Source: Tubiluchus corallicola
Taxonomy: Eukaryota; Animalia; Priapulida
Direction: 5' to 3'
Assembly (NCBI GenBank): GCA_030141605.1
Contig: JAQGDQ010000060.1
Location: 124,001-188,000 of the forward strand
Length of the DNA stretch: 64,000 bases
The position numbers were made by a program, and so were the translations under genes. Shown here piece by piece: positions 1 to 64,000 of this stretch. The notes under the pieces are model-generated. The model was not told the origin of the DNA. It searched no databases and saw only the letters and a program-made list of their open reading frames with translations. How positions within the stretch are numbered: position 1 is the stretch's first letter; every line of letters starts with the position of its first letter.

Positions 1-2857
1 GATAGTGGTAAGGGTACGAGTCCAGAAAGTGAGCGGGATAAGAGTCCCGAAAACAGTGATAAAGGAAAAAGTCCAAACAGTCTAAAAGATCTTACTGAGT
101 TGGATGAGTGTTTAGACGAGAGTAGTAAAAGTCCAACAACTAGCATAGCGAAAGAACTGTGGCTTGGTGCACATTCTCAAGAGCTTGTGAAAATAGCATT
201 TGCAAATGGACAGCAGTCACTCGCCTCATCGCACCTTGCACCATCATCTGACTATGGTGCTCTTGAGTCGGATAAAGTGGGCAGCAGTGAGTCAGCTGGT
301 AAATTTTACCGAACTTTCTTAGAAACGTTGCCCTCGCATGTGAAATTAAAGGGTATGAATAACATGCTTTCTGCCAAGGCAGGAATGGAAAACACGAGTG
401 AAATAACTACAAATTTAGCTCAAGTCACTGGTAAAAATCCGAAGTCGTTTCTAGCACCTTCTGCAGATTATGGCGTATCAAAAACGGCTTTCCAAAATGT
501 TTTCTTTTCGGACAGTTCTGAATCTCGCACGCAGTATGGGAAATCTTTCTCGTCTGTGCCGAGTGTGGGCAGTAGAACAAGACAGTTAGGCAAAAGTGTT
601 AATTCGTCTACCTTGCGAAAGTCACACACTTCGTATAATCAAACTGGTAACGGTTCCTTGTCAATTTGTGCCAACAGCGGTGGAGATAAAGCTGAGAATA
701 CGGGCTACAATAGTAGTGCTAAATCGTGTGGAATTGCTTCAGTAACGACGACAGTACCCCCTAGCAGTAGAGGGCACCTGCCCCCAAGCTCAACAGTTAA
801 TGGTCCAAGTAGTAACAGCTCAACCATATCTGTGACGGAGATGGTTGCTAGCATATTAAACGCATATAGTGTTATGCAGTCCACTGCAGGCAGTGGTACT
901 TCTGTGAGTAGTTCTGCAAGGGACATTTCAAACAGACATCCACCGCCGGCTTCATTAGCACATTTAAATCCAGCCAGTTGTGAAAATGGAGCACATGTTC
1001 ATCCCAAACATCAGGGATCAGTGCTTGCCGATTTGAGAGGGCAGCATTTGGCAGTGGCTTCTAGTGCCGTGTTAACATCTCCGCTTGGCAAATCCTTAAC
1101 TTCTGATGTTGACGCATCTTCTGGTTCAGCAGCAATGCAGACTTCTACCTCAGCCGCGTGTGTATCCAGTACCATTTCACCTCGATCGCGAACAGCCTTT
1201 TCGAAACCTGCGCCGCTTCGGATTCCAAAAGAACAAATAACTGGGCCGACTCAAGTTGCGTCACCTGTTAATTTAGCGTCAAGTTATCTCTTAGCTGCTG
1301 CCAACCTCACCCAATCAGTGCAAGCATCTATGTCTCTAGCATCTTCGAATTTGTTCGGTCCTTTGTCGCCTCCGCTACCTAAGAAAGGTGGCGGCGGTAA
1401 ATCATCTAGTTCACCGAGAGCCAAAAGTGGAAAAACTGGAAACAAGCGGTCGTCGAGTCCTGGCGCAAGTTCACCTCGTGGTTCACATGCTCACCAGTAC
1501 GGAAACGGCACCAGTCCGCGAGCTTTCGCCGATGCGGGAAAATCTAGTGCAACAGTTGTATCTCATTTAGGTAGTATAAATCACGCAACGTCTCTGATTG
1601 ACAACATACCCCTGCCTAGTATTTCTAGTTCTACGCCAACAACCTCTATTACTAGTGGCCATGCATCGGTATTTGCAACATCAAACACGCTGGCAGATGC
1701 ATGTAAAGACACTGGACCTGAAATAACTGTTTGGAGTTATAATCGCTGCGCATCCGAACAGCATTCACACCATCATCGGGTACCTTTCATTGGTGAAAAC
1801 AATATCCTGTGTGGGTCTCAAGATTCTGAAGTATCCGTGTCCAGTTTTGTTCCGAATGCAACTGACCATGACTACACGCCGCAGTCTGGTGACGATCTGA
1901 CAAAGCAAGAGTCTGAGGAAGTGATTTCTACCACGATCGTTGTCATGTCACCTGTGAAAGACGCTGAAGAGTTCCAGATTGACCTAAAAGAAAAGACGGA
2001 GCCGCTCAAGATAGAAATCCCAACAACTTTGAGCGAGTCTCCATCGATAGACCCGGCAGCTGTACCTGCTGAAACTTCCAAATCTACACCAAGTCCATCT
2101 GTACGCAAAACTCGCTCTACTTCAGCGCCATCCGATGTGGTTTCAACAAGCACTGAAACTCCTACTACTAATTCTATCCCATCCCAGGTAAGCACCCCGA
2201 CCGTCACTCCTCGCTCCAGTCCTCGGAGCACAAAGCGAAAACTTGAACCCGAAGAAAAACTGGAAAAAATTCGATTGGTGAGGAAGACCACCGAGAGCGG
2301 ATCCAACGAGCTGGTAGTGAAGCAGGTGTTTAGCAAACCGCCTGAAACGGAGGAAAGAACAAAGATCTCAAAGAGAAAGTGTTCAGAGAATGCGGCAGAA
2401 TTAATCAAAGCCTGCATAGGCTACGATGAAAAACCAAAACCTCTTAAGCGGGCGGACGACTCAGAAGAAGCCAAGTTAAGAGCAGTCCAAGCAAAAGAGA
2501 AAATTTCTGAAGATCAAATTAGCCAACCAGACTCACCCAAGCAGAACGTTCGGCCGCATCGGTCTTGTAGACGTATTTATGCAGCTTCCGAAGCTGAATC
2601 AAGTGATGATGAGATCATCTTGAGTGAGCTTGTGGGTAAAAAATCTGAGCGCAAAAAACGCGGGAGGTCGTCGGACTCTGATCACGTGCCAGTACTGCCA
2701 CTGAAACCGCAACAGCAACAATTTCAGAGCAACAGCAACAAGAGTAGGCCAAAGATTCGGTCGAATTCGGAGTCGAGCGCAGCTTCAGAAACGGGCAAGG
2801 ATGATAAAGTATTGAATCGGAAAGAAATGCCAAAAACTGCAGAGAAAAGTTTGAGAG
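1..2857 (+). CDS. Large exon (5' end outside the window) of a Ser/Thr-rich, low-complexity, probably nuclear protein; family not recognised
   Basis: Frame open from base 1 (DSGKGTSPESERDKSP...) through the 921-aa ORF; ends at donor AGA G|gtttgt (2857/2858, phase 1). Contains basic NLS-like clusters (RSTKRKLE, KKSERKKRGR) and a DHDY tetrapeptide. Confidence 0.85.
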
Positions 2858-3506
2858 GTTTGTGATTTTCCTTTTTTTTTGCTTTGACATGTAACTCAAG
2901 GCAACATTTTTTTTCTTGCTTTACAGGTGTTTTTGAGACGAGATTGCATTTCTAACTGTACTCATTGAACATATGTAGTTAAGTCTGCCTTTGTTGACTA
3001 CTCACACTCAGTAAGTGCAGCAAATGTACTATTTACCGCACTGCCTATCTTACACACTGTAACCCAGAACTTACGTATACAGTCATACCTTGTTATAATG
3101 ACCCCTTCCCCCCCCCCCATAATATCAGCCTCGTTTAATGCCCGATTTTTGGCAAAACACAATGTATCTATTTGCATAGACAATTAGACATATATGTATT
3201 AATTGACCTCGTTATAATTTGCTCAACGCCAACTTTTTTGCATTCATATCTTTTTAAGCTACAGTCAGTCCCCAAGACTTGACAATCATAGCCATTATTA
3301 TTTATCATGCATATGTGGACACTTGTATTATGAATTCTCCATTTTGTAAGCCACTTTAGAAACTTCGTTTACAAATTTTCTAACAAAATGAAAATGAAAA
3401 AATTGAAATATATGTGTACCCTTTTTAAAATTTTACGTAGTGAGTGTGTATTACTTATATAGGTTTTCTAAGTCTTCAAAACGAATTTTCTTTCTTTGTT
3501 TTACAG

Positions 3507-3626
3507 TTGCCTCTCGTAAAAAGCAGTCGCCGTCGCCAGTTTTGGTAGCAGCTGAACAAAAAGAACAAGTGGATGTCAGCAGTGCGGCATCCACAAAGCG
3601 AACTACTCGATCCAGTGGTGCTAAAG
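3507..3626 (+). CDS. Internal 120-nt exon of gene 1 (VASRKKQSPSPVLV...TKRTTRSSGAK)
   Basis: Polypyrimidine tract + ttacag acceptor, donor AAA G|gtttgt; phase 1-1, matching both neighbours; same composition as the upstream exon. Confidence 0.8.
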
Positions 3627-4746
3627 GTTTGTTTTTGCTTTCTTTTACGCATTAATTTCGTAAAAACTGCTTTAGTGAAGCGTCGTAACACAAGTTAAAT
3701 TTGGCGTACGAATTTTATCTTAGAATGTTTGTCGTGCTTGATACACCTTCTGGACACCTTTTGACACAAAATCTCATATCTCGGTTTGCCGGACCTCGCT
3801 TTTACGGATATCGGAAAATGCGATCAAAATCTGGTCCGTTAAAAGTCCCGCATACTACGGAAACAGTCCGTCATTTCACAAGCTGGCCGTCACTTTGTTT
3901 ACATCACTTACATCTATGTAACCACGTGTATATCTCTTATCGAATCATATAAAAAATATAGAATCGATTATGTGGAGCTATTTGAATCAATAGCTTACAG
4001 TTTTTATATACTTTTGCATAGAAGCTGCCCGTACTAGACATTTTTGACACAGGCGATTAATTCTACATTGCCGTGAGTCTAATACACGGTGCCTACTGTA
4101 TTAGTTTAGTATCGGTAAAGGCAAATTCGGATCGGTGTCTCCCCGCTTTTGTCGGGCAAACCGAGATATGAGTGTATTAAATACATTTACAGTTTGGTAT
4201 TTATTTCTGTAAAGAGCATGTTGTTGCAGTCAAACCTCATTATAATGTCTCCCTTAACGCCCAAATTTTTAGCAGAACAAAAATCTGTGCTTGAATAGAC
4301 CTGTATGTATTAATGCACCTTGTTATAACACAACTTTGTGTTCTTTTTGAATAGAATCCAGAGTGCTTCGTCATCGCACGAGCCAAATCTCCACAAGCCA
4401 CTCTTCCTACCCTTTTGAACATTCTTTTATCCATCACTTCTATCCTTACTTTGCACAACTACATTGCCTAAAACCTTTGGTTTTTTTTGTTCTTTTTTTC
4501 TCATTAGTTGGACGTGTTTATAATGGTGCAAGCACCTAACAAGTTTTACTTCTGGTTCTTGCCATTTATTATATGCACGCTGTCATATAATCATTATTAT
4601 TAATATCTATTTTTTCCCAATGTTTCTTGATATTATATTTGTATTTACACTTCCATATAAGTAGGCAGTATAAAGAGGTATGACTGTAGATAATTTGAAG
4701 ATATCTTTATGTGGTTGGTGACTAGTTACACATGCATTTTTTTCAG

Positions 4747-4790
4747 TAGAGAGCCATCCATTGCCACCCAAGAGAGTTCGGAGGAGGTGA
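4747..4790 (+). CDS. Terminal coding exon of gene 1 (VESHPLPPKRVRRR*)
   Basis: ttttttcag acceptor, phase 1, ends in an NLS-like PPKRVRRR and TGA; followed by AT-rich UTR-like sequence with AATAAA motifs. Confidence 0.7.
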
Positions 4791-5606
4791 GGTATGGCTT
4801 GCAACATCTCCCACTTATTGATGAATGTATAACCCTCCGAATCTGGAGCACCACTCAACAGCATTGCTGAGACAAAAGTAATAATAAGTCTGGGTGCGTT
4901 TGTCACTCAAGCCGGTATGAGTGTAACGAACTGGACGAATAACATATTTTTTATTAAATCAACAAGAGAAATAATGATGCAAGTGTGCAATAATAAATTT
5001 ATAAATCTGTGGACCGTTTTTGTGATATTTTACTGAGCACGTGCGCAAACCCGTTCCGCACGGCCTGTTATTATTTTCGTGTTTATATTGTGTCATAGTC
5101 GATGAATTTATTGTTCATAGTTTTGACTTAATATAGAATTTTGAAGATGTTTTCCTCGATTATAGAGTTACTTTCTACTGACTGAAGTACAAATTATGTG
5201 CAGCATTTGCAGTGATTGTAAATACATGAGAAATGTAAAAAAACCTTAGCCTCTTATATTATACATGTTATGGGCACAGATTATCAGCTTGTCCTCGGCT
5301 AGACTTATCTGCTGTACATAATTTTTGATTACTAGTATAAGGGTCTACTATTACTTTTTGGTCAAGAGTATTAATTGTGTTGTTAACCTGTTATCAAGCA
5401 GCCCGTTCATTTATTTCTGCACCATGATAAGTGAATGGGTCCTGCATTTAATGCCAGTGTAAATAGATTGTATTGTTTTAGGCGCGTTAATTAGCGCTGC
5501 ATTTATATTAGTGATTTCTCCACCTTCTAGCAGAAAATAAATTAAATGCATTAAAATCTCTTAACGGTGATGGACACAAATTTATTTTTACACTTACGGC
5601 AATAAC

Positions 5607-5922
5607 TAGTGGGGCGTAGCCAGTTCTAAAATTAGGGGGAGCAAGGACATAAACCAAGCTTACCGTGACGCATACCAAGCAATTTTTAACGCATTAATTA
5701 TACAATTTAATTTTGTGTTTAAAATCAAGACACGAGAAAGATACAGTTTTAAACGAAATACATAATACCGACTCCAGAAAATTCTTCTAACACATGCGAT
5801 TAAAAAAACGATTCAACTTTTATCGCACAAGTGAACTAGAGAGCTAGAAAAATGTAAAGAAGTTGCCAGCTCTTTGAAATGCAGTTGCCCCTCCCTTTGC
5901 TCCCCTATTTGCTATGCCACTG
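5607..5922. mobile_element. Degenerate MITE (agtggggcgtagc...gctatgccactg ends)
   Basis: Imperfect terminal inverted repeats with inner agggggagcaa / ttgctcccct complementary motifs. Confidence 0.45.
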
Positions 5923-6426
5923 ATAACCAAATTTGTTCATTTGGGTTGTACAAGTTTTGAAAGTGTGTTAATTGCTTTTTTCGTATGTTCAGAATTTCAT
6001 TTTCCTCACATAAATAATTGCATAAGTCGCAGATTAATTGAATTTCATCTATTGTTGTTCTTAATTGTCATTATGCGAATGGTTTTTCACGTGCGTGTAA
6101 AGTAATGTCATTGCTATTAAATGTAGCGCCTTTGTGCATGTAAAACAACTTCGGTACGTAGAAATAGTTCTTAAAAGCTTTGTAATCTAAGTTGCAAATT
6201 GCATGTCTATGTATACTGGATTTCACAGACTGATGGTTTTCCATGTTGACTTATTTTAGTGTATAAAATAATACATACTCCAATACTACACGTGTAGGAA
6301 TTTTTGCGTTTTCACTGTAAATGACTCGTGACGTTGCACTTCATAAATGGTTTAGAATTGCTAGATTTGTGAGTGTAGTCATAGAAAATGCTGCAAAGTG
6401 TCTTACAAAAACACCTTTTGTGGCAT

Positions 6427-6935
6427 TTAATACAGTCTAACATCGTTATATTGCCACCATTTACAGTGCCATCCTCATTTATGCCCAATATTTTAGTATT
6501 AATACAGTCAAACATTGTTATATCATCACCATTTATAGTGCCAACCTCACTTTATGCCCAATATTTTAGTATTAATACAGTCAAACATTGTTATATCATC
6601 ACCATTTATAGTGCCAACCTCACTTTATGCCCAATATTTTAGTATTAATACAGTCAAACATCGTTATATCACCACCATTTATAGTGCCATCCTCACTTTA
6701 TGCCCAATATTTTAGTATTAATACAGTCAAACATCGTTATATCATCACCATTTATAGTGCCAACCTCATTTATGCCCAATATTTTAGTATTAATACAGTC
6801 AAACATCGTTATATCATCACCATTTATAGTGCCATCCTCACTTTATGCCCAATATTTTAGTATTAATACAGTCAAACATCGTTATATCATCACCATTTAT
6901 AGTGCCATCCTCACTTTATGCCCAAATTTTTAGTA
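6427..6935. repeat. Minisatellite, 73-bp unit, ~7 copies
   Basis: Unit ttaatacagtcaaacatcgttatatcatcaccatttatagtgccaacctcactttatgcccaatattttagta recurring at 72-73 bp spacing. Confidence 0.95.
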
Positions 6936-9900
6936 AAACAACATGTCTATATCCACATACGTATTAATGCCAAACTTGTTATAACACCAACTTTTTTTGC
7001 AGTCCCAAAGTGGATGGGATAACGAGGATTGGCTGTAGTTATCATGAATGTTTATTTGAAGTGCAACGTTGCCAAACTGTCTCCACAAGAACTCCTTCAC
7101 AAAAACTTGAGTTCTGATAATTAAAAAACTGGCTGTGAAATTAAAAAAAAACATTACAAGACACTCAGTGATAACAGCTTCTGGTGTTTTACAGACTTAA
7201 CAACTACAAAAATAAAATAAAATGAACCGTTTTATTGTCATATCAGAATTATTTAATAAAGAGGAAAATCGCAGTGAACAATAAATAAACTTTCAACTTT
7301 GCATGTACAAAACCAATCAAAGCCGCATCGACCGGTCTCAATACACTTGCCGGTTTCACCACACAATTAGCTACGATAACCGACAATCGGGCAAGTGATT
7401 CATGCAAAGCATTTTTACATGTCTAATGTATCGGTAACTACATTTATAAAAATTAATAAAACAAATGTACTGCCTCCTGGTGAAACTAACGTTATTTTAA
7501 TGATTTGTAACATCATTTGTTAGTAAATGTAACAATTATTTTCATATCTCCGATTTGGCCATCGGTGTACAGACAATACACAAAACTCTTCGTACTTTCT
7601 ATTCCTCACCAACGCAAAACACAAGAACTATAGACACACTTTGAACTATTAACTTCTTTTGCTAAGATTCATAAACTTTAATTCGCTAGTCTGCCTCTCA
7701 ACTGAATTTTTAACGAACATTTTATATCGCTCTGCATAGTGAGAGAGACTGGTAGTTACTGAAAGGGTTGAACCTTGATGCTGATGCAAACCAGCACCAA
7801 GTTCATATATTAAATTTATTTGATATGCACTTTCTTATAATAAAGAATTAAAAAGTCTACCAAGTGCACAAGCAATAAGCATGCCACTTTAGTGAGCCAA
7901 AAACCATCTGACATTTTTTCTTACATTTTCATTGACAAAAAAATGTCTATAAAACTTCAGCATTTACACACAAACATTGGTTTAAATAATACAAGTTTAG
8001 TTTTGAGAATGGGAGTACTATTTCACTGTGGAAGCCAAATAATAAGAACATTAACAGCAATAGTAAATGTAATTATTTTAGTTTAGTTAGCCGGAGTTTC
8101 TATGGAAACCAGGAGCCAGAAGCCGGATTCACTAACAAGCTCATATGAATTTTTGAAAGAAACTTCGTAGGATTTTTAGTTGTTTTCAAGAAGTTACGAT
8201 CGCATATGATAAGCTTCTTAGGTTATAGAAGCTTTGCGAATTCCATTGTAAACCTAAGCATGCTCTCACGAATAAAACAGTTCGTAAGAAGCTTTGTGAA
8301 TCAAGCCCCGGGAATCCTAAAATATCTGTGTTATAACAAACCAGTGTGTTAATAAACACCTGTTCATATTAGTTCTTATATTTATTGTAGACATCAGACA
8401 AACAGGTTACTAATGTAAGAGAAATCTGCTTCAAGACAAGTGCAACAGGCTGTTTAGAAGATTTTACTAGACACAAATATGCTAATGTGTCAACTAATGG
8501 TTTCTGTCAGTTGCTATTTCTATACATAAAGATTATGTAACGTCAAAACTGAGAAGTTTCTCAATATGAAAACAATGCTTTGCTCAGTGTATCCAAACAA
8601 CAGAAAACAACAAAGGTTCTATTACATCACCTTGAACAGTAACGATTACGGCAGTTCATTAAAATTACAGAAAAAGAAACAAGCTTTTACGTTGGCGAAC
8701 TTTGGCATGTTTGCATCAAAGTTTATATCATTGCCACAAGCGTTGTTTTTGACTTGCTGTAAATGAATTTTAGTCGATGTAATGTGCAACAAGCCAGCTA
8801 CACGTATAAAAGTCTAGATTTAAATGTGGCACATTCTACTTTTTCTTCTGTAATCCTAATAAATTGGCCGTGACAGTTAGACTGGCGTTAACGTTATCTG
8901 CACAAATAAATGCTCATTAGTCCTTTCATTATTTTGCTGATTGTTATACACAGTTTTTTTAACATTTTCTCTATAAATTGCACGCGTGCAATGCTAAAAC
9001 AAACGCGCTATGTACTTTTATTAGAAGCACAAATAATACCTTCAATTCTTACGAAGTTTTAACAACAAAAATATTATGATGATGAGCCACAAATTACTCA
9101 AATTTCTACTCAATCGAGTATCTCTCGACCAGTAATCAGAAAACAATAATGATTATAAAAACACAAAAAAATGCAGAGCTACTGTGATTAAGAAAACTGT
9201 AGCTCAAATTTAATGATAATCAGTGCTATAAGATTAACACACTAGCAACCAAACAATTTAATAACAAGGGACGGCATTTTCGTGTTTTAGAAACGGCAGT
9301 ACTGTTTTACTAAATTTTCAGTTTACTTCCGTGAGATATATCTGATAAGATATCTAATTCATGTTTGAGAAATCTGGTAATGTACCAGTAGTGTACATTT
9401 TTAGGCGTCAACCCCATTAAAAACAATTTTGCTGGCAAACTTACAAATTTGATTTTTTTAAGCGGTGTACATTTTTAGGCATTAAACTCATTACGAAAAC
9501 TTTTGAGGGCAATATTACAAATTTGATTTTTTAAGACACAGAGATCTAAATTAAACTGCTGGAATATTGTAACAGAAAACATTTTCCCAAATATTCCAGT
9601 GGTTCAGGGTAACAGGGAGTTAATAACAACAATTAGAATTTTTAATTCTCATTTGCACCAGCTTTGCTGCAACGCCGACGAAACCGCTATTCCTCTTTCA
9701 GCTTCCGTACTGAAATCCAGTGAACTTTATGTTTAAACTTTATCAAGCCGCCTTAATAAGCTCGGCCAATTTCTAACAAATCTTCACTTTGCCTTGTTAA
9801 GTTGCTAACACACACTAAATCTGAACGAAGTATGACAGAGCAAAATAATGCTCAACAAATGACTTCTGCCTATTATGATGACAGACAATATGGCTGCTAA

Positions 9901-10316
9901 CAGCATTTACATGGCAAAACAACTGTAAGCACATCGAAAAATTGCAAAGATTTTACACTGCTACAAAAATTTCCTAACTCGATATCATGTACAAATGTGT
10001 TTGTTCACTTATTAGTACAATGTTATTGAATTATTTCCAAGCATGTGAAACTGACTCGCAAACGTGCCTGCTTTGTGCATATACACGGAATTCTTTTACA
10101 GATTCTAGCCCTAAATTAACCATGTAACAGTCATCTACCAAACAGCCTGATCCTGGTTTGTTATTACAAAAAAAAAGATAGAAAAAATTCTGCATGAAAA
10201 GTTTGACAGCAAATTGTAACCCTCTCACATTGGCCACACGAAAATGTTCTTGTTAATACACCGTCACCTCTGATAACATAACCGAAGAATAACTTGATCT
10301 TTTTAATAGTCAAAAC

Positions 10317-11445
10317 CAGTGGCGGCTTGTTTATAGGCACAGTGAAACTGCAGCGCCCCCTATATTAGCAATAACGTTCAATATGACGAGTGTTTTTTAC
10401 ACCTGTACATACTTGTAAATCCGTGTGCGGAACCAGAGCACGTGAGGGAACTGTGTGCTTTATAGTTCCAGCAACCCGGTGTTTGGCTGTGCACATGTCC
10501 GAGATAAGAAGCTGCATGCTAAGTAAAGAGAGCACTGCTGCTCAAGCAGCGCCACAGTTCAAGCAACGCGATGTTTGGCTGTTGTGCGCATGCGGCTATA
10601 TGCACATGTCCGAGATAAGAAGGTGCATGCTAAGGAGAGAGTGCTCAGCCAGCGCCGACACTCTAATGCAAGTACAGTGGACTCTCGTTACAAGAATCAC
10701 ACGTATAAGAATCAGCTCGATATAAGAATCAAAATCGCGTTTCCCGAATTGAATCTGTATTTTCCTAGTGAAAATCTGCTCGTATAAGAATCACCCTTCT
10801 TTCGATAGTAGAATCAATTTTGGCGCCAACTCCATTGTCTCTCATGCCCTGCTTACATGGTTCTGCGCAGTGGGCGTGGCGGACACCACAGAGATTTCAA
10901 ATTTGTTTGTTTTATGACAAAAATTATGTGCATTAAAAAAATTTTAAGGCAATTCTGGCATCATGAAATATTTACCCAACCATGAAATAAAAACATTAGT
11001 CTAGCAATTTTTAGGTTCTTTTTAGTCCAGAAAAACATTATGCTGTTTCATGTCGTTTCTAGCGTAATTTCGGGAAATAAATAATTTTTACGTGCATAAA
11101 ATTTTTTAAAGCAATTCTGGGTCATGCTCGTTATAAGAATCACTTTGCCTTCTCCCGAGGTGATTCTTATAACGAGAGTCCACTGTAGTGCTTCTTTTTG
11201 ACTCAGAGTGTGTTATGCTTAAAAACCATGTACCATATTCTTGAATGTGCCAAAGTGCAGAATTAGACGATTATCATGTTTCCAGCTATTCTATTTAATT
11301 CATAGTTTTTCGGTTTTTTATTTTACAGAAAATTTAATCATGGCCTCCTTGCAACCCCAAGAAACAAGAAATACACAATATTAAAACAATAGTAAACATT
11401 TTCCGAAGCACCACCCCCTCTAATCTTAGCTGCAAGCCGCCACTG
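10317..11445. mobile_element. Non-autonomous DNA transposon (TIR cagtggcggcttg) carrying a nested MITE
   Basis: cagtggcggcttg at 10317 and caagccgccactg ending at 11445; no clean TSD seen. Confidence 0.7.
10675..11185. mobile_element. Tc1/mariner-type MITE nested in the previous element
   Basis: TA|cagtggactctcgtta ... taacgagagtccactg|TA; TA target duplication; internal ataagaatca repeats. Confidence 0.85.
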
Positions 11446-12272
11446 GTCCTGGGCAAAAATCGAAAAAAATTCACTGCAGATTAGATTAACAAACTGAACG
11501 ATCAGATGTCGTGCTTAGCTGCAAAATTGTAGCAACAAAAACTTTATTTTCTGTAGATGTTAACAAATGTGTAAAACTCTAAAACAAGTGCAAAACTAGA
11601 ACAGGATTTGAAAAATAAAGGTCAGAAAAATAAGCCTGATGTGCATACAATAACGAAAGACCCGATTAAATGAAACGTAGCACAAATTACTGGTTTTAAA
11701 TGATTCTATTCAAACACTCGATTAAACAGTAATCTGGCATACCATATCATGGTCAAGCAGCAGAAATTTGTTCACTTTGCTGAGTATTCACCCAAGCAAG
11801 AATTCAAATCGGCTAAAATTAAACCAAATCATAGTGACGACAACACAAGAACTAAGCCTTTGAATTTACAATTCGTACAGATTCAGATTAAAGTTAGATG
11901 AGCACGGGAAAGCAGTGGTTTTAGTGGCCAAGTGGTCATTCATACAGACAACTGTATTCAAATGGTTATTTATCTATCGCTGATAATTAAATATTCATCA
12001 CACACACAGAGCATTACAATGGTGAACACAAAAGACCGATGTGCGAGCATTTATACAATTGCTTGCGTCAGACAACGGGTCCAGCCACTGGACATTCGTT
12101 GACCAAAAAATCTACATCACTATGCCTGTACACAAACAGCAGAGCACCTGGAAGCATAAGTAATTATCATTTTAAACATTATAAGGTACAGGCTATATAC
12201 ATACAAAATTATACATGTTTTCCAAAAAAAAACAGTAATAATATAGTAAATGCCCAGCTATAACTCACTTTT

Positions 12273-13531
12273 GTTTGTCCATAATTGCACTTTTGGTTAA
12301 GTGTAGTGAAACATATTACATTCTTAGCTGAAATTTCGGATAATTCTCAGTAGCATATTTCCGAGCTTTTACTAGTATTTATCCAATTTAGCTTTTCTTT
12401 TCTTCTAGACGTCAAAAACCACTAAATAATCTTGGCTAAATTAGTTCAAACAAGGCAAAATTTTTGTTTACGTAACAGCTTGTGATATACTTTTACCAGC
12501 AATGAGGCGTATCTTCAGTGCTGACGCCTGTGATGTTTTAGTGTCTCCAGGCCCAGTCAACCGAAATATCAAACCATGTTAGAATTTACTTGAGCAAAAT
12601 GACAACAATCACGAACAAAAAAGTACTCGGTGAGAGTTTTCTAGATTTGGGCAAGTGTGGCAAAGACGGAAGATTTGATGACACTGCTAATGAAACTACT
12701 ACTACATTCTTGAAAGAAATGAAGACGAATAAATGGAGAAGAACAAAAAAGTTGCCCGAGAGAGCGCCTGAGAAGGACACTAAGGAGATCTCAAACAGGG
12801 CACAAATGAATGCAGGGGTGATGAATTTATGAGGAGATACAACCGAAATCTAGGAAACCGACACCGAAAAGAAACGGAACCGAAACATTTTTGCAAAACT
12901 AAATCTGAAAAGAAGAAAATTCTAAAATACATAAAGTATTTTGTTTTTGTTTAGTTTGATTTGATGTGATGCAAAATTACTGATAAAAAATTCTAATACG
13001 AAAAAGACAAGAGAGTTTTATAGTGTAGAATCTCCAATCTGATGGAGCGGCTTGCCTTTGAAAATGTGCTATAATGTTTTTTTTAAACATTTAGGTATCC
13101 TAAATGAATGTTTAAAGATCACAATGCTTCATTCAAAAAAACAAATTTTATTTTGTAGATATTTTGTTGCCTATATTTCATAAATTATTAAATTAAACTT
13201 GTGATTTTGCTCAAGTAAATTCAAACGTGGTTTGATATTTCGGTTGACTGGGCCTGGAGACACTAAAACATCACAGTCGTCAGGACTGAAGATACGCCTC
13301 ATTGCTGGTAAAAGCATATCACAAGCTGTTACGTAAACGAAAATTTTGCCTTGTTTGAACTAATTTAGCCAAGATTTTTTAGTGGTTTTTGACGTCTAGA
13401 AGAAAAGAAAAGCTAAATTGGATAAATACTAGTAAAAGCTCGGAAATATGCTACTGAGAATTATCCGAAGTTTCAGCTAAGAATGTAATAAATTTCACTA
13501 CACTTAACCGAAAGTGCAATTATGGACAAAC
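12273..13531. repeat. Long inverted repeat: ~333-bp arms (12273-12605 and 13199-13531), few mismatches, ~590-bp spacer
   Basis: gtttgtccataattgcactt...tgagcaaaatgacaa is the reverse complement of ttgtgattttgctcaag...gtgcaattatggacaaac. Confidence 0.95.
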
Positions 13532-13818
13532 CGAAACAAAAATTTTGTTTCTGTAACATCCCTGGATCTAACGCGTCCTAGAGAAGGAAGGTGAAAATGA
13601 CCGTGACAAAGTGATGGGATGGACACAGGACAGAAGAACAGCCAGGGGTAGACCAAGAACAAACATGGAGAAGGAAAGTGGAGTTATGCAGGATGGAGAA
13701 GTTGGAGTGAGGTCAAGGCAGCAGCAATTCACAGAAGGGTTTGGAGGAGAACACAAAGCACGTGCCAAGAGTTTACACAGCCTGGGACTAACTAATAACT
13801 GAAATAATAACTAATTAC

Positions 13819-13902
13819 CTAGCAGCAACTCCTTGAAGAATGACCGGACGACTGCGATACATCAACTTTCGGGTTATTCGTTGACATATCTCTGAAAGGC
13901 GT
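13819..13902 (-). CDS. Rab10: Rab10 exon 6 (TPFRDMSTNNPKVDVSQSSGHSSRSCC*)
   Basis: ttttgcag acceptor, phase 0, 84 nt, ends in the CC geranylgeranylation motif and TAG. Confidence 0.93.
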   Translation of the reverse strand, partial: TPFRDMSTNNPKVDVSQSSGHSSRSCC

Positions 13903-14849
13903 CTGCAAAATACGCGGATTAAATAAATTTGTGAGAATAATAATATGTATTTTCCCATTGCTTTACAAAATGATTGACAATATATGGCCGGTATAACACT
14001 GTGCATATTTGGCACTCAGTACTGGCCAGTATCAATAACCGATCACTGGTACTGGCCAGTATCAATAATCGATCACCAGTATCAATAGCCGATCACTGAA
14101 ACTTAGTTGCTTTTAAGCAGGATATCTTCATTAACCAGCCATATTTTTCAGGACATTTTTGTTCATTTACTACATTTACGACTTACTGCACAAATTTTCT
14201 TCCTTTTGTTTTTTTTTCTTGTGCATTCATGATTTAACTACATCTTGTTCAGTTGTTGTTTTAATATTTAACTGCATTATTTGCTTGCTTTTTTTCCATT
14301 GGTATAATTATAATATCACTGCATTGCATTTTGTTTATTTGCTACACTTAAGATCTAACTACATATTATTCACTTAACCATGTAGTCTGCCGTGCTTTAT
14401 ACTATTCCTAAGTTATATAGGGGTGGCTAACTCGATGACCTCCTGATCTTTTGCCACCCCATCTTTACACACTTTACATAATTCGTTGTATTTGCGCTAT
14501 AAATATTATATCGGAGATAAATAAACCTTTTGAATTGAAGTGAATTAAGTTTAATTAATCGAAAAACTATTGTCCGAGAACAGTGACATAAAAAACATTA
14601 TCGTTTGCATTACTATATGTACGTCATTACAAACACTTTACAGCTGAATCAGTATTCATTTCAAATTGATAAGAAAAAATACAACAGCTGAGTTTATGCT
14701 TGGCAAATAACAAAAACTCATTCAGCAATAAGCGAATAAACGACACGCAAATTTGCAGAAATTGTTGCTGGTCTATAAATTTACAGCATGCTAACTAAAC
14801 CATAAACAAATAAACTATAAACCATAAACAAAATTTAATGTTGTTTCAC

Positions 14850-14951
14850 CTTATTTAAAATTGCTTGGGCTAAATCCAGGAAAGCTTTTTCTATGTTGAT
14901 TCCGTCCTTTGCGCTGGTCTCTAAGAACGGAATGCCATGCTCCCGTGCAAT
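14850..14951 (-). CDS. Rab10: Rab10 exon 5 ([34 protein letters not shown])
   Basis: cacag acceptor and AAG|gtgaaa donor; ETSAK (G5) motif; 102 nt. Confidence 0.95.
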
Positions 14952-15128
14952 CTGTGAATTGAAACAAGAGAATCGTTAAATGCACGAAACAGGCAGCCAA
15001 AATACAGTAGGTTGTAAATATGTCAATACAACAGCGGTTAAGTATGAAGAACTTAGGCTCAAGAAATCAATTAAGTGCTTGATTTTGTTCGCAAATTGCT
15101 GGGATTATGTCAAAGGAAATTCTAAGAA

Positions 15129-15741
15129 AATCAGTTATCACTGACTACTGAGCAAATCAGTTATGACTGATTACTGAGCAAATCAGTTGTTACCGACTAC
15201 TGAGCAAATCAGTTATGACTGATTACTGAGCAAATCAGTTGTTACCGACTACTGAGCAAATCAGTTATTACTGACTACTGAGCAAATCAGTTATCACTGA
15301 CTACTGAGCAAATCAGTTATGACTGATTACTGAGCAAATCAGTTGTTACTGACTACTGAGCAAATCAGTTATCATTGACTACTGAGCAAATCAGTTATCA
15401 CCGACTACTGAGCAAATCAGTTATTACTGAATACTGAGCAAATCAGTTATCACTGACTACTGAGCAAATCAGTTATCACTGACTACTGAGCAAATCAGTT
15501 ATCACTGACTACTGAGCAAATCAGTTATGACTGACTACTGAGCAAATCAGCTATTACTGACTACTGAGCAAATCAGTTATGACTGATTACTGAGCAAATC
15601 AGTTATGACTGATTACTGAGCAAATCAATTGTTACTGACTACTGAGCAAATCAGTTATTACTGAATACTGAGCAAATCAGTTATTACTGACTACTGAGCA
15701 AATCAGTTATTACTGACTACTGAGCAAATCAGTTATCACTT
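15129..15741. repeat. Minisatellite, 26-bp unit (actgagcaaatcagttatcactgact), ~23 copies
   Basis: Direct tandem array in Rab10 intron 4. Confidence 0.95.
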
Positions 15742-16487
15742 AAATTGATTATTTTCTGGACAATATTTTCCCCCCAGGTACAATGATAAATACTGTGGAA
15801 ATTATTTGTACATCAGTACACTTTTAACTGTGTCCATGTTGTTAATCTAATCACTCCGACACAAAGCTGATGATCACACAGGACAAGGGGTTACGTACAG
15901 TATAATTAAGTCAAATGAAAATATGGGGTCACGCCCAGAAAACTGGAAATCATATAACTAATTTACTGGTGAAAGGAGGTATGTGGTCCCGACGATGTAA
16001 TTTTAGAATTGGGTGAGGTGGTAGAATTTATTGGAAATTAATTTTCTAGAAGTCACATGGACAGATAAGAAACTGACAGAGAAAAATGGATCTTAGAAGC
16101 ATTTTGAGTACTATAATGTGAGCTTTTATGTACATAAAGAATTAGAAGTATGCAAACACTGACAGGTGCAAAAGTGACACGTGCACAGTGTATACAGAAC
16201 ACGTAGGCAAGGTTTTTCACTCGGACACTGCAAACAGACTTAGAACAATGTCTACAAGTGAATATATCACAAAATTGGGATGGCAACATTTTTATAGTAC
16301 TACTTAAAGAAAATTTTCCTCACTAGACTAAACGTTTTCACGCAGTTTTATGAATTTTTAACTCAAGCAAAATAAAAATATATTTTAACTTGTAAACATC
16401 TAGTTTTATAGTAAACATGAGTGATATGTCTCCTCAACCATCCATTCAAACTCACAAACAGACCAACGGTGACAACAGCAGTAAAGT

Positions 16488-17155
16488 CAGGGTTTCAGCC
16501 AACGTCGGAAAATGTCTAGGTACAACAGTCCCCAAATTAGGCTTCAAAACCTGCGCAAGTGCTCGCCATTGTTGCCGAGAAGTCACTAGCTTCGCTGCAA
16601 AAATTCGAAAATGTTTAAAATTTGTTGCCAAACTCACTACTTCATTGTTGCAGGGTTGTCTGAACATGCGCAAAGATGTCGTCAACTATTCACGATATTC
16701 TTCAACAATTTTATAACCCACAAAAAGTTCGAGAACACTTTAGACGCTTTTGAGAACGCTGCGACGACTTCGCGGCTATTTTTCAACATTTTGGACACAC
16801 TTTGCAAAAAAAGTGGTTGTCCCGCATTTCTTTCTGCAAAACTCCGCAAAACTGTAGAGAAATGATCGCAATACACTCGCGCAAATGTCGTAGCACAGTT
16901 GTCTTGTCACATCAGCATTGCAAAAGCCACCAAACATGAGCAAGTGTGTCCAAAACTCTCTTCACACGCATTTCATGAGACATTCTTGCGATTTCTGCGC
17001 GAAAGAAGCCACAATTCGCAAAAAGAGGAGAAAAAGAAAATTTCGCAGAATTATTTAGAACTTCATATAAATGGTCTACAATTTGGACGACAAAACACAT
17101 TCTCGTGAATTTTTTGGCGATTGTTGGACAAGAGCTGCACTCCCTAGAAACCCTG
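16488..17155. mobile_element. MITE with cagggtttc/gaaaccctg TIRs; similar gcga/tcgc-rich sequence at ~45190-45730
   Basis: 9-bp TIRs; internal cgcaaa/gcgaca-rich composition also seen at 45.2-45.7 kb. Confidence 0.6.
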
Positions 17156-17156
17156 G

Positions 17157-17783
17157 CTTAAAGGATGACAGGATGATTTTTCATATACTACACCATTTTT
17201 AAGTCTGATGAACAGTATACATTTCATCACAATTAGTACTGCAAAAGCGTTTCTGATAATTAAATAGTAGATTAAAAACTTAATTAACATCGTGCAAGCC
17301 CAACTATTGATGCCATCACAAACTGACAATTTTCAACAGCAAAAATATTCCATGAGCATGTTGCACGTGTTTGTGAAAGTGAAAATTGAGGTACAGTGCT
17401 ACTGTAAGATACTCAGTGCGTTGCACTATAACTAGGAAAGTTCTAAGATATATTCTTCGAATTTCAAATTTACCGCTGTGCTCGCGCATGAGCTGTCGAA
17501 CGTGTGCAGTTCGTCACAGACTAACACATCTGAACTGAGAAGTGTAGCGCCTGCTTTTTGTGCAATACGTTTCTGAAATGCAGCCACTAGTTCCCGTCTA
17601 ACTAGAAAATGGCGAAATGCATGTAACAGCGAAGAACTAGTGACGCGAACGTGAAACTGTTGTTTGAATGGTAATGATTCTTCCACGTAAAGCAGTTTTG
17701 AAAAAAATAGTATGTTTCCTTTCAATACTTTAAAGAGTAGATTGCTTTGACCTACAGGTTATGATTGGGTCTGGTTTTGCTTT
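17157..17783 (+). mobile_element. Interspersed ~620-bp repeat; second copy at ~52947-53563, fragment near 41240-41560
   Basis: Collinear similarity: gacaggatgatttt..caccatttt..aattttcaacagcaaaaatattcc..aaagagtagattg..ggttttgcttt in both copies. Confidence 0.85.
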
Positions 17784-17808
17784 GCGAGAAACTTTTTACA
17801 ATACTTAC

Positions 17809-17898
17809 GGCTTCACCTCTCTCCTTGCTGACCATCCTCTTATCCTCCATGTCGCACTTATTACCCAGAATCATCTTCTCAACATCTTCATTAGCATG
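17809..17898 (-). CDS. Rab10: Rab10 exon 4 ([30 protein letters not shown])
   Basis: ttccag acceptor and gtaagt donor; NKCD (G4) motif; 90 nt. Confidence 0.97.
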
Positions 17899-17949
17899 CT
17901 GGAATCAGATTCACTGTCATTAATTATGTATTAATTATACATACTACAT

Positions 17950-18470
17950 TAGTTGTGTATTAATACATAATACATATATTGTGTATTAATACATAACACA
18001 TATATTGCGTATTAATACATAATACATAAATTGTGTAATAATACATAATACATAAATTGTGTATTAATACGTAATACATAAATTGTGTATTAATACGTAA
18101 TACATAAATTGTGTATTAATGCATAAAACATATATTGTGTATTAATACACAATACATAAATTGTGTATTAATACGTAATACATAAATTGTTTATTAATAC
18201 ATAATACATAAATTGTGTATTGATACATAATACATAAATTGTGTATTACTACATAAAACATATATTGTGTATTAATAAACAATACATAAATTGTGTATTA
18301 ATACACAATACATAAATTGTGTATTAATACACAATACATAAATTGTGTATTAATACATAATACATAAATTGTGCATTAATACATAATACATAAATTGTGT
18401 ATTAATACATAATACATAAATTGTGTATTAATACATAATACATAAATTGTGTATTAATAATAATAAATAA
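17950..18470. repeat. AT-rich minisatellite, 26-bp unit (ttgtgtattaatacataatacataaa), ~20 copies
   Basis: Tandem array with palindromic core tgtattaataca, starting ~50 nt from the exon 4 acceptor. Confidence 0.95.
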
Positions 18471-19994
18471 TTTAGTAATACATATAATACACATAAACCA
18501 AAAACACCTGCTCATCAGAGAGTTCGAGTTTAAGTTTACTGATCTCTGTAGCATGCTGTTCATATCTATACGCTTTAGAATGCTTTACTATAGTTACAAT
18601 TCAAGTAATACATACTAAGATAATAAATTTAGGTAAAATTATAAAATGTATGAAATACATCAAGGAAATAAAACCATTAAACCGTTCAAAATTAGATTTG
18701 AAAAATCAAAAACTTGCATTATGAAGTTAAGAAATCTCTTGTCTAGCTAAAGAAGCCCTTTTAACTTCCATGTCAACTATTGTTTTTAGCTGACCTTGAA
18801 AGGCAGGGAAAGGGGAGGTCAAGCTCAGAGTAATTCGTCTGGTCTACCCATTCATCTGTGTATTTGTCTATCTAACTCAAATGCTGTACAAGCGGCTGAA
18901 ATTTTACTGGCACAGGTATCTGACCATAATCTGGGCTTTCCATTTCATGATGGCTAACATCTCAGAGCCAAACTCTTTATGCATTCCACAAGAGCTCACA
19001 AAGCAAAATTAGAAATATTCTCAGTTTGATAAAAATCAGCGCTGAAACCTACGGCCGTTGAAATACATTAAAAATCTCGAGTCGCAGAATTTCATCAGAT
19101 AATCCACCTAGCAGCATTTGTCAGAATTAGTGGCAACGGCGACTTAAGAAGGCTTACAGCTGCTGGAGAGGCATAAATGAAAAGTGACAGGAATTTGCCA
19201 TGTTGTCTTTGTACTTCACTCAGCCTCGCTTAAATACAGTCTATTAAATGATTGAGGGTAAATGTTTGTTATTTCGTTTTCTAGTAGTTGCTGGAACATT
19301 TCATACAGTTTCACCACTTGTCAAATTGGATTAGGATATAATACATACACGGTATCTCCAAAACTAAGCCTTTTGGAACCATATACCACCACTGAAGCGG
19401 TATACAACAAATACCATAATGACACAAATAAGCACATGCATCCTTTCATTCTTTAAAACCAGAAAAACTTTGCTTACTTACTTGCTTAGGCATCACTTCA
19501 CATTAATTAAATCGGTTTCACATCATAAGGGGCGTAGGAATTTTTTTAATTCTTGCACAACGGCCGCTATCATTCTTGTCATATGCATTTTGAAGCACAA
19601 GTACAGACGTACCCAAGAGACATCATTTGTGGCTAAATTTCAGTGCCATTAGAATGTCCTTACAGAAGTAATTGCATAACAGGTCATTTGTAAAATGCAT
19701 AGATCTAAAGACGAACATATAACACGCGAAGTACCGGCTAAATTTGAAAACCAGAAGTCCAGAATTAAATAGTTTTTACACCTAACAATGCATGCAATTG
19801 CTAAATTAAAAAGAAGGCCTAATTATTTGACCCAATTTTTACTTCTGCAACGTGATCTACGAAAATTGACACAAGCTTCATAAAGAAATTATTTACCAAA
19901 GACCTCATAGATTACGAATTAAGGACTATTGTGTAAAAACTTATATAAATAACCCATAAAGACGTTGGCGCTAGCTAATTTTACAGGTCATGTT

Positions 19995-20456
19995 CAGGGA
20001 TGAGAATGACAAAATGCAAAAAACTCTGAAACAGGCCGGGGGTTTGGGGGCCGCGTAGCAACAAATTGCAATTTTGTGACCATAGAGAACCTCTAAGTGC
20101 ACTTAAAATATCAGTTACCTTGTTTCATGCATAATTTAAAATACCCAACTATCAAGGATACATGATACCTAATTGTCTCAAAAATGCCTAAGTACTGGCC
20201 GCTTCTATGCAAAAGTATATAAAAACTGTCTGCAATTGACTCAAATAAACTGCGCACAATTGATTTTATATTTTTATACATAGAGATATACACGTGGTTA
20301 CACTGATGTAAACAAAGAGACGGCCTGCCACCTAGCGGTCAGCTTGTGAAATAATGTACTGGGTCCGTAAAAATTTTCTCAACGAATTTACAAAAATGGC
20401 GCTACTGGTCTTCCAAAAACTCGGTATTCCGTGTCCGCGGAAAATTCTCATCCCTG
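19995..20456. mobile_element. MITE with cagggatgagaat TIRs
   Basis: cagggatgagaat ... attctcatccctg flanked by duplicated catgtt. Confidence 0.75.
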
Positions 20457-20525
20457 CATGTTTATGATGAACATCCTGCAAAACGAAAAGACAAATACAG
20501 GTTCACATCCACTAGTGTTACTAAC

Positions 20526-20664
20526 CTCGTCTATATTTCGTAGCCATTTGGCAATGTTGTCAAACGTTTTTGGCTGCGTGATGTCATAAACCAACATGAT
20601 TCCCATAGCTCCTCGATAGTAAGATGTGGTGATTGTGTGGAAGCGTTCTTGACCGGCGGTATCC
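20526..20664 (-). CDS. Rab10: Rab10 exon 3 ([47 protein letters not shown])
   Basis: DTAGQ (G3) and Rab10-typical [15 protein letters not shown]; 139 nt; AG/GT boundaries. Confidence 0.98.
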
Positions 20665-20996
20665 CTTTAAGAAACAAAAACAGATAAGATAATATTTCTG
20701 CATTTAAATAACTACCTAATCTAATTGTATATTTTAATCAGAAGATGGAACATAGCAGCTTCTAGTTCAATGTTGAAATGTGAACATAATAAATAATTTT
20801 TTAATATCACTATATGTTACATAAAACCATGTGAATCCTTTTAATATAAACTATAATTGTATTTTAGTACTGTTACGGTTATATTATAATACATTGTACA
20901 GGTTTATAATTTTAGATATATTCTATTACACATTCACACACACATATATATATATCTGATTGGATTTTGATGATTCATATTTACATTCATTTATAC

Positions 20997-21478
20997 CAGG
21001 GGTGTGCAAATTGCGGCCCGCGTGCCACTTGCGGCCCACCGAGAGAATTTGTGCGGCCCGCAAAGAGATTTGTCAACCTAATGAAAGTGCGGCCAGGGCG
21101 ATTAATTGAGTGTATCCAGCTGAAGTCCGTGCCACGATCCCAAAGATAGTGCGGGCGGATGCCATTAACCCTTACAAGACGGTTGTAGCTTAATGTCACC
21201 GTACTACACAGACTGTGTGATACACATTACTAATATGCATTGTAATGAAATTACCACTATCTGCCCCGAAAGTAGAAATATATGGTTTGTAATATAAATT
21301 TTAATAACTTCTAAAATAGTTTCTTGAGTGTAGTAGTAATGATGTACGCAGGTCGGACGCAAAAAAATCGTTATTAGGCCTTTCTCTATTTGGCTCCTTG
21401 ATCAAACTGCGTGTGGCCCGCAGGAGTTGCGGGAAAGTTTAATGTGGCCTGGCTAGTCAGATAATTTGCACACCTCTG
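20997..21478. mobile_element. hAT-type MITE
   Basis: TIRs caggggtgtgcaaatt / aatttgcacacctctg, perfect 8-bp TSD atttatac, subterminal gcggccc repeats. Confidence 0.9.
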
Positions 21479-21521
21479 ATTTATACTGTGTGGTATTTAT
21501 GAAATTCAAAAAGTAGCATAC

Positions 21522-21582
21522 CATATTTGCAACTTTATCTTCTTTCCATGCAAATCGACAGTCTTTATTTTGAAATCAATTC
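21522..21582 (-). CDS. Rab10: Rab10 exon 2 ([20 protein letters not shown])
   Basis: tttttccag acceptor and TG|gtatgc donor; 61 nt; RabF1/F2 motifs. Confidence 0.97.
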
Positions 21583-21664
21583 CTGGAAAAAAAGGATTTT
21601 TTAAGAGTCATAAATAGAGAACAATTCAACAGTAAAATTCCAAAAAACAGATGAAAACAAAGAC

Positions 21665-21842
21665 AACATTTATTTACCGTCGCTCACTTAATGTCTATTT
21701 AGTGACTTACGCTTACATCAATACAGGTAAGGAAGCGACACGCAAATAACATTTAGAGTATATGTCCTAGCGTTGGCGGCAACTAGTATCGAACTCGAGA
21801 CTGCATGGTTGCAGTCCGAAATCTAAACCACTCGGCCACACA
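21665..21842 (-). mobile_element. Degenerate tRNA-derived SINE
   Basis: Minus strand gtggccgagtggtt (A box) ... gagttcgatac (B box), followed by non-tRNA body. Confidence 0.55.
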
Positions 21843-22559
21843 ACCCAGGACTGCTACAAAGTAACACTCGAGTATCAGTCCGATTACTGACAACAGAAAT
21901 TAATTCTCATTTTTTTGAAATACGTCAGAAAAAATTTCTGAAATATTTCTGAAGGACATCAATTTGTTCCACACACAATCTGAGTTAACATGCTTCATTC
22001 ACGCAATTATTCAATTCCTTCAAATATCGAAACTGTATTAAGATTTCTCAACTCCATCTTAAGCTTTATTGATTTTTTTGACACTTTCACGCAGCTGTGA
22101 ATCACACTTTGTGAGTAGCTTTAAAATAGGTTTACCTTTTACAGTAACTTTACCTAATCATTTAGTATTCTTTACTTGTTGAATTTCTAATTGCGTTCTG
22201 ATTTAACAAAATAAACGGGCTGTGATTGCGCACTTTGCAAAGCAAAACTAACCTTACCAGCCTGTAATTAGCTCGGCAAATGCTTTCTAGAGGGCATTGT
22301 TAATTAACGTCAATACCCCATCTATAGTAGTAGGAGTGCCAGCAGTTGCTTGCAATACAAATGAGCAAAGTAAGGAAGCCAATATCGATTCCCATTAAGC
22401 ATATGTACTTCAGCGTACCTCAAAACTCAAAAGACACAATAGTTTTGAAGACAGGTTTCTGCGCTGAGATCACACAAAACACGGTGCGTTAAATATAGGC
22501 CTATAGTTTGCCATGATACAACTAGGAGTCTAACAGACTGTTTGCTAAATGTAGGTTAA

Positions 22560-23110
22560 ACTCCACGTCATACCAAAATAGATTACCAATACTCAAATTG
22601 GAATCTCGTAGAATTAAGACGCATTTATAATGATCTAACTATGTGCTATAGCATAATTCATGATGACACATCAATCTCTTTTTTAACTTTGCACCACTTG
22701 CAAATATTACAAGGGGCCACCGTTTAAAATTACAAGTGAAAAAGGTTCACTTAATTGCTTTCAACATTTCTTCAGCAACAGATCTGTAAGTTTATGGAAT
22801 AAACTACCACCATATGTGAATGATGCTCCAACTGTAAATGCTGGCAACAGAAAATTATTTAGAAAACGGCTATGTCATGTTGATTTTAGTAACTTTTTAC
22901 TTTTTAACAGACACTTGTAAGCAGCTATTTTAGTTCTTTGTGTTTTTACCGTAATCTTCTACTTATATAATTATCATCGCTTTGCTTTAATTTGCACCGT
23001 TTTTGTAGTAGTCCTTTATTATTATTTTTATCTCACGTTTCAACTGCCTTATCACTTATGTATTGTACTCTGAAGATTGCGCAATAAAAAAGTAAATTAC
23101 AAATTACATT
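22560..23110 (+). mobile_element. 3' end of a CR1/L2-like LINE (decayed ORF2 C-terminus + 3' UTR)
   Basis: Broken frames encode TRGHRLKLQ and LWNKLPP motifs; ends aataaa + (aaattac) tail. Confidence 0.7.
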
Positions 23111-23194
23111 AGTGAGTAGAGAGAGAAATTTGAATCTTTTCTGGTGACTCACCCGATGAGTCTTTCCCTTAGGTGGTAATTCTGTACGTGTGCC

Positions 23195-23462
23195 GCTGTA
23201 TGATTTGCAATTGTTTGTCTGCTTTTGTTGTTTGTGTGCGGTGTTGTTGATTGTATGATTTCCAATTGTGTGTCTCTTTTTGTACGTGTGTTTGTGCCGT
23301 TGTAGTTTGTATGATTTCCAATTGTTTGTCTGCTTTTGTTGTTTGTGTGTGGTGTTGTTGATTGTATGATTTGCAGTTGTTTGTCTGTTCTTATTGTTTG
23401 TTGTAGATTGTATGATTTGCAGTTGTTTGTCGGTTTTTGTTGTTGTTTGTGTGTGGTGTTGA
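23195..23462. repeat. Degenerate GT-rich tandem repeat (ttgtatgatttgcaattgtttgtctg...)
   Basis: About six diverged copies of the core. Confidence 0.75.
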
Positions 23463-24002
23463 TGTCATTTGAGTTTAATTATTGCTGTAACAACTTTTTG
23501 AACTTCTAAAAGAAAGATATACTTCTTGGTACCTCATAATAATTCTTTGCACATTTAAAAATAGATCAAATTTTATTATTTTGAGTCGTTCCTAATAATC
23601 ACACCTATTCCTACAATACAGTAAACACCACGTAACTCAAAATCGCAGAACTCAAAATTTTGCCTAAAAAATTATGGTCCATTTGATCAAAAATGCAATT
23701 TATTCTCTAGAAAATAAATTCAAATAAATGAAAATTCAGAAAAAAAATTCTAAATAAAGAAAAAAATAAGACAACTCAAAAACAGTATCAGCTTCAGGGA
23801 AAATTCGGACGTTTTACAAGTCGCCCCCCCCCGGTCATTTTCTCCGGGACTGGTGTGTTTCGTGTCGTGTGCGTGTCCTTTTGTAACATAGCAAAATCGT
23901 GTTTCACTACATAATTTGTTATCCTTTATGTAACTGTCATCAAATCTCGTCACTGTAGTAAGCTAGTAAGCTAATAAGCTCCCACTTCTTGAAAACCCCA
24001 GT

Positions 24003-24180
24003 ATGAATAACATAACACTAAATTTAAGAAAAATCAGAACGAACAATCAATATGGAAAGAATTCCATTACTAAGCAAGCAATACAACTTTGGAATTCATT
24101 ACCAACATCGCTAAAACACAGCAGCTCTTTATCAATATTCAAGTCTAAATTTAAAAAAAAACATTTAATGACTCGTTTTG
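24003..24180 (+). mobile_element. LINE ORF2 C-terminal fragment
   Basis: YGKNSITKQAIQLWNSLPTSLKHSSSLSIFKSKFKK matches the typical CR1/L2 ORF2 end pattern (WN.LP....S...FK...K). Confidence 0.7.
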
Positions 24181-25794
24181 AATATCCGACATACGAACAC
24201 GATGATACTTACTCAAATCATAATTTCATTTTTCCTAGACCTTACTAAACTAGTTTATATTTTATTTTTGAATTTCTAGTTGCACTTATAGTTTAGCTTG
24301 CACCAGACGCATTTGCCCAGAACAGTGTATGTTTTTTGTATAAACTAACACTGACTGTCTGTCTTTTATTATGATGGCCAATGTTTTTAAAAAGGTAAAT
24401 AAAGATTTTACTACTAATGCTACAAAGCTAATTATATACAGCACACACTCGCTGCTAAAGCGAGAACTATTTCCACACAATGGAAACTCCTCCAAGTTGT
24501 GAATAAGACGATGAGTCATCAAGCGGAGAATTCCTCGCAAACACGGCGGGGCGATATTTGCAACTCTGTACACGCTGTAACGAGCCACGTGTCAAACTAC
24601 CAAACAGTAGTCAGTCGTAACGTGGTTCACACCCACATCATTAACGTAACTCAGCATTATATGAGTCATAATATCTACAGTTTTGAGGTGTAAGCAGGAG
24701 TTTAAAGTAAACACGTTATTAGTAAAATAAAAGCAATGGCAATAAATAGCATTACTGTCCAAATCAAGTGCACACTTATTGCACATTTTCAACCGTTTTC
24801 CACTTTATAGTCTGACTAAAAGGTCAGAGAAAGTTCACCAGTTGCATTACCTCTACTTACTGTATTTCAAAGTCATTTGTGGAACCAGAGGTTAATGATT
24901 CTGTCTAATTTTACTAACTGCATGGACCATTATGGAAACACAGTTTTGATGCATTTACGAAAAAAATTGCTATCTGCCTGTCATGTATTGTATAATGAAT
25001 CTACTACACGTATAGCTGTAAAAATTTGGTTTAAACAGAATTTATTGAAGATATATATGACTAGGTTTAAAACAGACAGTTTTACAACTGCTATACGTTC
25101 TCCGTTAGTGGCAGCGAAAGCTAGGCAGATGCAGAACAATGGTGACCACAATGTACAAAAAATGTTGCAATAATTATGAAAATTCCTTAAATATTGCTGT
25201 AAAAACTTGCTCAAATATGTAACAGATTAAAAGTAAACCAGAGCCTCTTTTAAGGGACAATGACTGGGTACCAGGGGGCCTAGGGGTTCTGCCCCCCCCC
25301 CCCCAGTTTTGTGGCGTTTTGGAAAACATGTTTAATTTTTCGTTCAGAAACGGCTATTTCTGGCTTATTCTGAGCTCCACGTTTCAATAAAGCGAAGCAC
25401 ATTAAACTTGCCATATGATACCATAAAACAACGGAAACTTACGAGAAATACAAGCATAGAGAGGATAGTTTTAGTTCTACTAACCCATCCTACCTGTTCT
25501 CCCCTTCAACTTCCCTCTAACCACTAATGCTTCCGGTTTTTTGTTTGCTTAACCCTTTCCACTCTTCTGTCAGAATGCACAAGGTCCTCTTTAATTCTGG
25601 CAGGTAAACGAAATGTTATTTACTATGTGTACTGTGTAGTAATCGGGTATTTCTTGGCTAAAATTTGTAAAAACATTTTGTTTGAAGTGGATGTAAAAAC
25701 TGTATTATATTACATTACATAGATCTGTGCCGTACCGTTCCGTAACATTCATGAGCCACAAATGTTCATCACACCAGACGTCAGACGAGCGACC

Positions 25795-26445
25795 GCTAGG
25801 TACCTGTACTTCTTCAGCACAGGAACGAACACGAATTCGTTGCGTTTCCTACAGGGCCAGGCCAGGTCACTAGGTACCTATAGTTCCTCAACAATGAAGC
25901 GGACATATACTCATTGCATTTCCTACAGGGCCAGGCCAGAACAACTAGGTACCTATACTTCTTCAACACAGGAGTGAACATAAACTCATTGCGTTTCCTA
26001 CAGGGCCAGGCCAGGTCACTAGGTACCTATACTTCTTCAACACAGGAGTGAACATAAACTCATTGCGTATCCTCCTACAGGGCCAGGTCAGGTCAGGTCA
26101 CTAGAAACCTAACTTCTTCAACACAGGAGCGAACATAAACTCATTGCGTTTCCTACAGGGCCAGGCCAGGTCACTAGGTACCTATAGTTCCTCAACACAG
26201 GGGCGAACATAAACTCATTGCGTTTCTTACAGGACCAGGCCAGAACAACTAGGAACCTATAGTTCCTCAACAATGAAGCGAACATAAACTCATTGCATTT
26301 CCTACAGGGCCAGGCCAGAACAACTAGGTACCTATACTTCTTCAACACAGGAGCGAACATAAACTCATTGCGTTTCTTACAAGGTCAGGCCAGGTCACTA
26401 GGTACCTATACTTCTTCAACACAGGAGTGAACATTGCGTTTCCTA
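25795..26445. repeat. Minisatellite, ~74-75-bp unit, ~9 copies
   Basis: aggtacc-type anchors at 25798, 25872, 25947, 26021, 26103, 26176, 26251, 26326, 26400. Confidence 0.93.
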
Positions 26446-29400
26446 AATAGCCAGGGCCAAGCCAAGCCCAGGATCACTAGTTGTCCAAATCCATCAAAGG
26501 GGCTAAATTTATTTTTCGTTGAAACAACGTATCTGGGCAGATTTTCGCATCACTGATACCAATATTTCTTCTACCAAGGTACCAAACTTGGCACCCAGCC
26601 AACATGTTAAAAGCGGCTCAAAGGTAAATGCGTATTAAACATGAACACAGTCAGGGGATGTTTGTTAACAGAAGCAGGGAATCAATACTAATCAAGATCA
26701 CACAAAGACTCACTCACATGGTGTCACATGAGAAGCTAATTTAGAAGCTGGTGGGTCCTTTGTACAACCCATCTTACACCTTTACTGTGATCAAAACAAC
26801 GTAAGCATACAAAATTTGCGGCTGCAGTAAGATAGAACTAAGTCAGAAAATCTGCCACATTGTTAACAATGTCAAAGTCAGTAATTAAATTTGCAGACTA
26901 GGTGACTTTATAGTCTTTTCGCTAGCCCTTCTCTATATCTATCTATCTATCTATTGTAACCATCCTTCACCACCCATGTACTATAATGGTGTGGTTGTTG
27001 CGAGTGGAGCAGTGGGTTGGTGTGGTGTGGTGTGGGTGGTGTATTGTGAGTGGGGTGGTGGGTGGTTGCGTGTATGGTGTGTGGTGTGGTTCAGATTGTT
27101 GTTGTGAGTTTATACGCAAAATTGTTTTTGCAGGGTTTGGCTAGTTCTGTTATTAATTATGTTTTACTGATGTTCTAACGAGAAATATAAATAGAATTGA
27201 ATTGAATATGGTTTCTATCACCCACAACACTTCATACATTTAAAAGCTAGAACAGGCTCAAAAACGCGAAAAGCCAACATAAGAGAAATTTCATCCAAAC
27301 CAAAATGCGGTTGTGAAAAATTTACAAAGACACTTTTCATTAATATAGATAAAACTTCAGAGCAACTACCAATAATTAAAAATCTATATAAATCAATTAA
27401 CTTTAATTTGCATATAATTTAAACACAATTGTTTTTTTGTAAAAATAAACACTGCAATGTTTAACGGTATTATTGTAGTGGTGGACGCAGGACTGGTTCA
27501 TGACTTTCTGCGACCCATAGACTAATCAAATCATGAGGACCCCTCTCAGATAGAGTCACGCTTTAATTCGCCTGCACCCATTTTAAATATTTTCATTAAT
27601 GATGTATTTTAGGAACATTTACGTAACTTGAAGTGAACTTGTTTGCAAATTGTTTAAACAAATGAAAATAGCTATTTTCCGTTTGTCAATAGAAGCATTC
27701 GTTAAGAAATACTACTACTTTACTATTTATTCCAAACCAAATCACCACTACATATCACCACACACCTCATACGCTACGAAAAACACATTTTTACCAAATG
27801 TTTCCAAAGCTTGAGGGCCCTAGGCTGCAGCCTATGCGAGCCTATAGGATAATCCGGAGCTTGGTGCATAGGCACGACAATTTTAATAAACTTTATTAAA
27901 GATTTAAGAAATTAAGAAACTATCGTAATCTTCAGTCAAGTGAAAGCAAAACATTTCACCTGCTGAATTTCACACCACGCCTATCAATTACGGGTAAAAG
28001 CTTTAAAAACAGCATCAACTCAAAGCCTTGACCGATTCATGATCTAATACTTCCAAATGTTAGTAAACTACACTAGCAAAGAACATTAATCTACCACATT
28101 TGCTAAACGGAACAAGTCTACTGACCACTAATGATTTTCCTTTTTCAATCTTCGAGGCGGATTTTAATTAATGTAAGACCCTGAGAAAATAACAGTGCAG
28201 GAAAACACCTTTCTAATCAATCACAACTGTCAATTTAAAAGATCTCTCATATTGCCACAAGGGTCGGAAAAAAAGAAAGCATCTAATGAATGAGGATTAA
28301 ACGGAATTGGTCTGACATAACAAAGCTCTCATAAATACCAACTGATTTGCGATGTTATGTCAGAGCAGAAATCAGCCTTTGATAAAAAAAATTTGCGGAA
28401 GTTTTCTCATATTTCCTGGAAAAATAAACATTTGTAGACTCGGTGACGCAAATTCAGTGGAAGTATTGGAATCACTCCAATAACCAATCAGTTGAAAATG
28501 GTGCATCTAGCGATTAAACAGGCATACCCCACAATAGTGATGGGTGATTTTGAAATTTTGCAATTCGACTATAATCTTGTTCTTGTAATTCTATATCACG
28601 ATTAATCTTTCGCGGCGATTTTTAGTGTTTTAGACAATATGATTGCACCGAGTAAGCATATAAACGTCTTCACAGCTTTTGTTGCTGTCTGCCATTTTCG
28701 TACTCGCAAACACGTGCACGCTTTTTCGCTAACTTATCTGTGACTATGTCACTACATGCGTCATCTGGCAACGAATTTGAAGCCCTCAGTTTGAAAAAGA
28801 CAAAGAAATACGCGAGGATTCCGTTTACCTGTGCTAAAACACTTCTTTTTACTCAGTGTACGTTTTGCTCCAGATTAATTGAATTACTGTTCAATTGCCG
28901 ATCATATCGATTTATACATGATTGTAATCACGATTAATGTATTAACGCCCATCACTACTACCCAAATTCTTGACGTGGCGTGAAGCCATTGGTTCTTTTC
29001 CACTGGCAACACCTGTGTTCAAATTTATTCTAACACCAAGTACTGTAGCTACAAAATCGATAATGACTCGACTGAGATTCATACATCTCATGCTACTATA
29101 CATTTAACCCCCCGGGGAAAGTTTTTAAATACCTCACATAGCTCAGTCGCCTACGCGTGATAGGTGTTGTATACGCTCTGGTCAATTCACCAGCTATTCT
29201 GACATTAGAAGTACACTGTATTCTGCAATCTATTTGCAGTACGCGAGTTCTGTCTCTGCGGGATTCATTCATTCACTGTGATAAGCTCGGCAAAACAAAA
29301 ACCACAGTTAAGCTTCCTCTCGACGGTATCAAGCATTATTGCAGTCTAGCTGGTCTTGTAAATCTTTTTTAATCCAGACAACTGTCTTTCTTTGTTCAAA

Positions 29401-30708
29401 CACATTCATTTAAATATACAGAATTGTCAATGAAACAGCAAGCTGCTTAATTCAAGATTCTTCTGTTTAGGTATTAAAAAATTACTACCCACTCGCACCC
29501 ACTACAAAGACAATTAAATTAAAGATACACTTAGAATTATAAAAAGAAAATTACTTACTTTTACACATAAGTAATGAAATAACTGATGTCCTTCGGACAG
29601 ATTATCTTAGAACAAGAAAGAGCTTAAGAATATGCTACAAAAATGATACGACTAGCCAGGCACAACTTGAACAAGATAAACAATCCCACGCGAATTATTA
29701 TAGTTAAATTTGCCATTTTGAGGACCCGTATTTCAAAAATAAGCAGACTGAGATAACTAACAGAGTTAGAGAAATCATTTGATCCACAAGTATAAGTATC
29801 TTCATTTATCCCCTTTTTACAGGAAGAAAAACACAGTGCATAAAACTATAATATGATGCAATGTAACAAATTATTATGATTATTAATTTATCTGAGATAT
29901 GATATTAAACTGATTGGCGAAAGGGTGGCGAAGAACTAAAATTTATCAAAGTCAACCACCCTATAAGTAATGTTGCTATTAGTAATTAATTATGTGCACA
30001 ATTATCAAGACGAAACTTTCAGAACTAGGTATGATAAATTTTTACATATAGAGCATTACTAAGTTGTTAAGTAAATAAAGGAATGGTTAGTGTACTAAGA
30101 TTGAACAATGAAATTTGAGTTTAAAATTTAACATACATAACAAGCACATAAACACATAATAAATACATATAATGTTGACATGGTAAGAAAACATGGATCT
30201 CAGAATCCACAAACGAGGATCTTACATGTTTCAGTAACGGAGCAAGCATTAGTTTATAATGTCAACTGTCTTTAACAACATTAGCTGGTACAATATTATA
30301 CAGATGTGAAGAAATGAAAGAACTAGTGATCTTATACACCAAAGCAGTATGGTACGGTCAGACAGTTTCGCGTGACTTCAGTATTTTAGCATATATATAT
30401 CTAAGCTTATCTCATTTTATGTAGTCTGCACCTTATATTCAGTTTACCACGGTAAATCACAGCAAGCAGTTATTCAATTACAAACACAACCTACCTGTCG
30501 GTAGGAAGCACAAACAATTTAATGATTAGTTAGTTTTACAAATCAATATTTACTAAGATACTGTATGTAACAGGTGTGTAACAGGTATACATGAATTTAC
30601 AATTAACAGATGAAACTTTCAATTGTTTTCAACTCACAACACCGAATTTAACTTACACTATTATAAAAGTTATATATCAGATTTCTTACAGATATTTTTC
30701 AATCATAC

Positions 30709-30835
30709 CTATAGTTTTGGTGAGTGAATTTCTATTGCTAAACGAGTCTGTAGCAAATCTGAATAATGTACTTGTCTTCCCTACTGCAGAGTCACCTAGC
30801 AGCAGTATTTTGAAAACGGGGTAGCAATCTTTCAT
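30709..30835 (-). CDS. Rab10: Duplicated, diverged alternative first coding exon (1b) of Rab10: MKDCYPVFKILLLGDSAVGKTSTLFRFATDSFSNRNSLTKTIG
   Basis: ATG at 30835, 127 nt with no stop, intact P-loop GDSAVGKT, ends ACT ATA G|gtatga in the same phase as exon 1a; ctacag acceptor 3 nt before the ATG. Confidence 0.8.
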
Positions 30836-31678
30836 TATCTGTAGGCAACCGAATGACACCACTGAGACTGAGTATTAGCACAGCCACAATCCATTGCTGT
30901 CTATATACTGATCAGTAATCACAATACTATGTACGATGTATATAATCAAACAACTAATAAAATACCGTATGAAAACTGTCTAATGATATTATATTTATAC
31001 ATGCAAATGATAGTTTAATAAATGTATGTCGTTGTGGTGACATGTTTACAAATGCCAAAGTTTAAACAACATGGTTGGTCATCCAACAAGCAGTATGAAG
31101 CAACCGAGTGATGATTTGTTTGCAAATGATAAAGTCTACCTAAACAGGAATATTTGGGTGATAACAGCATAGCAGTTAGAAATTGGTTTTGCAAAAAAAG
31201 CCACTGACCACTGGCATCTAGTAAATCTGACACTATCGCTGGCACATTCGTAAATTTGCACATTTGCTCTGTGCACTATGTGCTAGTAAACGATACACAG
31301 AGAGTTTATTATCAAGTTTGCATGATTGTAGAAATGAAATTCTCAATTCAGATTAAAGAAAAAAAGTGCTCAAGAAGTCACTTTTCAGCAAATGACATTT
31401 CATGTATCACGACTTATTATAGATAGAACTAAAGTTTGTGAAAAAATGCCACAAACTGCCTTTTTTGTACAAAAGAATATTAAAGTAATATTCTTTAATA
31501 ATATAGCAATATTGCGTAATATTGCTATACTTGATGCGAGTTGGTTAAATTCTCATACGTCTTCTAGAAGACAAGATGACAGGTTAAACCTGACAGCCTG
31601 GTAAAAATAATTAACCATGTATTGTACATTGTTTAACAAAATGAGGTTATAAGTTCATTCCATACATGTGTTATATAT

Positions 31679-31856
31679 CCGAATTATATTAATACGGCTA
31701 AACACATGGTCTTTGAATATATACGTTAAAGTGTATGTGTATATACATATACACACACACGCGCGCGCGCGCACACACACACACACACACACATATATAC
31801 ATACACTTTAACGTATATTCAAAGACCATGTGTTTAGCCATATTAATATAATTCGG
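31679..31856. repeat. Short hairpin: ~60-bp inverted arms around a (CA)n(CG)n(CA)n loop
   Basis: ccgaattatattaatacggctaaacacatggtctttgaatata... and ...tatattcaaagaccatgtgtttagccatattaatataattcgg are reverse complements. Confidence 0.9.
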
Positions 31857-31901
31857 CTAATATATATAATATATAACACAATATATATACATACATACAC
31901 A

Positions 31902-31940
<39 letters not shown>

Positions 31941-34000
31941 CATACACTAAAACGTATATACTTTAAAACATGAGAACAAAAGCAAATTGGACATTCAACT
32001 GTGACTCAAGTCTCCAAGTATGAATAACAAAGAGGCCTACCTTCAAATAAATGTATTTGTACAATGGCGGGTGCAGCGTTGGAGTTGCTTGCAACAATTT
32101 CAAGTAGGCGATATGCATGTGACCTTAATCTACTATATGAACGATTTAGTCAACAGGTAAGTGCAAACAAACAAAGAGAAAATTGTCCAGATCACCTAGC
32201 AGGTGCATAACGAGCTGCCATGACTCATGAATATAAACATTTATTGTGCTCACGAATCGAAACTTCTGTAATCATGATGAACTTACAAAAAGTTGGTCTA
32301 ACATTCTGATTGAAATGCTACTTAAGAAGTTCAGATATATACGATTTATTGAATGATTATTAAGCCTGATATTTTCATGTTGCAATGCGTATTTGCAAAG
32401 AAAACCTTCAAATTAGATATTTTCATATCATACAAAATATATGTAGCCTTTTTAGTGGTGAAATTCAAAAAGTACTACTTGTAAAATCTACGAAAAATCT
32501 GAAATTATTTTTATTGATACATTCTCCTTCTTTATGCAGATTTAACTTACAGGACAAAACTTTCAAAAAAAGGTTAGTCTGCCCAGTTATAATAAACTCG
32601 GTTTCCGATGTTCAAGGCGTCATGAAATCTTCGCGAACTTAAAACAATATTTTTACAGCACAGCTACTCAGTTCCATCTGGTAATTCTGGTTAGCTGTGA
32701 ATTAACCACGTGATTCTTGTGGCACGAAAAAAGTAATGTGGGATCACTTACTAAAAAATCAAGTGAGTGATTTTTAAAAATCACCACTAACATAAGTCAT
32801 GCACATTCTTATTTCAACGGTTGACCTTCTATTTTACATCAACTGACTTTTATATTTCATTACGACAACAAAAGTGATGAAAAATCATTTAGTGAATTTG
32901 ACTAATGAGTATGCAATCACCATAGTAGTAGTGAGATAGAGCTTAATGTTTAGCAAAGTGTATGATCGAAGTCTCTTCAAATCACACTGTGTACTGCAGC
33001 TCTGCCTTACTGAAGATCCTAAAATCAAAATCCGATGCTTAAAAGATTTTGCTTGGTGACATACCTAAAATCCTATTGAATGACGGTTGTACTCGATGCA
33101 AATAATAATAATAATGAAGCATGACTGGAATTGATTTCACTGCCAAAGATAATCCTCTTAGACAAAACACGGCTAAACACATTGTCTTTGAGTGAATCTA
33201 GTTCTACTTGCTTTGTCGTCTAGAAAGTAAGCAACCTGGGCAAATTTATGTTAAAGAACAGATGTAATCTTAATCGGCAAACAGCAAAACCAACAACAGG
33301 CTACATAAATATCATCATTATTAAATTTTAGAATTCTAGTAGCTTCCAATGTTACAGGTTTAAGGAATGTTTTCAGGTAGCGCATTGTCATAGACATAGA
33401 AGTGTCAAAAAACTATGAGCAGACATCACCATAAAACACTTTGCCACAAAAATAAATTAATGCAATTACTATGCTTTTAAGGAATAGAGGTCATTTGCAT
33501 CAGGACGAATTGTGTTAGATTAAAGAATTAAAGTTTTCCAATATCGACGTGGCATAACATCATATGCACAATGAGCAATACAGATCATAGAAACAACCAA
33601 ATTATAATGGTAATGTATTAATTTAAAATGTGTATATTACCAATTCAATCCATGACATTTGAGACATCACTTGATATTTAAATTTACCAAGCTATATGGG
33701 TAAATTTTTAACTGCTAACCCACTCGCCTGCATTTTCTACACACTACCTATAAGAAACCTTTCAAGCTAATGTTATAACCACTTAGTCAACAGTACTGTC
33801 TTTTCCGACTGGCCATCATGATTATATTAAATGCAGTTGTTACAATTTCTCTGGATCCACACGCAGACAACACCAGACTTTAATTTAAAAAATACTGGAA
33901 ACCAGAGAAGTACTTCTTATCACTCAGTCACCCAGAGTTTCAAAATTCAAGGCTGCATGATGTTTGTCATAACATGCCGAAAATTCAGAAAATGTCTTAC

Positions 34001-34127
34001 CTATTGTTGAGATAAATGATTTGTTAAATGATTCATCTGAAAATCTAAATAATATACACGTTTTTCCTACTCCGGAGTCCCCAATTAGTAATAATTTGAA
34101 GAGCAAATCATAAGTCTTTTTCGCCAT
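34001..34127 (-). CDS. Rab10: Rab10 canonical exon 1a ([43 protein letters not shown])
   Basis: Rab10 N-terminal signature; donor ATA G|gtaaga; 127 nt. The six exons total 603 nt = 200 aa + stop. Confidence 0.98.
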
Positions 34128-34349
34128 CTTTATTACAGTTCGTGCGATTTACCCACTGGGATCAAAACATGAAACAATCTTCAGTTTTAGCGCTTCAAAT
34201 AAAGGCACAGAATCACAGATGCAAACGTTGCTATATCGCAAATTCTCGCAAAAACCTCAATAATAAAGTGATCCTCCCTTGATGAGTAATTTATCACAAA
34301 ACTATTTGAATTTTTTACATTTTCTACAACGTTCACTCACTCCACTAAT

Positions 34350-34430
34350 GTCTAGACGTCATGTGACCGGATATAACATGTCGTCATCCGAATCGTAACG
34401 TCACGCCCGACATATTTCCGGTTGCCGTAT
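34350..34430 (-). promoter_or_regulatory. Putative Rab10 proximal promoter (E-box/CLEAR-like, CRE-like and ETS motifs)
   Basis: Local CpG-rich patch ~230-300 nt upstream of the ATG with GTCATGTGAC (34358-34367), GACGTCA, ACGTCAC and TTCCGG. Confidence 0.55.
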
Positions 34431-36754
34431 TTCTCTTTATTTCATGAGAAATGATTAAAGAAATTTATCATTATTAATTTTGTTGTGGGAAAAATAAATT
34501 CTTTGTTTTTGTAAAACTCAGTATAAATTTCACTATCTCTATTTTACTGAACTATATCACTGCCTTTCACTTAAAACTCTTTGTTGAAAATAATTATTAC
34601 TACAATTATTAGACCTATAATTACCGTAAACTTTTGTTTGCCCGCAATGTAGCTGCTTTTGTTTATTTATGCACTTACTTTTCATGCGAAATTAATAATA
34701 AAACAACTCCACAGTGAACTGAAAATCCACGTAATTAAAAAATTGATAAAGTTTACTTTCTGTTGCTCCACTCTAGCCGTTCTGTGACTGTGTCCAGTGA
34801 TTCTTAGTTCCTCTCTCGAATTTTTACTTTCCGTACTTCTAACTTAATCTAATCATTATATGGTAACTTATTAAAAACCGATTTAACAGAAATAATAGCT
34901 TCTCGCCGTTAATTTCAATTGTGATTAAATGACATCCCTATATCATCATCAGCGATATCACCAAATAGAAAAAATGGCAGCTATGTCCTTTTCATTGTGA
35001 TGTATTTACGTGTACTATTTTTACCTGCATTCATAATTTTTGGGCCCCTGCAAAAAGAAACCATCATTAGAATTTTCTGAACAGTGATTAGTATTAGTGC
35101 AAAAACAGTCGAAACTAACTAAGGGCTAATTTTTTGTGAATATGTTTTTTTTTATTTTGGCTAAAAGTGCACTTTTGATCTTAAGAACAAAAAGGGCGGG
35201 GACTCAATCCTCTTAGCCTTACCCCTGTGCACGTGTCTGCCCCACACCCATTGCAAACAAAATAATCCGCTCAATTGTCAAACTACAGAGCTGTAGGACA
35301 CAGGTCTACGATACAATTAAGGTAGGCCAACCCGTTTTGAGGTGAACTCCTTGAAAGCCTCACTGTGATGACAAAAAGTAGTAGTCACTTGCGGAGTGCC
35401 ACACCCATACCTACAAGGCTACGAGGTGCCGTGGTCGAAAATCACGTTTCTGATGAGGAGGCAAATTTCGTCACAAGTTCTTGGATAATTGACTATAACT
35501 GCTTGTAGTGTGTTATTTCTGTGTGTTAACAATGTAAATAAATACTCTTCAAAAATTTGTATTATCCATTCCATTTTTGTTTTTGTTCTTTTTCTTAAGC
35601 TGTACTTGTTTTTCTTGTTTTTTAGTTGTTTAATTTTTTTAATTCAGTCACTATGCTTGTCACTAAGAACTAATTTATGTTACAATCCTATACAGCTATA
35701 TGAAAAAAGAAAGATTACTTCACAATGTTTATTCAAAATCTTTGAAAACATAATGCAATGTTTCCTTAACATAATGCTTCAATTTATTTACAAAACTAAT
35801 CAGTTTGATGGCGTCTTCACAAACACTTGATAATTTGTCATGAACAACTGTATACCTGTATTCCCGTTACTGGCTAACATATAGGGACTCTATTGCAGAC
35901 GTCTTCTTGCGCCATCTATTATGATTCATGTAAAATATATATTTGTTGCTCTCAATGATAACAAATTCACAGCAAAGGCAAAAACTGTAACTACGGTGTA
36001 ACAACTCAAGCAATGTGGGAACAACAAAGGTGTCAGTGTTATTCTTTCATTTATTACAAAGTTATCCGAAGTGAAGCAAACTCAAATATCATTGTATAAT
36101 TATAACAATATTAAAAATCTAAGGAAGCAATTCGGATTCAAATTTGGTTTGATTTTTTTCTGGTAAGCTAAGAAAAAGCACAACTATTTATTTCTACAAT
36201 CATAATGTAAATTTAAAAAAAGCTTGTACGATTGGAATTTTATTAAAATATATGTAAACCATTGCATTTACACATTTGTAACAAGGTGGTTATAGAATGA
36301 TGCAAACTAGGGGTGAACATCAAATGATCGAACAATCGAATTAGATTGAGTTTTTTTAATTCGAATTTGGTTTGAACCTAAAGCTATAGATTCGAGTAAT
36401 TCAGCACATCAGCCACATATCATTAAAATGTTTGAGCAGCACGCAATTAGCACAATTTAGCCACAGTTTCTGTGCAAAATATATAATGAAATAATAGTGG
36501 TTTCACTGCAGAACAAAATTAAGTACTATGCACGATCTTTTTAAGTCCAATTTTTAATGTTATGTTGATTTGAAGTGAGATATTACATCTAAATATTGTT
36601 GTAAAAATAAATATACAATATAAAGTCTATAAGTTCTTGCAGCGGCCTAGCTACCTCTGCGGTCACAATTAAAAATATTTCACATATTGCGGTTGAAAAT
36701 TTATGATGCGAGAATTTTGTTCTTTGTTTCTGAAATAATACAATGGTATTGGTA

Positions 36755-36906
36755 AAAAAGTCTTTTCACAGTTCCAGCGATTGACGATGATAGTGAAAAG
36801 ATCAAAGATTAAGTGTACCAGACAACACATTTGTGTACACTTGACAACGCCTCGCAGCCCATGCTTATTGTAACAGTAACAGTTTTAACAGTTAGCTAGA
36901 ACCTTA
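36755..36906. repeat. Interspersed repeat; inverted copy at ~50039-50185
   Basis: ttttcacagttccagcgattga..tttgtgtacacttgacaa..cctcgcag..gctagaacct is the reverse complement of the 50.0-50.2 kb segment. Confidence 0.75.
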
Positions 36907-37523
36907 CCTAGTTCATTTTTTTCTTGTTACCAAGCAAAATCCTGCCAGTAAATCACTCTTTGCACAGACTAGTGCATAATTAAGTAAAGTTCAAATAAAA
37001 CAACTGATGTTACTGAACTGATGCCGGCAGATGGCTTTGCTTTACACACGTCACGTGACGATTGTAGTTAAGACAAGTTGCTGTGACACACTTAATCTTT
37101 GAACAACAGCAGCTGTGCATGCGGCGTGCGCACAACAAAACTGTGAAAAGGCTTATTATTCTAATCTCCATACTTGTTTGTTTTTAATATCGCATAACAT
37201 GCTCTTGTAATTTCAGAACGATTGTTTACCTCATTACACACACTCCTAGAGCATCTATAATCACAATCAATCACATTTATATATTACTTAAGATTATGAA
37301 TAATTCAATATGATTATTTGATTAAATATGATTAAATAATAAGTAGTTATCTGCTGTCATCAGTACTCTTTTCACTAAACAACAGGTTACTGATTGTGTA
37401 TAAAGGCACACCTCATTGAAAAGTGCAATCAGAAATATAGTACAGAGAAAAACGTAATGCTCTTTATAGTCTCAAAGGTTATAATATTTATTCAGTAGCT
37501 TTTGCCCTAGCAGTCCTCATCAG

Positions 37524-37924
37524 TAGGGCTGAACATTCTCTACCAGAAAGCAAATTCGAATGTGTGACTTTTGAACTCGAATCAAACCAAACTTCAGTAT
37601 TTCGAATTCGAACTGAGATTCAAAGATTTTCGAACAAGTTTTCGAACCACCAATAAAAGTTAGTCTTACAAAGATCATGCATATTACTCGATTTTGTTCT
37701 ACAGTAAAACCACTTATAATTCGTTTAAAATTGTGCACAGAAATCACAGCTGAATTATGCTAATCGTATGATGTTTCAATCGTTTTAATGATAAGGAATG
37801 TATGTGAGTGAAGTGCTGAATTATGAGAATCTATAATTTTAGGTTTGAATCAAATTCAAACTAAAAAAAACTCGTTCGAATCAAATTCAAACGTTCAAAC
37901 TCGAACGCTCGATGCTCGCCCCTA
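37524..37924. mobile_element. hAT-type MITE (ttcgaa-rich family; other copies 44617-45032 and an inverted fragment at ~36308-36560)
   Basis: TIR tagggctgaacat / atgctcgccccta; 8-bp TSD ctcatcag/ctcaacag (1 mismatch). Confidence 0.85.
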
Positions 37925-38282
37925 CTCAACAGCTGAAAATAACAGATAAAATGTTAATGCAGCCATATTGGATTAACGTTCTTACATTGGTACACACTGT
38001 TTCATCTGTTTTTTTAGCTGCTGAGGCCCGTTAAAGCGAAAGCTACTGAATAAATATTATAATCATTGAGACTATAAAGCGCATTACGTTTTTCTCTGAT
38101 AATGGTGACAAACCTCAAGAGAGCTCTCTCGTTATTTCAAGAAATATAGTAACTCAAAGTATAATTTTTGTCACTGAAATTTATCATTGAGCCTTTAGTC
38201 TAGTTTGGTAAATGAGTTTTTTGCACTGTCATACTCTATACAACATATCTCTCTATCGTATCTATAAGATACGCAATTAGTG

Positions 38283-38544
38283 TTACAAAAACAGGCAGAG
38301 CTGACTGCTGCTTTCAGAGAAATAGTGCATAAGCAAATGCAACAAAGATAACAAAGTAAAAATGGAGCAAGGTGAAATCGCTGTATGCATTTTCGCACTC
38401 GAGTCATAACCACAAGGCAAATCGACATGCTGTTGAATGGACGGACATTGGGCTCCATCAAAATCATTTGCCAGAGACTCTCTTAATACATCACTGTGCT
38501 GGCAGGTGGCGTCCAAAACTAGATATTCTCCCACATCCACAATA
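38283..38544 (-). CDS. Cache-domain (alpha2delta/CACHD1-family) gene, last exon, Cys-containing with a GPI-signal-like hydrophobic tail
   Basis: cttacag acceptor, phase 2; ...CPSIQQHVDLPCGYDSSAKMHTAISPCSIFTLLSLLHLLMHYF...LFL*. Confidence 0.8.
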
Positions 38545-39379
38545 CTGTAAGCAAAGAATACAAGTAAACAGCTTAGCCAAAACTATTAACCAAAAAACAT
38601 TGTTATCAAATAGGATGATAGAAAAGGCTACAATTAAAGTTAGTCAGTGTCAAGCCTAGTTAATAAGTGGGAAGATGCTGTGCAGTTACCCCGAAGCCCC
38701 ACACGCATAGGTGCCATATGTTAATCTGTTGTTGTGAGTTGCTGTTGATAATATTACACTTTACTAAACTATAAATATTTGTTATTCTTTTACAAATGTG
38801 TGTGTTGAACACTTGATTAATGATAAATTATTCATCGTAATTTCATACTGTACCAACTCCGTAGCATTTATATGTTGAAGTCTTCCAAGGCTCGTTATAA
38901 TTGTTCAAATGTTTGTGCTGATTAATCTTTGCTGTACAGCACGTTTTTCAATTCTTAAACATTGATTTTGTTGGAAGTAGTAATACAGTAAATATATGTT
39001 TTTTTTATTCCTGTTAGTTAGTGGTTGTGTAGGTAAAGGCGTCAGTGCACCGCTTTGCCCGGGGGACTATAACGCTGCTAAGACGGATCTGATTGTGGCG
39101 GATCTGCGATGGATGATTGTCCACCAAAACTGTTTCTAGGTGGTGGTTTAATCTGATACTGCTCTGACTGATTACCTAGTTTAGCGACAACATATATGAA
39201 TCCAAATATGGCCAAGACATTTTAACTAGTCGATTGTGAATTAGCTTTCAGGCCCGCCTCAACCAGCTACATCAAGCAGGTCCAGTACTGGATCCCAGCA
39301 CAAAGGCTGCAAACTGCTAAAGAAAACTTTAGGCAAAAGGTCGACAATGTAAGAAATTGCGATCACAAGAAAATCCTAC

Positions 39380-39545
39380 CTTTGTAATATGCGGCAGTTA
39401 AAGTTGAAAGGCTGGTTGCTGGTGTCAATTCGGTTGACCACGAACAGAAAGTACAAATTTGTGGACGGAAGAGGAGCAATGTAATACGTTCCCGAGGAGC
39501 AAGGACCATGCATGTTTCCACTTATAATACCACTTTGGGAAGAGT
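39380..39545 (-). CDS. Cache-domain gene exon (SSQSGIISGNMHGPCSSGTYYIAPLPSTNLYFLFVVNRIDTSNQPFNFNCRILQ)
   Basis: tttcag acceptor and AG|gtagga donor; phase 1-2; C..Y.I..LP.TNL.FL motif of alpha2delta/CACHD1 C-terminal regions. Confidence 0.88.
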
Positions 39546-40057
39546 CTGAAATATCATGATAAAATTGTTAATCTAATAAGCAATATAGTCTAATTTGCAA
39601 TACTGTGCTTTTCAATCAAGTTTCAAGGTCATTTAGGATTATAAACAAAATTGAACATTCTTCGAATTCTATAGAAAAAGAAAAAGCCGTTACTCGTATT
39701 AATATTAGCGAACTGCTTCTGCTAAATCATGTAAATTGGTTAGACCGAGGTGTAATTATCTATGAACCGTAAAATTGAGCATCAGCGCTGACAGTCTCAA
39801 TTTTGTGTGAACTAAAAAGAAAATGGCTTATCAATAATGGCACAACTTCAGCAACATTCCATGGATTTACGAGGGAAAGGAGCAATTAGAATGGGCAGTA
39901 GAAACCTCTTTCTGTAAGCATGTCTACGCTACTTAAACTTAATTTGTTTAATTAAGTTTTAATTAAGTTTTAATTAAGACTAATAAGGTTTTATTAGCAA
40001 AAGAAATTTCAGTAATCAGCAAAGACATTCACTATCTAAACAATTTCAAGATCTCAC

Positions 40058-40196
40058 TCAGTAAACTCGTGTTCAGTTTGAAGCTGACGGTGTCCAGAAC
40101 ACAACCATGTTTGTTGGGAAAAGCCGGAATGGGACCACGATTGCGATAGTAGTTATCCATCTCTTCCGGTGTCGTAGGAACTCCATCCATCGACAC
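40058..40196 (-). CDS. Cache-domain gene exon (VSMDGVPTTPEEMDNYYRNRGPIPAFPNKHGCVLDTVSFKLNTSLL)
   Basis: ttttttaacag acceptor and A|gtgaga donor; phase 0-1 fits both neighbours. Confidence 0.82.
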
Positions 40197-41667
40197 CTGT
40201 TAAAAAACGTTTGCAAAATTTCCGTATTAGAACTCCAATCTTGTTCTTTGACGCTCTTATCATTATTTGCCTTCTAGAAATTAAATCTTGCATTCCAAGT
40301 GTGACGAGACAGGATTAGTTCCTGTTCTTTATTCTACACCATTGAGCTGAGAAGCCGTAGTAGTACATGTATTATGTACATAGGCTCTTGCCTTACAAAT
40401 GAATTCTTTTGTATTTTACATGAATCATAGTAGATGGCGCAAGAAGACGTCTGCAATAGTGTACCTATATAGCTAGTATATACTGCGTAAAGTCTGCAAT
40501 AGGGTACCTATATGTTAGGCAGTAACATACTCATAACATTTTCATCATAGACTGAATGCAACAAAAAGTTTATAACTGCATTTTTCAATTTGCTGCAAAG
40601 ACGCGTCCAAAATAAAGCTGCCTGATCCACTACAGTATGAAACACTGTCCTTAATAACAATAATCACTCGAAAGTAACGCACAAATCTTCACAAAACAGC
40701 CGCAGCTTTTCAATACTTTGAAATTCTGCAGCAAGCTAATTAAAAGGAAGTGGAGTCAACAAGCAATTCTTGTCATTTAGATGCATAACTTTAACAGAAA
40801 TATCCTAATTAAATGCTCCTTTCAAAATTTTCAGAAGAACGAAAGCCATTTCTAGAAACCTGACTAATAACTAATACGGATCAATTCAAATGAATGAAAA
40901 TGATAATGCAGTTTTAACAGAGTGTCTTTGCTGTTATGAAACTTGTTCTCATAATTATAAGATCTAGCCCAACATACAGATTAACACCTACAAATGCATC
41001 ATATGTTCAGGTTCAAAAGCATTAATGTATTTAACATAGCATGCTTAAATACCGGACTAAGCAAAAAGATGTCTGGTACACCTTGTCTATCTGAACACTT
41101 TAACTGTTTACTGAGGTACCACAATTTTTACAATTTTGTTATCACCTAGACAATGTTGATGGCTGAACACTAACTGTGGCAGTCTGTAATGCTATGAAGT
41201 TCAATTACACAACAACCACATAACTTTGAAGCATGACTTAAAGCAAAACAGGAACCAATTTCAGATTATAGCTCAAAACAATCTAACCTATAAAATATTG
41301 AAAGGGACATGTTGCTTTTTCAAGAATGACCTATGTGAAAGAATTATTACCATAGAAATACAATTTCGCATTCATGCTGCTAGCTCTTCACTGTTACATG
41401 CATTTCACCATGCTCAAGAGCTCGTGCATTAACACATTTGTGAACATGATATTTAAGTTTTTAAAAGTGAAATTGCACTTTTATTGCAAATCGTGATCAG
41501 TGTTGTACAGCAGCAATGCACTTATATTTTCGCTTTCAAAAAACCTGATAATATCCCTGTGACGTATTTGTGCCATAAAAATCATGTTTAATTGTGATAC
41601 CATCACTAGCTGGGCTTAATGGATGTTAATTAAGCATATTGTACTTCAGAGCTGTGATGAGATAAAA

Positions 41668-42111
41668 TGTAATGCTGGCAGGGGAATACAGTAGACTTCT
41701 CAGGTGTGCATGTGAACGTGGCTTTATCTGGCACACACTTGTATTCTGACCTTGTGTTAGTAAAAGCCACTAGTCACGTGCACACCTGAGCTTATAAAAA
41801 GGGAAGGTCTGCTGTAGACTCTGGTCAGTGGTCGTGTCTTTCATTGCAGCTCTGTTCACATTTCACAGGCTTTGCCGCAAACTCCGTTCTTCCAGGTAAG
41901 CTGTTGTTCCTTATTGGGGGTGTGATATGTAGTAATAAATTGTCATTTCGACTCCATTATTCGGGTTCTGTTTTGGTTAAGGTGTTGAACGACTTAATTG
42001 AGATATGCCGCAAGGTGTGGGCCGCGGTGCCATCCGTCCTGCCTCCGTTAAAAGTGGACAGCAGTCCAATATTAACCTATTACTTAATTATCAGAAACAC
42101 TGGCATTATTA
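41668..42111 (+). mobile_element. Probable solo LTR (second family) with TATA box and polyA signal
   Basis: tgtaatgc ... gcattatta ends, taaaa on both flanks, TATAAAAA at 41793, AATAAA near 41935. Confidence 0.55.
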
Positions 42112-42286
42112 TAAAATTATAACAATAACAATTATTATTGTTAACATGTATTCTTTTTATGGTAATTCAAAATGGGATAGGATGTGAAAAATCAACCTTT
42201 TTTCCTTTAACAAAAATTCAGTGATTGTAACTTTCGACTCCTTCAGTCTGAATCCACATCTCTACAAAAAATTAGGTAAATCATAC

Positions 42287-42485
42287 CACTGGCGAGTCTT
42301 TTGAAACATGGCAAATGCCTTGATAATCTCTGGTTTCAACTTTTACAAAGAGTTTGTGCTCGAAAAGAAGAGATTTGACGACTTCAGCCTCGCGAGCTCC
42401 CAATGTTGGTGAGGCTGTTTCCATCTCTTTATGAAATGCCTCCTGGTCAACAATCACGTAACCTTCATCATCAAATACGTAGCAC
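42287..42485 (-). CDS. Cache-domain gene exon, minimal form (CYVFDDEGYVIVDQEAFHKEMETASPTLGAREAEVVKSLLFEHKLFVKVETRDYQGICHVSKDSPV)
   Basis: tgttctctag acceptor, phase 2, donor GTG|gtatga; C(Y/F).(L/F)DD.G(Y/F) and DYQ..C motifs typical of alpha2delta/CACHD1. Which of the 23 tandem acceptors is used is unknown. Confidence 0.85.
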
Positions 42486-44100
42486 CTAGAGAACAGAGCA
42501 AGAACAAGCTTACAATGGTCAACAATCACGTAACCTTCATCATCAAATACGTAGCACCTAGAGAACAGAGCAAGAACAAGCTTACAATGGTCAACAATCA
42601 CGTAACCTTCATCATCAAATACGTAGCACCTAGAGAACAGAGCAAGAACAAGCTTACAATGGTCAACAATCACGTAACCTTCATCATCAAATACATAGCA
42701 CCTAGAGAACAGAGCAAGAACAAGCTTACAATGGTCAACAATCACATAACCTTCATCATCAAATACGTAGCACCTAGAGAACAGAACAAGAACAAGCTTA
42801 CAATGGTCAACAATCACATAACCTTCATCATCAAATACGTAGCACCTAGAGAACAGAACAAGAACAAGCTTACAATGGTCAACAATCACATAACCTTCAT
42901 CATCAAATACGTAGCACCTAGAGAACAGAACAAGAACAAGCTTACAATGGTCAACAATCACATAACCTTCATCATCAAATACGTAGCACCTAGAGAACAG
43001 AGCAAGAACAAGCTTACAATGGTCAACAATCACATAACCTTCATCATCAAATACGTAGCACCTAGAGAACAGAACAAGAACAAGCTTACAATGGTCAACA
43101 ATCACGTAACCTTCATCATCAAATACGTAGCACCTAGAGAACAGAACAAGAACAAGCTTACAATGGTCAACAATCACGTAACCTTCATCATCAAATACGT
43201 AGCACCTAGAGAACAGAGCAAGAACAAGCTTACAATGGTCAACAATCACATAACCTTCATCATCAAATACGTAGCACCTAGAGAACAGAGCAAGAACAAG
43301 CTTACAATGGTCAACAATCACGTAACCTTCATCATCAAATACGTAGCACCTAGAGAACAGAGCAAGAACAAGCTTACAATGGTCAACAATCACATAACCT
43401 TCATCATCAAATACGTAGCACCTAGAGAACAGAACAAGAACGAGCTTACAATGGTCAACAATCACATAACCTTCATCATCAAATACGTAGCACCTAGAGA
43501 ACAGAACAAGAACAAGCTTACAATGGTCAACAATCACATAACCTTCATCATCAAATACGTAGCACCTAGAGAACAGAACAAGAACAAGCTTACAATGGTC
43601 AACAATCACATAACCTTCATCATCAAATACGTAGCACCTAGAGAACAGAACAAGAACAAGCTTACAATGGTCAACAATCACATAACCTTCATCATCAAAT
43701 ACGTAGCACCTAGAGAACAGAACAAGAACAAGCTTACAATGGTCAACAATCACATAACCTTCATCATCAAATACGTAGCACCTAGAGAACAGAACAAGAA
43801 CAAGCTTACAATGGTCAACAATCACATAACCTTCATCATCAAATACATAGCACCTAGAGAACAGAGCAAGAACAAGCTTACAATGGTCAACAATCACATA
43901 ACCTTCATCATCAAATACGTAGCACCTAGAGAACAGAGCAAGAACAAGCTTACAATGGTCAACAATCACATAACCTTCATCATCAAATACGTAGCACCTA
44001 GAGAACAGAACAAGAACAAGCTTACAATGGTCAACAATCACGTAACCTTCATCATCAAATACGTAGCACCTAGAGAACAGAGCAAGAACAAGCTTACAAT
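42444..44100 (-). repeat. 72-bp tandem array x23; each unit = polypyrimidine tract + AG acceptor + start of the exon
   Basis: Unit (minus strand) ccattgtaagcttgttcttgctctgttctctag|GTGCTACGTATTTGATGATGAAGGTTACGTGATTGTTGA; acceptors every 72 nt from 44070 to 42486. Confidence 0.98.
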
Positions 44101-44616
44101 ATCGATTTTTTTATAGACTTTCATATCGATACAAAACAAAATGGATTTTTTTATGTATTATCGAATCGATGAAATAAATGATTATCACCACAGAAAATCG
44201 ACACAATTGGAATATCGATATTAAAATTGACGTGTCATTTCTGCCCTAGCAATAATAAACATATTTCATGCAAATTATTCACAATAGTTTCATGAGTGCA
44301 AATCATTAATTTACACAGTCGTAAGGTCACCATTTAAATATATAAAATCATTTAAAGACAACACGTATTTTAGAAATAAAAATTGTATCAAAATGTATTG
44401 TAAAATGCCTATTGAAATCGAAGTTGTATCGCAAGTCCTTATCGTTTATCAAAATTGTATCACAATTTTTGTATCGATTTCCTTCAGTATATGCAGGTTC
44501 AAACCATTTCTACAGCATGCCTACCGGTAAGCATGTTCTAATGAAAGTGTACATTGTGGTGATTACTAGGAGTTCAAGTAATCTGTGTGCAATTTCAAAT
44601 GAGTATACATGAATAT

Positions 44617-45032
44617 TAGGGGTGAGCATTCTCTACCAGAAGCGAATTCGAATCGAACCGAATTTGTGACTTTCGAATTCGAATCGAACCGAACTTCGGT
44701 GTTTCGAATTCGAACCGAATTCGAATTGGGATTGAACGATTTTCAAACAAGTTTTCAAACCACCAGTAAAAATTAGTCTTACAAAGATCATGTGTATCAC
44801 TAGATTTTGTTCTACAATAAAACGACTAGTAATTTGTTTAAAATTGTGCACAGAAATCACTGCTAATTGCATGTTGTTTCAATCGTTTTAGTGATCAGGA
44901 ATATATGTGATTGAAGTGCTGAATTATTTGAATCTATAGTTTTGGATTCAAATCGAGTTCGAACTAAAAAAAACTCGTTCGAATCGAATTCGAGCGTTCA
45001 AATTCGATTCGAACGTTCGATGCTCACCCCTA
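44617..45032. mobile_element. hAT-type MITE (ttcgaa-rich family)
   Basis: TIR taggggtgagcat / atgctcaccccta; TSD atgaatat/gtgaatat. Confidence 0.9.
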
Positions 45033-45870
45033 GTGAATATTGGCATTAACCGTTTTCCATTGATGTAGATAAGACTGGAGCTTACTGCTGATATTTCATA
45101 AAAAATCAATAAAAGTCCACAGAATTAATACTAGGCATTTATGCAGTCTGTGTGCAATTTCAAATGTTTATAACTTGGAGCTGTACAAGAACTGTTGACA
45201 GTTGCAAAATATTTGGGACTGTTCGCCGTTGTCGCGAAAACGTCATTGGCTTCAGAAAACTTTCTTAAAATGTTTAAAGTTTGTCGCCGGAGTCACAGGA
45301 TTCGTTATCTTGTCAGAATTTTGTAAAATTGCCGTAAAGTCGTCATAGCATGCGCAAAATGTTGGCAACAGTTTCAGAATCTGCGAAATCTTGGCAAACC
45401 TTTTTTCGACATTTGCGACGTTTTTGCAAACCGCCGCTGTCCCGCTCAAAATGTCGCGCAAATGTCGTACAACATTCACCTTGTTGCATCAGTGTCACAG
45501 AGGTCGCCAGATATGGACAGAAGCGTCGTGCGAATTTCAATTGACCTTCTCACAATTTTCATCGGATAAAAAAGCCCAAAATTCCCCCAAAAATATGGCG
45601 ACTAGCGAATTTTGCACGATGATGTGCAATAAAGCAAAAGCGCTGAAAATTTTTGGTCAGTCACTGTTGGACTTAGATAAAATATGGATCATCGGAAAAA
45701 AGTCGTGGTTCCGTGAAACTCTGGCTTTAGGGATTTGTTGCCAGAGCTAGACTTTATCAAATTTTTAAGAATGTACATATTTGGAGCTAATCCTACATTA
45801 TTACTGTATCAGTTATCACTTGTGTCACCTATCTCTATATAACTATTATTATATCTGTATCGCTTAATAC

Positions 45871-46076
45871 CTAGACTGGCAGACATCTTGCTTTTTTCCA
45901 CATATGTACTGAGTTCCACAACCAGGCATGCCAGTTAAACGAGTCTTCTCCAGTACACCGTAAATTTTGTTGTGAAAATTTCCATATCGAACATCCACAC
46001 CGAGTACTGCTTCAACTGGCCCATAGGTGGCTCTGGTATTGTTACCTTGATATAGTGCTTTGGATACTGTCATGAC
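45871..46076 (-). CDS. Cache-domain gene exon (VMTVSKALYQGNNTRATYGPVEAVLGVDVRYGNFHNK...DVCQSR)
   Basis: ttcttag acceptor and AG|gtatta donor; phase 0-2; dCache strands 'MTVSKA' and 'AVLGVD'. Confidence 0.9.
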
Positions 46077-46255
46077 CTAAGAAAATTGTACAAACAAACG
46101 TTTTAATAAATAGCAGTTTAGCAGTTTATATCCTAACCTTCACATTCATTCTCATATTCTGCTTACCTGAATGTTATTGATTTTACCGCTTAAATTCATG
46201 GGCTCTCAACTTGGGGTCTGCCAATCCCTAGGGGTTCACAGGGGAACTTGGGTGA

Positions 46256-46599
46256 TGTTGTGTTTTGTTTCTCTCGGAAGGTTCATAGAGAAAACCAGAA
46301 AACATCGTCAAGTTAAACTAGTTTATTATGCGAGAATTCTACAACACAAAAGTATGAAGGAACGCGAAATGTTCACAGTTAATTTGATAATCTGGAAACG
46401 TGAAAGCGAGAAAGCGTATCTGAGAATATGAGGATACAAGAGGATAAATTCCAGCGGCCAGCTCCGCCTTATATATCAGTGCAAAAGAACAATCTAGAAA
46501 TAGAAAGTTCTCGAAACTTCTACAAGGTAAGAAGATTGTTCTACTATACTATACAACATTCTACAATTTTCTATTTAATTCTAATGGATCTCCACAACA
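46256..46599 (+). mobile_element. Solo LTR, family A
   Basis: tgttg...caaca termini, perfect 5-bp TSD ggtga. Confidence 0.88.
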
Positions 46600-47877
46600 G
46601 GTGACTAGTGAAAGAGTACTACAGTAGCACTTAGTCTTAAACCTGCATGCTCTGACGTCTTAAAGAAAGGCCAAGTCCTTTGGGACATTAAGCTTATTCC
46701 AATGTCCGTGAAAAATGTTAGAAGAATTTAGTTATAGAAGTGCCTCATGTAATCAGTAAAATCAGTATAAAGTCATGATCATTTCATGCCTAAGAGCTCC
46801 CATTTTGAATGCCCATTTTTTCACCAGTGATGGTCATTTATTGACTGAAGAAACGTAGCATCAATTTCTGTCAAAAGTACAATGCTTTGCAACAGAATAG
46901 ATAGCTAGTTTTGTGATATTTTTACATGAACATTAGGTAAGCTGCAGAAGTCTGAACTAGTTTAAGCAGCGTACACTTATGGAACGCCACGATGTGCTTA
47001 CGAAAAGCCGCAATGTCCACCAGTGATGTCACAATCAAAAATGAATGGCAGTTACTACCATTGCCTGCAAATTTCTATACACCTTTAGTATAAATTGACT
47101 TCAATGCTTTATACAAATCTTTTTGTTTCATTTTTCTAAGCTTAAGTGATAAGTGATAATAGTAAAATAAATCCAACATGCTAAGCGATTTGTCCTTTTC
47201 TTTAACACTGCTGTCTGCAGACAGATGGTTGTAAATAGATGTGTGCCACATTAATTTGTTTCATTACTTCCTATTCAAACACCATGTCTGAATGGTTCTT
47301 AATTACAACAATGATTATGTTTTTGTGTAGCTCTGTATAGGCTTATTGATTGTGTTTCGTCTATAATGTATTATATTTTCATGTGTGTGTGTGTCTGTAT
47401 GGAGCTTCGTTCAAGCTGCATTCAATTTTGCGTGTGGGGTGCAGTCAACCATCTTGTATCAGTTGCTGTGTATGCTTGTATAGGCCAAGTTACTTTAGGC
47501 CACATTTTTTATAAAACTCCTTTCTGCTTTTCTAAATATACTACGTTTATGACGCCAATGCTTAAATTCCGAATAAAGTTGTTAAATTTGAACCATTTCA
47601 AAACCATTGCGGTGCCATTGTGCATTTAATTAGTCTCATTATATTGTTGCAAGGGTGGGCAAGAGGGCCAGGGTTCAAATCTGGATTAATGAGAGTTCCA
47701 GTTGTTAGAAAGCGACTCCAAAAACGAGAAAAGAAATCAGAAATTTATAGGAATAACCTGCCAGAATTTTCCTCTTGCCTCCTCTATCTGGCCCTCTGTT
47801 CTGTGGAACAGGTGCTTTGATGGCTAACACACCTGCCCATGCTGCTGCGGAATCATGAAAGCATTACATTGCGGCGT

Positions 47878-48195
47878 ATTTACAACTGCTGATATGCAAT
47901 GGCTTCGTAAGAGCTGATCCATTGCAATATAGAAGACGTACCTGAAAAACTGGCTTCAACGCAATATTACCAAAGCATATCAAGGCTTATTTGCAACTGC
48001 TGATATGCAATGGCTTCGTAAGAGCTGATCCATTGCAATACAGTGGAGGTACCTGAAAAACTGGCTTCAACGCGATATTACCAAAGCATATCAAGGCTTA
48101 TTTACAACTGCTGATATACAATGGCTTTGTAAGAGGTGATCCATTGCAATATAGAAGAGGTACCTGAAAAACTGGCTTCAGTGCAATATTACCAT
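47878..48195. repeat. Tandem repeat, ~111-bp unit, ~3 copies
   Basis: caactgctgatatgcaatggcttcgtaagagctgatccattgcaata...gtacctgaaaaactggcttca repeated. Confidence 0.9.
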
Positions 48196-48874
48196 TCTGT
48201 GTATGGATACTGAGTTTCTATGTATTGAGTAAATTCTGTTATAGGGCATGTGGTGATGGTCTGATAACTCATGGGGACCTTGACAAAAAAGATTGAGAAC
48301 CCCAGACTTAAGCATATCTAGTTTTTATTTGCAATGTATGACTGCATGATGGCAGTATTTTTTCTGTAGCGTTCACTTTTTTCATTAAAGAAAAACAACA
48401 TGTGTATCGCTTAACATACACAATATCATAGCATGATTTGCTCGAGAATATATATTCTATTTATTTACCGAAAGGATGTTTTGTAATGTTCACTCTCACT
48501 CTACAAACCCGTTCTGTTTTCACTTCGTAATTTATTTATTTTTTATTGTTTGCTTGTTAATGACTTGCAATATCTTCCTGGGAAAAAGCATCCAATAGAC
48601 TGTATTGCGTTATGTTAAATAAGTATGAATTTATTGTGGGGTTGCTGATTCGTTAATGTCATGTTTTTCGCCACCCCTTCCCAATCAGGTTTATGCTTGT
48701 ATAACTAATGTGTTTGTTTTTTATGTCAGGAATAAACAAATTTGACTTGATTTGATTTAAAATTACCAGTTCATTATACTTACTAGGGCTATATATGTTT
48801 TTGAGAAATGAATGGTGGTCAGATTAAAAACTTGGCTTTTAAACAGCTTCTGCCAGCAGCAAACTGGTTGGTTA

Positions 48875-49160
48875 ACAGCAAAATATACAACAAAATAGAC
48901 AGCAAAATAGACATCAAAATATACATGAAAATAGACATCAAAATAGAGAGCAAAACAGACATCAAAATAGAGATCAAAATAGACAGCAAAACAGACAGCA
49001 AACTATACAGCAGAATAGACAGCCAAATAGACATCGAAATAGACATCAAAATAGACAGCAAATTATACAGCAGAATAGACAGCCAAATAGACATCGAAAT
49101 AGACATCAAAATAGACAGCGAACTATACAGCAGAATAGACATCAAAACAGAAACAGCAAA
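48875..49160. repeat. 12-bp degenerate minisatellite (aaaatagacagc/atc)
   Basis: About 23 units, just downstream (minus sense) of an exon donor. Confidence 0.9.
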
Positions 49161-49237
49161 ATGGGCACACACCATGAACTATTATGGTGGAAGTAGTTTT
49201 TTGTTCAATGTGAAAATGTTTTAATGTAACTGCTTAC

Positions 49238-49322
49238 ATTTCCGTGGCCTGCAGCATCCAAGTACATTTGGGAGACAATGATTCTGTCTGGTCGTTCTTT
49301 AGCTTTCTTATACCACATTCTC
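49238..49322 (-). CDS. Cache-domain gene exon (RMWYKKAKERPDRIIVSQMYLDAAGHGN)
   Basis: ttattcag acceptor and AAT|gtaagc donor; completes the YDPARRMWY motif; YLDAAG Cache motif. Confidence 0.92.
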
Positions 49323-50290
49323 CTGAATAAATCATTGCAACGCTGAATATTAGTTACATAACTAGAAGACAAATAGCTGAGTAATTATTATATATCACTG
49401 GATGCAAAGTTAAGCAATGCCGGACCAGCTTAAGTAAAAGGAGTAGCAAACGTTAAAAAAACTGCTTTCGAGTATTTTGGCTGCCATATTGCTGGAGGCT
49501 ATTTATCTCAATGTAAGAGCAGGAATGCACATCCGAATATGGCTAAGACAAATCTGGGTAAAAAAGTCGCAGGTAAAAAATCACAGAAAAAAGTCGCAAG
49601 AAAAAGTTACAGGAAAAAAGGCACAGGAAAAAAAGAAATAACTCTAACCCTAACAATAACAAATAACACCTATTGTTAACCCTAACTCTAGCCAAAATTA
49701 AAAATGATTTTTTTTCACTATGACTTTTTTCCTCGCCAAAATTGTGACTTTTTTCTGTGAGTTTATTATCGATCACCGGCTAAGACACTACTGTTGGTTT
49801 AGTGTCTCACATTAGAGAAGCATTTCTTATCGTGAACTGGGTCCTGTACTACCACAGCCATCTACATTAGGTAAACTCAGGTGCAGAGTGTTGAATCTCA
49901 GCTTGCACATGCGGGTAAAGCAAAGTGTACCATCAGTTCATTTATTTTACGTGGACTTTATTTAATTATGCATTCGTCTATGTGTAGAATGATTTGCTAG
50001 CAAGATCTTGCTTGGGAACAAGAAAAAATGAACTAGCAAAGGTTCTAGCTACCTGTTAAAAGTGTTACTATTACAATCGCATGGACTGCGAGGCATTGTC
50101 AAGTGTACACAAATGCATTGTCTAGTACAGTTATCCTTTGACCTTTTTACGACCTCAATCGCTGGAACTGTGAAAAGGCTTATTACCACTGTTAAATCAT
50201 TACAGATTAATATACTTAGTAAAAAAGACAATTTCAACGTGCCGTTTGATGGTGAAAATCAGAAGTGAACCTCCGCTTCATAAAACATAC

Positions 50291-50449
50291 CGTGCAGGGT
50301 CGTAAGCCTTTGGAAGACGCATGCCAGGATAGTTACGAAAGGTTCCGCTCTGACACCCTATGAAAACTGATATCAAAGGAACGTCAACACAATCAGATGT
50401 TGTGTTTTTCCAGAGAAACTCTAATTTTGACGTCAGACGTACATCTGCT
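50291..50449 (-). CDS. Cache-domain gene exon (ADVRLTSKLEFLWKNTTSDCVDVPLISVFIGCQSGTFRNYPGMRLPKAYDPAR)
   Basis: tttacag acceptor and CG|gtatgt donor; phase 2-2; FIG..SG.FR.YPG dCache motif. Confidence 0.92.
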
Positions 50450-51086
50450 CTGTAAATAAACAACAACATTTTAGGCTAATACTGGAATGGTGTTACATCT
50501 TTGAGAAGATTTTGACGCAAACATAAACAATATCTAGGCTTGCAGTTCAGGTTTACTTGACTACAGTTATGCCTGATTATCACACTTATTAGACGGGTTC
50601 TCGTCTCTTTTTAGACGGTCAAATGAATTGCAGAGAAATAGTCCGTGTATCGGTATCAATATTCACTGTATGTTGCAACTACAACATATGCACAAACTGA
50701 GCTGGATTATGACATTTTCGGGCCCCTACTCTAACACGATTAGCCCCCCCCCCCCCACAAACAGAGCCACCCTCCAATTCGCAAGCAGCCGTCTTGACTA
50801 CTTTTTACTCATTATACATTTTAGCAACATTTACATACCTTGAAATAAACACTTGCAAATTCCGAGTGCTCGGAACAGTCACGAAGGATGGTGTAAATGA
50901 TATAGCGTCTGTCTGGGGAATGACGGAAACGTTTTTAGGTAAACAGTGGGTAATTAACGACGAAAGCTATTTTAGGCAAAAACAAAGCAGCTATCTATCA
51001 ACTTCAAGCAACACCACATGTTACAATCTGAGTGAGTTTGAGCAAGTGAAAATAACAAAATCAACCATTACACCTACCTCACACAG

Positions 51087-51438
51087 GCAGGGCCGGATTA
51101 TGATGTTTTTGGGCCCCTAGGTTAATGAAATTATGGGGCCCCCTCAAAAGGAGCCACCCTGTAACTCACCTACATCTGTTTTTAATATTTTCTACTCCTG
51201 ATATATTTTAGCTTGATGGAATATTGTAATCTTTTTAAATAAACTAGAGTCACTATCTTTTGTTTGTCAATATGAACATTATTTAAGAAATATCACTATT
51301 TTACTATTTATTGCAAACCAAATTAGCCCATATTTCAACACAACCGTAGTGTAAAAAACAATTTTTTGCAAAATGTTATCAAAGACAGAAGGGCCTAGGC
51401 TGCAGCCTATACTAGACCATACTATAATATGCTCCTGC
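51087..51438. mobile_element. MITE (gcagggccggattat end); related copy at ~27487-27862
   Basis: Both copies share tttgtcaata..taagaaata..ttactatttatt..taggctgcagcctat. Confidence 0.65.
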
Positions 51439-51965
51439 ACACAAACAACATGTACAATAATTATTATGTTTTTCTCAACCGTTTAGATATTTCTTTACTT
51501 TTGATTTGATCCTGGATAGGGAAGCTACTGGTAAAAGTTCTTGAAGCATGGCAAACCTGCATTGCATCCAGTCTGATTCACCAAAACGGGTCAAGGACTC
51601 ACAACTGAACTCAGAAATCGACATTTTGGCCTGGGCTACAGTGTTTTGAGAATTAACTTCAACCCCGAGGACTTGAGACTCAACTCACAGCTGAAAGATT
51701 TAACTACACTGATCTGTACAAGTAGAATACAACAGTAAAAACTACAGTATAATAATTTTTTGCACATTTTTCTAACACCAACAAAAAATTCTGGATATTT
51801 CTTTTTCCATTCCATGTTTCTGTATAAAAATTTGTCTATTTTACAGCCAAAGTACTGCACACACTTTCCAGGGGCATAATATTTTATTTTACAATACCAT
51901 ATATCATATATCAATATCATATCTTTTACAATACCAAACACAAACCACCAGATGAAATTTGACTG

Positions 51966-52199
51966 GGTGACATAGCCCAATGGTAACGTGCTCGCTTCCC
52001 ACCCGGGAGGTTGCGGGTTCAGCTCCCGACCGAGTCATACCAAAGACTTAAAAAAATGATACTGCTGGTTCTTTGACCAAGCACGCGGGTTTATCCAAAA
52101 AACATGCGGGTAATAATAATCAGGACCACCTTGGAAATAAGCATTAAGTCACTCCAGGTGTTATCCCTGGACTATGTCCTAAATAAAATTATTATTATT
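51966..52199 (+). mobile_element. tRNA-derived SINE with (ATT)n tail
   Basis: tagcccaatggta (A box), ggttcagctcc (B-box-like), gtcataccaaagactt body shared with the 58.8-kb copy. Confidence 0.75.
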
Positions 52200-52555
52200 T
52201 GTTGTTTTTTGTTTCTCTCGGAAGGCTCATAGAGAAAACCAGAAAACACGTCGTCAAATTAAACCAGTTTATTATGCGAGAATTCTACAGCACAAAAGTA
52301 TGAAGGAACGCAAAATGTTTACTGTAAATGTGATAATCTAGAAACGTGAAAGAGAGAGAGCGTATCTGAGAATCTGAGAATACGAGGATTCAAGAGAATA
52401 AACTCCAGCGGCCAGCTCCACCTTATATATCAGTGCAAAGGAACAATCTAGAAATAGAAAGTTCTAGAAACTTCTACAAGAAGTTCCTAGAACCTCTTCC
52501 ACAAGGTAAGAAGATTGTTCTACTATACTATAGAATATTCCAGATCTCCACAACA
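52200..52555 (+). mobile_element. Solo LTR, family A, inserted in the SINE tail
   Basis: tgttg...caaca termini, TSD ttatt; collinear with 46256-46599. Confidence 0.88.
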
Positions 52556-52641
52556 TTATTATACATAATGTTTACTATAGTGAAACAAAACAAATTGACA
52601 CCATTACTCATAGCAGCGATGAATAGCTTGTACTATTTTAC

Positions 52642-52849
52642 CTGACGCCCTTTTCAAACTTCCCACCTTCCCAACAACCTTCATCAGTTTCATTTCCGTT
52701 CATGAACGATTCAGCATCCATCGTTAGCTGAAACGGAGTCTGCACATAGAAGTATTGAAACGTGTTACAGTAACACCGAGAAGCCAGGAAGAACGTGGAA
52801 TGGTCGCGAGAAGTTTCATTTCTTAATCTCATGATTTCCTCATAGTAAC
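52642..52849 (-). CDS. Cache-domain gene exon (YYEEIMRLRNETSRDHSTFFLASRCYCNTFQYF...GCWEGGKFEKGVR)
   Basis: tttcag acceptor and AG|gtaaaa donor; phase 1-2; joins in frame to give GVRADV. Confidence 0.85.
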
Positions 52850-52946
52850 CTGAAATGTGCAGTAAACTAAATTAAAAATGCCGAAGAGAAAATTTTGCGA
52901 TAAACAAATATTTTGAGTGAAAACTGCTTCTGCTGTCACCGCAAAC

Positions 52947-53563
52947 CTTGAAGGAAGACAGGATGATTTTTCAGATACTTCCCCATTTTCAAGTAGGTAA
53001 AATGTATACATTTAACACAATTAATACTACATACCATTTCTGATAATTAAATAATAGATTAAAACTTAATTAACGGCTTTAATGAACTAAAACAAAATTA
53101 ATTATTGATGACATCACAAACTAATATAATTTTCAACAGCAAAAATATTCCAGGAGCGTGTTGCATGTGTTTGTAAAAGTGAAAATTGAAGTACAGTACT
53201 ACTGCAAGATATTCAGTGTGTTGTACTAAAACTAAGCAAGTATTAAGATAAAAATTCAAATTTCAAATTTACTGCTGTGCTCGTGTGTAGTTCGTCAGAA
53301 ACTAATACATTTGAACTCAACGGAACAGCACCTGTTCTTTGTGCAATGCTTTTCCAAAATGCAGGTGCTAGTGCCTGTCTAACTAGCGAATGGCGAAACA
53401 CATGTAACAGAGAAGAACTAGTGGCGCGAATGTAAAATTGCATTTGTGTGGTAATAATTCTTTCACTCAAGTCATTTTTTAAAAAAATAGTATGTTTTCT
53501 TTCAATATTTTAAAGAGTAGATTGTTTTGACCTGCAGTTTAAGATCGGGTCCGGTTTTGCTTT
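52947..53563 (+). mobile_element. Second copy of the ~620-bp interspersed repeat (see 17157-17783)
   Basis: Collinear sequence similarity. Confidence 0.85.
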
Positions 53564-53860
53564 AATCCTTAGCCAACCAAATGTTTGCTCACATTTTTAT
53601 ACTGATGCATACAAAGAAAGGTTTTCAAACTAGTAGTGATTAAATATTTTTCAATTTGTTATGTATCCAAACCTTGGTTTCATTGAAAAGTAGAAATCAC
53701 GCTTTATTAGAAAGTAAAGTGCCAGATACTACTTGATGTCGTTACCCGCTTGGTATTTTATTTAGGTAAAACTTTAGAATTTACACAGCAGTATTTTTCT
53801 TTCTTGGCAGCACATGTTTACCTTGACAAGTGAGAAGCGCTGCAAACCTACAATTACAGC

Positions 53861-54220
53861 CTGCAGCGTGATTATTCTAACTGCAACGTGAATATTCTAA
53901 CTTCAACGTGAATATTCTAACTGCAACGTAAATATTCTAACTGCAACATGAATATTCTAACTGCAACGTGAATATTCTAACTTCAACGTGAATATTCTAA
54001 CTGCAACGTGAATATTCTAACTTCAACGTGAATATTCTAACTGCAACGTGAATATTCTAACTTTAACGTGAATATTCTAACTGCAACGTGAATATTCTAA
54101 CTGCAATGTGAATATTCTAACTGCAATGTGAATATTCTAACTGCAATGTGAATATTCTAACTGCAATGTGAATATTCTAACTTCAACGTGAATATTCTAA
54201 CTCCAATGTGAATATTCTAA
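53861..54220. repeat. Minisatellite, 20-bp unit (ctgcaacgtgaatattctaa), 18 copies
   Basis: Exact 20-bp period; contains the palindrome gaatattc. Confidence 0.97.
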
Positions 54221-54821
54221 CGATCTGCTGAGGAAATTTCATATTTGAGGACGTTCTTCATTTAGCAATATGGCAGGATCTTTTGCTGTACAGATTATTA
54301 AGATACACATGAAGATGAAATTTTAACAGTGCTGTAAACATTGAACATCGTTAACCTATCATAAGAATTGTCATAAGACTTGACAAACCACGCATAAGCA
54401 ATATAGTGCAATGGTGGAATGTCTCTTTTTATCCTTAGTGCCCTAACTCATATATCAATGCCAGCTTGTCGCAGAACTTGGTCACCTCGATAGTCAATTG
54501 GCCATTCTATAAAGTTAGTCCCATGTTAGACAAAACATTCATGGGATAATTTGTTATGCCGCTTGGTCTCTATCATAATTTAAAATTCTTGGTAAGCTAA
54601 GAGTTAAACCAATGGTCGTCTTGCCTTTTGTGTATGTTCATTAGTACACATAATAAACTGAGCCATTCTGCATAGCTTTGCAAATTGTTTATTACTCTAA
54701 ACTGATATTTCGTTTTACCATCGAAGGATATACTTCTTGCTATACATTCAAACATAGTGTATAAATATACGTCAAAGTTTTAACACATTGAATGTGGGAA
54801 AGATTTCCTGGCACATTCACA

Positions 54822-57420
54822 CGTATCAAAGTATGGACAATTAAAGTGCTCCACAGTAAAGCATACAGGCTGTGCTATGCAGTGTGCTCACCCCATGTAA
54901 CAGAGTATGGACAATCAAAGTGCTCCACAGTAAAGCATACGAGCTGTGCTATACAGTGTGCTCACCCCATGTATCAAAGTATGGACAATCAAAGTGCTCC
55001 ATAGTAAAGCATACGGGCTGTGCTATGCAGTGTGCTCACCCCATGTATCAGAGTATGGACAATCAAAGTGCTCCACAGTAAAGCATACGGGCTGTGCTAT
55101 ACAGTGTGCTCACCCCATGTATCAAAGTATGGACAATTAAAGTGCTCCATAGTAAAGCATACGGGCTGTGCTATACAGTGTGCTCACCCCATGTATCAAA
55201 GTATGGACAATCAAAGTGCTCCATAGTAAAGCATACGGACTGTGCTATGCAGTGTGCTCACCCATGTATCAGAGTATGGACAATCAAAGTGCTCCATAGT
55301 AAAGCATACGGGCTGTGCTATACAGTGTGCTCACCCCATGTATCAAAGTATGGACAATCAAAGTGCTCCACAGTAAAGCATACGGGCTGTGCTATACAGT
55401 GTGCTCACCCCATGTATCAGAGTAAGGACAATTAAAGTGCTCCACAGTAAAGCATACGGGCTGTGCTATGCAGTGTGCTCACCCATGTATCAGAGTATGG
55501 ACAATCAAAGTGCTCCATAGTAAAGCATACGGGCTGTGCTATACAGTGTGCTCACCCCATGTATCAAAGTATGGACAATCAAAGTGCTCCACAGTAAAGC
55601 ATACGGGCTGTGCGATGCAGTGTGCTCACCCATGTATCAGAGTATGGACAATCAAAGTGCTCCATAGTAAAGCATACGGGCTGTGCTATACAGTGTGCTC
55701 ACCCCATGTATCAAAGTATGGACAATCAAAGTGCTCCACAGTAAAGCATACAGGCTGTGCTATGCAGTGTGCTCACCCCATGTAACAGAGTATGGACAAT
55801 CAAAGTGCTCCACAGTAAAGCATACGGGCTGTGCTATACAGTGTGCTCACCCCATGTATCAAAGTATGGACAATCAAAGTGCTCCATAGTAAAGCATACG
55901 GGCTGTGCTATGCAGTGTGCTCACCCCATGTATCAGAGTATGGACAATCAAAGTGCTCCACAGTAAAGCATACGGGCTGTGCTATACAGTGTGCTCACCC
56001 CATGTATCAAAGTATGGACAATTAAAGTGCTCCATAGTAAAGCATACGGGCTGTGCTATACAGTGTGCTCACCCCATTTATCAAAGTATGGACAATCAAA
56101 GTGCTCCATAGTAAAGCATACGGACTGTGCTATGCAGTGTGCTCACCCATGTATCAGAGTATGGACAATCAAAGTGCTCCATAGTAAAGCATACGGGCTG
56201 TGCTATACAGTGTGCTCACCCCATGTATCAAAGTATGGACAATCAAAGTGCTCCACAGTAAAGCATACGGGCTGTGCTATACAGTGTGCTCACCCCATGT
56301 ATCAGAGTAAGGACAATTAAAGTGCTCCATAGTAAAGCATACGGGCTGTGCTATACAGTGTGCTCACCCCATGTATCAGAGTATGGACAATCAAAGTGCT
56401 CCATAGTAAAGCATACGGGCTGTGCTATGCAGTGTGCTCACCCCATGTATCAGAGTATGGACAATCAAAGTGCTCCATAGTAAAGCATACGGGCTGTGCT
56501 ATGCAGTGTGCTCACCCCATGTATCAGAGTATGGACAATCAAAGTGTTCCATAGTAAATCATACGGGCTGTGCTATGCAGTGGGCTCACCCCATGTATCA
56601 GAGTATGGACAATCAAAGTGCTCTATAATAAAGTATACAGGCTGTGCTATGCAGTGTGCTCACCCCATGTATCAGAGTATGGACAATCAAAGTGCTCTAT
56701 AATAAAGTATACAGGCTGTGCTATGCAGTGTGCTCACCCCATGTATCAGAGTATGGACAATCAAAGTGTTCCATAGTAAATCATATGGGCTGTGCTATGC
56801 AGCGGGCTCACCCCATGTATCAGAGTATGGACAATCAAAGTGCTCTATAATAAAGTATACAGGCTGTGCTATGCAGTGTGCTCACCCCATGTATCAGAGT
56901 ATGGACAATCAAAGTGCTCTATAATAAAGTATACAGGCTGTGCTATGCAGTGTGCTCACCCCATGTATCAGAGTATGGACAATCAAAGTGTTCCATAGTA
57001 AAGCATACAGGCTGTGCTATGCAGTGTGCTCACCCCATGTATCAGAGTATGGACAATCAAAGTGCTCCACAGTAAAGCATACAGGCTGTGCTATGCAGTG
57101 GGCTCACCCCATGTATCAGAGTGCTCTATAATAAAGAGTATGGACAATTAAAGTGCTCCATAGTAAAGCATACGGGCTGTGCTATGCAGTGTGCTCACCC
57201 CATGTATCAGAGTATGGACAATCAAAGTGCTCTATAATAAAGTATACAGGCTGTGCTATGCAGTGTGCTCACCCCATGTATCAGAGTATGGACAATCAAA
57301 GTGTTCCATAGTAAAGCATACAGGCTGTGCTATGCAGTGTGCTCACCCCATGTATCATAATCAATCAAAGTGCTCCACAGTAAAGCATACGGGCTGTGCT
57401 ATGCAGTGTGCTCACCCCAT
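54822..57420 (-). repeat. 74-bp tandem array, ~35 copies; each unit carries ATGGG|GTGAGC, a 5' splice-site-like sequence
   Basis: Unit (+) gtatcagagtatggacaatcaaagtgctccatagtaaagcatacgggctgtgctatgcagtgtgctcaccccat; the array edge coincides with a candidate exon end at 57416. Confidence 0.97.
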
Positions 57421-57460
57421 TCCGTCGTCCTAGAGTTCTCTTCCTTGTGCAGATGCAAAT
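57416..57460 (-). CDS. Candidate 45-nt symmetric cassette exon of the Cache-domain gene (DLHLHKEENSRTTEWG)
   Basis: catag acceptor with a weak pyrimidine tract, strong donor TGG G|gtgagc, phase 1-1 compatible; the gene is also in frame without it. Confidence 0.4.
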
Positions 57461-57779
57461 CTATGATCTAACTACTTATCACCTATTCTTCCTAAAAAAC
57501 GTGTTTTTGCGAATGAACTTATTTAGAACTGTGCAGGCACTATGACATTTTATTCATCCAGGTAACTCACACTAAATTCTGGTTTTGTCAATTTATATTT
57601 GGCTAGATAATAACTAATTTGGCAACAAACTCATAAAAATAATAATCTCGATGTAAAGATAATAGTCTTAAAAATAATAATTCATTCACCTTTTTGCAAC
57701 TGAATTTTGCACGTTGAATTTATTCACCGTGAGTTTAATAAACGGCATCCATTGTATATAAAACAAAAAGTTAATGTAC

Positions 57780-57885
57780 CTGAAAACTCATCTTCCACAC
57801 TTGAATCTGCAATATCAGGAATATGATGGAAGAAATTCGTGAAATTCTCATTTACCAATGCTGTATCTGACAACCTAGTCAGCAC
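57780..57885 (-). CDS. Cache-domain gene exon (VLTRLSDTALVNENFTNFFHHIPDIADSSVEDEFS)
   Basis: ttgtttag acceptor and G|gtacat donor; phase 0-1. Confidence 0.8.
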
Positions 57886-58049
57886 CTAAACAATAAAGAA
57901 AAACCGGAAAGTTGAATTCTGCAATCATTTTCCAGCAGCTTTTTACACCTGAAATGCTGTTGCCAATGACACTGTAACAAATGTATCAGTTAGTCTTAAG
58001 TGATGGACCATCATTATCAAATCACATAATTAAGACTCATGTATTTCGA

Positions 58050-58795
58050 AACCAGGTAATAAAGTCATAGGTAAAAAAGTCACAGGTACAGTACAAGAGT
58101 CACAGGTACAAAAGTCACAGGTACAAGAGTCATGGGTACAAGAGTCACGGGTACAAGAGTCACGGGTACAAAAGTCACAGGTACAAAAATCACTGGTACA
58201 AGAGTCACAGGTACAAAAGTTGCAAAAAAGTCCCAGGAAAAACGGCATAGGAAAAAAGAAATAACCCTAACCCTAACTTTAACCCTAACCCTAACCTTAA
58301 CCGTAACCCTAACCCAAACTTTGCATGTTGCTAGTACAGAGGAACTCGAAGAATGACTAACAAACCTATACCAAACAACAACATTACCTTTTAATATAAA
58401 TAACTTTGACCCAAAATTAAAAAAATTCAGTTTTTCTTTCTGAGGGGAAACAATATATTCATTGTTCAATAAAAAGACTTATAATAATAATTTCTGGTAG
58501 TTCTTTACTAACATCATCATATTTGACCTAGTACAGCAATATATTGGTTTTAATTACCTTAATTAGCAATTAGAATAGCTAGGTATACTTTGTGATGGGC
58601 TTGTTGTTTCTGTTAAACTGCACTCCTGTAAATTTTGCAGCCTGAGGCAACTTGATCAGCATTTATTTGCTTTTTGGCAAAGGCAACTATTTCAAATAAA
58701 TGTTTATGAAAAACTCTAATCCAAGCCACAATTAATTGTGACTTTCTTCTAACTAAAATTGTGGCTTTTTTCCGTGACTTTTTTATCGGTCACTG
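58050..58795. mobile_element. Non-autonomous element with internal 15-bp (gtcacaggtacaaaa) and (taaccc)n tracts; shorter relative at ~49550-49779
   Basis: Both copies share aaaaagtcac..ggaaaaaagaaataac.ctaaccctaac ... aaaattgtg.ctttt..gtga.ttt.ttatcg.tcac.g; Helitron/Helentron-like organisation is an inference. Confidence 0.6.
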
Positions 58796-58828
58796 TTATT
58801 TCAAATCCTTTTTTTACTTTTTTACTTC

Positions 58829-59103
58829 GACCAGATGGTTTAGTCTTGTGGTAATGCGTCTGCTTTCCGTCTGGGAGGTCGTGAGTTCGAACCAGCGGAC
58901 GGGTCATAGCAAAGACTTTAAAAATGGTACCTGCTGTTGCCCTGCCTGACGCGTGGTGTTTAGGGTAAAAGTGGTGTAATAATAGTCTCTGTTATGTAGT
59001 TGTAGGTTGTTATTTACAGTCGGCAATAATAGCTCTTTGAGCTAATGTTAATTGTTGACACAAAAGCTGACTTTAAATAAAGATTATTATTATTATTATT
59101 ATT
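58829..59103 (+). mobile_element. tRNA-derived SINE with (ATT)n tail
   Basis: tggtttagtcttgtggta (A box), gagttcgaacc (B box), gtcatagcaaagacttta body, attattatt tail. Confidence 0.8.
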
Positions 59104-59169
59104 TGCATAATTCTATACAATTTGTATTTATGTAAATCTAAGCAAGCGAAGCAAATGCCGCCGACTCAC

Positions 59170-59250
59170 TTTATCTTCCTCTGGTATAACAAAAGCAAAT
59201 GAATATTCAGAATTCTCCAGTGTGGTGTAGTAGTAAGTTCTCTTGCCGGT
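59170..59250 (-). CDS. Cache-domain gene exon (TGKRTYYYTTLENSEYSFAFVIPEEDK)
   Basis: tgtttcag acceptor and AAA|gtgagt donor; matches the alpha2delta RTY.....gtdYSL.LV.P strand. Confidence 0.9.
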
Positions 59251-59630
59251 CTGAAACAAAACCACATTTCACATGAAGAAATGGAAGGCAAACATGTCTC
59301 TCACAATCTTTTCAAAAACGTTTATAACTTTCGCCATTAATAATGCTGTTACAAGCTTTTTATCCGGTGTCGGAAAGAACAAAATGTGTAACTGGAAGCT
59401 CGTTATTCGCTGTTCATCTGCTTAAGTTTGCAAATCAAAATGCTTGCTTTAAATCCACATTCTCCCATCATACACACTCAAATAACTCCTGTATGTATCA
59501 AATATAGCAGTATTTCGCATAGATTCACACCAGTAGAAGAACTAAAATATTATTTTCCAAAACACTAGCTCAATTCGAAACAAAAACATCAGAAATTAAA
59601 GAGTTAAAAATGCAAAATGTGATTTTTTTG

Positions 59631-60026
<396 letters not shown>

Positions 60027-60331
60027 GCATGCTATTTTAGAGTGATTCTGTTTATAGTAAGGCTTGTGTTCTTCACCTTGTTGAAAGGGGTTATCTGAAA
60101 ACTGACAAAAAAACTGCGACGAACTTAGCATTTCAACTTTTCGAGGTTTATTGTTCATGAGATCATACAGCAGTCTTCTAACATAAGCAGTCTGCACTGC
60201 TTAGTGTGTGTTGGGCCTGGTTTGCAGAACGATGAACAGCGTTACAAAAACAATTACACACCAGCATCAAAACACGGCGGAAAAAACTTTGCTACGAAAA
60301 TGAAAATACAAAACTGAACTAAGCACTGTAC

Positions 60332-60475
60332 CATGTATCTGCCGGAATCGCTTAACGTGCAATTGCCAGTCCTTCCAGACATCATTTCTTCCTGAATTTT
60401 TGCAAATTCTGGTGGACTTCCAGCAACGTCTTGCTCCAGCTGATTAATCCGTACAAAAAACGGATCGTCCACCAA
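60332..60475 (-). CDS. Cache-domain gene exon (LVDDPFFVRINQLEQDVAGSPPEFAKIQEEMMSGRTGNCTLSDSGRYM)
   Basis: atttttag acceptor; donor ATG|gtacag (exact 3' end less sure); phase 0. Confidence 0.82.
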
Positions 60476-60600
60476 CTAAAAATATGAAATAAAATCGTAC
60501 TGTTACACTTGTAGCAAAAAAGAGTAATGCCCTGCAAAATAAAGGTTTTATGCGAAGTTATGATTAGAAGTACATAGTGAAATACATGATAATAACAAAC

Positions 60601-60745
60601 CTCACTACTAGGTTTTAGCAATGGATGAAAATAAGTGTCCCCTTCACCATCAATCATAAAAGCCGATACGCCTCCCCACTTCTGCTTTTCGATGAAAGTG
60701 ACGATGTCATCCAATGTGACATCTATGCCAGAGACACCTATTGTA
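60601..60745 (-). CDS. Cache-domain gene exon (TIGVSGIDVTLDDIVTFIEKQKWGGVSAFMIDGEGDTYFHPLLKPSSE)
   Basis: cttttcag acceptor and GAG|gtttgt donor; GV.GIDV and AF.ID..G....HP dCache_1 motifs. Confidence 0.93.
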
Positions 60746-61105
60746 CTGAAAAGAATACTCGGTTATTCGCAAACTCACTTTCCTCCGTCTACTTTCTTTA
60801 ATGCGTAATTTAAACTAATATCTTCCATCACAATACTGTTTTTAACTCTGTGTTACCATATCTATCTGTATCTATTTCTTTGCTCATGCTTTCAATGTTT
60901 TTTCATGCTCTTTCTTGCAATGATTTCACTTGATCAGAATTTCTTTTACTTGTCTATATTGCCTGTATTAAATAATAATAATATTTTTCTGTTGACTGTG
61001 TGAAATAAATATTTTCAAATAACTTCACTTCTACAGAATTTTTTTTAGCTTGTATTAAATAATTTTCAAAATGATTTTACTTTTGTTTTCCTCGTAACAT
61101 ATTAA

Positions 61106-61517
61106 CCCTTTCAGTCCCAAATTATTTTTTTAATAAGAAAAATTTTTTTGCCTTGGTACTTTCGTTCAGTATGTCCATCTCGTTTACACATAATAATTAT
61201 TTTTTTCTGCCTGTGCCCACGTGCTAAATATAGCCTTAAAATGTGCTTCATTTTGCAACTGCTGATAATTTTTTAAAGTATTTAAGACATTTAGTATGCA
61301 TGCTATGCTGATCTGTACAAAGTCGTCTCTAAAGTACTGTACCTTGCGCAGTTTTTTATGCTATGTAGATTTTCTAGTTTGCCATTTTATCACTTTTAGT
61401 CTATTGTTATTGGCTTAAATCAAAATAACTACTAACAGATCAAATAACTGTCAGTTTTAAAATTTTATTACCAGAAAATATTCTGGTATCCCACGTTATA
61501 CAACAGGTATGAAAGGG
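61106..61517. mobile_element. piggyBac-type MITE
   Basis: TTAA|ccctttca ... tgaaaggg|TTAA. Confidence 0.8.
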
Positions 61518-61630
61518 TTAAAGTCTTTGCTTTATGTTTTTAACTTATTTCTATACTTTACATAATGTATTGCTCTGGGTATGGCACAGACTGCGTGTGA
61601 GCGAAGTGTTCAGCACGTATAAACTTGTAT

Positions 61631-61668
<38 letters not shown>

Positions 61669-61752
61669 AAAGATTTTAAGAGTGTGCCATATTTCTAATT
61701 TTTTAACCTGGCAACACTACACTCAGTGTTTATCAAAACTCAAAAAACGTAC

Positions 61753-61957
61753 TGATTTACTACTGTGCTAAAAGCAGGTACAGGATAAGCTACAATGAGT
61801 CCAAGACCAGAAGCATCTTGATACGGCGATGTCCAAAATCCGTGCAAATTGCTACTCGACCTAGCCAAAAACTCAAAAAAGTTTGACAGTTTGGAAATAG
61901 TGTTCGTGGCGTCATGCAAAATGCGGAAGGCGCCTCCATTTTCACAAGCGAGCTCTC
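61753..61957 (-). CDS. Cache-domain gene exon spanning the VWA end and Cache return (ELACENGGAFRIL...FWTSPYQDASGLGLIVAYPVPAFSTVVN)
   Basis: attttag acceptor and CA|gtacgt donor; ACEN.G and WT.PY.DA.GLGL motifs are characteristic of alpha2delta/CACHD1. Confidence 0.93.
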
Positions 61958-61995
61958 CTAAAATATAAAGAATGAGAATTAGTAGTAAGATAAAG

Positions 61996-62366
61996 TGTTG
62001 TGGAGATCGCTAGCGTCTATTAGAATTACATGGAACATTGTAGAATGTTCCACTGGAATGATCATCTTACCGTGTGGAATGTTCTGGAACAAAACTTCTG
62101 GAAGCTTCTCGGGCGCGCTATATAAGGCGAAGCAGGCCACTGAGACGGGGCACGCTGATTCACACGGACACCACTTACGCATTCTCTTGTATACTTACAT
62201 TTTCAGACACATTTAAAATGTTTTCCAGATTTTCACATTTAGTGTAAACATTTCGCGTTCCTTCATACTTTTGTGTTGTAGAATTCTCGCTTAATAAACT
62301 AGTTTAATTTGACGGCGTGTTTTCTGGTTTGCTCTACGAGCCTTCCGAGAGAAACAAAACACAACA
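61996..62366 (-). mobile_element. Solo LTR, family A variant (different central region)
   Basis: tgttg...caaca termini, perfect TSD taaag; one ~130-bp end and the other terminus match the two + strand copies. Confidence 0.85.
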
Positions 62367-62910
62367 TAAAGAGAAATATAAGGGAAACAAAAAGCAAAAA
62401 TAATAGCAATGCGGGAAATCAAATCAAATAAAACGCAGACTAGGACAATATAAGAAAATTAGCATCAGTCTCACAGGCATAAAAACTAGTATAGACCATA
62501 GTCCTTGCCCATTTCTCTTAGTTATTCAGTTTGATACAATAAGAGACTAACATCTATGTTCTGCTGCTGCTTTCCCTTTTTTGATCTAAAGCTCAGCTAT
62601 CTTTACAAGAAAACTTACAACTATAACTAATCAGCAATAAAGATAAAAAAATTATCGTATCAACATGAAATATTAGTTTTAATCATCTTCGTATCGATAT
62701 TATTCTAGAAATATCATTACAGTATCGCCAAATGTATCGTTACGGTACAGCTTACTCTTATGGGATCGTTGGAAAAAAGTATCGTATCTTATCGCCAAAT
62801 GTGTATCGTTTAACATCCCTAAATCGAAAGAGGCTGACTACAATGGGGAAGAAGCAATAGCTACACGCAAACCATCCTTAACATATTTGAATACTGATAA
62901 TTGATAATAC

Positions 62911-63066
62911 CAGGCAAGCTTGTAGAAGAACGACTTGTGTAATCCGTCAAATATGTGAATATTTTCACAGTGGCGTCAGCGTTATATTGCTTTACAGTTT
63001 TCCGCACGACATCCCACTGGTAGCTGCACTCCGGACCAGGGACGTATCCACTTCTAGTGTAATAGC
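62911..63066 (-). CDS. Cache-domain gene exon in the VWA region (YYTRSGYVPGPECSYQWDVVRKTVKQYNADATVKIFTYLTDYTSRSSTSLP); gene continues beyond the window
   Basis: tttttag acceptor; donor CCT G|gtatta gives the phase 1 needed by the next exon; V.IFTY VWA strand. Confidence 0.82.
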
Positions 63067-64000
63067 CTAAAAATGAACTATGAACTATGAATTTTACTTC
63101 ACACATCAAAAAACAATATCAAACATATTAATAAATTTTACATAAAATAATTTGAGTAATGCGAGGTGAGTGTACGACCGTACGGTCATTAACACACTCA
63201 CCTTACTTAAATGAAAAAAATGATTATAGTTATGTGTGCTTCTGTAGATAACTTATTGTAAATAAGGATGAAGTAAATGATGTAGTAATAGCAATAGTAT
63301 AAGAGCAATAAACCTGAAAGTTGAGAAAGGAAAACAGAATATGTAATTACGACTTTGAGTGAGCCTTAAAGAGTGAAATTTTTTTTAAATAGTTACGAAT
63401 TTGAATTATGTGATTATCTGTCAATGCACCGCTTACTTGTAATACAATGCACCATATTGCTTACTTGTATATACAACGATGTACATATACACATATATGT
63501 ACCCAAATATAAGTGGGGAGAAGAGATTAAATTATATATTATGTTTGTAGTAATAACTATAACTGTATAGAACATTTAAATCTAATTGATGGTAGTAATG
63601 TAGCCATCATAACCATTAAAGATGGGCTACGGGGAGGGGGGAGGCAAATTATAAGAATACAAGTGATTCAATAGCAAAATTAATGCTACAATAATACATT
63701 CAAAATTTTTTGTATCATGAGGAAAATAATGTTGATTATATTTGCAGGCAGCAAAAATTGCAAATGATCAACTTCCTCATTTTCCTAGTTAGGAAGACAG
63801 GAATGAGTGGGTAAAAATCATTCAAGCAAACAGAGAAAGAACGTTGTAGTTTAATTTAAATGGAGTATTTATCAGGGCGTAGCTTTAAAAATATTTGACA
63901 CTTTTCTTTTATCTTTTGACTCCGTGATCTTTTTACGTAAATGAGAGTTGCATGACTGATCAACAAGTCAAAAACAAAATCACGTTTCTTAGTTTTATAT

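What the first reader, a model, noticed from the sequence alone, without database searches (positions are those of the whole stretch)
30709..30840. Second, diverged first exon gives Rab10 a swappable P-loop/switch-I module
Seen: 3.2 kb inside intron 1 lies a paralog of coding exon 1 with the same length (127 nt), its own ATG, no stops, the same phase-1 donor after TIG, and roughly half the residues identical. The GTP-binding core is kept (FK.LL.GDS.VGKT..LFRF...SF). The effector region is rewritten: [10 protein letters not shown] becomes FSNRNSLTKTIG (2-aa insertion, loss of the aromatic residue), and the P-loop reads GDSAVGKTS. Established: switch I helps set GEF/GAP/effector specificity, and Rab6A/A' is a precedent for exon duplication changing Rab effector binding. 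Including both exons hits a stop within 1b, so they must be mutually exclusive. Inference: one locus encodes canonical Rab10 plus a 200-aa chimeric Rab with the same switch II and membrane tail but a new effector face. I do not know of this arrangement for Rab10.
Basis: partly seen in the sequence, partly recalled or inferred. Interest (0 to 1): 0.85.

Follow-up and report, generated by a model that had tools for sequence, protein, structure and literature searches.

The report
Alternative N-terminal exon in invertebrate Rab10
An invertebrate's Rab10 membrane-traffic gene carries an old, intact second copy of the exon for its nucleotide-binding loop and first switch, which likely makes a second Rab10 form with altered partner binding; a sea-star Rab10 record and human RAB37 show the same kind of swap, but no RNA using this copy has been seen.

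Summary
Exon 1b (30835-30709, minus strand) is a 127-nt paralog of Rab10 exon 1a with an ATG, no stop and a phase-1 GT donor. Joined to exons 2-6 it would give 200 aa. It is old and was under purifying selection: flanks do not align, dS is about 1.9, dN 0.27, omega 0.15, and neutral decay fits poorly. P-loop, F34 and T41 are kept; the N-terminus and switch-I loop are rewritten. No RNA test of 1b was possible.

The arrangement is not unique. RefSeq Patiria miniata Rab10 isoform X1 swaps the same module, and human RAB37 is a published case (PMC8373072). Whether the sea-star exon is orthologous to 1b is unresolved. This scan noted similar swaps in SAR1 and Rab3 of other genomes, none in Rab10.

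Two claims were overstated. The core effector triad is shared, not new. Exclusion of both exons is not forced by frame at every acceptor.

Verdict: likely a functional alternative N-terminal exon (0.7), a new member of a known kind; interest 0.45.

The parts
34001..34127 (-). Rab10 coding exon 1a (canonical beta1, P-loop, alpha1, switch I); 5' UTR runs upstream to about 34342
   Evidence: matches spliced protein P0003 at 42 of 42 residues; contigs of run X2 cover 34011-34342
30709..30835 (-). Exon 1b: diverged paralog of exon 1a, ATG to phase-1 GT donor, open frame
30839..30860 (-). Acceptor-like sequence ending in CAG, 3 nt upstream of the 1b ATG, in phase 0 with 1b; use unknown
   Evidence: pyrimidine share 0.65, within the 0.47-0.82 range of the gene's five real acceptors
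21522..21582 (-). Rab10 exon 2 (61 nt; RabF1, interswitch), shared
20526..20664 (-). Rab10 exon 3 (139 nt; G3, switch II), shared
   Evidence: an X2 contig runs from exon 3 into exon-4 sequence
17809..17898 (-). Rab10 exon 4 (90 nt; NKxD), shared
14850..14951 (-). Rab10 exon 5 (102 nt; SAK), shared
13819..13902 (-). Rab10 exon 6 (84 nt; hypervariable tail, terminal CC, stop), shared

Best explanation
Exon 1b is an old tandem duplicate of Rab10 exon 1, kept intact under purifying selection, and it likely serves as an alternative N-terminal exon that would be spliced to the shared exons 2-6 in place of 1a. The choice is likely made by a second promoter, either directly upstream or through a leader exon using the AG 3 nt before the ATG (inferred). 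The product would be a roughly 200-aa Rab10b that is predicted to still bind Mg-GTP (G1 motif, F34 and T41 kept). It keeps the same interswitch, switch II, aromatic triad and CC tail (shown by the exon map). Its N-terminus, RabSF1/RabSF2 and switch-I loop differ (two extra residues, F38L, I39T, S40K). It would therefore likely sit on the same membranes but have changed nucleotide exchange and GEF response, and bind bMERB-type effectors (MICAL/EHBP1) less well (inferred), probably in a restricted tissue or stage (inferred by analogy with RAB37).
For: Age and selection: 400-nt flanks do not align (163 of 300 and 32 of 300 shuffles reach the observed score). Over 34 codons pS is 0.69 and pN 0.23 (dS about 1.9, dN 0.27, Fisher p 4e-5); 10 of 20 identical-residue codons differ silently. 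A codon model on 31 codons gives omega 0.148 and rejects omega 1 (p 3e-4) and omega 0.5 (p 0.025). In simulation, a neutral 1b matches both pS and pN in at most 23 of 2000 runs with equal branches, or 131-160 of 2000 if the 1a branch is made 3-7 times longer. With frame, six key residues, ATG and GT also intact it matches in 0-1 of 2000. Selected models give 208-840 and 4-58 of 2000. K11, L13, L14, G16, D17, V20, G21, K22, R28, F29, F34 and T41 are invariant across 8 aligned sequences. The window has one set of exons 2-6. The 1b donor scores 2.3, within the 1.8-4.9 range of the gene's own donors. Patiria miniata Rab10 isoforms X1 and X3 share the last 163 residues and differ in this module. 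Human RAB37 swaps the same module, with proteomics support and an event dated to Bilateria (PMC8373072 passages and supplement rows). Of six Rab10 RabSF1/2 residues named as MICAL contacts (PMC5026484), 4 or 5 change in 1b, depending on how the N-terminus is aligned.
Against: Splicing of 1b is untested here, and dN/dS shows past selection, not present use. Several 1b residues are rare among 114 Rab N-terminal segments held: I25T 1, D31T 3, F38L 2, I39T 2, S40K 1; a spacer two or more residues longer occurs in 2 of 113 (a biased set of search hits). This fits new function or recent relaxation equally. There is no CpG-rich promoter upstream of 1b (o/e 0.42, against 1.51 for 1a), and a 19-codon upstream frame ends on its ATG. 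The donor ranks 29 of 871 GT sites in the intron by a rough matrix. The sea-star exon is not shown to be orthologous: it scores 49.3 bits against 1a and 35.8 against 1b. The simulation and codon model rest on 31-34 codons near saturation, with my own rate assumptions.
Confidence: 0.7

Rival explanations
1. 1b was once a functional alternative exon but has recently fallen out of use and is starting to decay.
For: The rare substitutions cluster in alpha1 and switch I. There is no CpG-rich promoter and there is an overlapping upstream frame. Past selection cannot date a loss.
Against: ATG, frame, donor, G1 motif, F34 and T41 are all intact. The sea-star alternative exon is at least as diverged from its canonical partner (14 of 25 core residues, against 17 of 25 for 1a/1b) and is annotated as an isoform.
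Confidence: 0.17
2. 1b is used as an internal cassette after 1a through the AG at 30838, giving a frameshift and early stop that would tune Rab10 level by nonsense-mediated decay.
For: An acceptor-like CAG lies 3 nt upstream of the ATG, and 1a plus this 130-nt exon stops at codon 58.
Against: A poison exon needs no protein-level constraint, yet selection acted on the Rab reading frame, and that is not the frame read after 1a.
Confidence: 0.05
3. 1b is the left-over first exon of another Rab8/10-family gene rather than a part of this gene.
For: Its best PDB matches are Rab8A and Rab10 with nearly equal scores, and it has 19 of 25 core identities with five other Rab cores against 17 of 25 with 1a.
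Against: No second set of downstream exons lies in the window. 1b has the same strand and phase as 1a and shares S33 and S37 with it, a pair seen in 8 of 127 canonical exon-1 peptides held.
Confidence: 0.05
4. 1b is a dead duplicate that has drifted neutrally since it arose.
For: If the 1a branch ran 3-7 times faster at silent sites, neutral runs match pS and pN in 131-160 of 2000.
Against: With frame, key residues, ATG and donor also required, 0-1 of 2000 neutral runs match. Omega 0.5 is rejected at p 0.025. The flanks have lost all similarity while codon position 2 is 28 of 34 identical.
Confidence: 0.03

Closest known systems
Patiria miniata Rab10-like isoforms X1 (XP_038057650.1, 250 aa) and X3 (XP_038057652.1, 202 aa), database records
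   Same: Same gene family and same swap: an alternative beta1/P-loop/alpha1/switch-I module joined to an identical remainder from the exon 1/2 boundary; G19 replaced and C24 to Ser in both alternative forms.
   Different: The sea-star form has a leader of about 50 residues, keeps the aromatic residue and normal spacing in switch I, and is not shown to be orthologous to 1b (14 of 25 core identities; closer to 1a by tblastn score). Its genomic layout and RNA support were not checked here.
Human RAB37 tandem exon duplication-derived substitution (PMC8373072; passages and supplement rows seen)
   Same: A duplicated exon covering the P-loop and switch I of a Rab, used one at a time, with differing residues forming a surface patch thought to change partners.
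   Different: In RAB37 the duplicated exon is internal (37 aa) and includes the first RabF1 residues. It has proteomics support and is traced to Bilateria. RAB10 is not in that human list (0 hits in its supplement).
RAB6A/RAB6A' (supplement rows of PMC8373072)
   Same: Exon duplication gives two Rab forms from one locus.
   Different: Strict internal mutually exclusive exons around G3/switch II with 3 residue differences; not the P-loop/switch-I module.

Membership tests
Tandem exon duplication-derived substitution (PMC8373072) | Two homologous exons in tandem within one gene | tested here: met
Tandem exon duplication-derived substitution (PMC8373072) | Each copy joins the shared downstream exons in frame | tested here: inconclusive
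   1a form matches spliced protein P0003 at 199 of 200 residues; the 1b form is open on paper only
Tandem exon duplication-derived substitution (PMC8373072) | Both copies appear in transcripts, one at a time | not testable with these tools
   Only two contig-level runs were offered; no raw reads
Tandem exon duplication-derived substitution (PMC8373072) | The alternative copy is under protein-level constraint | tested here: met
   omega 0.15; neutral models fit poorly
Tandem exon duplication-derived substitution (PMC8373072) | The same exon pair is conserved in other species | tested here: inconclusive
   Same swap in Patiria Rab10, orthology unresolved; weak leads in Mya and P0169
Strict mutually exclusive internal exons | Both exons internal, chosen by splicing and not by promoter | tested here: not met
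   1a holds the start codon and is continuous with its 5' UTR
Rab10 (host gene) | Closer to Rab10 than to Rab8 over the full length | tested here: met
   337 bits to Rab10 against 289 to Rab8A in PDB sequences
Nucleotide-binding Rab (1b form) | G1 GxxxxGK[ST], guanine-stacking Phe and switch-I Thr present (motif roles recalled) | tested here: met
Rab8-family bMERB-binding determinants (1b form) | RabSF1/RabSF2 contacts Y6, D7, L9, K11, D31, S40 | tested here: not met
   K11 kept; 4 or 5 of 6 changed by sequence comparison; binding not assayed

The most novel reading that the evidence does not exclude
Rab10 (and perhaps Rab8) carries an ancient, unreported second N-terminal exon across invertebrate bilaterians: this animal, a sea star, possibly a clam and an unnamed metagenomic sequence. 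It makes a Rab10b with a non-Gly19/Ser24 P-loop and a rewired switch I that escapes MICAL/EHBP1-type effectors, and vertebrates lost it.
Probability: 0.25. Interest if true: 0.7.

Novelty: new member of a known kind. Interest (0 to 1): 0.45.

Why it matters
Rab10 is a highly conserved trafficking GTPase and an LRRK2 substrate (listing of PMC5695910). A natural variant that keeps switch II and the tail but replaces the N-terminus, P-loop and switch I is a ready-made test of how much partner choice those parts carry. With RAB37 and the sea-star record, it suggests this module is repeatedly duplicated as a unit in Rab genes. It is a further case of a known mechanism, not a new one.

Tried and rejected
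RNA: no RNA holder was listed on record. Contigs of run X2 (RNA by guess, 13 million letters) cover 1a and its UTR and run from exon 3 into exon 4, but none lay on 1b or on exon 2. Run X1 has no cover at 30714-31315. These blanks say nothing about expression.

Own genome: none held, so no search of the rest of the genome or of relatives was possible.

Protein searches with 1b: longer proteins gave 8 candidates, none at E 0.001; near-length proteins gave no candidate; the read-through frame is not in the collection; the 50%-cluster library gave 63 hits, none an evident 1b-type full isoform; the Atlas gave generic Ras clusters only. All are weak negatives. The metagenome scan gave 80 loci with 42-68% identity in the best segment, no close relative, and it stopped at 28 of 64 parts.

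Leader exon: no homolog of the Patiria, Mya or P0169 leaders in the window (best E 0.07), and only one short phase-0 candidate with a strong donor, ending at 32041; not accepted. Promoter motifs near 1b (TATA-like at 30907, initiator-like at 30871 and 30856) occur at 1.2 and 1.75 per kb by chance; not used. P0169 as a 1b ortholog: its 19 of 25 identities tie with four ordinary Rab cores among 147, and it was found by searching with 1b; a lead only. The 34-codon free codon model ran to saturation, so only the 31-codon fit is quoted. The taxon was not identified: identity to seven named Rab10s is 109-115 of 131. A fold of the Patiria X1 protein was submitted but had not finished at six collecting calls; no structure result is used.

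Literature: four searches for a Rab10 alternative or duplicated first exon found no describing paper, nor did two on chimeric chordate Rabs, one on Rab8/Rab6A splicing or one on Rab26/Rab37 isoforms; only listings were seen for these. The library lacks most subscription papers.

Full report
Observation. The window holds a six-exon Rab10 gene on the minus strand: exon 1a 34127-34001, 2 21582-21522, 3 20664-20526, 4 17898-17809, 5 14951-14850 and 6 13902-13819. Its translation matches a 200-aa protein from a public assembly (P0003) at 199 of 200 residues, and that protein scores 337 bits to Rab10 against 289 to Rab8A. Exon 1b lies at 30835-30709, 3165 nt into intron 1. It is 127 nt from ATG to a phase-1 GT donor, has no stop, and is 55% identical to 1a. 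It passes the Pfam Ras cut-off and is the only extra Rab-like piece among 3416 six-frame pieces; there is no second set of exons 2-6. Joined to exons 2-6 it would give 200 aa. The organism is an unidentified animal; earlier scan notes on the same genome call it an invertebrate, which I did not test.

Age and selection. The 400-nt flanks of 1a and 1b align no better than shuffles (163 of 300 and 32 of 300 reach the score). Within the exon, codon positions 1, 2 and 3 are identical at 23, 28 and 16 of 34 codons; pS is 0.69 and pN 0.23 (Fisher p 4e-5). A codon model on the 31 unambiguous codons gives omega 0.148 and rejects omega 1 (p 3e-4) and omega 0.5 (p 0.025), the rough expectation if 1a were frozen and 1b neutral. 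In simulation a neutral 1b reproduces both rates in at most 23 of 2000 runs with equal branches, or 131-160 of 2000 with a 3-7 times longer 1a branch. With an open frame, six key residues, ATG and GT also required, it does so in 0-1 of 2000. Selected models give 208-840 and 4-58 of 2000. The sample is small and near saturation, and it shows past constraint only.

What changes in the protein. The G1 motif, F34 and T41 are kept (their roles in phosphate, guanine and Mg binding are recalled). G19A, C24S and S30A are common in other Rabs (13, 39 and 25 of 114 segments held). I25T, D31T, F38L, I39T, S40K and the two-residue longer loop are rare (1, 3, 2, 2 and 1 of 114; 2 of 113). Passages of PMC5026484 name the aromatic triad and hydrophobic pocket used in Rab-effector complexes; here these lie in the shared exons 2-3. 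The same paper names Y6, D7, L9, K11, D31 and S40 of Rab10 and the N-terminal lysines as MICAL contacts that set specificity; 4 or 5 of those six change in 1b. So the swap would retune specificity and probably exchange, on an unchanged core interface (inference).

How it would be chosen. 1a is a first exon continuous with its UTR. 1b has its own ATG with A at -3, but also an acceptor-like CAG 3 nt upstream in phase 0, low CpG, and a 19-codon upstream frame ending on its ATG. Either a second promoter or a leader exon could feed it; no leader was identified. Splicing 1a into 1b stops early at 8 of 10 candidate AGs, but is open at 2, so frame alone does not force exclusion.

Other species. Looking up 9 Rab10 clusters showed that Patiria miniata has RefSeq isoform X1 (250 aa) beside X3 (202 aa). 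They share the last 163 residues and differ in exactly this module. It was the only non-canonical N-terminus among 53 held proteins with a Rab8/10 exon-2 sequence. Orthology to 1b is open: 14 of 25 core identities with 1b and 13 with 1a, but 49.3 bits to 1a against 35.8 to 1b. 1b shares S33 and S37 with its own 1a, a pair seen in 8 of 127 canonical peptides held, which leans weakly to a local duplication. A Mya arenaria Rab8A-like gene model has a second P-loop stretch with the same Ala19/Ser24. An unnamed 61-aa frame (P0169) shares Ala19, Ser24, Ala30 and Thr31 and ends like a phase-1 exon, but its identity ties with four ordinary Rab cores among 147. Both are unverified leads.

What is known. 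PMC8373072 (passages and supplement rows seen) catalogues tandem exon duplication-derived substitutions, including those made by alternative promoters. Its Rab entries are RAB28, RAB6A and RAB37. The RAB37 exons cover the P-loop and switch I, have proteomics support, and are dated to Bilateria. A bird gene model among my hits shows both RAB37-type copies (P0166; the RAB37 label is my match to the supplement rows). PMC9714508 (passages) reports tissue-restricted RAB37 transcripts with different N-termini. PMC3504004 (passages) had nothing relevant. No paper describing this for Rab10 was found. Earlier scan notes report similar swaps in SAR1 and Rab3 of other genomes, and none for this sequence.

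Verdict. The feature is real and most likely a working alternative N-terminal exon of Rab10 (0.7), with recent loss of use the main rival (0.17). It works like the RAB37 switch and has a database counterpart in sea-star Rab10. It is a new member of a known kind, apparently undescribed in print for Rab10. Expression was not testable here. Interest 0.45.

Noticed in passing
window 42444-44100 (-): 23 near-perfect copies (98%) of a 72-nt unit that holds an acceptor-like sequence plus the start of an exon, open in frame for 609 codons. The gene looks like an alpha-2/delta or Cache-domain type (label recalled; weak dCache_1 hit, E 0.03, at 60385-60762). It could offer many alternative acceptors or be an assembly-prone minisatellite.
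   Followed up: no
window 1-2865 (+): A 954-codon Ser/Thr-rich open frame running off the window start, with no Pfam match.
   Followed up: partly
P0002 (Mya arenaria WAR29638.1): A Rab8A-like gene model with a canonical exon-1 peptide followed by a second diverged P-loop stretch; a possible parallel alternative exon in Rab8.
   Followed up: partly
P0001 (Toxocara canis KHN76400.1): A Rab8B model with two identical copies of the exon-1 core peptide; a recent duplication or an assembly artefact.
   Followed up: no
P0169 (unnamed ENA contig, 518 nt): A 61-aa frame that looks like a diverged Rab8/10 exon 1 and shares four of 1b's substitutions.
   Followed up: partly
window 58262-58319: About 10 copies of TAACCC, an interstitial telomere-type repeat.
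   Followed up: no
window 30894-30835 (-): A 19-codon upstream frame whose stop overlaps the 1b ATG; it could dampen or couple translation if transcribed.
   Followed up: no
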